A DNA stretch of 64,000 bases from Lingula anatina (GCA_051362555.1 CM120647.1:20188651-20252650); one strand, 5' to 3'; positions 1 through 64,000 are shown, counted from the stretch's first letter. The notes: generated from the sequence alone by a model not told the origin. A program made the numbers and translations.

Positions 1-96
1 TGATCCTTATTAAGGTCACTGAGAGAGGCAGGTGGGCCAGAAGACAAAAAAAAAGTGCGAGCGGCTTGAGTGAAACGAAGGAACGAGCAGTCTTTG

Positions 97-355
97 ACTA
101 TGTTCCCAAAAACTCATCGTTCTAGCTGATTCGATCTTACTCCGTGGAGCTTCTCGCTAAAATGTTTTTAGTGTAATCAGCTTAATTGTCTGGAACGCTC
201 CCATGAGTAACTAGCCTTGACTTTCGTTAATTACCCCTAGCAAGTTGAGCAGGCGTGCCAGAAATATCAGCGGCTTATATTTAATGCAATTTAGCGAGAA
301 TCCCCGCAGAGTTGGATCAATCCAGCTAGTACGATGGGTTTATGGGAACGGTCCT
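97..355. mobile_element. ~250 bp MITE-like inverted-repeat element (same family as 35155-35360, 49916-50170, 60510-60710)
   Basis: Left arm TTCCCAAAAACTCATCGTTCTAGCTGATTCGATC..CTCCGTGGAG..CTCGCTAAA is roughly the reverse complement of right arm TTTAGCGAGAATCCCCGCAGAGTTGGATCAATCCAGCTAGTACGATGGGTTTATGGGAA. Similar arms recur elsewhere in the window. Ends approximate. Confidence 0.5.
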
Positions 356-2049
356 TCTGACCACTTATGCCGCTGTGTGCCGAGGTCAGTTTCCGTCAAT
401 AGACTTTTCAAATTTGAAGAACATTTTCACTTGTCCTCGAATTACGGACGTTTGTTTATGTTGACAAGTCGAATTATGGACCTAGTTTGGCTAATTATTA
501 CTTAAATTTGGTTAAACGTGTATTTAAGAATAATATGGATCGCTTTACCCGTTTGATGTACTATGTGGAAGAATAAAAACTAACTAACTAGAACACATTT
601 TGTTTTGTTGTTATCTCTTTAAATAGTAGGTTTTAGGGGAGCGATCCAGTTGAGAGTACCGTTTGACGTGTAATGAATTTTGGCCCACTCTCACAAATAT
701 TTAAAGAGTAGGCTGCAATATTTAAAACTAATTAACACTGACGTAAATGAAAAGGTTGTAATATGGTGTATGGATTTGTTGTTGACAAACAAATATTGTC
801 TATGACCCAACTTTGAAGGGGGTGAGAGTAGATCTCCACCGTATCAGTGTTTGTGTAAGTATGGCCTCGTATCCGGAGATAAACAGATAAACAGCTTTTA
901 GATGTCTGGTTGGTTCTAGAAAATTCCCATGTAGAAGGTATTCTTGTATTCATCCTTCACTTACGTACTTAATACAGGACCCTGAGCATAACTGAATAAA
1001 TCTTAATGTTAGAGATTTCGGATGGAAATAAACCTTAAGCTTCTAAAATGTTAATTGTAAAGATGAGCAAACAGATACTAAATGATAAATTAAAAATGCT
1101 TTTTACGGTTTCTGAAATCACCTTTGATATTTAATTGAAAATAAATGCATCTCGCTCTTCGCACATATCTGAAACCCTGTTACAGCGGGTTTGCGACCGC
1201 TTGGAGACCGTTACCTACACTCACCCCTTCAAAGTTGGGGTTTGGACAATATTTGATTGTCAACATCAAATCCGTACATTATACTGCAGCCTTTTCTGTT
1301 ACATCAGCTTTAATTAGCCTTGAATATTGCAGCAATTTCTTTATTTAAATATATTGCAGAATGGGCCAAAATTTGTTCTATAAGCGGTGGCAGCCCCCGA
1401 TGAAACAGGGGCTTAAGAATGAACGTACTGTGACAGTATTTAAACACTCTTTGAAAATAAGTGGTCAGCTGGGGGTGGCCTTTAGCGTATTGCACTAACG
1501 TATGAGAAAAATTCTCCATACTTAAGGGGTTCCTTACATTTACGTCGTACAAGTCGTATACGTCTCGAGTACGCAGGTAATAAATAAATAAATAAATAAA
1601 AGTAAATCGTTGGTGTACGTTCGCATACGCGGAAGGAGGTAAAATGTGTTCAGTATATTAAAAAGATACGCTGTTTACATGTTCATTTTCATTCGCTAGA
1701 AAAAGGCGATTTCATTCGCTCAAAATTGTGTGTATGATCGATTTTACATGCGATACATATACCGGTACGAACCTCTGTACGCTAGATGTGACAGAGCTTT
1801 TACGAAGACGATGTGTACCTCTACGAAGAGGGATACGTGGTTCTGCTTCAAGAAGTTCACATGGGAACACTTAGAATGAGTTTAGAGTGAAAGCTGTGCT
1901 CAGCATGCAGTAGTGCTAGTACTGGAAGCCTCCACCGTGTCTTACAGGACACCCCTCTGTCACACGTACATCGATCAGTATATATCTGTCGCTGTTAGCA
2001 TTCTCTAAGCGACATGCTTATTATGAGGGCTAGCTTTCAATAAATTATG

Positions 2050-2160
2050 AAACTCTGAGAGTTTTTTATCGTGTCATTAAAATCATATTAAGCTCGGAAA
2101 ATGAAAACGAAACTCTGAAAGTTTTTATCGTGTCATTTAAATCATATTAAGCCCAGAAAA
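2050..2160. repeat. Two-copy ~60 bp direct tandem duplication
   Basis: AAACTCTGA(G/A)AGTTTTT(T)ATCGTGTCATT(A/T)AAATCATATTAAGC occurs at ~2050 and ~2110. Confidence 0.8.
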
Positions 2161-2284
2161 TAAGAAAAATTGCACGCTGTTGGTGAATACATCCAGAGGG
2201 CAATTTCGAAAAGAAATGAGCATCTGCCACACTGAAGTAGCCTCTTCCTGCTATTAAATATTATATGTACCATAAGCATGCCAC

Positions 2285-2394
<110 letters not shown>

Positions 2395-2576
2395 AATTTA
2401 TGTCCTGCCAGTGTATTAATCTATCTATAACTGTAATAAGTATTCTAAACACTGTATGAGTAGTAATCCATAGTTATGTTTCTTTCTTTCTTTCTTTATT
2501 TATTATTGAGCCATGTACCCCTTTCTTTAGAAGACGTTACGTGTACGTGTAGTTCTTTTCTTTAGGTTTGACTCAC

Positions 2577-2715
2577 CCCAGTGGCAACATCCGAAATTCT
2601 TGCGTTTCAATTGTTCCTCCGGCCCTGGTGACATCTCTTCGTGTTGGAATTCCTCAAAATAAGGTGACTTTCTGTCTCCGGCACCGTCCCCATTGCTGGC
2701 ACTAGCATCTCCCAT
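2577..2715 (-). CDS. Possible first coding exon of an unidentified minus-strand gene (MGDASASNGDGAGDRKSPYFEEFQHEEMSPGPEEQLKRKNFGCCHW...)
   Basis: ATG at 2715; open frame ends at a consensus donor G|GTGAGT (2577/2576). Upstream acceptor ...GGCGCAG| at 2777 and a further donor CAG|GTAAAG near 3128 suggest a 5'UTR intron. No recognisable homology, and no downstream exon was identified. Confidence 0.35.
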
Positions 2716-3392
2716 TATTAATCTCAGTCTGTCGCTTCTGTATACGTTTGATAAAGACCCCTGTCCAAAGAAACGCCTGCGCCGTGACACAAATTTAAAA
2801 TGAAAATAAACTTGGCTCTAAAAGTACTTTGTCAGAATTTTATGTAAGTTCATGTGGATTTTTTCTCGAGGTTTTGTAAGTCAAATTGCTCAAAGGCTCG
2901 CGCAGACTGTACGATATTTGCTCATTTTCATGTTCGGTGTGTCTAAAACCTTATGCCCAATAAAAGCGTCGGTTAGTTATCATTTTTTTTTCTTGCGCCA
3001 GCCGAAAAAAGTCACTGAAATGGAGTAAAACGCCAGGCTCTCAGTTTCGCCAGACAGTAGATATCGTAGATCAGCACGCAACTGAAAGTGTTCACCGGAC
3101 TTCAACACAATAAAGCAATAGCTTTACCTGACCCGAGTCAGTTCAGTAAAACTTGTTTGGTGGGTGTTAAGCACAATAGATGTGCCCCATTCAATAGAAT
3201 AATCGCAGCAGTTATAGGGTGAAGGTGAGTGCGGGTTGACCTCACACACACACACACATGGGATGTCAAGCAGGAAATGGAAGCAGACGATATAGTTTCT
3301 TTTTATGCTCCGGGCTTAAACATAAAAGATTTAAGTTTGTTGTAATCATGATGGATTTGTTTTTGATGACCCAACAAAGGAGCACTATACAA

Positions 3393-3440
<48 letters not shown>
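3393..3440. repeat. (ATT)n microsatellite
   Basis: Direct observation. Confidence 0.95.
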
Positions 3441-4168
3441 GTTTACCGAGTACTAAAGTGTTGGTTGAGGACTGCGCCAGGGACCCCGCTCTCAGTCAGC
3501 GAGATCTCGATTGATTTTACGGTTATTTGCGAGACTGCAGACTGTCACATATGACGTCGATATTGATAATACAACAGTTTCATTTTATTTAGAACGCTCG
3601 CACTCTGGTTCACGTTGCTCGAAGACGTGAGGGGTCGAGATAAGTTTGATAAGCCGTTGTCACTGTTTGCCTTGGCTATCATGTTCTACTTTTACTTCGA
3701 TAAGCTGTAACCTTTCTCAGTTCCTAGTAAAAATGTGCCTGCAATTTTGGGTGAATAAAACGTTTTATTTGTCCAATTTGAAATCAGAAGATACGGTATG
3801 CAGTGTTTAGCATACACATTATCACACGCGCACACACACATTTTACACAGTTTAACTGACTAAAACCAATTTTATATCCAAACACGGTGTAATTTTATCT
3901 CATTTCCAAACAGCAATGCTTTCTTTCTTTAGATGCATTAATAAATAAAACTTAACAACGAACGACCAAATGAATGAAACATTATTAATGTACAAACGAA
4001 TGATTTGAAGGTCTGCCGAATTTTAGAATCGTTCATTCATTCATCCATTCATTTTCCTTTCAAAAAGGAAAACGTTTGCGTTTTTCCGCCAAATTATAGA
4101 CCACCATATAACCAGCAAACAGACACTACCCAATCTTGACGATTCAGCCACAAGCAGCCGCACTCTGG

Positions 4169-4215
<47 letters not shown>
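4169..4215. repeat. Poly-T run
   Basis: About 46 T; explains the poly-K ORFs on the minus strand. Confidence 0.95.
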
Positions 4216-4216
<1 letters not shown>

Positions 4217-4935
4217 GCGAGGACAACTCCTTTGATCGTACTGCAAATTAGCGGTTACGCTGATATAGGAAATCCAACACATGTACGACAACAATTATGA
4301 TAAGAAATCCTGCCGTGAATAGTTCAGCTTTAACATTTTCAATTCCATAAAAACCCGGTGCAAGTTACAATCATAATCCGAAACATCAACTATAATAGAG
4401 TGCGAGCACTAACATTTCAGCAAAGCATTGCCTGCTTGCTCGCTTGCGCATACATTAAAGCACATACAAAACAACCCAAAAATAGACTATGAGCTCCCTG
4501 TTATGCAAACATTTTGGGAAAAAATTCGTGTAAGAACTGATTTCAAACATTAAAATGAACAGATTTTACCCTGACACATATTTCAAGTTTACGGACGTCA
4601 GGGAATTCACACCTAACCTCTTCTTGATATATTAATTTATTAACCAATCAAAAAGGAATATACACGACGGCGATGTTTAATAGGCAATAACAATCAATAA
4701 CAATTAAGTGTTCATTGATATCTTATTAATAATTTTATTTCATAAGTTAAACATACCGATCAAGATCCATGTTTTATGAAAACATCTCGCAAAGATCTTA
4801 TTTACTTTTTTGCCGGTGTGACAGGAATGGTTGTCCGCTGGACACCGCAGTCTGTTCCCCACTAATTTGTACGGGTGACATTAGTTCCATATACTTACCC
4901 CAATACTCTAACTAACCCTTATCATATGGGACCCC

Positions 4936-5254
4936 CAGGGGCGTATTTAGAGGGGGGTCAGGACCACAGGGGGGGGGGGGGGGGGTCAGGGTGGTCCTGA
5001 CCCCCCCCCCCTTTTCGGTTTCTGAAAAAAATATCACACCAATATTCCCCTCTTGAAATTAGAATTTTGACTAGCTAAATCATAGTTCTAAACCGTACCA
5101 AAGGGCACAGTTTGCCCTCCAAAACACCAAAAAATTTTCGGGGTCCTTGAGCAGGCCCTGAACCCCACGTCAAGAGGGCTATGGTGGGCTTCGCATCCGA
5201 GGCCTGTCGTTCTGGACACCCCCCTCCCTTAAAATAATCCTGGATCCGCCCGTG
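4936..5254. mobile_element. Short G/C-tract non-autonomous element (CAGGGGCG...GGATCCGCCCGTG ends)
   Basis: Imperfect terminal inverted repeats. Internal TCTTGAAATTAGAATTTTGACTAGCT.AATCATAGTTCTAAACCGTACCAAA is shared with the copy at 28568-28753. Confidence 0.65.
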
Positions 5255-6027
5255 ACCCCGGACTCGCATTCCTGTCATACCTGCTGAAAAACAACGTGCT
5301 CTCCATGACGGTTCGAGCCCTCTATTTTAGCTCATTACCATCGCATGGTGTCTGGAGGTGATCACTTGAATAAAACTGAAAATTAGACCTTGGTTGCAAC
5401 GACACGAAATGTTTGCTAAACATACATAATAATTAGACTTCGTCATTCACGGCACAGTCACAATTAACCTGGGTAAAAGCACCTGTGAGTTAAACTTTAA
5501 CCAGGACACTGTAATCGGTCCAGTGAAGAACAGGAAAACAGATACGCTCGTATGTTGAACAATACATGTACCTTTCTTTATTGATTTGTAGAAGATTGCG
5601 GCAAACTTTTTCCATATATCAATGTTTCTATGTATCGTACCCATCAAGACCCCAGTTACTTATAAATCTCATACTACGTAGGCGAGACACCTACATCTCT
5701 ATCAAACACTATCTTTTCTCATAATAAAGGCGAGAAACCTAATACACTCTCCCAGTAGGAGCTACCTTCCACTCTGCAAGGGGCGCTGTCAAAATACACG
5801 TCCCCAGAGGCCCAGCTCTGTTGTGTTATTTTGGTAAAGTGGATTATTACTAGGGCATGGGCCGACCACCCCCAACACAATATGCCCCCGCCCCCACCCC
5901 CTCCGCGCTCCAGGTCCTCAACACACATGCGTGCACACACACGCAGTCATACGCTCAGATTAAACTTTTCCGGTCAAACTCTCCAACTTGCTGCAATCTG
6001 GTTTATATTATTAAGATTCTGTAAGTT

Positions 6028-6207
6028 TCATACAACTTGTAGTCTGGGTAATAATTCGGGCACAATGTCTTTTTGTGAGTCTAAAGTCTCGTATTCTTGT
6101 ATCACAGAGGTTATGGACTCCAGACTCTCGGCGAAGTCGCTGACTTCCATCCCGTCCACGTGTGTGTAGTGGTGAATGTGAGCCTGGAAACAGAATACAT
6201 AAATTAA

Positions 6208-6242
<35 letters not shown>

Positions 6243-8494
6243 ATTAGTAACTGAGTGAGTTTATAAAAAAGTAAGTAAATAAGCAACATGATAAATTAAT
6301 GAATTAATGAAGAAAGAACAGAGAATGAAAATGAAAACAATAAAATGAAAACATTAAAAAAGAATGAACGATTGAAAGAAAGGATGAATAAAACAATAAA
6401 CAAACAAACAAAACACAGACATACACAAATAAATAAGACATCCTAGATTTCCTGGTAACTTCCTACCTTTCTCTTATACAGCTTGCTGAACCTGTCCCTG
6501 AGGTCAGAAAAGGTGTGTCTGATACAGGTATTGTTAGCTAGGGTCAGTAGGGTGTGGGGCTGACCAACAGGAGGGACGGAACACAGGCCAGTCTTCCAAC
6601 CTTCCTGGTTCCAGTAGATAAACTTCAAGGACGGCTTCAGTCTGGGAGAAATAAGAATTAGGTTTTAGGTAGCAATGGTTTTTGTAAAATCTTTTGACAC
6701 AAATCTGACTGATGTAGAATTGTTTTTAAGGTATATATTATTGGATTTTTGCACTTGTGGTGAACTTGATGAACGGCTTCAGTCTGTGAGAAATAAGAAT
6801 TAGGTTAGGTTTTAGGTAGTAACGGTCTCTGATATATCTTTTAATAATAAACTGATATTAGATTCTCTTTGACATAAAAACAATAATAAAACGTTTTCAG
6901 GGTAAAAAAAGTGTCCATGTCAATCTTGAATTACTAACACAATTTAACACCTATTATACAGTAGAGACTTAGCGACCGAGTGGGCCACACATAGATGACA
7001 ATAAAAATCTCTGTAATAAATTTATTACAACTACTACATGTACCATATAATCAGTCACATCGACACAAACTTGTACTCTGAAGATAGAGGTATCAACACT
7101 TACCTCTCTATATTCCTCCTGATATCTGACACCTCTACACTCCCCCGTACCATCAGGGCACAGGCCAGATACAGACCATGTTTAGGGTCAGCTTTGATGA
7201 GCTGGTGGTCCTTGGAAAATGCATCACTAAACATCTGGTCTAATCTATATAAAGATAATAAAAGCATGATGCAATATAAGAAAACTAATCGTGTTTTAAA
7301 CATTTCAAATTCCAGACTTTTTTGTAAAGTCTGGAATCCAAAATGCCTGGTATATCCATAAAATGATGTAATATAATAATAACAAGATGCAATTTTAAAA
7401 CACCCAGAATTCATTAATTTATAAAATAATGAATCAACATTTAATTCTTCTCCATTCTAAATTTAACTTAAATCCGTCCACTAACTTTCTGAGTAGGCAG
7501 GTTAAATAAAAAAGAAAAACAATTAAAGGCAAAAACATAACCTCCTTGTCATGACAGGAGTTTAAAACTTTTTTTATCATGTTTTATAATATGATCATTA
7601 AGAGCGCATTCAGAACAGTGGACTAACAGACCCGCGAATCAAATATGGCCGACCCACTTGAATGGGTCGGCCATATTTGATCCGCGGATATGTTAGTCTA
7701 CTGTTCTAAATGCTTGTTGCATTTTCTCCACGTGGAATGTATTCAGTGTCTTATCGAGGAATTATGCTGCAAACTTTTTAGTGGGTTGTCATATTGGATC
7801 CACTGAACTGTTAGTCTGCAGTTCTGAATGTGCTCTAAGGCTGTATTCAGAACAGTGGACTAACTAGTCTGAGGGTCAAATATGGCAACCTCCTCCAAAG
7901 CTTGCTGTCTAATAAGGTAACAGACACTGAATAGAATCCCTGTAAGGAAGTATTCAAGTGGGTCGGACATATTTGACCCTCGGACAAGTAAGTACGCTGT
8001 TCTAAATACGCTCTAAATTCTTACCTTCTTGGGGGTATCTTCATATCAGCAGAGGCATACAGAGGGGTCTGGCTGGAGATCAGGTAGTGTAACTTTGGAA
8101 ACGGGACCAGGTTCATTGTGATCTCGTTTAAATCCACGTTCAGAGAACCTTCAAATCTGGCCGAGCTGAAATGGTTCAAAAATAAGTGCAATAGTAAGAG
8201 ACTTATTAAATTATACTCCCTTTAAATGACATAAAAACAAAAAAAAAAAAAATACTGAAAAAGAACAAATCTGTTCTAATAATGATAATAACAATAAAGT
8301 TATTTTAAAATGCATCTTATGTACTACCACATCTAAGCAATGTGTCCTAGAATATTATCAACATAATTTTCTTTATCTTTTTTTTTAACCTTCTCAAGGG
8401 ACCAACTACTAGTATGTTGTATGAGGTAGGGGATGACAATGAACTATATTTTTCTGCATGTACATGAACTTCATAAAACTCAACAACAATTTCC

Positions 8495-8535
<41 letters not shown>

Positions 8536-11500
8536 TGTTGTATATGTAATTCTCATTTTGGCTTTTATTTTTGGGGGGTGTTTGTACATGTGCGCATGTA
8601 CTCATCTAACAATACCTGGTTAAATTCAGCAACAAATTTGCCACAATATTATTCATGGTATCAAATGGCTGTTCATCTGGTCCCTTCACTATACTGCCAT
8701 GACTAGAGGCTATGCTGCTGGCTGCCTTCACGTTGCCTGATATCCCCACTGTTTTCTTGCCCAGGTTTGATGGCGGCAGAGCTTGGCTGATCTTGTTGAC
8801 AATATCTACCAGAGCCTGAAATATATTGTTGTGCAGTGCAAAATATGTCTGAGTTCAGCAGTTGTTTACAGATTGAAAGTATTATTGTAACTTTGAGTGT
8901 AAATTAAAACATGTATGTATGGCTGATAACTGAAAAATGAAGAAAAATATTAAATGTCCATTCTTTATGCCTGCAATAAATGCTCACTGTCACTAATTTA
9001 AAATGAAAATAAATTTTGCTTTTCTGAAAGTTTTTGCATCACAATCCCTTGGTTCTTGACTGGAAAAGTGATCTTTCTACCTTAAGCTGACACACATTTA
9101 GAAACGCCATGGAACCTAGATCAAACATCCTTTTGAATTTTTTCCTGACAAAACATTGCTATTTTAGAAATGTCTACATTAATGTAATAATTAAACCCTA
9201 TATTACTGCTCAATAGTTTCTATCCATATGACACAATTTGTTATACATTTTTAATGTTACTCCATGTGTTTGGAAGTGTTACTAACCTGGTTCTCCACTG
9301 GTAATACACAGTCAGCGTTTTCAGTCAGTTCTCTCATGGCTAGCACACTGTTATAGGGAGAGGTTATCACATCATCTTCAGCAGATGGGTACACAGCAGT
9401 GACAAACCTAAATATATATGAGAAATATATAAATAAGATCAATGAGGAAAAAAACGTATCAATTAAGAAGCAATAATAAATTTTAAGGTTTTATTACTAG
9501 CTGTGAGGAGTAATTTACTCAGTGAAGAAACTTAAACAATTTACCTTAAAATTTTTCTGAATATTCTACTGGTACAATTAATCTAAGGAACAAAACTTAC
9601 ATCATCACCAAAAGAGAGGTTATTTATTACTTTGATTTTTATTGTATCCATTTATTTATTTGGTGAATATTTGTGGAGGGGGAGAATCAATTGAGTGTTT
9701 ATTTTTTTAAAAAAATCTATGAATATAACTAATTTAAAACATGCAAAATAAATTGCCATTCTTGATCATTCATCACCAGTTATTATTTTTTATTTACATA
9801 AACATTTGTAAAAGAAACTGTTACTACTCAGAAGTCCATCATTACTTTAACATACCCTTATTTGTTTCTGTATATGGTGCACTAAACTTTTAAAAAAATG
9901 CCATGTGCTGCCAGTTACCCAGTAGTGTCACCATCCTCAGTTATCCAGTTAGTGTCACCACCCTCTATGTGACAAACACCACCTCCTTGGCAGCTGTTGC
10001 AAACTTCAGTTGACATTCTTGATTGCAATCAGAACCAGTTTACCTGGGCTGCCAGAATACAGGTAAACAATGGATGCCACTTTTAATCACCATCCTCATC
10101 ACATTACCTGGAGCCAGTTAACTCTACCTGCAGTACCATACCACAGGTAAGACACCAGTGACACCTCCTGATTGCAATCAGCACCAGTTAACCTGTCCAG
10201 GTAAACAAAAGGTGTCATCTACCACAGGGGGTCAGTGACAAACAAACACCCCTGTCACCTGTCAATCTGGTCACTGTCACCCACTGACCAATTGTGCTTA
10301 GTTTTACATAGGTGGCTGAAGCAAAGTGCCAATCAGAGGCATGTTTGCAAACTGGCAGGTGGCAGGGGGGTGACATGTTATAAAAAGGGAAGCCAATGTT
10401 TGGCAGGACACAACAGCTTTGGCATCTTCAGTGTCAACTTGTCTCTGTGTCGCCTTGTGACTTGTACTGTGTCACCAGACTGACAAATTTGTGTCAAGTT
10501 GTGAGTTGTACTGTTCTGTCAAGCTAAGTGTCACAGTGTCAGCTATCACCAACTGCCAAAAAGGAAACTTAGTGCCAACTTTGTGCCACCTGATGATGTC
10601 AAGTTATATATCCAGCATGGAGACAAACCTCAACCTGCCAACTGACAGTGAAATCCAGGTATGTTTTTGCATGCTTCATGTCTTAATGGTTTAAGAAGTC
10701 TGTGCTCTGTGAGAAAAGTAATATCAGTTCAGCACCAGTTCAGTACCATGTTTTTTTAAATTTCTCCCTGATGAAACTAAGTGAAACTACCTAAGATCAA
10801 GGCTCTAGCAAAGAGAAACTTATTTTGTAAAGCAATTAGATTTTTTTTTTTTTGTGAATAAAGTCATATCCCTGTAATAAGTGTAATGTTTAAGCACAAA
10901 AGCCATTTAAGTGATAATAAAAAGAACTAGTTAATATTTCTGTTTACTTCTTACACATGAAAATTCTTGGTTTCTGAATTTCAGCGAGTAATATACAATA
11001 ATAATAAATAAATAAATGAATTGTTATATATATTTTATATTTAGTTGAGGTTATATCACTAGTAAACAGTAGTGTTTTTATGTATGAAGTGTGTGTCTTT
11101 ACACGAATTCTAACATATTGTCCTCTTCATCTTACAGGCTGTTTTGTCCTTCACGGGCCAGCATGCATCACTGTACCACCAAAGTGATTTGGACCAAGCA
11201 AATGCCAATCCAACATACACTGCTGAGATCCACAGCATCCACAGTTCCCTTGCCTCAGAAGATCCAGCCATTCAATCTGCCTCTCAGTTACTGCCGGTGT
11301 CTACTACAACAAATCCACTTCCCAGTGGAGATGATGGAGATTATGCCACATTAAGGGACATTCTTCAGGAAGAAATCAGCTCCTCCCAAGTGCCATTAAG
11401 CCTGCTCAGCGGTGTCGCCAAACAAGTTCCCATCAGTGTGCGAGCGTCATTCTTGGATCTTCTCTTTATGAGACTACGACTACGTGCAACGAGCCAAGTA

Positions 11501-14011
11501 CAAGAGCTCCATACCATGTATCTTGATCAGCAAAGGGAGTTGACACAAGAACGTGAGTTAGCACTCTCCTCTGTAAGTGACCAAGAACTGAGAAAGGCCA
11601 CAGTCTGCCATTTTGATGAAATTGAGTACAGACTCATGGATCGTGTTGAGAAAAGTCTCAAACTTCTAGAACAATATATCACGCAAAATGAGGACATCAT
11701 CAATCCTATGGCTATTGTTCCATCAGACACAAACTTCGCCAGGAGCTACGAGAATCCACTTACCCCTGAATCACCAGTAGGGGGCACTGGTGTTGCTGTC
11801 ACTTGTTCATCAAACTTACAACATCGTTTGATAGGCAGTGTGACCCCTGTTCAGCCATCTTTAGCATGGACCATTGACACTTCACCCATCATGCCAATGG
11901 ACATTTGCTCTACCAATGCTAAACCCAGCTCTGATGCCACAACAAATCCTCCTCTTGCCAACACTGAGCCAAATGACACTCCATCTGCCACACATGATAT
12001 GGACAAAGCACAAAAGCCTGTGACTTTCAAGATGCCTCCAAAGCCAAGAACTGCCTGCTACGACTTCCCTCGTAAAGTTCTGTGGGCGTGGTTGGTGAAC
12101 AATCAGTATGATCTGTGCCCCACGTCAACCGTCACCTCTGATCTTGCCACCAAGTCTGGCCTCACTATCACCCAGGTGGAGAAATGGTTTCGCAACCAGC
12201 GACAAAACATCAGGTTTGAGACCTTCAGGCTGATAAGGAATAAACCAACACTAGATGGCAGCACAACTCCAACTCCCACCACTACCACCGCCACATGTCC
12301 CAATACAAGCCACAACAGTGACTCAGCTCCCACTAAGAAAAAGAAACATGAGCGTCGTCCAATGCCCTACGAGAGTGAAATGAACCATTTGTGGAAATGG
12401 TTGATGAGAAATGACTGCAACTTGTATCCCTCTGAAACAGTGATAAGAGAGATAAGCAACAAAATGGACATGTCTTCTGAGCGCCTGGTGCAGTGGTTCC
12501 GAGCTCAGAGGGAGGGTCTTAAGCGCAAAGCTTCTCCATATTTGTCATGAACTGTTGGTTTAAAATTTAAACAGTTTGTAAACAGTAAAGATGGTATGTG
12601 TGGCTACAGCAACTTTCAACTTTTTCCAAAATCATTTCTAATCATCAATATGCATGCTTGTTTTAATATGGTTATTATTGTGTTATAAGACAAATTAAAG
12701 TGCAAATTTTAGAAATGATGCAGAACTTAGTATTTAAATGTACTTAGTTAATTGGAAATTTGTATTTGACGCAAATTGATCAGTGTAACTGCCAAGAATT
12801 TTTTTTTTTTTTTTTTTTTTGTATCTCAGTTATGTACATGTATCTTAGCTTACATGATGGAATCATTTGTTCATCTTATTATGACAAAACAATTCAGTTA
12901 ACAAACTTGTACCCAGATTGTTTTACTTAGCTGAATTTCATGTAGTATTTTCTGTAGTGTAACTGCTCAAAAATAATAATGTCAATGTACTAACAGTTTA
13001 TAAGTAAAGACAATGCCAAATGTTCACACTTTAAATTTATGCCATTAATCAGATAATTGACAACTGCCAAAGATTGATAAATTGTAAGACCTGTTTGTTT
13101 CTATCTTTCTTTACTTCTTTGTATTATGATGATTATTGCATGACTACCTTGTATTTTTAAAGTGTTCAACTCAGAAATTTTCTGTAAGATTTGATTTACG
13201 ACACAATTTGCTCTCTTCATATGCCATTTTGACAAATAAACAAAAGTACAACTGAACCATTATATTGTTTCCTCAATACCTTCAGGCTTCAGACATCCAA
13301 CAAACTTCAGTCATGCACATAACATGTGTATACCATCCCACAGCGTTATTTTCCCAAATCTGTGTTGTTATTCCCACTGGCAAGATTATGTTACGACCTG
13401 CATCAATATGCCTCCTCAACATACCCCCCCCCCCCGCCCCAGCTTGATCTCAACCCCCACCATCAACACTGATACCCCCAGGGGTGGATCCAGAGATATT
13501 TTCTGACAGTCTCTCAAATTATCTATGTTGATCCCTCCTACATCCCTCTTCCGACAGAAAAAAGTAAGATACCAGTCATTGTAAACTTGAAAATCTGACC
13601 GTCTTCCTGAAGACCCAGACAGCGGCCTCAATCTGCCCCTGACCCCATCCCCAAACTGGGTTTTGAATGACCACCAATCAACTTCAGTCACTTTCACTGA
13701 TTGTCACTGTGATGTTAAAGGATACAGCCAATACCTGGGACAGTCTGTGAGCACCTTAAATTTCAACTCTAACTCGTTCTCACCTCGCTATACACTTTGA
13801 CTCACCTGTTCAGTGGGCAACTTGGTTTCACTCACCTGTACAATTTTACTCACCTGTTAAGTATATAGCCTTACTATACTCACCTGTAAACATCTGGATA
13901 TTCATCCTGCAGAAGGTTGAGGACAAATGTTCCAACTCCTGACCCTGTTCCTGAACAAGAAAATAAAATGATCACATACATATGAATCAATGCAGAATGC
14001 TTAAGTTTTAC

Positions 14012-14064
<53 letters not shown>

Positions 14065-14882
14065 GTTGTTGTTGTTGTTGTTGTTTTTACTTTTGCATTT
14101 GTTAGGATAACACACACAGAGGTTTTAATTGTCCCTAAAGAGATTTAGACTGGTCGTTAAAGTGATTTTTTTTCTTTTGCTGTGCCTTTGAGACTCCTCC
14201 TCCCCCCCCCCCCCCCCCCCCCCCCATAGCACGGCCATTGGGAAGGAAGCACACTGCAATTCAAACCTCAACTTAATTTTCAAATCTGCAAAGACAAAAA
14301 AAGTGAAATAATGGAAAGGGTTATACTCTTTATATCAACATCCCAGCTAATCCTGACAGACAGATGCCATTTGGCTCCCATTGCGTTGTCGTGTAAACAA
14401 AGCTTAGATAGTGACCTTGACCCGACCTAGTTTCGCTTTACAACATGGCCGATAAGACTGAGGGATGACAGTTGCTCCATTTATTTAAAATAGTGAGGTA
14501 GACATAGACATAGGGGAGGATACTAGCATTTTTTTAAGGCGACACAGAGAATATGCGGGCGTCAAAACTACTTTTGGGGATTTTTTTGTGAGAAAATAAC
14601 AAAGGTAACTACGGATCTTGTAGTAGTACTAGTAGTAGTGAAACTGAAACGATGTCGAAAAAATTGAAACCTCTCTCTTCAAGTAGTAACTTGCACGTTG
14701 AAGGTGAGCAAAATAACGCATTGAAACAATTAGTATAAATGTAAGGCAAGAGGGATAATTTTCCTCCTCTCAATTTCTCCTCTAAACTAGTATCACAAGG
14801 CTTTTCAAGGTTGCCGCCATGTTCTTTGTTTTCAGCATCAAGTCATGGCGGTGTAGTACTGAGTCATGTTTTATTAATTTTA

Positions 14883-14919
<37 letters not shown>

Positions 14920-17417
14920 GGTCCCACCGTAGTGGGAAATAGAAGGTAAATTTTCATTTTCACTTCAGGTGACTGTTGCTCATCATCACAAGTGTCGATA
15001 AAGACAGTGCAGTTTTCAAGGAAGTAATAGTGAAATAATAATACACTTCACGTAAGTTTCTTTTTATTTTGGGCTACAAGTACCGGTACATCTGTTATAT
15101 TTTCTCTAATTTTGTAATGGCTAAGGCACTGAATCTATTTATTTTTAACAGTTGTAGTCATAGTTACAGTAATGGATTTTTAAATAGCATCTAAGCACAT
15201 ATTTTCATCACCCTGATATTTCCCTACCAGTTTTTTTTTTTTTTTTTCAATGGCTGACACTACATGTATAGCAAGTAATGTACAATTAATATTGTAAATG
15301 TACATTTGGTTAGGTTTTGAACTGTGATAGTGTGTGACTTAAAAAAGTACTAGTAATAATCAGAATTAGTTATTCACTATTGGTTCATAATAAAAAAAAA
15401 TTGACCACATTCCACAGATATCACTTACATGGACCAGTAGTAAAACACAAGGTTACAGTACCACTGTCTGTCTTATTGTAAAAATATCCTTATTTTCCAG
15501 ATGCTACCAACACAACAAGATGTCTGACCATGTCTTAGCCAATCAGATCTCAGCAGACCACCTGACCTGCAGTATCTGTCTGGGGCGTTACTGTCAGCCC
15601 AAGGCTCTACCTTGCCTTCACACCTTCTGCCTACAGTGCCTCCAAGATCACATCACAGCCACTGGCCGATCTGGCGTCTTTGAATGTCCAAACTGCCGCA
15701 AACAGACCATAGCCATTAGAGGCGGAGCATCCTGTTTCCCAGACAACCATATAATAAACAGTCTGCAACACACTGTAGGTGGCAGCACCTCTCCTGAGCC
15801 TTCAGCACCACCTAGTGAGGAGGTTGATGAAGAGGACAATGTGGGGTCTCCAGTGAGGACACCACCAGGTTCAGCAGACGTCCCAGTAATACAATGGCCT
15901 CCACCACCCCCTCGTCCCCCACAAGCCCCTGTCCCTTCTGTACCATCCCCTACCCATTCTTCAAATCACCCAACAAGTACACCCACTCCTCCCCCTCCCC
16001 CAACACCCCCTAGGCCTGCACACCCTCCCCTCGCACCCATCACCCCCAGGACAGCTAACTCACCCCACACACCAACTATCACTACCCCCCAAAGAGCACC
16101 CCCACCTCCACCCCCTGTACCACAAAGAACCACCTCCCCAGGGTCACAGGGTCGACTGTGCACAGGATATCGTCTTCTCAGGCCCACTGGTGTCACCATT
16201 CTCAACACTGGTGACGTTGTGGTGTCAGACAGCGGTGATAACAAAATCGTCACCTTTGCTCACGGTGGTCAATACCGCTCCCATTTTCAGTGCGATTGTG
16301 AGGTGAAAGATATTGCGACGATGCCTGATGATACTCTGATTGTTGCTGTTAATAAGGCGGGATCTGCCATTGCCCGGGTTTATTCCCACGATGGCCGTGT
16401 GTTGAAAGACCTTGGGAATCAGTACTACTATGAAGAGCCTCATGGGATAACGGTCAGTCACCAAACTGACCAGTTTATAGTCACTAATGTGGTGCGCTGC
16501 TGCATCTATCTTTTCAATATGGGGGGCAAGCTGGCACAGCAATTCGGCAGTAAGGGTCACAGCACCACTGGGTTCTCCCCATATTACTGTGCCATAAACG
16601 GGAAAGGAAATAAAATTCATGTGTCTAACACTGATGCCCATAATGTCAAAGTTTTTGACACACTGGGTAATTTAAAGCACATGTTTGGGGAGGAAGGGAA
16701 TAAACCTGGACAGCTCAAATCACCCCAGGGGATCTGTTTGGACAACAGGGACAACATCATAGTTGCCGATTCTGGGAATTATCGCATACAACAATTCGAC
16801 CATCAAGGCAAATTCAAGAAGGTGTTAATACGGGATACCAGGCAGCAGGATGGAGGTTTGAATGGAAAACCATGTGGCTTGGCTTTGTCCCCGAGACTTA
16901 ATATTTTGGCAGTGACCGTGCAGGGGCCGTCGCAAGGTGGCGTGATTCTGTACCCATACAGGGGGAATTCTGGGAAGGTCAATCCTGTTACTGGGAGTCC
17001 TCAGTCAGGGGCTTGTAATGTTTCATAGCAGCAAACAAGAACATTAACATCTATGAAGATTTAAAGGCATATTTAAAAAAAAAAAAAAAACCTTATTGTG
17101 TGTATTAAGGCAAAAGAGAGGGCAACAGCAAAAAGGATAAGACTACAAACCACAAAGTTACTGAAGTGGCCTTTTTTCTGAGGCTTCACCAAAGACATAA
17201 GTGATATTATTTTAATATTATTTTTTAAAGCCTTATGGTGTCATGAAGTACTCATGCAAATGAGAAAGGAATATTTCCAGGCCCATGCATTATTCAGAGG
17301 GTATAGAGAGACTTGTAGTTAGATTTTGAGTTAATAATTCATGATGCTGTCTGTCCTTCCATGTTATGCTGTATCTCAGGAAAAGTGTTTTGTGTAAATT
17401 TTTAAACATTTTTTTTT

Positions 17418-17450
<33 letters not shown>

Positions 17451-20161
17451 TAATTAAAAACTTGGTCATTGTTAATTGATGATATTTTCCTCAGATTATT
17501 GTCAATGTTTTCATGCAAATAATTCTTCATCAATTATTACATACTATTTGTGACCAAGGTTAATTTTGAAATTAATATTGCTTATCAATATGCAACACAT
17601 GCAGCAATATTTAGATAAATGCTTTTTGACAACAGAAGATAGAAAAGCTTTCTGTTCTTGAGAAAACTGTTGTATTGTTTTGTGCTTAATCATCCAAAAA
17701 AGCCTTGATATCAAATTAAACGTTTTATGAATGCAACACACTGTTAAGCTTTCCTTGCAGAAGAAAAGATGATATTTTAAATATTATTAAGTTGTAAAGA
17801 GAAATAAATGACATTTAAAATTTAATTGTCTGATTCTATGATAAGCACCACTGTGATACATTTCCCTCATCAAATTTTTCCTTTTCAAATTACCTCCTCC
17901 CATAGAATGAATAACAAAAAAGCACTGCAGGCAGTCGCACAGCTCCACGGCACGCCTCACTGTCTCTGAAATCTCATCTTTGTACTTTTCTCCATACATT
18001 TTATGGCCAACTGCCCTGAATGTTATAAATAAAAATATATCATAAATTTACTGATAATGAAAAATCATTTAACAGGACAAGGGCTTTTAGACACTATAGG
18101 ATAGGTGATTGTTTGATAAATACAAGGCTGCTACATGTTTACTGTAGCAGAAATATATTCTTTTTTATTAAGTTTCAGATGCAACATAAAGTCACATGTA
18201 ACACGGTCAACTGTCCACATAAAATGTAAAACGCATCACTTCCTATTACAATGCATTTAAGTGTGATTTATTTCCTACTATAACATAAATATAAAATTGT
18301 GCACTTTAGAAAAAACTAAAGAATTATATTTATTTCACAAAAAAAAAGGAAAAAAAAAAGCCTTAAAAACCAAATTCAGAAGTCCAAATCAAGCCAAATA
18401 ACACAATCTAATGGGCAAAAACAGCAGGTCTTAATTGGTATGTTATATACAAGGTTCTTGATACATATGGCATAGGTGCCTCTTAATTTCTCTTCGTGAC
18501 TTAGACTGAAGCCTACCAGTTATTTCCAGATCCAGACACATCTGTTATCAACTGCTTGTAATCAAATATATCCCCCAGGGGCCCCTTCAGTGATCCACTG
18601 ACCACGCCCTCTTCCATGTCAATCAAAACTGCCTGGAATGCATAATTTATGTGGTAAAACTTTATAGGCCCCATTTTTTCTATACATATCTAAACTATCT
18701 ACTAGTAGTTTAATTTCATATGTTATGGAAGTGTATTCTAAAATCTCACATTTTAACTTTTGGTTGCATTAGAATACTTACAGGTGAGTGACTAAGGTGC
18801 TTACATATATACAAATGTTCAGACTTGAACAGAAATTCATGCTTTGATAATCCATAAGAATAGAACTCTGTCATAAGTCAAGAATCTTGTGCATATGTTT
18901 AAGGGACTGTATATACATGTAATTCATGGTACATGGCAATTCACTAAAACACTTGATAGTAACAAAGATTGATTAACTCCATGAAAATGAAGAATTCAAG
19001 TAGATTATGTATTTGGACACTTTGCAACCTGAGGATTACTTGAATAATATCGTGATGGGTTATCTGAAGTGTACTGTACTGGCTCTTGCTTTGAGATCTA
19101 TTATCAATGAAGAATATACATGTAACTGACCCTGGCTTTGAGAGCCTTGATCTTCCCCTTCCCACTGCCCACAGGTATGTCCAGTGGGTCATCATGGCGA
19201 CCATCTACATTCCTGAAGAAGCTACTGAGAGGCTCATCATAGATTCCAGCCTGAAAATATAAGACAACAGAATAAAAGCAACAGAAAAAGATAAGCACTC
19301 ACTGATTGTAATTTGCACTACTGTATCAGCTCTCTGGAGTCAACAAGTTATATATGGTACCTCATATTAACACATCTCATAACACAACCCTGAGATGCAC
19401 TGTCAGCAGAGAATGGGTGTGTAGATCAAAGCTGGTAAATTGATAATAAAACATGACACACATATGCATTTGTATAGCCCTTTATATGAACATTATGATC
19501 ATCTATACTAGTATATTTATTTGTTTGTGTGCTGTTAGAGTTAGAGTTGTGCTGTCATTGATTGTACCTTGTATGTGAAGGTCTTTATCAATTAAGAATC
19601 TATCTATTCACATTATGATATTTCTACTTAAAGCAGTATTCACCAACCTTGTTCAGGCTTGCATGCTCTCGCAAAGCCAAGTCCCAAAACCTGCAGCCTA
19701 TCTGGTTACCACACTGGCCAACTGAAATAAAGTTACTCGGTATAGCATTAAAACTACATGTACGTTCTTTATGTCTATATTGTCATTCGTCTTCACTTTT
19801 TCCTTTCAACTGATGAATTTTTAAGTTGAACATTTTATTTTAATGCTTTTATTTATCTATTTATCTATTTATTTATTAACTTTGGGAATTCTTGTTCATG
19901 GATCTACATTTGTTAACCCGTTTTGTATTGTACTACATAGATGAAGGTAAATTTATTTCCACTACTGAGCGCTATAGGTTTTTTAAGAGGAAATAAAAAG
20001 TTCAAATTAACAGATTATTTCCTGAGGCAATAACTTGGGTGAATGTCGGAGGGAGGGTACTGACACGATTCTTCGTGCATTTTCTCCCGGCTTACTGTTT
20101 TTTTTTTACACTAATAGAGGTAACCACGTCATTTACCTTGAACAACGATCGACTGCGTCAT
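6028..20161 (-). CDS. TUBE1: Epsilon-tubulin, 12 coding exons, ~485 aa
   Basis: Exons (minus): 20137-20161, 19648-19721, 19131-19250, 18517-18632, 17894-18015, 13884-13950, 9287-9407, 8616-8815, 8025-8165, 7104-7244, 6467-6641, 6028-6183. All introns are GT-AG with consistent phases, total 1458 nt. Translation: MTQSIVVQVGQCGNQIGCRFWDLALREH..., AVLIDMEEGVV, SGSGNNWAVG, tubulin signature HSMGGGTGSG, DDVITSPYNSVLAM, RFEGSLNVDLNEITMNLVPFP, WNQEGWKTGLC. These motifs are diagnostic of epsilon rather than alpha/beta/gamma tubulin. Confidence 0.96.
7602..8013. mobile_element. Two tandem PIF/Harbinger-type MITEs (7602-7835 and 7839-8013) in TUBE1 intron 9
   Basis: TIRs GAGCGCATTCAGAACAG.../...GTTCTGAATGTGCTC and GGCTGTATTCAGAACAG.../...CTGTTCTAAATACGCTC, each bounded by TAA. 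Internal palindrome ATCAAATATGGCCGACCCA..TGGGTCGGCCATATTTGAT. Relatives at ~50860-51040 and ~51075-51360. Confidence 0.7.
9900..10390 (+). promoter_or_regulatory. Promoter/enhancer of the nested homeobox gene
   Basis: TATAAAA at 10379-10385, CCAAT at 10329-10333, and dense TGACA/TGTCA and CAGGTA/TACCTG clusters. Duplicated module TGATTGCAATCAG..CCAGTT..CCTG at 10020 and 10169; GTAAACAA (forkhead-type) at 10063 and 10201. Confidence 0.7.
10593..12550 (+). CDS. Double-homeodomain TALE-class (SPILE-like, spiralian-type) homeobox protein, ~492 aa, nested antisense in TUBE1 intron 6
   Basis: Exon 1 10593-10658 (MMSSYISSMETNLNLPTDSEIQ, donor CAG|GTATG) splices in phase 0 to exon 2 11138-12550 (acceptor CTTACAG). 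Two homeodomains: LWAWL..DLCP..LATKSGLTITQVEKWFRNQR (~12030-12215) and LWKWL..NLYP..ISNKMDMSSERLVQWFRAQR (~12335-12530). Both have 35 residues from helix-1 Leu to the WF Trp, i.e. the TALE 3-aa insertion. AATAAA at 13235. Confidence 0.85.
14010..14084. repeat. (TTA)n(TTG)n compound microsatellite
   Basis: Direct observation. Confidence 0.95.
15520..17028 (+). CDS. RING (C3HC4) + Pro-rich linker + 6 NHL-repeat E3 ubiquitin ligase (TRIM2/3-like but without B-box/coiled coil), nested antisense in TUBE1 intron 5
   Basis: 502-aa uninterrupted ORF. RING: CSICLGRYCQPKALPCLHTFCLQC...CPNC. NHL blades e.g. LRPTGVTILNTGDVVVSDSGDNKIVTF and LKSPQGICLDNRDNIIVADSGNYRIQQF. Acceptor TTTTCCAG at 15500 and a probable UTR exon 14969-15051 (TTCAG|...|GTAAGT). 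Confidence 0.9.
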   Translation: MSDHVLANQISADHLTCSICLGRYCQPKALPCLHTFCLQCLQDHITATGRSGVFECPNCRKQTIAIRGGASCFPDNHIINSLQHTVGGSTSPEPSAPPSEEVDEEDNVGSPVRTPPGSADVPVIQWPPPPPRPPQAPVPSVPSPTHSSNHPTSTPTPPPPPTPPRPAHPPLAPITPRTANSPHTPTITTPQRAPPPPPPVPQRTTSPGSQGRLCTGYRLLRPTGVTILNTGDVVVSDSGDNKIVTFAHGGQYRSHFQCDCEVKDIATMPDDTLIVAVNKAGSAIARVYSHDGRVLKDLGNQYYYEEPHGITVSHQTDQFIVTNVVRCCIYLFNMGGKLAQQFGSKGHSTTGFSPYYCAINGKGNKIHVSNTDAHNVKVFDTLGNLKHMFGEEGNKPGQLKSPQGICLDNRDNIIVADSGNYRIQQFDHQGKFKKVLIRDTRQQDGGLNGKPCGLALSPRLNILAVTVQGPSQGGVILYPYRGNSGKVNPVTGSPQSGACNVS

Positions 20162-20843
20162 TTTAAAAACTTCACTGTAAAGTTTTCATCGTGCTAGATA
20201 GTTTTGATCTTTCACTGCAAAGTGAGCGCTGTAAAATTTCACATTTTCCTGCTACATAATGAAACCATTCTAACTTTGCCGGCCATGACAGTGTAGAGCA
20301 CGCGTAAAATCAAAAGTTGTCGTAGGATATGTTTAGCTAATTATCTATTAATTGTCATATTTTGGATAAATATTCAAAATAAATAGTATATTCATGATAT
20401 TATTGAAATGTAGTTCTAAAATATGTTTTTCTTTATTGTAAATTATGCATTTACCATCAGTGACATATCATCGGTATACTTGCGCTACTAGCGATAAAAA
20501 GCTCTTGTCCAATGAAATCCGTCGTATCAAATCTGTAGCTAACATAAACAATCCAGAGGCTTCAACTTTCTTCGTTGAGGAAAAAAGTTAGAATTTGTCG
20601 AAATCTGAGACCAGTACAGGACGCTGGTCGAAAGTATCACCATGGGAACATCAATTTTTGCAGAAATGATATACCATCAGTCGAATCGATTGAAAATGTG
20701 AGGTTTTAAAACTGGTACCGCCAGCCCTTAAAAGTTCTCCGTCCACGTCCCAAGAGGATTCGCAATTAATTTGAAGTTCAGAGACACCAGTAATTTTGTT
20801 TCTTATACTCAGCTGTTTATAAACGTTACAATTTAAAACCAGT
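20162..20843. promoter_or_regulatory. Bidirectional promoter region TUBE1/DNAJC27 with candidate RFX X-box
   Basis: Divergent ATGs at 20161 (-) and 20844 (+), 682 bp apart. ATCACCATGGGAAC at 20636-20649 fits the X-box consensus RTHNYYWTRRNRAC. CCAAT at ~20509. Confidence 0.6.
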
Positions 20844-23800
20844 ATGGATAATAACGCAAGGAACAGAGTAAAGAAAGCTACCAGAGTCAAGATCATCAGC
20901 ATGGGAAACGCAGAAACAGGAAAGGTATTACACAATTTAAAAAATGGTTTATTTTATTGTAGTGTTAATTAAACTGTGCAGCACATCTTTACTGGTGCAT
21001 TCAACAACGATCAAATGTTTTACACTGATATATCAACTTTATCTATTTTCCAATAATATGGATCGAGATTTTTAAAAATATATTTCTGCAGTGAATGTTT
21101 TTATTTATTCTGCAGTTACTATACACTAATACATGTGAGATATTTCAACAAAAAAAAAGGTTTTAACACATTTTTTGCCGAAGAAAAATGATTGGAATGT
21201 TGTCAAACTAATGATTTTAATATGATTCTAATTTTGTCAATTTTTTGTTTTTTTTATTTTTATTTTTTTTTTGTTTTTGTTTTTCACAACAAAAGTTTAA
21301 ACATTTGCACTGTATGTGCTAGGAATTGATACTATCCATGAATATTATATGCTATTCTGTATAGGTGAGATTGCATTTTAATGTTCTTTATTTGTTTTTT
21401 ATTTGCAGAGTTGCATCATCAAGAGGTACTGTGAAAAGAGGTTTGTTCAGAAGTACCTGGCCACGATTGGTATCGACTACGGCGTCACAAAGTGAGTTTC
21501 AAAATTAAATATTTTTGATAAGTAATATATTTGTGTAAACACCAGTTCTTTTCACATTGACAATTAAAACCAATCATTTCCTGTACTTTTTTCTATTATT
21601 ATTCATGTACATTGCACTATTCAGTAGTTGTGAACATTGGAATATTTAATTTATATTTATCACAATTATTCTTCGAAGCCTGCCAAGAAAAGAATTACCA
21701 GTAAAGTATTGACGTATCAGCTGGTTCTAATAAGGGACAATTATACATCCTGCTAAATTTTTAAAAATTTCCCCCTTTTTTAAGTTACAGTAAAGAGATA
21801 TTTCACTGTTGCATTTTGATATGAATGACTGCATGTGAAGGGATTAAAGACAATTACTAGTAATTGTTCCTTCAAAACCAAACCAGCTTTAATCTGTCAA
21901 ATTGATCCCTCTTTACAATGCCTCCTACAGCGAAAATCATTTGTTGGCCAATTATGGTATCTGTTAAATCTGTGTAATGAGTGTTCCTCATGCCACCAGT
22001 CAGTTTGCTAAGAATATTGATTCTCTGCTATGTATACAAGTTGGACGTGTACCTGTAGAAACTTCCAGTAGTGATCCTGAAAGTGTTTTCAAACATTATT
22101 CAACATACTATCTTTTTGTATTTTTATATTCATCTGGTATTTTGGTGCTGAAACAGCTGTGACAACTTTAAGAAACATAAAAAAGAGATTAAGACTTCAA
22201 ATTAAAAGTGCATTAAAGTAATTATGACTTCCTTGTGTTAGGTAGATTTAATAAAGCAGACCCGTGTTTTCCTTTTGGGTGATTAAATGCCCATTTTGTT
22301 GGAAACCATCACAGAAATATGGCATAGGTCCCCTGCTTTGGTCTCCACTTGAAATAATGCAATCAACTTCAATGCTGAATGTATTTTGAATGTCTACATA
22401 CCCAGAAAAACATTCAAGAAGAACTGTGTGAAATGTACCATTTGAAAATGTATTGTCTTAAGTTTCCTTTTCCTGAAATCAATTTTCTGGCATGTAATTA
22501 TATCTGTTTGTGACGCAGGAACATTTTACCATTTGTTTAAAGCTGCAACTTAATATCTGTGAATCTTCTGATTATAAGATTTTGATTCACTTTAGTTACT
22601 TTCTGTAAATACAGTTTGTAAGCAGCAACAAATTTTGAGTTCTGGAAATTCAGCGCTTCATGTTAAAAAAGATTTTGAATTCACCATTTTTATGTACTAT
22701 ATAATTTTTATGTTTTTAAATTTATTATACTTATTTATTTTTATTTATTCTGCTATTTTATTGATTAAAATAATATTTTTTCTATTTATAGTTTTTATTA
22801 TTTATTATTATTATCTGTTTATTCATTATCTATTTTTTATTATTATTATCTATTCATATATTTTAGAAAATTAAATACAAATTTATTATTATTATTATTA
22901 TTTATTTATTATTATTATTATTTTTTTATTTATTTATTTATTTATTTTTTTTTTTTTTGCATTCCCACAACTGATTTGTACAATTTAATATAAAATCCCA
23001 GACCAGACTTGTGTAAGTTTGAAACACATGGTGCACATGTACTTTGTTAATTGTCGTGATATTGATCCATTAGGTTATGCCAGAAGTTTCTGTTAACAAA
23101 AACATACAATGCAGTGTACAATTTTTATGAGCTTGAATTGATTTTGGTTTCATTTTGTGGAAAAATGGCAGGTGCAAGTCACTTTAATTTGATTATAAAT
23201 GTATTTTGTGAGTTAGAGTTTCTGATGTATTATCTTGTAGTTCTTCATGTTTTGAGATCGTTGTCAGTACAATAGGTTTAGGGAGAAGCACCAGACTGTG
23301 AAACTGCTCAACATACATGGGGAAAACCATGGAAGTTCTGAAGGTTCAAAGATTCTGCACTACAAAAAATTTGCATGTCTTCCTAATTCTGTGTAGGTCT
23401 CCTAGTGGATAATTCTATACAATTTTTTTTTGTGTTGTATTTCCACAAAACCTTGCCTGTCCAGAGGACCTGAATAAAAAATCCTGCTGGTCCTCTGGTT
23501 ATTCACGCAGTCATGACTGGTCGGACCTTCAATATCACCTAGTCTGCATGAGACGTGGACTGTCAGTGATATCAGCCGTGTGTAATACAGTGAATTTAAA
23601 ATTATAAATGTTGTTATCATAAGTTCAGAAACAGAACATCACTATTTGATGAAATCAACAAAATGTCCTATGGCTCACTCCACCAAAAAGTGACCCTCCA
23701 TAGTATCCACAAACATGGGAAGAGACCAACACGTTTTTATGAAACAGTTCTGCTGATATTACACAATATAATAATATGACTGTGTGCTTCACTGAACATT

Positions 23801-24624
23801 CAAAAAAATAATTCAATAATCTTCAAAATATTTTTACTAGTAATTATCCAAAATAAGATCCAGCTGTTCCATGGAAATATTAGGAGTCAGTTTGCCAACT
23901 AATTGTTAGGAGCTTACTGTATAATTAATTGATCCAAACACTTCAATGAATGCTTCTATTATTTTGCTAATCTTTACTACAAAAGACACCAGCTGACAGC
24001 ATCAGCGTCAATCAATATTGTGGTGTAATATGTAAAAAGATTATGCCATATGTTTGAGTATATTTTCTTTTAAATAATTTATTATTAGATTAAGGGAAGC
24101 ATTGAGCATTCTTTGTCCCATTAGACTAAATATTGTTTTGAATGTCATTTCTCAAATTCTGGTCTGAGTAATTACTGTAAGGCATTTTTATCCTGTTTTT
24201 TTTTTTTTTCTTTGTAAAATATCCCAATCCCCCACGTACATGTATTTCTATTTGTAATTAACTTATGCACAGCATGCAAATATTTTTATTGTATATCATT
24301 TTTATTGTTAATATTTTTATATTTGACTGATCATTTCTTTCTTTCTTTTTATTTATTATTTAATTTTTTAAACCCAATTTCTCTTTATTTCTCTGTATTT
24401 ATTCTTTATTTTTTAGAACTTAATTTTTAAAGGCCAAATTCTTCACAAGCTTCACAGTAATTTATCAGTTGTGAATTTCTCAACTTCAGGGTGACAGTCA
24501 AAGGTCAGGAGATGAAGGTGAATATTTTTGACATGGCAGGACACCCTATATTCTATGAGGTAGGTCTGTGATATATCTATTCTTTTATCTAATATATGAT
24601 ATATCTATGTACTTTTTTAACTTG

Positions 24625-24672
<48 letters not shown>

Positions 24673-25371
24673 TTCTAACATTATGGGTGGTGGATTCATA
24701 CCAATATGAAATAATAAAAAACACATAATAATTATATAAACAGGGGTGCCCACTTCTTCTTCTTCAGGTTAGAAATGAGTTCTACAAGGACACCCAGGGC
24801 GCCATGTTGGTGTATGATATTGCTGACAGGGGGAGCTTTGAGGCTTTGGAGGCCTGGTTGGCTGAGATGAGGAATGAGATAGGAAACCCTGCTGAGATGG
24901 ATAATATTGTCTTCTGTGTGTGTGCTAATAAGGTCAGTTTGTCTGCGAAAAATTGGCTCACTTACGGTTCTCAATCTGTCCTAGAACATAATGTTTTTCT
25001 CTCTTTTAATGAAAAATATTCTTAATCGGTTCTGGGACATTCTGAAGGACTTCCCCAAAACTGTTCTCGAACTGTTAGATTCATTACAGAAGAACATTAG
25101 AACTGTAAAAAAAAATATACACCAAATGCTCTAGAATAGATTGAGAAGCATAAGTGAATGTTAAATGAGACATTATGCAGGGGTTGGCGGCCAGTCTTTC
25201 GGGTGTGTCTCAAAAATCTGCAGGTTAATAGGTCTGAAAAGTCATAACATTTTTAGTCTTTCAATAAAAGGGTTTTGTTGCTGCTTAGGTTCTAAAGTGA
25301 TTATCCAGACCAATAGATTTTTGGACTATTGAATTTTTGGACTGTTGTCAGGCACCCAGTCTCTCTTTCTT

Positions 25372-25409
<38 letters not shown>

Positions 25410-26676
25410 ACACGCACACCCACACATACACACACACACTTCTTTGAAAGACAAAGATGACATTAATATGCCACTTAGTATTGCCTTTGGCAGAATATGA
25501 GATGAATATGTTAAGAAAATAATTGAAGATTAATATATAATTTCAGTGTGATAAGAAGCGTGTTGTTGATGAGGCAGATGGCAGACTTTGGGCGGAGGGG
25601 AAAGGTTTTCACTACTTTGAGACTTCTGCTCAAACTGGAGAGGGTGTGGGGGAAATGTTCCAGGTGAGGGTTTATTTATTTATTTATTGTTAGAACTTTC
25701 TTTTTGCAAATGGAATCAAGATGTAATTGCAGCATTAAATACCAGAAGTTGAAAAAAAGCAAGAACATGGAAAAATATTTATATGTTTTAAAGATGTATA
25801 ATATGACAGTAGTAAAGAAGAAAAGGAAATACACTTTAAACCACAAACATCTAACACATATTTTATGTTCAACTTTGTAATACTGTTAATAAGTCAACTG
25901 ATTGTGGACAATTTGGCTATATGTATATATTTATAGCTTGTTTTTATTTAATGGCACAGGTTCTGTTTGAGGGGGTGTTGAGCACTGTTGAAAATGGCGG
26001 CAAACGTCGACCCATGACGACCCAGTTAGGTTACACCAAGGACCAGGCTGAGGCAATCCAGAGGTTGAAAAATTCCAAGAACGATTACGAGAGACTTGGT
26101 CTTCACCCTGGAGCTTCAAAGTATGTGGCACAATATTATATAAAATGATAATTAATTTATCAATTTATTAAAAGCACTTCTGATATATTCAAACATTGCT
26201 TATCATAGGTCTTCACATTGTAGCAATAGTCTGACAAGAGATAATGCGTGCACATGTGCATGTGTGCGTCTGCATATGATTCTACACCTCATAAATGAGA
26301 ATTACCAAGCACAAGCCGAAAATCTTTAATATTGTGGGCTTCAGCCAACCTGGACGTGGGCCTTCATCAGAATGAGATGTTGTTTCTCACTGACTGATAG
26401 GTGGTATAGCTAACGTTATGAAAGATTTTCGGCTTGTGTGTTTGATAATTTTCATTTATGAACCAACTACCAAGCTAATGAAAAATTTTGCTGATTCTTC
26501 ACCTGTTATCAAAGCTAAAATATTATTGGACTTCTTTCTATCTGTGCAGGGATGATATTAACAAGGCATACAGAAAGTTAGCTGTTCTTCTGCATCCTGA
26601 CAAGAATGTCGCACCTGGTAGCGAGGAGGCCTTTAAACTTCTGGTCGCAGCTAGGACAAATTTGCTCAAGCGATGA
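20844..26676 (+). CDS. DNAJC27: DnaJ homolog subfamily C member 27 / RBJ (Rab-like RJL GTPase + C-terminal J-domain), 7 exons, ~267 aa
   Basis: Exons 20844-20924, 21409-21491, 24490-24559, 24768-24932, 25547-25663, 25960-26120, 26550-26676 (804 nt, GT-AG, phases consistent). Motifs: [63 protein letters not shown], and J-domain [24 protein letters not shown]. Confidence 0.96.
25366..25440. repeat. (CT)n/(CA)n microsatellite
   Basis: Direct observation. Confidence 0.9.
26290..26460. repeat. Inverted repeat (~40 bp arms) in DNAJC27 intron 6, possibly a Penelope-like relic
   Basis: CATAAATGAGAATTACCAAGCACAAGCCGAAAATCTTT (26290-26327) pairs with AAAGATTTTCGGCTTGTGTGTTTGATAATTTTCATTTATG (26421-26460). 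Confidence 0.6.
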
Positions 26677-27283
26677 TGACGATGATGGTCAAGGGATTGA
26701 GACTGAGATTAACAGTGGCCTTTACAATTCATTGTACTGCAACTCAAAAAATAATCCAAATAAAATCATCATTTGCTGATGGTTATTTGCTTGGGTGAAG
26801 AAAATTAAGAGAAATAACTTGATCACTTTATTATAATTATTCTATGTCTATTTTTCATTGATTTAAGGAAGAATTAGTGATTTGGTTAAACCAAGTTAAT
26901 CAGTGATATGTTAGTAAACCTAGTCATTGGTGGGGCATGTTTACTCTTGCAGTGCGATGAAGATTCCCAGCGAAGACTATAATTTTATCGTATTTATTAT
27001 AAAAACTTTAATTAGCAGAATTATATCAATACTATACTGATAGTGTGTACTGTTAAACAGAATAGTGTCTATTTGTAAGTCATTTATGATGACCTGGTTT
27101 TTGTTCATAGTGCAAAGATGGAAATCATTACAAAACTGTTAAAAGAAGGGGGCATGTAATTTTTGTGGCTAATGGTAACCAAGTAAAAAACAAAGCTGTA
27201 GTCCAGTTTGTAGCATGCCTAACTAGAAAATGGCATTTGTTTAATACATTTTTATAGACCAAGATTTATACCAGTTTTTACTC

Positions 27284-27320
<37 letters not shown>

Positions 27321-28567
27321 TTTTACACTCATCTCCAGTAAGCTTCAAGAGAATGACATTCCATTTTCAAATCCAAATATCTATGCACCAGAATTACACA
27401 ATAAAGATACATAATGGTGTAGTTACAGGTAAAATAAGGAAAGTAATACAGAGACTGACGGCTTCAAAATGGGCAAAGAACTTCACTAAAAACCTAACTT
27501 TTCAGACATCACCAGTATTGACCCTTCAAAATGTATTTCAGTCTTTGTCATTTTACATTAGACTTTCGCGCTGTATACCATATTGATATAAACATTTATT
27601 TTTTGGGTAAAAAATATATGTGGCCAAATGTAAGTGACTGCTGATGATTCTGGAGAGAAATATTATTGTTATTATATATTATGAATGTAAAATTACACCA
27701 TAGTTTTTTGTACATTTCAACATTCAAGCCGTCCACTGTCTGTATTTTTTCCTTTTTCAATATAAGTGAAGTGACTAACTAAATGTATGCGCCGAGGAAT
27801 ATACTCATTATCTCACTTTTGGAAATCTGTCTGTTGAAGACCCTAGTTGACTGTATTGAAGTGATACTGACGTCATGTTGACGTCACATAAAGTTATAAC
27901 ATAGTCGTTATAACATTTTGTGTATTCTTGAATTGCAAAAATATAGATCTATACATATTGTTTATGCTGAACGTTAGGTTCACTTAAAACTTCGTTATTA
28001 TAATATATACAATGTACATGTAGGTATTTGATTAAATAGTTTGTAGGAGTTTTATATTGATCGTAACGGTATGAAATAAATAATTTCTTCCCAGTAACAG
28101 GGAATTTTGCAGCTAGAAAAGGAAAAGGGAGAGAAAATTACCCAAACCGAAGTAGTCTATTAACGCATCTCACTAGAAAGCACGGTGTGACAGAAGTGGC
28201 ACAGGTGACATTAGCCCCGTTTACTGACCCAATATACTGACACAGTACACTAACCCTAACCTGGCATGTTGGATCCCGGACTTCCATTTCTGGGACTACC
28301 ATTCCTGTCACGCCTGGGATCGATCCAAAACCGCTCAAACCAGTCAGCACAGGGCTCGCCAGCTGACGTTCATTGACGTCATTGCAGGATACGACTTAAT
28401 CAAGCTGTTTAAATACCATCTCCAATACCAACGGACGAAATAAACACTCTGGCGTACATATTAAATGCATACATTTGTACCATAATGCACTTGTCCTGAA
28501 AGAAAATCAGTAAAGTTTCGTTTCCATGCACACCAGAGAACGAACCCGCATTTTAATGTATAAGCAT

Positions 28568-28753
28568 CAGTGGCGGATTTAGAGGGCTGCCTTCTTGAAA
28601 TTAGAATTTTGACTAGCTGAATCATAGTTCTAAACCGTACCAAATGGCAACGTTCGCCCTCTTAAATACCAAAAATTTTGCCAAGGAGTGGGGGGGGGGC
28701 TATCTGCTGACCCCCCCCCCCCCCCTTTTCAAATAATCCTGGATCCGCTTCTG
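28568..28753. mobile_element. Short G/C-tract non-autonomous element
   Basis: CAGTGGCGGATTTAG...AATCCTGGATCCGCTTCTG. Absent at the paralogous position (~38060) of unit 2; homologous to 4936-5254. Confidence 0.7.
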
Positions 28754-28824
28754 AGCATCTCGTGTATCCTTATGTAGACGTAACCTCTCCAGAATTGTAG
28801 ATGGTGGTTTATTATTTAGTACTA

Positions 28825-29210
28825 AATTCATTCCCAAACCACTTCCAGATAAATGAGTGGCAGGAATAGCACTTCATCGTGTGGATGTGAGAGTAACACT
28901 CGCGTATTCCAATTCTGACAGTGAACATAGAAGGACTGGTTGAGTTGAGAGTGTATAAAAGCGACTTTGGGCGTTTTGGTTCTAGTAGTCGACTTCACGG
29001 AGAAATTTGAAAGAGAATTAACTTTATGATAACTTGGATACATAAGGAGGAATTTGGTGTGCGCTGTCTAATTTGATTCAGCACAATTTATTTTTTCGAA
29101 ACAGACGAGCAGTCGTCAGTCATGACAGCAACTTAGAAGAGCCATTAAAGTAGTATTTAAAAGAAGATTTGTGACAGTGAAGCGTCTTTCTGGTATGTAT
29201 AAGGTAAAAT
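28825..29210 (+). promoter_or_regulatory. Conserved GPCR promoter / non-coding exon 1 block (copies at ~38124-38500, ~43893-44275, ~54639-55025)
   Basis: Block AGATAAATGAGTG(G/T)CAGGAATAGCAC...TTCACGGAGAAATTTGAAAGAGAA...TGACAGCAACTTAGAAGAGC...GTGACAGTGAAG..CTG|GTA recurs upstream of every GPCR. It ends in donor-like sites; copy 2 has TATAAAA at ~38328. Matching acceptors TTGCAG|GAAAGATACAG at 31742, 38854, 46817, 57696. Confidence 0.6.
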
Positions 29211-30009
29211 AGACACATTTTGATGTTTCAAAATAATGCAAATTGGCACCTTTCAAGTACAGAATCCCGTGGTACGTTTACGATTTTAAACGTTATTTTA
29301 AGTTCAGAACATTTTGTAAATGTAGATGGTCGCCGGTTGTATTTTTTTTTTTTTTTTTTTTTTTTGTCTTTCCACAACTCAAAGGAGAACATTTGAGTGA
29401 TGCACATGTTTTGTACAGATTGTGCATAACTGTTTATTATCACTCCATTTACAGTTAATTCTTTCCACACTGGACGATAATATTTACCCAGTACTATAGT
29501 ATAATGATATTAAAATAATGGGGGGGAAAGCCAAAATTATGCAAATTTTGCACAAAATCTGTGCATTACAGACCTGATTCATATGTTCGCTTTTCTAGAT
29601 TTATTACTTAGAGGATACAGATCTTCTCTCTCTTTTTGCCCTCCCTTTTCGTAAACAAACTGGAAATGATTATTATCAAATCTTTTTCTCTTGATGTATT
29701 CCTTCACATACAGACTTGGCACTTATTACGGAATATTTTTTTCCAAATCATTTTCACCAGTTTAATTTCTTCCTATTTTGCTGACTGCTAAACGAAAATA
29801 AGGATTACAGTCGCGTTTTAATATCTTTTAATAATCCTTATGATGTCATTGTGACAACAGTTCATTAATCGAATTCGCCAGTAAAGCAAACAAAAATACA
29901 TTGCCTATTCTAAGGCATACGACAACCGTTAAAAGCGATATTTTGGATCTCCATATTTTCCAAATTATCATCTGTAAAAGAGTTACACGCTCCACAAAAG
30001 ACCCTAATG

Positions 30010-30800
30010 TTAGTTTCTAGTCACAGCAACGGTCGCTGTTACCCCTAGGGCTCTGAAGCCGCAAGAAATTCCTTGGGAGAGGTTTTTAGAGTTTAATCTG
30101 GAATAACATTCCAGGCATCGGTTAAAACTTGTCCAATTCGGTTTAGTTTTGTTGTAGATCATGTAGGCCGTTGATTCGGCGAGTAATGACCTACTCACAT
30201 ATTGTCTTTATGGTTCAAATATGGCGATTTTGATGACCAAAGTAGCTGCTCATTCCCTTGTTTCTGTAAGTTATCTGCGATTAAAGTGCTCTGTGTGAAC
30301 CGCATTCTCAACGTGCAGCCTCAAATTGTTCCTAAGGTGCCCGCTATCAAATGATAGTCAAGTGACTCCCAGATTATTCCTTTATTTGATGTGGTTCAGG
30401 TTTTCATCGATGACTACCATTGGTGTTGTGGCACCAATGTGGTATTCACTCCAAATACTGACGCTGTCAATGGCCTTAGTCACTTAGGATGTGGCACACG
30501 CTTCGTCGTGGGCCTCTTCAGGATGTCTGTAAACTCTGTTTTGACTAGTTGAGCGGAAAAGAATAATTTTGACCTCAATTAAGAAAGACGCAGTTTCAGT
30601 GTTCTACCCAGAAACGGTCATGGTCCCCAATTTATTAGAGAAACAGGCGACAATATTTGCTGTTTACAGTGTCTTCCTCAGAGGTCGTCTGGTAATCTAA
30701 CCTGCCAAAACCAGTTTGGACTTCGCTACGGGCCTTGAAAAAAACGCGTTCTGGTGGCAATTTGCCCCTCATTCTGAAAGGACAAGTTTGTTTTTGCTTA
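30010..30800 (-). mobile_element. Possible highly degenerate LINE (APE endonuclease) fragment in the GPCR1 5'UTR intron
   Basis: A stop-interrupted minus frame contains VYRHP and IYNKTKPNWTSF, resembling the VYRPP and YxxANW motifs of LINE endonucleases. Weak. Confidence 0.3.
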
Positions 30801-31652
30801 GTTGCAGCAGCATATCCAGAAGAACAGCGAGTCCTGTACCCTGGTGATAAGATTTCGATACATTGGGTGTGATCTCTGTGTAGGTACGGTACATCAGCCT
30901 GGGCATAACTCTATGAAACTGAGCCTACCGTTCTTTTTGACACAATAATCTGTCTGGCAATGTCCGTCTTTTTGTGCACCTTTCTGGCACAGAGGGACAA
31001 TTATGTAAAACACCACTTAACTCATTTTATGCACTGCAAAATCGACCGCTTGCCTGCAAAATTTGAGATTCATCTATGCAGTAGTTGCCGACATATGGAA
31101 ACTTTTTGACCGAACCATGCTTTGCCAAAGCCAAGCTTTGACCAGTCCAAAGAAGCAGTACCCAATTAAATCACTGAGTATTTCACAATTCAGCAGTGCA
31201 ACACACATGATACTTTGATAGTCAGTTAATTGGTAGGGACACCCCTGACTACACACTTCCCAAATCACATATCTTATATGAGATGTGGCTTTTTTTTTTT
31301 TTTTTTTTTAAACGAGTTTTTTACCTAGGCATACCTTTGAAACTTAAATATTCCATATTAAATGTCAAGACTGTACATTTATCTATGCGAATATTACTTC
31401 AATAACTGCCGTAATTGCGAATTTAATCGGGCAGAATTATACACAGTGGCGTGAAAAAGTGATGTTATTATTATTGTAAAGTGATGTGAAAAAGTGATGT
31501 TACTATATATTAATTAATTGATTCGATTTTTATTTATTGATTTATTTTTGTACAATAGTGCAAGAAATGTGCAAGTAATACTGCACGCTTTAAAAGCCGT
31601 ACCGAAGACAGTTAACAAGTTCGAATATGGGATAGCTGTCGCTCGCGCGCGT

Positions 31653-31692
<40 letters not shown>

Positions 31693-32008
31693 CTCAAACT
31701 GTTGCTGTGAAATAAGCCTACTACTTCATCTTCTCATTGCAGGAAAGATACAGTCAAACGACAGGCGCAGCATCCCAGAAACCACAATTACTTAGAACCA
31801 GTCCCTACATCGCTGTTGCTTCATCGATAGGAAAGTGTATCAACGGCAATCTGCATAAAATAGTAGAACCTCGTAAGAACACGCCTACTAAATATAAGAC
31901 TATCCAGCATGAGTGAGCCGTTCCAGGAACACCGAGGTAATCGGCTTTGATGTTCCAAATGAATCCCATGTGAATTCAAAGGACCGATCAAAGGACACAA
32001 GTTTCATC

Positions 32009-33070
32009 ATGTTGAACAAAACCGCTAACCTGGGCTCCAACTTCGCCAGCGACTACCCAGGCCTGTCCCCACAGGAGCTCTGCTGGGTGTTCCAAGGAAA
32101 TTGCTGGTGTGCCACGATCTACGTCCTGACCATCATTGGATTCGTGGGGAGCCTCTTAACCTTTATTGTTGTCCTCCGCAGTGAGCGTCTCCGTTCGAAG
32201 TCCACATTCATCTATCTGTTGTTCTTGGCGGCAGTTGACGAGTTCGTGCTATTGTACCTCTCAGGGGAGTGCCTGAACTTTCACCTGAGCCCCCCTTCAA
32301 CTGATCAAGTCTGCATGATCGAATCTGTAAGGTACGTCGTGAGTGACACCCTCGTGTATCTGTCCGTGATCTACGTGACGGCAGTGACGGTTGAGAGACT
32401 GATCATTGTAAAATGGCCGTTGAAAGCTGCATATCTGTGCCGAAGGCGGACGGCCATCGTAGCGTGCGTCGTGACAGCTTTTGTCGTCTTGGCCTTCAAC
32501 TGCTATAACTTATCTATGTGCTACGTTGGGATTGAAACGATAAGCTTAATCATTACAGCCGGCGATTACATGTTCATAACAATCCACGTCATCTTGGGTT
32601 TGACGATCGCTGTTTTAACGGCCATCATCATCTTCGAATTGTCGCGCTCCAGTGCCAGACGCCGGCAGATGATGACGGCCACACCAGCAGCGAGGGCAAG
32701 TTCAGGGTCAACAAGGGAGTCATTCGCCCAGAAAACCCACGTTTTGCTCCTGACCACGCCCATTTCTTTCACCATTTTGGCGTGGCCCAAATATGGTTTT
32801 GACATCTGGTTGGCGACGATGGAGATTCAGGGTTATGCATTAGGCGAAGATATACCGATGATTTATAACGTTGTCAGAGAAGCGTTATTTTTGCTGAGTA
32901 AAGTAAACCATTGTATTAACTTTTACCTCTATGTCGCCTCTGCACCTGTTTTCAGAAATGAAATTAGACGTGCGTTTTGCAGACCAGGGAGGTTGGCAAA
33001 AACGAATCCACATCCAAATAACATTCACGACAGTAGATCAAGCGTGCGTACTGTATCAAGTCGTATCTGA
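32009..33070 (+). CDS. Class A (rhodopsin-like) GPCR, FMRFamide-receptor-like/chemoreceptor-like, copy 1 (353 aa)
   Basis: Seven hydrophobic segments; motifs GFVGSLL, YLLFLAAVD, TVERLIIVKWPLKA, ILAWP, NHCINFYLY..FRNE. ATG 32009 is preferred over the GTG at 31913 because it aligns with the paralog starts and gives an N-glycosylation site (NKT). Confidence 0.92.
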   Translation: MLNKTANLGSNFASDYPGLSPQELCWVFQGNCWCATIYVLTIIGFVGSLLTFIVVLRSERLRSKSTFIYLLFLAAVDEFVLLYLSGECLNFHLSPPSTDQVCMIESVRYVVSDTLVYLSVIYVTAVTVERLIIVKWPLKAAYLCRRRTAIVACVVTAFVVLAFNCYNLSMCYVGIETISLIITAGDYMFITIHVILGLTIAVLTAIIIFELSRSSARRRQMMTATPAARASSGSTRESFAQKTHVLLLTTPISFTILAWPKYGFDIWLATMEIQGYALGEDIPMIYNVVREALFLLSKVNHCINFYLYVASAPVFRNEIRRAFCRPGRLAKTNPHPNNIHDSRSSVRTVSSRI

Positions 33071-33173
33071 ATTCTCAATGTTGTTATAAGATGGCTTAGG
33101 TAGAAGTGGGCTCACGAAGAAGTAAACGCGACATATCAAAATAGAAGCACGGGCCAGAGTTCGTGGAACGTAA

Positions 33174-34169
33174 AGCCGGGGTCCCAACCCAACGTACGGG
33201 ATTTTACGTCTAGTCTAAGGACAAAAAAATGGGGAAAACGTGGGATTTCGTGCGTGAGGAGCACGCCCATCATGCAACTTTTGGAGGTCGTAGACAGCAT
33301 GTAGAAATAATTCGACATGATCAACAGCCGCTGCGTGCGGTCTACGAACTCTCAAAAAATGGAAAAATTACGACAGGCACCTGTCCAGCTGTCGTACGGG
33401 ACACGTGAGGAACCTCTTTTAACCCCACTGCTCCTGGGTGGCTACGGTGCGTGCGATGCACGTGGTTAAGGCGCTCGATAATCGTACTTATATCTTGCTC
33501 ACTACGTGCTCACTCCACATTTCCGCGCGCCCACCGTGTGGAACTCACGGGCTTCGTGCATGTTGAGCCAGAAGTGGTCGCTCCATGCGTACGGACCGCG
33601 AGTTTAAAAGAAGGGGCATGAACGAAAAAGCATTATTTCTGATGTCAAGTTTTAAAAAATGCCTAAAAAGACAGCAAAGACCAAGGGATGGGGAGAGGGG
33701 GCAAGCCAGGTATGATTGGGCTCACCATTTTGAGCACTGCTGCGGATATAATGATCTCCTTAAACATGCACTGTTTTTATACCTTCCCCAAAACATCTCA
33801 ACACGCAAGATTCCCATGCAAAGGACGAGCAACAACTGTAGGAAGTCAGCAAGACTGCCCTACGTCTACTTGCGTTGCCCTTGCGTTGCCTGTACTCCCT
33901 GTACGCATAACGCACGTAGTGCACGATGCTTGTACTTTGCATGCACGGGGCGCGCGGGACACGTGCGAAAGCCCGTCAGGCGCAGAGGTACTTCTGACAT
34001 GCGGAGGCTGTGCTTCACACGTACTTTCCACGCACTTTTTTCTTGCGCACTCATTGCAATCACCAGTTACCTGATTTCTTCCCTACGATCTAGCTACGGC
34101 CCAGCCAGACGAGAGGAACCTTAAGAGAGGAACGTCCTGAAAACCGTGCGTGGAGTTGGGATCCAGGCT
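33174..34169. mobile_element. ~1 kb GC-rich PIF/Harbinger-type non-autonomous element downstream of the GPCR1 stop
   Basis: TIRs AGCCGGGGTCCCAAC..CGTACGG / CCGTGCG..GTTGGGATCCAGGCT, flanked by TAA and TTA. The paralogous 3' regions (e.g. 40300-40350) show the empty site. Confidence 0.8.
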
Positions 34170-35154
34170 TTACAAAACGATAATGTACTCATGCTTTAGA
34201 TGCAAGGTGACACATTTCAATCAAAAACTTATTATGGTTGTACTGTAAGCATTTTAAGTTTTTATTTTTATTTTTTAAATATTTGCGGTTTTTAGATATT
34301 CAAAAACGAGACTGGTCTCGCTTGTCGAATTTCCACGTAAAAAGACTTAGTACATCCAAGTATCTCCTTGTTTAATGTCGTATATGCCGTAATTTTTGTA
34401 CATTTCAACATTCAAGCCGTCCAATTTCTATATTTTTTCCCTTTTTTCAATATAAGTGAGGTGACCAATTGAATCTTTGCGCTTTGAATCTTTGTGGAAT
34501 ATACTCGTTATCTCACTTTTGGAAATCCGTCTGCTGAAGACCCTAGTTGACTGTATTGAAGTGATACTGACGTCACACTGACGTCATTTTGACGTCACAT
34601 AAAGTTATTACGTAGTCGTTAAAACATTTTTTATATTCTTGAATTGCAAAAATATAGATACATATTGTTAATGCTGAACGTTAGGTTCATTTAAAACTTC
34701 GTAATTGTATTATACTGTGTAGGTATTTGATTAAATAGTTCGTATGAGTTTCATGTTTGTCGTAACGGTACTTGCAATCCGTCCAATGTGCATGCTGACG
34801 TAAAATGTACTTAAATAAACTCAAGGTGTAAACCAGAACTTTGCCTTTCGTTTTATTTTATTGACCGTGTTGAGAAACAAGTGGTATTCTGTCCTCTTTC
34901 TAAGCTCTGTCATCTTGGCCTTTTTCTAAGACCGTATTCAGTTTGATTAGCACACGTTAGTTAATCACCGTCCTAGCTGCTCAGACAAGCTGATTGCACT
35001 GATTGCACTTTAGCCAGGATACCTGCAGAGTTGGACTGACCCAATTTGTACGATCTGTGAATCTCAATACGCCCTATGCTAATGTCACACTAACCTGTCT
35101 TACCAAATGTCACAATGGCATCGATTTAAACTAATGCTACAAGGTACAGTGTAT

Positions 35155-35360
35155 GGGCGCATTCCCATAGATTTTAGATCGAGCTATCCCCGTGGGGAGT
35201 CTCACTAGATCACTGTTAGATAATCCGGCTTAAATGTCCGTCCCGCCTACTACAAGCTGTAAGGGGGTTATTAACTTCCGCGCACGGTCGGCTGACTGCA
35301 ATTTAGCGTGAACCCCCAGGGAGTTAGGTCGATCTAGTAAGATGTTTGGAAATGCCCTCT
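35155..35360. mobile_element. ~200 bp MITE (near-identical copy at 60510-60710)
   Basis: ATTCCCATAGATTTTAGATCGA..TATCCCCG.GGGGAGTCTCACTAGAT...CCCCCAGGGAGTTAGGTCGATCTA is shared by both copies, with inverted ends. Confidence 0.7.
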
Positions 35361-35968
35361 ATGTTTCATCCTCACTGACACTGGTGTTTCATGATAAGGA
35401 ACTTATGATTAGTAAATCTGATTTATTATAGTCAAGGGAATTTACGTGAGTTATTGCTGTCAACATTTTGTATAGTTTGCCTTTGTGTGTGCATGTGCAC
35501 TTAAACCAAGGGATCAGTCTTTGCACGGGAAGGTACACAACAGATGAATAATAAATAAGTAAAATTCCGACAAAGTTTCCAACATTTTTCCCGTAAATGG
35601 GTCTAAACCCCAAATGCTTAGCCGGAATGAAACATTCCGGAGGCCAATTTCTGAAACATGCCTGTTGCTGAGTTCGTTTCAGTCATTTCGGGATGCAGAA
35701 CCAAATAAAACAAGAATGTTTCACGGAATTTGGAGACCTCGGGAAAGTGATGTTTTTCTATCGTCAAAGTACGAATTGAGGAAAGAAGCACACATCGAAA
35801 AACGTCATTACCTGAAGTTTGTTTTGCGTACATACATGTATGCAGTTTGCCATGGCCGCTATTGGCGATTTCTTCAAATTACAAAAAAATGTTCGTTAAA
35901 TATCAAGCATGGATCGAGTTCGTATTTAATCAACTTGTTCTTTATCTTTATTTGTTGTTCATCATCAC

Positions 35969-36013
<45 letters not shown>

Positions 36014-36099
36014 TAAGTAAATGAAGGGATATGTTGAGTGACTTCACGTAAAGCATAATATATATTTTTTGCCTTTTTCTATTTTTGTGAAAGTCGGGA

Positions 36100-36240
36100 A
36101 ATGATTTTGTCAACCGAGCGCGTTTTAACACCATGTGCTTTCTCACGAACTATTTCATCTGCAGAACTACAGGTATCATACCAGCGACCTCTGATCTTTT
36201 AGTCATCGCTCTTTGTTAGTTAACCGAAACCGTGCTCTCA
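36100..36240 (-). mobile_element. Degenerate tRNA-derived SINE head
   Basis: Minus strand reads AGAGCGATGACTAAAAGATCAGAGGTCGCTGGTATGATACC, resembling the anticodon/T-arm region of a tRNA with a decayed B-box. No intact cloverleaf. Confidence 0.35.
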
Positions 36241-39126
36241 AATATGAAGAGTGTACAAGCCTCTATTGCATTTAGCATTTCGTTGCATGTGAAACCTCCC
36301 TGATCATTTTACGATCCAACGGACAATGAAATGTCACAAACGTGTCCTAAAGTCTGACCATAAGGTGCGTTAGTAGTTTGTTACAAAATTATTGTACGAC
36401 CTATACTCTTATTTTGTATACTATTTCAGAGGCACCTGATATCAGATGGTATGTCATTCACCAAGTGAGTATAATGTTGTTCATAGCTTGAATTATATAG
36501 TACTGACTACCTGGCAAAAGGAGAGAAAGAAACTCGGAATAGAACGCTCGGTTGGAAGGTTGTGGACAACATCATGAGCACGTGGATCCTGTCTTCAGTA
36601 TTGGTTTGAGAGATCTCATAGTCTGATCCCTATGAATGTTAACAAACGATATTATATTTTTACGATAAACAATGCACGATGGGTTTATTCAATCAACGCT
36701 GTACTGGTATGATGTCAGCTAATTGGTTTATTGAAGCTCATAAACTGCTCTAATACAAGGTGTTCGACGAACGCTGTCTTAGAGATTTGCAATTTCCCGA
36801 CTTTTGTCTTTGAAGTAGCCATACTTCGGATACGTTAAGGGATCAAACGTTTCTAGACATTAGAACTAAGAAAAATACTTCGGGGTGGGTGAGCCGTTTA
36901 AGGCCGACCAAATATGCATACAGGTTATTTGTACTTTCACTGGTAGTCGCCGAGGCAAAGGAAAGAGAATAGATCTGATTGATTGAGAGACAGGGAAAAT
37001 ATAACAATGTTTTAAGATCCCACGAGTTTCTTTTTCAAACAAAACCTGGCAGAAAAAATACAGAAGCTGTATTCCCTTTGGCGTGACTAACACCAGTGTA
37101 GAAGGCTTTCCGTTTATGAAACAGACCATTGTATAGCAGGTGTAACGAACTGAGACGTATAACGGAAACTCTGCCCTCCATTTAATTATAATGGTTAGGG
37201 TTGGACTGACCTAAAAGAGTCTGTCCAAATGAATGGGAGCCGCTCTCTCTTTTATGGGGGACTCTATGTCATGTTACACCGGCGTCAAAATTGGTTCAGG
37301 ATTCGCTCATGATAATTTTCCATATTACTTGTCCGAAAATGATACCGTGATTTGGAAGGATGTTTTTTCACATCCAGCGGTAGACTTAACTGGAGCCGTC
37401 CATTTTGAGAAGTTCAATCATATAATTACGCTTGATGTGAACTATAGTTATTTTCAACTACGTTATAAGGGATATGAAATAAATAACAATTTCTTCCCAG
37501 TTGCATGTATTTTTGCAGCTGGAAAAGGAAAAGGGAGAGAAATTGACCCAAACCGAAATAGTTTATTAACGCGTCTCACAAGAAGACCTATCAGGAACTT
37601 TTAGAAAGCACGGTGTGTCACAAGAGTGGTAGTCCGCGAGGGATCGTAGTGCGTTCCCAATTACATTGCACAAGTGATATTTGCCCCATATACCGACCCA
37701 ATATACTGACACAGTACACTAACCCTAACCTGGCATATTGGACCCCGGACTTCCATTCCTAGGACTACCATTCCTGTCACGCCAGGGATCGACGTACATA
37801 TCGACCCAAGACCGTTTACACAAGTCCACACAGGGCTCGCCAGCTGACTTTCAAAAGCCATTGCAGAATACTACTTAATCAAGCTGTTTAAATACTATAT
37901 CTCAAATACCAACGGACGAAACAAACACTCTCACGTACATATTGAACACGTGCATCTGTATCATAATGCACTTGCACTGAGATAAAACTGAAGAGGAGTG
38001 CGTTCGTGTAAGCCGACGTTTCCAAGCACACCAATGAACGAACCCGCACGTTAATGTATGAGCATTATGTATGTATTTATGTAGGCCTAACCTCACTAGA
38101 TGGTGGTATATTAAAATCATGGCCAAACCACCTGCAGATAAATGAGTGGCAGGAATAGCACTTCATCGAATGTATGTGAGATTAACTCTCGCGCATTCCA
38201 ACTCCGACAGTGAACGAAGAAGGACTCATTGAGCTGAGAGTGCACGAAAACGACTTTGGACGTTTTGGTTCTAGTAGTTGACTTCACGGAGAAATTTGAA
38301 AGAGAATTAGGTTTATGATAACATATATATAAAAGGAGGAATTTGGTGCGAGCTGTCTAATTTGATTCAAGCAAAATATTTTTCCAAAACAGACGAGAAG
38401 TCATCATTCATGACAGCAACTTAGAAGAGCAATTAAAGCAGTATTTAAAAGAAGATTTGTGACAGTGAAGTGTCTTTTTCTGGTATGTAAAAGGTACAAA
38501 AAATCAGGGGGTTCAAAAGAACCACCCTTTTGCCAAGAAAAGGTCCCCTCTGGGTAAATTGTATTTCTAGGTATACGAAGGTTTCATGGTAAAATTTAAT
38601 CTGGTAAAATTATACTAAGTGACACGAAAAAATGATGCTGTAATTTTTTGGTGATATATATTAATTAATTCTTTATTATTTGGTTTTTTCTGTTTTAAAT
38701 AGGAAGAAAAACGCCACGCTTTAAGAACCGTTCCGAAGACAGTTCATTCATGACATAGCTGTCGCGCACGCGGGCGTGCACACACATACACATACACACA
38801 CACACCTCAAATTGTTGTTGCAAAAACGCGAACTGCTCCATCTTTCTGTTGCAGGAAAGATACAGTCAAACGACGGGCGCAGCATCCCAGAAACCACAAT
38901 TACTTAGAACCAGTCCCAACATCGCTGTTGCTTCATCGATAGAAAAGTGAATCAACGGCAATCTGTACAAAAATAGTAGAACCTCGTAAGAACACGCCTA
39001 CTAAATATAAGACTATGCAGCATGAGTGAGCCGTTCCTGGAACACACAGGAAATCGGCTTTGAGGTCCCAAAAGAAGTCATCGACCGCTGAATTCAAAGA
39101 ATCAAACCAAGTATACAAATTTCGTC

Positions 39127-40212
39127 ATGTACAACACCACCGCTTATCTCAGCTTCGACTTTGCCAGCTTGTACCCAGGCCTGTCCCCACAGGAGCTCTG
39201 CTGGGTGTATCAAGGAAAATGCTGGTGTGCCACGATCTACGTCCTGACCATCATTGGATTCGTGGGGAGCCTCTTAACCTTTATTGTTGTCCTCCGCAGT
39301 GAGCGTCTCCGCTCGAGGTCCACATTCATCTACCTGTTGTTCTTGGCGGCAGTTGACGAGTTCGTGCTATTGTACCTCTCAGGGGAGTGCCTGAACTTTC
39401 ACCTGAGCCCCCCTTCAACTGATCATGCCTGCGCGATCGAGTCTGTGGGGTTCTTCATGAATGACACCTTCGTGTATCTGTCCGTGATCTACGTGACGGC
39501 AGTGACGGTTGAGAGACTGATCATTGTAAAATGGCCGTTGAAAGCTGCATATCTGTGCCGAAGACGGACGGCCATCGTAGCGTGCGTTGTGACCGCGTTT
39601 GCCGTTGTGGTCTTCAACAGCTATAATTTATCCATGTGCTATGTCGGGATTGAAACAAGGCTCTCTATCCTGATAGCAGGCAGTTACATGTTCATCAGCA
39701 TTCACTCCGTCTTATGTTTGGCGATCGCAGTTTTAACGGCCATCATCATCTTCCAACTGTCGCGCTCCAGTGCCAGACGCCGGCAGATGTCGACGGCGAC
39801 ACCAGCAGCGAACGCAGGTTCAGGATCAACTAGGGAGTCATTCGCCCAGAAAACCCACGTTTTGCTCCTGACCACGCCCATTTCTTTCACCATTTTGACG
39901 TGGCCGAAATATGGTTTTGACATCTGGTTGGCGACGATGGAAATGCAGGGGTATTCATTTGGCGAAGATATACCTATGATTTATAATGTTGTGAGAGAAG
40001 CCTTATATTTGTTGAGTAAAGTAAACCATTGTATTAACTTTTACCTCTATGTCGCCTCTGCACGTGTTTTCAGAAACGAAATAAGACGCGCGTTTTGCAG
40101 ACAAAGGGAGGGCAGTGCTGCGGCGACGCCTGGATTGACAAAAACGAATCCACATCCAAATAACTTTCACGGTAGTAGATCAAGCGTGCGTACTGAATCA
40201 AGTTGTATCTGA
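39127..40212 (+). CDS. Class A GPCR copy 2 (361 aa)
   Basis: Intact ORF with the same 7TM motifs as copy 1; N-terminal NTT site. Confidence 0.93.
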   Translation: MYNTTAYLSFDFASLYPGLSPQELCWVYQGKCWCATIYVLTIIGFVGSLLTFIVVLRSERLRSRSTFIYLLFLAAVDEFVLLYLSGECLNFHLSPPSTDHACAIESVGFFMNDTFVYLSVIYVTAVTVERLIIVKWPLKAAYLCRRRTAIVACVVTAFAVVVFNSYNLSMCYVGIETRLSILIAGSYMFISIHSVLCLAIAVLTAIIIFQLSRSSARRRQMSTATPAANAGSGSTRESFAQKTHVLLLTTPISFTILTWPKYGFDIWLATMEMQGYSFGEDIPMIYNVVREALYLLSKVNHCINFYLYVASARVFRNEIRRAFCRQREGSAAATPGLTKTNPHPNNFHGSRSSVRTESSCI

Positions 40213-43054
40213 ATCGCCAATGCTGTTAAAGATAATTTAGGTAGAAGTGGCCTCATGAAGACATAAACGCGACATACCAAAATAGAAGCACGGGCCAGAG
40301 TTCGTGCAAGTGGAACGTTTTAAATTAAAGAAAATGTAGTCGTGCTTTAGATGCAAGGACACACATTTCAATCAAAACCTTATTATGAATATACTGTAAG
40401 CATTTTAAGTTTTTATATTTTGTTTTTTGCATGTTCCGATACGTGAATTTCCGCGTAAAAGGCTGGTTACATTCCAGTATCTCCTTGTTGTTTAATGTCA
40501 TATATGCCCACAGATCAACACATCATTGTGCAAATAAAGCAGGGTGTACGTGCTTTTTGATCATTTATATTAAGTATAATTGCATGCTGCTTTCTTTCTA
40601 CGTAATAAGGAACATAATCTGTGGTTCTTGTCTTTGTTTATTTTTTTGTGGACATTTTTTATGGTCTACTCTTATCTATTTATCCTGTACTTCCTAAGTG
40701 TATACGAATGTTGAGCATTCTGGAATTGGTTAAAAGTTAGAAGAACGTTTTTAGTGAACCGTTCCTTTTTAGTTATACGTGCTTTTTGCATTGATTTATT
40801 ACAAATGCTATATATATATATATATATAAATATATTGTAATTTATTTATTGTCTTGTGGATTTTTGCTCTTGTTTGCAAGTAATCGAAATGTATTTGGCT
40901 TTGAAGTGTTTTATTGGTATTAAACGAAATGACTCTTAATATATTGCGATTATTGAACTTTTGACGTGCAGAACAAATGCGAGAAAATTGTGACAAATAT
41001 ATTACGTCCTGTAGTTAAATGCGGGTTACTGTCAAGTAATTTGCTCGCACCTGCAATACCAATTTATTTGAATGAAGTCATTTGTCTCTACACAACTGTG
41101 TGAAATATACGTTTAATTTGAAGCAGAGTAATTGCCATGCGATCGAAATGACGGCAAAATTGCTCATCCTTGTGTAAACCAAGGGACATAAATAACAAGC
41201 TGTTGCTTCATCTCCCCCCCTCCCCCCCCCCCCCCCCCCCACACACACACACAAACAAGTTTTTTTAGGAAAACACTGCATTTTTAAACTTTAAATCTAC
41301 AAAGCTGTAGACTTTTTTCTTTTTTCCACTCCATCGAAAGTGCGTTGGTTTTCCGTCAGTCAGCGTCTAGTTGACAAAGACACTGATTACATGTATTGTG
41401 GGTCTTCAAGAGCTGCTCCCCCTCCATCAGTCATTATATTTAGCCTACAGACATGAAATGTTCTCTTTCAGGAGAGAGAGAACTACATCAGAATAAGTGT
41501 CAACTGAAATGCAAGTGTAAAGTTAGTAACTGACAGCCACGAGTGAATAAGGAGCAGGGAGTGTTCTGTAGGGTGACTGAGTTAATTAACATGCTCTTGT
41601 GATACTTATACAACTGCGTGTAATGTAAACGGAGAGAAGGCCGCTAGAGATTGTGTTAGGTAGCGATAGAGATGGAGAGAAAGCGGTGCGGGAACTAACT
41701 GTGAAGTCTTTCATAAAAAATATAAAGGATTATAACAGAGTTGTATTTACAACTTCGCTTAACAGCATAAGACAAAGACAACAAGTTCGTCACACTCGTA
41801 AAGCTGTACCAACAACAAACTCTGTTCACTGATATGGACCTTGCTGTTTCAATAGAACCATTGGGCAAACATCAAGCTAATAACTTAAAATGAGACCTAA
41901 ATTGCGACACATTCAAACCCTTCTTAATGCACCCTATTCTTGGGGCCACAGAGATATTTTCACTAGATATTCACTTATATTTCACCGGTTGATAACCTGC
42001 AGATATGTATTTCTTCACTGCGAGATCCACCAAAAATTTGCACAGAATTTTTGCAGAGATGACGTCATTACCGAGCTGGCCTCTGGTTGAGACTAAGGAA
42101 GGGCCCATTCCCAAGGAAATGTCGTTCTACGTAGATCAATTCAACTCCACGGGGACTCTCTCCGACTGCAATCAGATGAACGGATTAACACGTCTCCTCT
42201 TGTTTCCAAGCAATAAATATCCTTTTGTACAGATTCTCATATATGTATTTAAATAAAAACAAAATAAATTTTATATTCACTATGTATATATAAAATATTT
42301 GAGCATTTTGTCAGAATTGAGCTATGAAATTGCTGCGTGCAAAGACCCTGCCTGATTAAAAGCTATGACAGTAGATGCATGTTTCAGAAATCTAATACTT
42401 ATTCAGCGAAATAAAATTATTAAACAAAGCGCTTTTAGCAAATTTATGCATTTTCCAAATGCCCGCTCCTTTTGTATTATTTTGAATATTTCACAAAGAA
42501 TAATATCAGAAATAAAATAAGTCATTTTAACTAAATAAAACCACTCAGCAATTTTGAAGTAAAACTAGACAGCAAAGCCGGAAAATAAACAGACACCATA
42601 CGGGAAACAAGGTAGCAAAGCTGGCAAATGAGAAAAAAAAAAAAAAATCACAAGTAAGCAATAATTACCGTGAATGTAAACCAATGTTGCCGATTTTTAA
42701 AATCTGCCTGCCTCTTTACCAAACAAAGTCACTCAGTAAAAATGTATAACAGAAATACGGTTTAGAAGTTATGTTGAGAACGTCATGTGTCAGACAGCGA
42801 CAGCGACAGCTCCGACAGACAGACCAATCAGAATATATACAGACACTTACAGTTTCTGTATATACCATAAATAATTTTGACAATTATGGTACGAACGGCA
42901 CTAAAATACATGCAAATTTAAATAAAACAAAAAAGTGATGAAAAACATCCAGTGTTTGTTTATGAAATACAATTCGATATTAGAAAAAACAGACTTTATT
43001 TCTCAAATACATGCAATCGTCGCACTTAATACCACAGCATTAAAAAGGCATTGA

Positions 43055-43645
43055 CGTCAATGATGTTCTGATGAGATGAAATAGATTTTAGAACGCAAAC
43101 CACTAGTTGTTTAATTTGTTAAGTATATGCCGGTTAACTAGTGAGAGTACTACTGGTAGGATACGAAAACGTGAGATGCCATTCGGGATGAAAAATTCAC
43201 CAGCCACCTTCCAACGAATGATTCACTCTCTTCTTCGTGATCTTAAAGCGTGAGAAGCCTACATTGATGATGTCATTATCTACAGTGACACTTGGAGGGA
43301 ACATCTGCGGATAATGCGTTCTTCGACATTTTAGTGAAAGTAAACCTCACAGTGAACCTTGCAAAAATTGACCTTTGTCATACTACTGTAGAATATTTAG
43401 GTCATAAAGTAGGTCAGGGTTTAAATACACCTATCATGTCTAAAGTATAAGCTATCTCAAGTGTATTTGAATGTTTCTTTACATCCCATTCTTATATACA
43501 GACCACAATCCTCTCACCTTTTTTCCACAAAATGTCTAAAAAGAATCAGATTGACAAGATGGATTTGTTGATACAAGAGTATGATATTCTTATTAAACAC
43601 ATTAAGGGCAAAGACAATGTCATAGTAGATGCCCTATCAAGAGTG
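43055..43645 (+). mobile_element. Gypsy RT/RNase H relic (truncated duplicate of 53810-54373)
   Basis: MPFGMKNSPATFQRMI, AYIDDVIIYSD, EYLGHKVG, YTDHNPL, LIQEYDILIKHIKGKDNVIVDALSR, with stops and frameshifts. Confidence 0.85.
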
Positions 43646-44330
43646 TCGTGGTTGTATATATACATATAAGTAACAATATAATGACAATTTGAGATAAGTT
43701 TATCTTTGTAAAATTATACTTGTTTGGTTGATTTTGTTAAGTTAATAAATTGTTAAATTATAAATTGTGTTATTGATGTTTACTAGATTCAGGGGGTACT
43801 CTGAACCGAAACAATATATGCATTATGTATGTACTAATGGTGACCTCACTTCACGAGAATTGTAGATTGCAGTTTATTATCTAGTGCTAAATTCATGCCC
43901 AAACTATCCCAGATAAATGAGTGGCAGGAATAGCACTGCATCGAATGGATGTGAGAGAAACTCTCGCGTATTTCAACTCCGACAGTGAATGTAGAAGGAC
44001 TGGTTGAGTTGAGAGTGCACGAAAGCGACTTTGGACAATTTGATTCTAGTAGTCGACTTCACGGAGAAATTTGAAAGAGAAGTAACTTTATGATAACTTA
44101 CATATATCAGAAGGGATTTGGTGTGCGCTGTCTAATTTGATTCAACATAAAATATTTTTCCAAAATATTCTTGACAGCAACTTAGAAGAGCCATTCAAGT
44201 CGTATATATTTATCGCTGCAGCTTCCGAAGAAGATTCGTGACAGTGAAGCGTATTTCTGGTATGTAAAAGGTAAAAAAAATATGTCTCAATATACAGAAA
44301 AAAGTACAGTATCCTGCGACACATTTTCGG

Positions 44331-44375
<45 letters not shown>

Positions 44376-44404
44376 TCTTTTCCGTTAAAAGACTGTAAAA
44401 TTCC

Positions 44405-46451
44405 AGAAGTAACACCCAAACCACATCTGACAAAAGATTTCGTTTTTTTCCTTTTGTTATATTACATCATTTTGACAAACCAATGGCAGGAAATGGGGAT
44501 GTTACAAATGATAAACAAGTCTATTGTTGAGTGAAAAAATAGGCAAACAAACTAGACTCCCCATTTTTGTTTTTGGCAACGGGATGACGTTACTGGACAG
44601 GAATGGAAACGCCGAAAATAGTGCCATAATGTAAAGACAAATAAATGTATTTGTAAATAAAACGGATCTTTTTAAAACCTTTCACAAAACTTTTCAAAAG
44701 AATGATCGCGGATGTGATCAAAACATTAATTACATTTTGTACAGGAGTATGCTCTACCCATGAAAGCTGCTACAGAAGTTATGACGTCATATTGCCCCTT
44801 ATGATGAAATAAAAGCAATTCTTTCAATGCTGGCCGTCCTTTAGGTATCTAACCCATAAAGGGATCGCCTGAAAACACAAATATTTGATAATCACCCAAA
44901 TATGACCGAAACTTTTTTTAATTTCTGGGACACCACAGGGACCTTATGATACACCAGCACTTTTATGCAGGTCTCGAGCGCGTTCTAATTGTTCGAGACA
45001 ACGGTGATCGATGAGTGTTTTTTATTCAAGATCGTTATTTACGTAGGCCATAGCAACAACAAGTGCTCGAGCTAAACATAATTGATCTCTTGGCCCATTA
45101 CAAATTTGAATTATTGAGCGCTTTGCATGGAGAAAACTCTGCATCCCCATCGAGCCTAGTTTTAATCTGGCTCCTCCAGGGCGGGGCCATTTTTCCAGGG
45201 GGGGGGTCAAAGTCAATGAGGGGGCAGATAATGATTGGCTGGGTACCCGCAATAAAAATGCAGTTCCAAAATTTCAGGGGGGGGGGGGGCGGCAAGTGAC
45301 CCCATTGACCCCCCCCCCCCCCCCCCGCTGACGCCCATGTGCGGGGCATACTGACGTGACAAACAGTCAAAATCATAGAGGCATCAAGCCTAAACTCCTG
45401 AGATTGTAGAACTCTTATTAATTCGTTCAGAATGAGCAGTAAAGTCAGTAAATTCAGATATCCTACGTGAACAATATCGGATATGGGATAGTCTAATGTG
45501 TCAAATTGTTAAACAAAATTGACCCAATCATGAGAAAGCACACCTTGAACCATGTTATTGTTTAAACTGAAAAGTTCACGAAAAAATGGAATCATAATAG
45601 AATTAAGACGAAGGTTTTTTCTAAATGTGAGAATGTGAGCTGACAGTCCGTGTTTACTGTTGAAATTTTTTCATCCGTCGTACATTTACTCGACGCGGAT
45701 TATAAAATCTTCTATAATCCACCCCATCCCAAGCACACCTTCGACTTTCTCTACGTTATTCGCCAACTGTTCATCAGTTACATTCGAACCATCCCATAAA
45801 TCATCAACGCTGTCAAGCTCCGCATCCACTAACTCGCCCTCATAACTCGCGGCTTCCCACAAATTAGTAATGAACCCATCAAACTTTGTGTCACCCACAA
45901 TAAAATAGTTTTAAGGGCACGGATGATGAAAGGAAGGTGTAATTTATAGGGGAATTCTCAAGCTGAAGCAATACCCTCTGTGCGTGATATCTATTGGTTT
46001 TCTGCAATAGTGATAATAATTATTATTGTACATTTAGTTTTACTTATAATAGATGCATAGCTTTTGTACATGAATTGTCCTGTTATTTCAATGTGTACAT
46101 AACTGCTACTACATTCGCTATTCACCATAATCATTTCGCACTACTATGATGTACTTTAATAAAAAAACAGGTTTTGTTTACAAATACATTTGTCTGTCAT
46201 TAAACTGCGTCACTTTTCTTCAGTGATTTTTAAATATATGATATTAAAATATCACGACCATTTATGTCCAGTGCGACGTCATCCCGTTCCCCTAAACAAA
46301 AATATCGAGTCTCGTTTGTTTACCTATTTTTTCACTCAAGAAAAGACTTGTTTATTTTCAGACATCCCCATTATCCGCTGTTAGTTTGTCAAAATGATGT
46401 AATATAACAAAAGAAAAATCTTTTATCCGATGTAGTCTGGGTGTTGCTTCT
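44405..46451 (-). mobile_element. Internally deleted Polinton/Maverick-like element with long TIRs, carrying a degenerate pPolB N-terminal fragment (copy A)
   Basis: Ends AGAAGTAACACCCAAACCACATC... and ...GATGTAGTCTGGGTGTTGCTTCT are inverted; TIR similarity extends ~260 bp. The minus strand encodes KRSIIQI..DQLCLARALVVAMA..ARDLHKSAGV.GPCGVPEIKKF..YQIFVFS..QYDVITSVAAFMGRAYSCTKC, recalled as the N-terminal region of Polinton/adintovirus protein-primed PolB. Confidence 0.65.
45177..45342. mobile_element. Short G-tract MITE inserted into mini-Polinton copy A
   Basis: CAGGGCGGGGCC...GCTGACGCCCATG is present here; empty site GCTCCTC|GGGGCATACT in copy B at ~56160. Confidence 0.75.
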
Positions 46452-47055
46452 TATGATCATGCATGGAAATAATAATTACCTTTATCTCTTGATGCATTCC
46501 TTTATATAAACGCATATGCGAACATTATTTTAAAAATTGCAATTATTGGAAATTTAATCGGATACAATTATACACAGCGACGTGAAAAAGTGATGTTATT
46601 ATTTTTTGTGATATATATTCATTTATTAATTTATTCGATTTTTATTTTATTTTTTCATTGTAAATTGGCAAGAAATACTGCGCGCTTTAAAATCCACTCT
46701 GAAGACAGTTAACAATTTTAGATGGGATAGCTGTCACACACACACACACACACACAAACACACACACCTCAAATTGTTGCTGTGAAATAAGCCTCCTGCT
46801 TCATCTTCTCATTGCAGGAAAGATACAGTCAAACGACAGGCGCAGCATCCCAGAAACCACATCGCTGTTGCTTCATCGAGAGAAGAGTGAATCAACGACA
46901 ATCTGCACAAAAATAGTAGAACCTCGTAAGAACACGCGTGCTTAAAAGAAAACTATCCAGCATAAGCAAACCGTTTCCGGATCACTTCGGAAATCGACAC
47001 TGAAGTCTCAAAAAAGGTCAACCTGGGAACTCAAAAGTTCGACACAAGTTTCATC

Positions 47056-48141
47056 ATGAATACCACAACTGCTTCTGTGGGCTTCGACCTCGCCAGCTTG
47101 TATCCCGGCCTGTCCCCACAGGAGCTCTGCTGGGTGTATCAAGGAAAATGCTGGTGTGCCACAATGTACGTCCTGACCATCTTTGGATTCGTGGGGAGCC
47201 TCCTAACCTTCATCGTTGTCCTCCGCAGTGAGCGTCTCCGCTCGAGGTCCACATTCGTCTACCTGTTGTTCTTGGCGGCAGTTGACGAGTTCGTGCTATT
47301 GTACCTCTCAGGGGAGTGCCTGAACTTTCACCTGAGCCCCCCTTCAACTGATCATGTCTGCACGATCGATTCTGTAGGGCATGTTGTGAGTGACACGCTC
47401 GTGTATCTGTCCGTGATTTACGTGACGGCAGTGACGGTTGAGAGACTGATCATTGTTAAATGGCCGTTGAAGGCTGCATATCTGTGCCGAAGACGGACGG
47501 CCATCGTAGCGTGTATCGTGACCGCTTTTGTCGTCTTGGCCTTCAACGGCTACAACTTATCTATGTGCTACGTCGGGGTAGAAACGAAACTCTCTGTCAT
47601 AACAGCCGGCAATTACATGTTCATAATCATACACGTCATCTTGTGTTTGACGATCGCTGTTTTAACGGCCATCATCATCTTCCAACTGTCGCGCTCCAGC
47701 GCTAGACGTCGGCAGATGTCGACGACGACACCAGCAGCGAGTGCAAGTTCAGGATCAACAAGGGAATCATTCGCCCAGAAAACCCACGTTTTGCTCCTGA
47801 CCACGCCCATTTCTTTCACCATTTTGACGTGGCCGAAATATGGTTTTGACATCTGGTTGACGACGATGGAGATGCAGGGGTATTCATTTGATGAAGATAT
47901 ACCGATGATTTATAACGTTGTCAGAGAAGCCTTATATTTGTTGAGTAAAGTAAACCATTGTATTAACTTTTACCTCTATGTCGCCTCTGCACGTGTTTTC
48001 AGAAACGAAATAAGACGCGCGTTTTGCAGACAACGGGAGGGCAGTGCTGCGGCGACGCCTGGATTGACAAAAACGAATCCACATCCAAATAACTTTCACG
48101 GTAGTAGATCAAGCGTGCGTACTGAATCAAGTTGTATCTGA
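47056..48141 (+). CDS. Class A GPCR copy 3 (361 aa)
   Basis: Intact ORF; 7TM motifs as in the other copies. Confidence 0.93.
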   Translation: MNTTTASVGFDLASLYPGLSPQELCWVYQGKCWCATMYVLTIFGFVGSLLTFIVVLRSERLRSRSTFVYLLFLAAVDEFVLLYLSGECLNFHLSPPSTDHVCTIDSVGHVVSDTLVYLSVIYVTAVTVERLIIVKWPLKAAYLCRRRTAIVACIVTAFVVLAFNGYNLSMCYVGVETKLSVITAGNYMFIIIHVILCLTIAVLTAIIIFQLSRSSARRRQMSTTTPAASASSGSTRESFAQKTHVLLLTTPISFTILTWPKYGFDIWLTTMEMQGYSFDEDIPMIYNVVREALYLLSKVNHCINFYLYVASARVFRNEIRRAFCRQREGSAAATPGLTKTNPHPNNFHGSRSSVRTESSCI

Positions 48142-49915
48142 ATCGCCAATGCTGTTAAAGATAATTTAGATAGAAGTGGGTCATGAACACATAAACGCGA
48201 CAATACCAAAATAGAGGCAGGGGCCAGAGTTCGTGCAAGTGGAACGTTTTAAATTAAAGAAAGTGTAGTCGTGCTGTAGATGCAAGGACACACATTTCAA
48301 TCAAAACCTTATTATGAATATACTGTAAGCATTTTAAGTTTTTATGTTTTGTTTTTTGCATGTTCCGATACGTGAATTTCCGCGTAAAAGGCTGGTTACA
48401 TTCCAGTATCTCCTTGTTGTTTAATGTCATATATGCCCACAGATCAACACAGCAAAGTGCAAATAAAGCTTTTTGGTCATTTAAATTAAGAATAATTGCA
48501 TGCTGTTTTCTTTCTACGTAATAAGGAACATAATCTGTGGTTCTTGTCTTTGTTTATTTTTTTGTGGACATTTTTATGGTCTACTCTTATCTTTTTATCC
48601 TGTACTTCCTAAGTGTATACGAATGTTAAGTATTCTGGAATTGGTTGAAAGTTAGAAGAACGTTTTTAGTGAACCGTTCCTTTTTAGTTATACGCGCTTT
48701 TTGCATTGATTTATTACAAATGCTATATATATTGTTTTTTATTTATTGTCTTGTGGATTTTTGCTCTTGTTTGCAAGTAATCGAAATGTATTTGGCTTTG
48801 AAGTGTTTTATTGGTATTAAACAAAATGACTCTCAATAATGCGATTATTGAACTTTTGACGTGCAGAACAAATGCGAGAAAATTGTGACAAATATATTAC
48901 GTCCTGTAGTTAAATGCGGTTTACTGTCAAGTAATTTACTCGCACCTGCAATAGCAATTATTTGAATGAAGTCATTTGTCTCTACACAACTATGTGAAAT
49001 ATACGTTTAATTTGAAGCGGTATAATGGCATGCGATCGAAATGACGGCAAAATTGCTCATCCTTGTGTAAATCAAGGGACATAGATAACGAGCTGTTGCC
49101 CCCCCCCCTCCCTCCCTCCTCACAAGTTTTATTAGGAAAACACCGCATTTTTAATCTTTAAATCTACAAAGCTGTAGCCTTTTCCTTTTTCCACTCCATC
49201 GAAAGTGCGTTGCTTTTCCTTCAGTCAGCGTTTAGTTGACAAAGACACTGCTTACACGAATTGTGGGTCTTCAACAGCTGCCCCCCCTCCATCAGTCATT
49301 TTAATTAGCCTACAGACATGAAATATTCTCTTTCAAAAGGGAGAGAGAACTACATCAGAATAAGTGTCAACTGAAATGCAGGTGTAATGTTAGTAATTGA
49401 CAGCCACAAGTGAATAAGGAGCGGGAGTGTTTTGTAGAGTAACTGAGTTAATTGACATGCTCTTGTGATACTTATACAACTGTGTATAATGTAAACGGAG
49501 AGAAGGTCGCTAGAGATTGTGTGAGGTAATGGTAGAGATGGAGAGAAAGCGGCGCGGGAACTAACTGTAAAGTCTTTCATAAATAATATGAAAGCTTATA
49601 ACAGAGTTGTATTTACTACCTCACGTAACAGCAAAAGACAAATACAACTTTGTCACACTCGTAAAGCTGTACCAACAAACTCTGTTCACTGACATGGACC
49701 TTGCTGTTTCAATAGAACCATTGGGCAAACATCAATCTAATAACTTAAAATGAGACCTAAATTGCGACACATAGAGATATTTTCACTAGATATTCACTAA
49801 TATTTCACCGGTTGATAACCTGCAGATATGTATTTCTTCACTGCGAGATGCACCAAAAATTTGCACAGACGTCATGACGTCATTACCGAGCTGGCCTCTG
49901 GTTGTGACTAAGGAA

Positions 49916-51440
49916 GGGCCCATTCCCAAGAAAATGTCGTTCTACGTAGATCGATCCAACTCCGCGGGGACTCTCTCGGACTGCAATCAAATTAACGGAT
50001 TAACACGTCTCCTCTTTTTTCTAAGGTAATCGTATAACCACCAGATGTCTCTGCAATCTACCCAACGTCAGGAGGTGTGTTAATCAGTGCTCCTGACTGC
50101 ATTCAGCGCAGGAGTCCCTGCAGAGTTGGACGGATCTAGCCAGAACGATAGTATCATTGGGAATGTGCCCTAAGGAGTAACCATCGTAACCCGGTACTGT
50201 TATTAGTGTCATTAGGATATTGAATACGGGGGCCTGGATACAGGCTGCTGTCAACTAGACAATTTGACACCTGTTTAAACGTTGAAGTCAATCCAATATC
50301 AAATGTACAATGGAGGCATGTAAAGACATGATTGACAATCGAGGAGAAGTCGACCAGAGGCGGATCAATAGACGGCAGCACCTTCATAACTCGAGCTTCA
50401 GGTTTTTTAAGGCGCCCTCGAAAAAATGCGGTTAATTAATCGATCCAGGACAACCGAATAGATTTAATCATTGGTTTGAATATCGTGTTTTGTTCCTAAA
50501 TATAAACTTAACGTCATATTGCGTGATTTTTCATTATTTTATGGAATCGTTTTTGAAAAACAAGTTTTCAAATCTTCAAACAACTTGTTTTACCATTTTT
50601 CTCAGTCCAAAATTGGCAGCATTTCAACTGTTCCTTTGTCCCATTTCCTGCTACTCTCTCTCCCCCCTTCTTGACTGATATAGATAATTCGACCATTTAT
50701 ACATTAATAACAAGCGAGTCAAATCCCTCATTAAGCCAAGACGTAATACTAAATCCACGTATCACTCAAGGGCTTTCCGGTTTAGACAGATTTTATTCGC
50801 TCACCTGTCTACTGCATGTTATTTGTATGGTTTGGTGCATTCTGACGAATGAGATGTAAAGCACATTTGGAACAGCGGACTCACATAACCGCGGATCAAC
50901 CGATATACCGAAGATTTGAATGCTTGTTGTGTAGGGACCCGCGGGAATCTATTCATTACCTAAGCAGAAACTGCGCGGCTATTTTTAAAGCGGGTCGCCA
51001 TATTTGATCTGCGGATCAGTTAGTCCGCTGTCCTGAATGCATACTGTATGGTTTGGTTCATTCTGAGTAGGGAGATTTCAGAACAGCTGATCCTCTGATC
51101 TTCTGATCCGTGGATCAAATATGGCGGACCCTACATGAAAGGAAGACCGCTAAATCCAGTAATGGTCTCTGCATCTCCACACGCGCCGTCACTGCAGGGG
51201 CCTTGCAATTCATTCTCGGAACTGAGCTTAAATCCGTTAAATGGCGCTTGTGGAGGCAGGGAGACCATTGTGGGATTTAGCGGTCTTGCTTTCATGTATG
51301 GTCTGCCATATTTGATCCGCCTATCAGTAGATCCAATGATCATCTGTTCTGAGTGGGCTCTAAGAGTACCTGTCACCACTAACACATTTGCATGGACCTT
51401 TTTTGTTTTTGGAAAACGGAATCGTAACAAGCAATAAAAT
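49916..51440. mobile_element. Cluster of MITEs (49916-50170, ~50860-51040, ~51075-51360)
   Basis: Inverted ends GGGCCCATTCCCAA / TTGGGAATGTGCCC and palindromic GATCAAATATGGCG..GCCATATTTGATC cores. Most of this segment is absent from the paralogous region near 42200. Confidence 0.6.
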
Positions 51441-52397
51441 TCCTTTTCTACGGATTCTCATATATTTATTTAAATAAAAACAAAATAAATTTTATATTCA
51501 CTATGTATATATTAAATATTTGAGCATTTTGTCAGAATTGGGCTATGAAATTGCTGCGTGCAACGACCCTGCCTGATTAAAAGCTATGACAGTAGATGCA
51601 TGTTTAAGAAATCTAATACTTATTCGACGAAATAAAATTATTAAACAAAGCGCTTTTAGCAAATTTATGCAATTTCCAAATGCCCGCAACTTTTGTATTA
51701 TTTTGAATATTTCACAAAGAATAATATCAGAAGTAAAATAAGTCATTTTAACTAAATAAAACCACTCAGCAATTTTAAAGTAAAACTAGACAGCAAAGCC
51801 GGAAAATATACAGACACCATACAGGAAACAAGCTAGCAAAGCTGGCAAATGTGAAAAAAAAATCACAGGTAAGCAATAATTACCGTGAATGTTAACCGAT
51901 CTTGCCGATTTTTAAAATCTGCCTCCTCTTTACCAAACAAAGCCACTCAGTAAAAATGTATAACAAAATACGGTTTGGAAGTTATGTTGAGAACGTCATG
52001 TGTCAGACAGCGACAGCTCCGACAGACAGACCAATAAGAGTATAATCAGACACTTACAGTTTCTGTATATACCATAAATAATTTTGACAATTATGGTACG
52101 AACGGCACTAAAATACATGCAAATTTAAATAAAACAAAAAAGTGATGAAAAACATCCAGTGTCTGTTGATGAAATACAATTCGATATCAGAAAAACAGAC
52201 TTTACTTCTCAAATACATGTAATCGTTGCACTTAATACAACAGCATAAAAAAGGCAGTGACGTTAGTGATGATGTCAGCTTGCAGGCAGACACAGTCCAT
52301 AAATAACATTAACCGGATCAAGCATGTAGGGATGTAAAAGTCGTGGAAATGCTCAACTTAGTTTCCTTTTCAAATATATATTACAATTAGTTTTAAC

Positions 52398-54372
52398 CCT
52401 TAAGGAGCCTTTTAGTAGGGTGTTAGTTGATCGTGTAGGACTTTTTCCTAGAACTAGGTCAGAGAACCAGTATTTACTTACCATAATGTGTACCTCCACT
52501 CGATTCCCTGAAGCTAAACCCCTAAGGACTATTAAGGCAAAGGCCATAGTCAAGACCCTTACTAAATCTTTCTGTTTTGTAGGCACACTCAAGGCTATTC
52601 AGTCAGATTAGGTTTCAAACTTTATGTCTGGGTTGTTTCAGGAGGTCATGCATGAATTAGGTATCAGGCAGTATAAGTCTTCTGCTTTCTACCCTGATGC
52701 ACTTGAACGCTTTAATCAGACCCTAAAAAATACTAAAAAAAACATCATGTTGCCAGAATGAAAAAAACTGAAATGAAGGGATTCACTTTGTGCTGTCTGC
52801 TGCACGAGAAGCTGTTCGGGAGACCCTGTTCAACTAGTGTTTGGTCATACTGCCAGGGGACCATTGCAATTATTGAAAAAGAAATGGCTGACTGAGACTA
52901 GTGATGTTAATCCTTTAGACTGTCTCTCCTTTCAATGAAAGATTATTCAGCTTAAGAAAATCTCTAGAAATCTCTAACAAAAATGAAAATATGGTATGAT
53001 AAAGATACTAGGAACAGAGAATTCAAACCAGGTGAAAATGTTCTTGTATTTTTGCCTATCGATGGTCAACCTTTACAAGACAGGTATTTTGGTCTTTAGG
53101 AAATTAAAAGGACGATGAGTGATGTTAACTATGCAGTTAAGACACCATGTCGGCAAAAAGGAAACGAGTGTGTTATGTGAACATGTTGAAAAAGTATTTT
53201 GATAAAAGTGACCGAAAGTTTGTAGAATCAGTTTCTATTGTGGCAAATATTAATTCATGTACTGAAAATGAAAATGATGTAGACACATGTAAAAAGGATT
53301 TAAATCAAAGTGTCCATTTGGAGTACTCCGAAAACCTGAGAGATCTTGATGTAAAACACGAACATTTGACCATCCATCAAATCCAAAGCGGTACAACGAT
53401 TGATTAATAACTATATTGCTATTTTCCCGGATGTTCCTAAAAAGACTAATGCTGACATCATTGTAGACTTTGCTTTGTCTATCAAACAACATCCATACCG
53501 ACAGCATCCATACCGATAAAGCTTCAGTATTTGCGAAAAGAGGTTCAGTATGTGCTTGAAAATGACATTATGGAACCAAGCAGTAATGATTGGAGTTCAC
53601 CATGCATTCTTGTACCAATGCCAGATGCAGTGCTAAATTTGTCAATAAATTTGACTTGCTAAAGGGTTACTGACTAGTAACCTTAATTGACAGAGCTAAA
53701 GTAATTTCAGCATTTGGGTCTCCTGTTGGACTGTAACAGTACAAATGTCACGTATTGTGAGTTATTCTTGTAGTATCGATGTTGCTTTGAGTTCCGTGAG
53801 TAATGTAATGAAATATATTTTAGAACCCAAACCGCGAGTTGTTTAATTTGTTAAGTATCTGCCGGTTAACTAGTGAGAGTACTTCTGGTAGGATACGAAA
53901 ACGTAAGATGCCATTCTGGATGAAAAAATCACCAGGCACCTTCCAACGAATGATTCACTCGCTTCTTCGTGATCTTAAAGCGCGAGAAGCCTACATTGAT
54001 GATGTCATTATCTACGGTGACACTTGGAGGGATCCTCTGCGGATAATGCGTTCTTCGACATTTTGGTAAAAGTAAACCTCACAGTGAACCTTGCAAAAAT
54101 TGACTTTTGTCATACTACTGTAGAGTATTTAGGTCATAAAGTAGGTCAGGGTTAAAATACACCTATCATGTCTAAAGTATAAGCTATCTCAAGTGTAAAT
54201 GAATGTCATTTTACACCCCATTCTTATATACAGACCACAATTCTCTCATCTTTTAGCACAAAATGTCTAAAAAGAATCAGACTGAAAAGATTGAGTTTGT
54301 TGTTACAAGAATATGATATTGTTATTAAACACATTAGGGGCAAAGGCAATGTCATAGCAGATGCTCTAGCAA

Positions 54373-54373
<1 letters not shown>
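52398..54373 (+). mobile_element. Degenerate Gypsy-type LTR retrotransposon pol with integrase upstream of RT (Gmr1-like order)
   Basis: Integrase core EPFSRVLVDRVG..YLLTIMCTSTRFPEA..IQSD.VSNFMS (~52400-52700); WYDKDTRNREFKPGENVLV (~52990); then RT KQHPYR..SNDWSSPCILVP, KFDLLKGY, MPF.MKKSPGTFQR, YIDDVIIY; and RNase H end KHIRGKGNVIADAL. Many stops and frameshifts. Confidence 0.85.
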
Positions 54374-54417
<44 letters not shown>

Positions 54418-55127
54418 TAACAAGATAATGACAATTTGAGATATGTTTATCTTTGTAAAATTATATTTGTTTGGTTGATTTTGTTAAGTTAATAAATTGT
54501 TAAATTCTAAATTGTGTTATTGATTTTCACTGGCGTCAGGGGGTACTCTGAACGGCAACATTATATGCATTATGTATATACTAAGGGAAACCTCACCTTA
54601 CTAGAATTGTAGGTTGCAGTTTATTATTTAGTACTAAATTCATGCTCAAACTACCTCCAGATAAATGAGTGTCAGGAATAGCACTGCATCGAATGTATGT
54701 GAGAGTAACTCTCGCCTATTCCAACTCCGACAGTGAACGAAGAAGGACTCATTGAGTTGAGAGTGCACGAAAGCGACTTTGGACAATTTGATTCTAGTAG
54801 TCGATTTCACGGAGAAATTTGAAAGAGAAGTAACTTTATGATAACTTACATATATCAGAAGGGATTTGGTGTGCGCTGTCTAATTTGATTCAACACAAAA
54901 TATTTTTCCAAAATATTATTGACAGCAACTTAGAAGAGCCATTAAAGTCGTATATATTATTCGCTGCAGCTTCCGAAGAAGATTCGTGACAGTGAAGCGT
55001 ATTTCTGGTAGGTAAAAGGTAAAAAATTATGTCTCAATATACAGAAAAAAGTACAGTATCCATTTTCGGTTTTCTCTCTCTCTCTCTCTCTCTCTTTGTC
55101 TTTTCCGTTAAAAGACTGTAAAATGCC

Positions 55128-57309
55128 AGAAGTAACGCCCAAACCACATCTGACAAAAGATTTCGTTTTTTATTTTGTTATATTACATCATTTTGACAAA
55201 CCTATGGCAGGAAATGGGGATGTTTACAAATGATAAACAAGTCTATTTTTGAGTGAAAAAATAGGCAAACAAACTAGACTCCCCATTTTTGTTTTAGGCA
55301 ACGGGATGACGTTACTGGACAGGAATGGAAACACCGAAAATAGTGCCATATTGTAAAGACAAATAAATGTATTTGTAAATAAAACATGTTTTTATATCAT
55401 AGCAGTGCGCAATGATTATGGTGAATAGAGAATGTAGTAGTTTTGTACACATTGAAATAACAGGACAATTTTATGTACAAAAGTTATGCATCAATTAAAC
55501 GCAAAACTAACTATTAGATAATTATAATTATCAGTATTACATAAAAACATTAGCCGTATGGCAGTGTGCCAAATGAGTCTATTTGAATGACACGTTTAGT
55601 GTACACAACACGATAAACTTTATCTTCTCTTTAAGAGAGTAGTTTAGTATGATCGGATCTTTTTAATATCTTTCACAAAACTTTTCAAAAGAATGATCGC
55701 GGATGTGATCAAAACATTTATTACATTTTGTACAGTAGTATGCTCTACCCATGAAAGCTGCTTCAGAAGTTATGACGTCATAATGCCCCTTATGATGAAA
55801 TAAAAGCAATTCTTTCAATTCTAGTCGTCCTTTAGGTATTTAACCCATAAAGGAATCGCCTGAGAACACAAATATTTGATAATCACTCAAGTTTGACTGA
55901 AACTTTTTTTAAATTTCTGGGATACCACAGGGACCTAACGACACACCAGCACTTCTATGCAGGTCTCGAGCGCGTCCTAATTGTTCGAGACAACGGTGAT
56001 CGATGAGTGTTTTTTATTCAAGATCGTTATTTACTTAAGCCAAAGCAACAACAAGTGCTCGAGCTAAACATATTTGATCCCCTAGCCCATTGAATGATCA
56101 AGCACATCGCATGGAGAAAACTCTGCATCCCCACTGAGCCTCGTTTTAATGTAGCTCCTCGGGGCATACTGACGTGACAAACAGTCAAAATCATAGAGGC
56201 ATAAAGAATTAACTCTTGAGATTGTAGAACTCTCATCAATTCGTTCAGAAAGAGCAGTAAATTCAGATACCTTCGTGAACGATATCTGATATGGGATAGT
56301 CTAATGTGTCAAATTGTTAAAAAATTGTCAAACTGACCAAACCATGACGAAGCACACCTTGAACCATGTCATTAATAAAACTTTGAATAAAAGTTCACAA
56401 AAAAAAAAAATAAATAAATAATAATAATAATAATAGAATCAAGACTACGATTTTCTAAATGTGAGAATGTGAGCTGACAGTCCGTGTTTACTGTCGAAAT
56501 TTTTTCATCCGTTTACTCGACGCGGATTATGAAATCTTCTATATTCCATCCCATGATTCCCATCCCTGGCTCACTTTCGACTTTCTCTACGATATTCGCC
56601 AAATGTTCATCAGTTACATTCGAACCATCCCATAAATCATCAACGCTCTCAAGCTCCGCATTCACTAAGTCGCCCTAATCAAAAATCACTCGTCTTCCCA
56701 CAAATTAGTAATGAACCCATCATACTTTGTGTCACCCACAATAAAATAGTTTTCAGGACACGGATAATGAAAGGAGGAGGTAATTTATAGAGGAATTCTC
56801 AAGCTGAAGCAATACCCTCTGTGCACGATATTTATTGATTTTCTGCAATACCGATAATCATTATATATTTTACATTTACAGGGTAGTTTTACTTTTAATA
56901 GATGCATAACTTTTGTACATAAATTGTCCTGTTATTTCAATGTGTACATAACGACTGCTATATTCACTATACACCACAATTATTTCGCACTGCTATGATG
57001 TATTTTCATGTTTAATAAAAACATGTTTTGTTCGAAAATATATGTGTCTGTCATTACACTGTAGGCCTACCACTTTTCTTCAGTGCTTTAATATCATGCC
57101 CATTCCTGTACAGTGACATCATTCAGTAACCATGGTGTAAACGTAAACAAAAATAGGGAGTCTAGTTTGTTTACCTGTTTTTTCACTCAACAAAAGACTT
57201 GTTTATTTTCAAACATCCCCATTGTCCGCTGTTAGTTTGTCAAAATGATGTAATATAACAAAACAAAAAAACGAAATCTATTATCCGATGTAGTCTGGGT
57301 GTTGCTTCT
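55128..57309 (-). mobile_element. Mini-Polinton/Maverick-like element copy B (TIRs ~430 bp)
   Basis: 55128-~55550 is the inverted counterpart of ~56830-57309; same degenerate pPolB-like fragment at ~55700-56700. Confidence 0.65.
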
Positions 57310-57615
57310 TATAATCATGCATGGAAATAATAATTACCAAATCTTTATCTCTTGATGCATTCCTTTACATATATGTATATGCGAACATTATTTTAAAAAT
57401 TGCAATAATTGGAAATTTAATCGGATACAATTATACACAGCGACGTGAAAAAGTGATGTTATTATTTTTTGTGATATATATTCATTTATTAATTAATTCG
57501 ATTTTTATTTTATTTTTTCTTTGTAAATTGGCAAGAAATACTGTGCGCTTTAAAATCCATTCCGAAGACGGTTAACAAGTTTGTAGATGGAATAGCTGTC
57601 GCACACGCACGCACG

Positions 57616-57646
<31 letters not shown>

Positions 57647-57944
57647 CTCACATTGTTGCTGTGAAATAAGCCTCCTACTTCATCTTCTCATTGCAGGAAA
57701 GATACAGTCAAACGACAGACGCAGCATCCCAGAAACCACATCGCTGTTGCTTCATCGAGAGAAAAGTGAATCAACGACAATCTGCACAAAAATAGTAGAA
57801 CCTCGTAAGAACACGTTTGCTTAAAAAAAAAGACTATCCAGCATAAGCAAACCGTTTCCGGATCACTTCGGAAATCGACACTGAAGTCTCAAAAAAGGTC
57901 AACCTGGGAATTCAAAAGATCGACCCTTAGGCACAAGTTTCATC

Positions 57945-58946
57945 ATGAATACCACAACTGCTTCTGTGGGCTTCGAATTCATCAGGAAACACCCAGGCCT
58001 GTCCCCACAGGAGCTCTGCTGGGTGTTCCAAGGAAAATGCTGGTGTGCCACGATCTACGTCCTGGTCATCACTGGATTCGTGGGGAGCCTCTTAACCTTT
58101 ATTGTTGTCCTCCGCAGTGAGAATCTGCGCTCAAAATCCACGTTCGTCTACCTATTGTTCTTGGCGGCGGTTGACGAGTTCGTGCTATTGAATCTCTCAG
58201 GGCAGTGCCTGTTCTTTCACCTGAAACCCCTGTCAACTGATCATGCCTGCGCGAACTATTCTGTGATGTACTTCTTGAATAACACGCTCGTGTATCTGTC
58301 CGTGATTTACGTGACGGCAGTGACGGTTGAGAGACTGATCATTGTGAAATGGCCGCTGAAAGCTGCATATCTGTGCCGAAGACGGACGGCCATCGTAGCG
58401 TGCGTCGTGACCGCGTTTGCCGTTGCGGCCTTCAACGGCTACCTACTGTCGATGTGCTACGTCGGGTTTGAAACGAGACGCTCTGTCGTGTTAACCGGCA
58501 AATACGTTTTCATCAGCATCCACGTCATCTTGTGTTTGACGATCGCCGTTTTAACGGCCATCATCATCTTCCAACTGTCGCGCTCCAGTGCCAGACGCCG
58601 GCAGATGTCGACGGCCACACCAGCAGCGAGCGCAGGTTCACGGTCAACAAGGGAGTCATTCGCCCAGAAAACCCACGTCTTGCTTCTGACCACGCCCATT
58701 TCTTTCACAATTTTGACGTGGCCCAAATATGGTTTTGACATCTGGTTGGTGACGATGGAGAATCAGGGGTTTCATGAAGACATACCGACGTTTTATAGCG
58801 TTATCAGACATGCGTTATTTTTGTTGAGTAAAGTAAACCATTGTATTAACTTTTACCTCTTTGTAGCCTCTGCGCGTGTTTTCAGAAACGAAATAAAACG
58901 CGCGTTTTGCAAACAAAGGGAGGACGTGCCGCGACGCCTGGATTGA
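57945..58946 (+). CDS. Class A GPCR copy 4 (333 aa; C-tail shortened by frameshift)
   Basis: Intact 7TM core. A net 4-nt deletion after helix 8 gives an early TGA; the old tail persists out of frame downstream. Confidence 0.9.
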   Translation: MNTTTASVGFEFIRKHPGLSPQELCWVFQGKCWCATIYVLVITGFVGSLLTFIVVLRSENLRSKSTFVYLLFLAAVDEFVLLNLSGQCLFFHLKPLSTDHACANYSVMYFLNNTLVYLSVIYVTAVTVERLIIVKWPLKAAYLCRRRTAIVACVVTAFAVAAFNGYLLSMCYVGFETRRSVVLTGKYVFISIHVILCLTIAVLTAIIIFQLSRSSARRRQMSTATPAASAGSRSTRESFAQKTHVLLLTTPISFTILTWPKYGFDIWLVTMENQGFHEDIPTFYSVIRHALFLLSKVNHCINFYLFVASARVFRNEIKRAFCKQREDVPRRLD

Positions 58947-59043
58947 CAAAAACGAAGTCACAGCCAGTTAACTTTCACGGTAGCACATGTAGAACAAGCG
59001 TGCGTACTGTATCAAGTTGTATGTAAAGTGTCAATGCTGTTAA

Positions 59044-59738
59044 GGATATTGTCACACTTCGCCCAAAACTCCTTATTTACTTCCTCACATACATTATTTT
59101 AGGTAAGAAATAAATCTTCAGTGTTCAGTGACTAAATTAATTAACATTTACACGTGTCGTCTTAAGGTTGACGTCATAATTTCGATTTTAGGGTAAAAAA
59201 AATGAAAATTGGTTTCTCAAATTTCTCTTTTACCTAAGCACCCACGATCACCGTTTTAACGCCGATTAAATGACAACATTTAGTATTACAAAACCCTGCC
59301 AACGATTTTCCTTACAATTCTTGGTTCAGATTTTACCGTTGATAGAGCAAATAATGTCTTTGCTTCATGAAATCTGTAATTAAGGGCTCATAACTTCATT
59401 ACAATAACATTTAAACAAAATTACGGCACAGGATTGTATCTTATACACTCATGTCAACTCTGCCAATTTTTGTGATGACAATCTTGTTCAGGGACGATGT
59501 TACGCACCAATCCAATTGCTTTTTCACCTCAAAATGGAAAGTTGTTTAATTTACGGTTAAAGGTTCGAGTTGCCAATGCTTTTACGTTGCAACAAAAATA
59601 TAAACGCTGCTATTTTATATTTTCGAATGTTTTTTCGTTATTTTAAATCAGCACAAAGATAGATGCATTATTGAATAATGAGATGCAGGAAAATACTCAT
59701 TTTCAGAATCTGGATGATAATTAAGGGTTACAATATCC
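59044..59738. mobile_element. ~695 bp TTAA-inserting (Kolobok-like) non-autonomous DNA transposon 3' of GPCR4
   Basis: TTAA|GGATATTGT ... ACAATATCC|TAAA; paralogs show the empty site GCTGTTAAAGAT. Confidence 0.7.
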
Positions 59739-62503
59739 TAAAAGATGGCTTGGGTAGAAGTGGGCTCATGAAGAAAAAAAGCGACATACCAAAATAGAAG
59801 CACGGGCCAGAGTTCGTGCAAGTGGAACGTTACAAATTAAAGAAATTGTAGTCGTGCTTTAGATGCAAGGACACACATTTCAATCAAAACCTTATTTTGG
59901 TTATACTGTAAGCATATTAAGTTTTTATGCTTTTTACATAATTGAGTTTTTTTAGATATTCAAAAATTGAGACTGGAATACAGGAATTTCCGCGTAAAAT
60001 AACTTGTTCGTCATCATCTTCATTATCATCCTTCGCCCTTGAGCGCAATGGGAGCGGCAACAACAACACGTTTAGACCAGAGTCGTTTCTCTCTCATTAT
60101 TGAAAGGATCTCATTTTTTTGCAGACCAGTATAATTCATGATAGTTCCAAAGTAAGTTACATTTGGTCTGCCTGTATTAGCTTTTCCCCCAGGTGGTGTC
60201 CAAAATATGAGTCTGGAGACTGGCTGACCCAGTTGACGTCCGACACTTCCTTATTCCATAATTTCTTCGGTTTGGGATATTTAGCATTGAATTTTCAAAT
60301 TTTTTGACAAGGGTGCGTTTCAACGAATGTCACGCCCAGGCCAATGCACCAACTGAGACAAAAATACCAGGGGGTTCAAGTTGAGATCATGTGTGACCTA
60401 AATCTAAGAGATGAAGACACAGGTCCTTGCGGTCTAGGAGAAGCGGTAACGGTGACACACTATCCTGCGGAGCCGGCAGAGCTGTACAACGGGTCAGGAC
60501 TAAAACCATGGCTCTATTCCCATAGATTTTAGATCGATCTATCCCCGCGGGGAGTCTCACTAGATTACTTTCAGATAATCTGCCTTAAATGTCCGTCCCG
60601 CCTACTACAAGCTGTAAGGGGGTAATTAACTTTCGTGTCCGCCCGGCTGACAGCTATTTAGCGTGAACCCCCAGGGAGTTAGGTCGATCTAATCTATGGA
60701 AATGGGGTGCATGAGTACCGACAGCCAGTTAACTTTCACGGTAGTACATGTAGAACAAGCGTGCGTACTGTATCAACACGATGGTGGTGCTAAAAACACA
60801 TCCAATGTCCATTAATAAAATAGAATTCGATATTAGGAAAACTGACTTTATTTCTCGTATACATGCAATCACTGCACTTAATACAACCACGTTTAAAAGG
60901 CAGTGACGTCACAGATGACGTCAGCTTGCACGAAGATACAGTCTATGAAGACCACTGACCGGGTTCAGCAAGTTCGGCTGAAAAACAATCCAACTCTTAA
61001 ACAGCTCTCGTAAAGCCAAGCAATGCATTCCAAATAACGGAATTCAAACCTCCTGCAATTTCTCAACTTAGTTTCCATGTCAAATATATATTACAATTAA
61101 TTTTACTGATTCAAGCCAGCTGAGACACACAATTATCCCAATATACACACATTGACAACAGTCATCATTTACAAAATGGCTAATAAATTAAATGATGGTA
61201 GACCGCCTTCCACCCAATATTTTAGACTGAATTTATAACCAATTGCTCTTTTATTGGCAAAATTTTAAAACAAGCAATCACTAAAAGCCATAATACTAAT
61301 TGGCGGAAGAGCTCAATTGATAATTGACAAAATGAAGAAAAAAATAACATGACATCAAATTATACACATTACATATGTACACCATGAAATCAAGAATATA
61401 TAAATGTTCAGATTTCCAATTTCTTTCATTTTGATGCATCTTAATTGAAAGCAACGAGATGCCTTTGAAATAATTCACAATTTAGTTGGAAATTATGATC
61501 TCCTTTTGCCTTCTTAAATGAAGAAGTTTCAACTATACATTTTTTTTAAATTGCAAACCAATATATCGTTAAGATAAATATTTATATAATAACATAGTTA
61601 CTTAAGTTTTATATGCTGCCAAGGAACAAAGATTTGATCTCTGTATGGTTAGAGCCAAAATTTGACTATTAAAAGAAAAAATGACAAAGAAATTCATTTG
61701 GACTAAACTTATCCGAGGAAAATACTAATTACAAACAAACAAATAAATAGATAAAAACCCAATGCTTATTAGTTACTTTTCTTGACTGAATGCAAGCGTA
61801 AAGCTAAGATTGGGGCAAAGTGCTGATAATGCCGTTTATATGTTGTCAGTATACTAACCTTGTTAGCAATTATTTCTTTAAAACAGTTTATGACATGTTT
61901 TCATTATCCTTATGAAATGAAAAAAAAAATGCTAGGCATCCATTTTTAGTGCTCATATACAATAGTACTTCCAACAAAATTAAAATTTGAAAGAACATAT
62001 CAGTTATATCAAAAGAATTTGAAAGGAGGGCAAAAGACACTTAATCACGTTGCAACAAAAACTCAACACAAGAACATAACCAAAGATTTGTGAAAATCTA
62101 CACAAAACAAACTAAGACATGACACCAAGGTTGAGTACACAGCCTTCAATTATAAATACACAACAAATATATACAAAAATACAAATGTCAAATCTTCAAA
62201 TTGATATCGACTTGTTTATTATGTGACAATTCTGGCACAGGCTGATTTAAACTACTATACCCCATAATTAGCCCTGGGTACAAAAAAAAAATAAAAAATA
62301 AAAATTTTATGTCTCAAAGTACTTAGCTAAAAAATTAAAAAATTTAACCAAGCCAAAGGGACAATTTTCTCAAAAACAAAAATAAAGAAACAAACCTTAT
62401 CATTACTTCTAACAAATCGTCACAGATAAGAGGCAAATTGTCTGGTTGCCCTCAATATTGAGCACAGAGACTTCTTCAGGGAAAAGAAGTTGGAAAACGA
62501 GGA

Positions 62504-63797
62504 TTAAAACTGCAGATCATACACATCAAATAAGTCCGAGATGCCCTCGCTGTCTTCTAAACTGAACATGTAGTCCTCTTCTGAGAGAGGAGGTTCTAAA
62601 CACACAAAAGGGACATCAAAGTGCTGGTCCTCCGTCTGCTGAAGTAAGCTCTGTCCCTCAGCATCTGGGGAGATGTCTTGGTCATCAAGAAGTGCGTGTT
62701 TGAGAGTTGGGTCCCCTGTAAATAGGGATAAAATATTTAACTTTTTCTATCAATGAAAATAACTCAACAACTACAAAAATAAGTAAATATTAGCTATATA
62801 TTGGAAAGAGCACATATGCAAATTGAGTGACCTGTACAAAAAATTAAATTTAATTTCTTTTAAAATGAAGACAACTAAACAAATAAATCAAAAGGAGAAG
62901 GTACTACAAGCCTTGAAAGAAAAAATCACCTTGAAAACTGTCCCTGGAATTAGACTCCTCTGACGAGAAAACTGATGACGAGGACGAAGACGAAACTGAA
63001 GAGGGTGTATCAGTCCTGCTGACAACCCTTCTACTGTTGCTGGTGACAGTAGCATTATTGTTCATATTTCCAGTAATGTTACTGGCACTGGTCGTACTGC
63101 TCTGCTTATGAGTGAGATTTTTAGATTTTTTCTCATCCTTGGCCGACGTCTCTTCGGGACAGAGATACACCTCTATGGGACCTTTGGAACTCTTTAGCCA
63201 AATCTGAATGTTCTGAAATACATGAAAGGTACTTCATGACATTTCAGATTATTATCCTTACGTACCTGTAGCTAGGTCTTGGTCCGTTTGTATACTTCAT
63301 TAGTTAAGTAATATTTCAAAATTATAAAAACAATAAGTATAACAATTCTTGATTGTATATACTTGTAAATAAATAAATAAATAAATTTAAATGTCTTGAG
63401 CTTTTCCCAACATCTGTAGGATTTAATTGTTAGCATGCAAAATGCTTGAAGCTTAAGTGTGTGCCAGTTTATCATGAAAAAAAAAAATAATAAAAAATAA
63501 TAGTAAAAATGAATAAATTTTTTTAAAAAAAGCTATCTGAAGTAAAAATTATATGTACCCTACAACATTTCACCCTACCATAAATAGAAATAAAAAAAAA
63601 AAAATAAATAAATAAATAAAGAAAAATTAATAATAAAACTTAAAAGATTAAAAAAAGTAAAATAAAATAAAATAACCCTTACTTGTGCTGGGTCAGGTAC
63701 CTCTAACCGTGTCTGTGGTGGAGCCTTGATAGCTACGACTGTCTGATCCTTGAAGGATTCCACGCCTCGGATGTCCTGATATGTGACATACGCTAAC
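62504..63797 (-). CDS. E2F: E2F transcription factor (E2F1/2/3-like), last three coding exons; 5' part lies beyond the window
   Basis: Exons 63683-63797 ([36 protein letters not shown]), 62930-63212 ([20 protein letters not shown], marked box), 62504-62715 (..[35 protein letters not shown], pocket-protein-binding motif). Confidence 0.93.
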
Positions 63798-63812
63798 GTG
63801 CGCAGTTAAGGA
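63798..63812 (-). other. U12-type (AT-AC) intron branch point and acceptor of E2F
   Basis: Minus strand TCCTTAAC-TGCGC-AC|G TTA GCG TAT: U12 branch consensus immediately upstream of an AC acceptor that restores the E2F frame. Confidence 0.85.
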
Positions 63813-64000
63813 GGGAAACAAGTTCTAACAAGTACGAACACCATATAATAATGGATCGCATACAATTCAAGTCCCAGGAAGTTAATTTAGTACATTTACC
63901 TACTCAGTTATGTCAATACAACTGAAGTAGGAATGTGCTTTTTTGTAAAAGGCAAGAATTCCTCCTTTAAAAATAATTTAAGCAGAATCTCACAATCTTT

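What the first reader, a model, noticed from the sequence alone, without database searches (positions are those of the whole stretch)
15520..17028. RING-NHL ligase with PSAP motif and CaaX-like terminus: candidate membrane-anchored, ESCRT-recruiting E3
Seen: a TRIM2/3-type RING is joined to a six-blade NHL propeller by an acidic then Pro-rich linker, with no B-box, coiled coil or filamin domain. The linker contains EPSAPP (PSAP at 15799-15810) and the protein ends ACNVS* (Cys at -4, Ser terminal). Established: P(S/T)AP binds the TSG101 UEV domain (used by the RING ligases MGRN1 and LRSAM1); CaaX with X=S is a farnesylation signal; RING+NHL-only architecture is known from malin. I do not recall this combination in TRIM-NHL proteins. 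Inference: a prenylated ligase coupling cargo ubiquitination to ESCRT sorting.
Basis: partly seen in the sequence, partly recalled or inferred. Interest (0 to 1): 0.7.

Follow-up and report, generated by a model that had tools for sequence, protein, structure and literature searches.

The report
Lipid-tailed RING-NHL ligase family in lophotrochozoans
This expressed lamp-shell (Lingula) gene encodes a stripped-down, ubiquitin-ligase-type protein whose tail is likely given a lipid anchor and whose floppy middle likely docks the cell's membrane-sorting (ESCRT) machinery; relatives in a tube worm and in molluscs carry similar signals.

Summary
A 502-aa ORF encodes a TRIM2/3-like RING, a disordered acidic/Pro-rich linker with EPSAPP, a six-bladed NHL propeller and a CNVS-stop end. 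RNA reads show no splice inside the coding region. The protein is not a one-off: it belongs to a RING+NHL-only family (brachiopod, annelid, chiton, bivalves, gastropods, octopus; 28 clusters studied) that forms its own clade apart from true TRIM2/3. The lipid tail has family support: the 8 earliest-branching rows end in Cys tails (CNVS, CICL, CACM, CACQ, CYVQ, CC, CCK, GCLS), and CNVS scored as prenylated in published yeast screens; the other 20 rows (bivalves, gastropods, octopus where named) lack a usable CaaX. PSAP is weaker: alone it has about a 20% chance in this linker and its position is not conserved, but the family is enriched for it (6 of 23 linkers, 1.0 expected) and for other ESCRT-type motifs, above all YPx[L/I/V] (16 of 16 main mollusc orthologs; absent in Lingula). 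Best reading: a weakly farnesyl-anchored endosomal E3 ligase that recruits ESCRT adaptors. Prenylation, binding and ligase activity are untested. A new variant of a known kind; moderate interest.

The parts
14969..15051 (+). Upstream 5' UTR exon (3' edge shown by reads; 5' edge inferred from the polypyrimidine-AG in the sequence); holds an in-frame stop
   Evidence: Joint 15051->15501, GT..AG, 6 reads in X1 and 2 in X4; in-frame stop
15520..17028 (+). Single coding exon, 502-aa RING-linker-NHL-CaaX protein
   Evidence: 98% identical to RefSeq XP_013413647.1; continuous RNA depth and no listed internal joint
15526..15780 (+). RING-HC finger (aa 17-59) with both flanking helices (aa 3-14, 77-87) and linchpin Arg60
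   Evidence: Pfam zf-C3HC4; helices in model; alignment to TRIM2; TRIM2 key residues from PMC9732051 passages
15781..16140 (+). Disordered acidic then Pro-rich linker (37% Pro) in place of B-box, coiled coil and filamin
   Evidence: pLDDT mostly <50, no helix; composition
15799..15810 (+). PSAP motif (aa 94-97), candidate TSG101-UEV ligand
   Evidence: chance 0.195 alone, 6 of 23 family linkers against 1.0 expected
15898..16014 (+). Two PxxxPR motifs (aa 127-132, 160-165), candidate CIN85/CD2AP-type SH3 ligands (partner recalled, not from a call)
   Evidence: chance 0.52 in this linker alone, 13 of 23 family linkers against 3.0 expected
16159..16959 (+). Six-bladed NHL beta-propeller, presumed substrate-binding module
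17014..17028 (+). CNVS + stop: CaaX box on a disordered 22-residue tail, no second Cys, one Lys in the last 20 residues
   Evidence: CNVS positive in yeast screens

Best explanation
This is an expressed Lingula gene for a TRIM2/3-like RING-NHL protein without B-box, coiled coil or filamin, which is likely farnesylated on its CNVS tail, likely binds ESCRT/endocytic adaptors through its disordered linker, and so would ubiquitinate propeller-bound membrane cargo at endosomes for sorting. Shown here: gene structure, expression, domain anatomy, a separate lophotrochozoan family, Cys tails on its early branches, and enrichment of PSAP, PPxY, YPx[L/I/V] and PxxxPR in family linkers. Taken from published data: yeast FTase accepts CNVS. 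Inferred: farnesylation in the animal; a weak, transient membrane hold (farnesyl with no second signal, as for Rheb) that protein contacts would have to localise; PSAP binding TSG101 (molluscan orthologs would use YPx[L/I/V] and ALIX instead); RING activity, with membrane clustering standing in for the lost coiled coil. The cargo is unknown.
For: Intact spliced transcript ending in CNVS*. All eight zinc ligands and linchpin R60 present, and L6, I10, I78, L82 match TRIM2 dimer-helix residues V12, I16, F82, L86. Family is one clade, 100/100, apart from molluscan TRIM2/3 orthologs. Cys at -4 in 6 of 23 clusters against 0 of 124 TRIM2/3-type controls. The five early-branching CXXX ends all pass the cut-off of 3 in the Ydj1 screen (CNVS 5.33, CYVQ 6.46, CACQ 3.79, CACM 3.47, CICL 3.01) while the one CXXX nested among tail-less bivalves, CSEI, fails (1.88); CNVS and CACM are in an experimentally derived positive set. 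The Cys-tail label needs one change on the 28-row tree. Linker motifs against shuffles, 23 linkers: PSAP 6 (1.0), PPxY 7 (2.1), hydrophobic-YPx[LIV] 16 (0.25), PxxxPR 13 (3.0); collapsed to 13 lineages: PSAP 5 (0.98), YPx 8 (0.24), any ESCRT-type motif 10 (2.6). In 5 clusters found after the motifs were fixed: YPx[LIV] 5, PPxY 4, PxxxPR 4. The Mytilus LYPSL lies in a pLDDT<50 segment, as a linear motif would. Full-length TRIM2/3 already act with ALIX/ESCRT.
Against: PSAP alone has a 19.5% chance in the Lingula linker and is not alignable between lineages; P0151, a >=90% cluster-mate of P0007, reads SSAP where P0007 has PSAP; only 1 of 5 later clusters has it (P=0.28). Three early-branching CaaX/Cys-tailed members (P0271, P0021, P0122) have short linkers with none of the ESCRT-type motifs, and most motif-rich molluscan members have no CaaX, so tail and motifs co-occur in only 3 of 28 clusters (Lingula, P0007, chiton). 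Lingula lacks YPx[L/I/V] and PPxY. PPxY is not significant after collapsing lineages (4 of 13, P=0.057). A third of all 8000 CXXX are predicted substrates, PrePS and FlexPepBind score CNVS negative and cleavage predictions disagree. No second membrane signal in the Lingula tail. TRIM2 F81, called crucial for activity, is His77 here. Motifs were first picked by eye, sequences are related, shuffles ignore real low-complexity patterns, the tail label was set by hand, and backbone forks are only moderately supported.
Confidence: 0.5

Rival explanations
1. The protein is a prenylated, membrane-visiting RING-NHL ligase, but the Lingula PSAP is a chance word; its linker serves SH3/WW-type partners unrelated to ESCRT sorting, and the YPx motif is a molluscan addition.
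For: PSAP chance 0.195 and no positional conservation; SSAP in P0151; early-branching CaaX members P0271, P0021, P0122 have no ESCRT-type motif; Lingula lacks YPx and PPxY.
Against: PSAP in 5 of 13 lineages against 0.98 expected, while none of the other permutations of the same letters exceeds 3 of 23; the [ED]P[ST]AP context has chance 0.015 (post hoc).
Confidence: 0.25
2. It is an MGRN1/Tal-like regulator whose substrate is the ESCRT machinery itself (TSG101 or ALIX) rather than membrane cargo.
For: LRSAM1/Tal and MGRN1 bind TSG101 through P(S/T)AP and ubiquitinate it (PMC7073217 passages); PSAP lies only about 35 residues behind the RING core.
Against: A conserved six-blade propeller implies a separate substrate-binding site; the docking motif differs among lineages.
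Confidence: 0.1
3. It is a soluble cytosolic RING-NHL ligase that works like malin; both CNVS and PSAP are incidental in Lingula.
For: 20 of 28 clusters lack a usable CaaX, several end right after the propeller; the Atlas feature search ranks malin-type clusters first (0.93; a lead only); farnesyl alone gives weak binding (PMC7255682 passages).
Against: Cys tails on all 8 earliest-branching rows, several with a second Cys and basic residues; CNVS measured positive in yeast.
Confidence: 0.1
4. It is an RNA-binding or catalytically silent TRIM-NHL-like adaptor (TRIM71/Brat-like), with membrane motifs secondary.
For: NHL domains of TRIM71 and Brat bind RNA (PMC9634614 passages); no coiled coil to dimerise the RING, and isolated human TRIM3 RING is inactive.
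Against: The N-x-R basic position is filled in 6 of 6 TRIM71 blades but by Arg in 1 and Lys in 1 of 6 Lingula blades; the propeller is closest to TRIM2/3, judged unlikely to bind RNA like Brat; linchpin Arg kept.
Confidence: 0.05

Closest known systems
TRIM2 / TRIM3 (class VII TRIM-NHL)
   Same: Closest RING and NHL by sequence and fold; linchpin Arg and flanking helices kept; linked to ALIX/ESCRT and endosomal sorting (PMC7409263 passages; Li et al. 2020 only as cited in PMC12804839).
   Different: No B-box, coiled coil or filamin; separate clade, and molluscs keep true TRIM2/3 orthologs beside it; 122 of 124 TRIM2/3-type hits end [RK]YLQ, none has a Cys in the last four residues, PSAP or YPx[LIV].
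Malin / NHLRC1
   Same: RING plus six NHL repeats only, single coding exon (PMC3160408 passages).
   Different: Malin is reported in vertebrates and amphioxus only and as closest to TRIM32; this RING is far closer to TRIM2 than to TRIM32, so the architecture is probably convergent (inferred; no malin sequence was in my trees). Long Pro-rich linker and Cys tail here.
MGRN1 and LRSAM1/Tal
   Same: RING ligases with P(S/T)AP motifs that bind the TSG101 UEV domain (PMC7073217 passages).
   Different: Their motif is described as evolutionarily conserved or tandem; here it is single and shifts or disappears among relatives. No NHL domain or CaaX in them (recalled).
FBXL2 and FBXO10 (prenylated SCF substrate receptors)
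   Same: CaaX lipidation, with nearby palmitoylated Cys in FBXL2, directs ubiquitination to membranes (PMC9988375 abstract; PMC11573457 search listing); several family tails are also CxC-type (CACM, CACQ, LCICL).
   Different: They are F-box subunits of cullin ligases; here RING, substrate module and CaaX lie in one chain.
Late-domain proteins (retroviral Gag, ARRDC1, HRS)
   Same: Interchangeable P(S/T)AP, PPxY and YPXnL motifs in disordered segments (PMC8402826 passages); the family shows all three kinds.
   Different: Those are structural or adaptor proteins without their own RING; binding here is untested.

Membership tests
TRIM (RBCC) family | N-terminal RING finger | tested here: met
   Pfam zf-C3HC4 31 bits; TRIM2 RING E 2e-17
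TRIM (RBCC) family | One or two B-boxes | tested here: not met
   No Pfam B-box; pattern absent in 20 of 20 family members, present in 3 of 3 controls
TRIM (RBCC) family | Coiled coil | tested here: not met
   37% Pro linker; no helix in aa 88-213 of the model
TRIM2/3 orthologs | Groups with TRIM2/3 in an NHL tree; filamin domain; [RK]YLQ end | tested here: not met
   23 family rows form their own clade 100/100 apart from 17 TRIM-type rows including Solemya and Gigantopelta orthologs; no filamin hit
Malin / NHLRC1 | RING + six NHL repeats only, single coding exon | tested here: met
Malin / NHLRC1 | Orthology to vertebrate malin | tested here: inconclusive
   No malin sequence was retrieved, so none is in the trees; indirect evidence is against (RING closer to TRIM2 than TRIM32; malin range); Atlas features rank malin clusters first
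CaaX-prenylated proteins | Cys four residues from a real, accessible C-terminus | tested here: met
   RefSeq protein ends the same
CaaX-prenylated proteins | Tetrapeptide accepted by a prenyltransferase | tested here: met
   Looked up in published yeast data: positive training set, Ydj1 enrichment 1.74 and HM score 5.33 against cut-off 3; PrePS and FlexPepBind negative
CaaX-prenylated proteins | Conserved across orthologs | tested here: inconclusive
   Cys tails in the 8 earliest-branching of 28 clusters, no usable CaaX in the other 20
CaaX-prenylated proteins | Second signal (palmitoylated Cys or polybasic stretch) for stable anchoring | tested here: not met
   One Lys, no second Cys in the last 20 residues of the Lingula protein; present in several relatives
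CaaX-prenylated proteins | Prenylation and membrane association of this protein in cells | not testable with these tools
   Needs labelling and localisation experiments
P(S/T)AP TSG101-binding E3 ligases (MGRN1, LRSAM1 type) | P(S/T)AP in a disordered segment | tested here: met
   aa 94-97, pLDDT <50
P(S/T)AP TSG101-binding E3 ligases (MGRN1, LRSAM1 type) | Motif conserved in orthologs | tested here: not met
   6 of 23 and 1 of 5 clusters, at unalignable places; lost in a close cluster-mate; enriched over shuffles all the same
P(S/T)AP TSG101-binding E3 ligases (MGRN1, LRSAM1 type) | Binds and/or ubiquitinates TSG101 | not testable with these tools
RNA-binding TRIM-NHL (TRIM71/LIN-41) | Strongly basic propeller face | tested here: not met
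   Sequence proxy only: N-x-R in 6 of 6 TRIM71 blades against Arg in 1 and Lys in 1 of 6 here; no electrostatic surface computed

The most novel reading that the evidence does not exclude
Lophotrochozoans have an undescribed single-chain, ancestrally prenylated RING-NHL ligase that works like a cellular 'late-domain' protein: lipid tail, substrate propeller, RING and interchangeable PSAP / YPxL / PPxY motifs in one chain sort ubiquitinated cargo into intraluminal or extracellular vesicles, and shelled molluscs swapped the lipid anchor for ALIX-type docking.
Probability: 0.2. Interest if true: 0.75.

Novelty: new variant of a known kind. Interest (0 to 1): 0.5.

Why it matters
If true, it shows a TRIM-NHL-type ligase re-targeted by losing its B-box/coiled-coil/filamin core and gaining short membrane and ESCRT signals, apparently in parallel with malin. 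The prenylated ubiquitin-ligase components that my literature search returned were F-box subunits and MUB, not single-chain RING ligases. The family also offers a natural comparison (lipid tail in early branches, YPx motif in molluscs, ExxPLL plus CC tail in a paralog) for how linear motifs replace one another, and it corrects database labels that call these proteins TRIM2/TRIM3.

Tried and rejected
No whole genome was held, so Lingula paralogs and its ESCRT genes could not be searched. The run search listed no indexed RNA holder; raw-read runs were laid instead, covering 14960-17400 only and 6-30% of each run. A RING homodimer prediction gave no verdict (score 0.23, mark 0.32). The profile search of cluster representatives was swamped by long NHL-repeat proteins (141 of the best 150 rows), giving only 5 new family clusters; the word-based searches also missed known members (one search lacked P0003 and P0007), so the family sample is incomplete and holds no second brachiopod or a named phoronid/nemertean. 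The Atlas answered for P0002 only. Earlier scan findings: none by sequence, none for the full word set. [DE]xxxL[LI] was not enriched family-wide (2 of 23, P=0.25). Rejected: splicing replaces CNVS; N-terminal extension (in-frame stop); TRIM2/3 ortholog; YPx segment as a structural part of the propeller (disordered in the Mytilus model; weak evidence). Three reads with a loose end at 15978 were followed up: their unlike part is not in the window and stays unexplained. Supplements of bioRxiv preprints were not opened; one scanned supplement of PMC9231725 could not be read.

Full report
Observation. The window holds an open frame at 15520-17028 (+) for 502 aa ending ACNVS*. It is 98% identical to RefSeq Lingula anatina XP_013413647.1/648.1, labelled TRIM3, which has the same length and ends; the 11 differences spare PSAP and CNVS. 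Pfam finds a RING-HC (aa 17-59) and NHL repeats but no B-box or filamin. The AlphaFold2 model (22-sequence alignment, mean pLDDT 77.6) has the RING with helices 3-14 and 77-87, a low-confidence linker without helices, six four-stranded blades, and a low-confidence tail 485-502. Foldseek and phmmer put the propeller closest to TRIM3 and TRIM2 and the RING closest to TRIM2 (E 2e-17; TRIM56 3e-13; TRIM32 6e-5). PSAP is at 15799-15810.

Gene structure. Reads of 4 RNA runs (233, 49, 11 and 16 laid) were laid on 14960-17400. The only listed joint is 15051->15501 (GT..AG, 6 reads in X1 and 2 in X4); depth in X1 is continuous over the coding region and through the stop, with no loose end at the 3' end. 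The upstream exon carries an in-frame stop. So the start is right and splicing does not replace CNVS in these samples; rare isoforms are not excluded. Three reads in X1 have an unlike 5' part at 15978, just behind an AG in the linker; that part is not in the window and may be an allele, another gene or a rare exon.

Family. Three word-based searches and cluster look-ups gave 23 RING+NHL-type clusters (three are N-terminally partial): Lingula, the annelid Lamellibrachia, a chiton, bivalves, gastropods, Octopus and unnamed records. Left out before counting: the Lingula allele P0002, cluster-mates, partial P0186/P0188 (replaced by full-length P0271), bacterial NHL proteins and amphioxus P0218/P0219, which have a B-box. 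In an NHL tree the 23 are one clade (100/100) apart from 17 TRIM-type rows, among them true molluscan TRIM2/3 orthologs. A profile search added 5 clusters among its best 150 rows; all fall among bivalves and gastropods. The sample is incomplete.

The tail. Cys stands at -4 in 6 of 23 clusters and within the last four residues in 11 of 23, against 0 of 124 TRIM2/3-type hits (which share one conserved end, so are a weak control); binomial P is 1e-5 to 2e-3 for assumed backgrounds of 2.3-6%, ignoring relatedness. The 5 later clusters add no CXXX. On the 28-row tree the 8 earliest-branching rows end CNVS, CICL, CACM, CACQ, GCLS, LCCK, SWCC and CYVQ, and one change separates them from the other 20; I set this label by hand, leaving out CSEI, RTCW, RSCR and VYKC, and the backbone has SH-aLRT 82-92 (95/96 for the mollusc clade). 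Published yeast data: CNVS and CACM are in the screen-derived positive set of PMC9231725 (supplement rows and passages); in PMC10320760 (supplement rows and passages) HM scores are CNVS 5.33, CYVQ 6.46, CACQ 3.79, CACM 3.47, CICL 3.01 and CSEI 1.88 against a cut-off of 3. Against: 33% of all CXXX are predicted substrates, PrePS and FlexPepBind call CNVS negative, and cleavage predictions disagree. The Lingula tail has no second Cys and one Lys, unlike several relatives; farnesyl alone gives weak, transient, organelle-unspecific binding (PMC7255682 passages). 'Membrane-visiting' fits better than 'membrane-anchored'.

The linker. In Lingula alone P[ST]AP appears in 19.5% and PxxxPR in 52% of shuffles. 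Across 23 linkers, observed against expected: PSAP 6/1.0, PPxY 7/2.1, hydrophobic-YPx[LIV] 16/0.25, PxxxPR 13/3.0. Collapsed to 13 lineages: PSAP 5/0.98, YPx 8/0.24, PxxxPR 7/2.8 (P=0.004), PPxY 4/1.8 (P=0.057). These patterns were first seen by eye; in the 5 later clusters YPx[LIV] was in 5, PPxY 4, PxxxPR 4, PSAP 1 (P=0.28). The YPx motif is in 16 of 16 main mollusc-clade rows, 16-27 residues before the propeller, is disordered in a Mytilus model, and is absent from Lingula and the four other rows outside that clade. PSAP is not alignable between lineages and reads SSAP in P0151, a cluster-mate of P0007. P(S/T)AP-TSG101, YPXnL-ALIX and PPxY-NEDD4 pairings and their interchangeability are from PMC8402826 and PMC7073217 (passages); PxxxPR as a CIN85/CD2AP ligand and [DE]xxxL[LI] as an adaptin signal are recalled, not from a call.

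The RING. All zinc ligands and the linchpin Arg (R60 = TRIM2 R64) are present; L6, I10, I78 and L82 match TRIM2 four-helix-bundle residues V12, I16, F82 and L86, while F20, F81 and V89 correspond to H14, H77 and T85 (PMC9732051 passages). TRIM2 needs RING dimerisation, so with no coiled coil activity would depend on these helices or on clustering at a membrane (inferred).

Mechanism. Most likely (0.5): farnesylation of C499 lets the protein sample endomembranes; PSAP and Pro-rich motifs hold it where TSG101 and endocytic adaptors are; the propeller binds an unknown membrane protein; the RING ubiquitinates it for ESCRT sorting. The lipid step alone I put near 0.7, the Lingula PSAP being functional near 0.5. 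Rivals: prenylated ligase with chance PSAP (0.25), regulator of ESCRT proteins themselves (0.1), soluble malin-like ligase (0.1), RNA-binding or silent adaptor (0.05). A real weakness is that tail and ESCRT-type motifs co-occur in only 3 of 28 clusters.

Comparison and novelty. It is not a TRIM proper (no B-box or coiled coil) and not a TRIM2/3 ortholog. It shares malin's architecture, but malin is reported only in vertebrates and amphioxus and as closest to TRIM32 (PMC3160408 and PMC3503706 passages); no malin sequence was in my trees, and the Atlas ranked malin clusters first by features, so convergence is inferred. Full-length TRIM2 and TRIM3 are already tied to ALIX and ESCRT (PMC7409263 passages; PMC12804839 passages), and prenylated SCF receptors are known (PMC9988375 abstract; PMC11573457 listing). 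Searches of the open library (listings only, except the papers named) showed no description of this family; subscription journals are not covered, and the molluscan L-TRIM paper, seen only as a reference title, was not checked. Two unchecked notes of this scan describe other RING ligases ending in CaaX, so the pairing is not unique. Verdict: new variant of a known kind, interest 0.5.

Noticed in passing
window 32009-33070, 39127-40212, 47056-48141, 57945-58946 (+): Four intronless rhodopsin-family GPCR paralogs in tandem, 77-90% identical to one another.
   Followed up: partly
window 11468-12550 (+): 360-aa ORF with a TALE/KN-type homeodomain (aa 208-246) and what looks by eye like a second, diverged homeodomain-like repeat near its end.
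   Followed up: no
window 7100-7414 (-): Exon with a tubulin C-terminal domain match; epsilon-tubulin-like from recall.
   Followed up: partly
window 15501-15527 (+): The coding exon opens with an out-of-frame ATG 19 bases before the start; its 8-codon frame stops just inside the main frame, a possible overlapping uORF.
   Followed up: no
window 15978 and 15997 (+): Three reads each (X1, X9) have unlike 5' parts inside the Pro-rich linker; the one at 15978 follows an AG, and its loose part is not in the window.
   Followed up: partly
proteins P0006, P0144-P0150, P0009, P0155-P0157 (not in window): A paralog clade (Mercenaria among them) with a short linker holding E-x-T-P-L-L, a dileucine-type sorting signal (recalled), and a CC or CCK end.
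   Followed up: partly
proteins P0012/P0272, P0328/P0419, P0014 (not in window): Heterobranch snails have alternative C-termini; one form ends with Cys at -2 (RTCW, GPCW, RSCR), a possible switchable lipid site.
   Followed up: no
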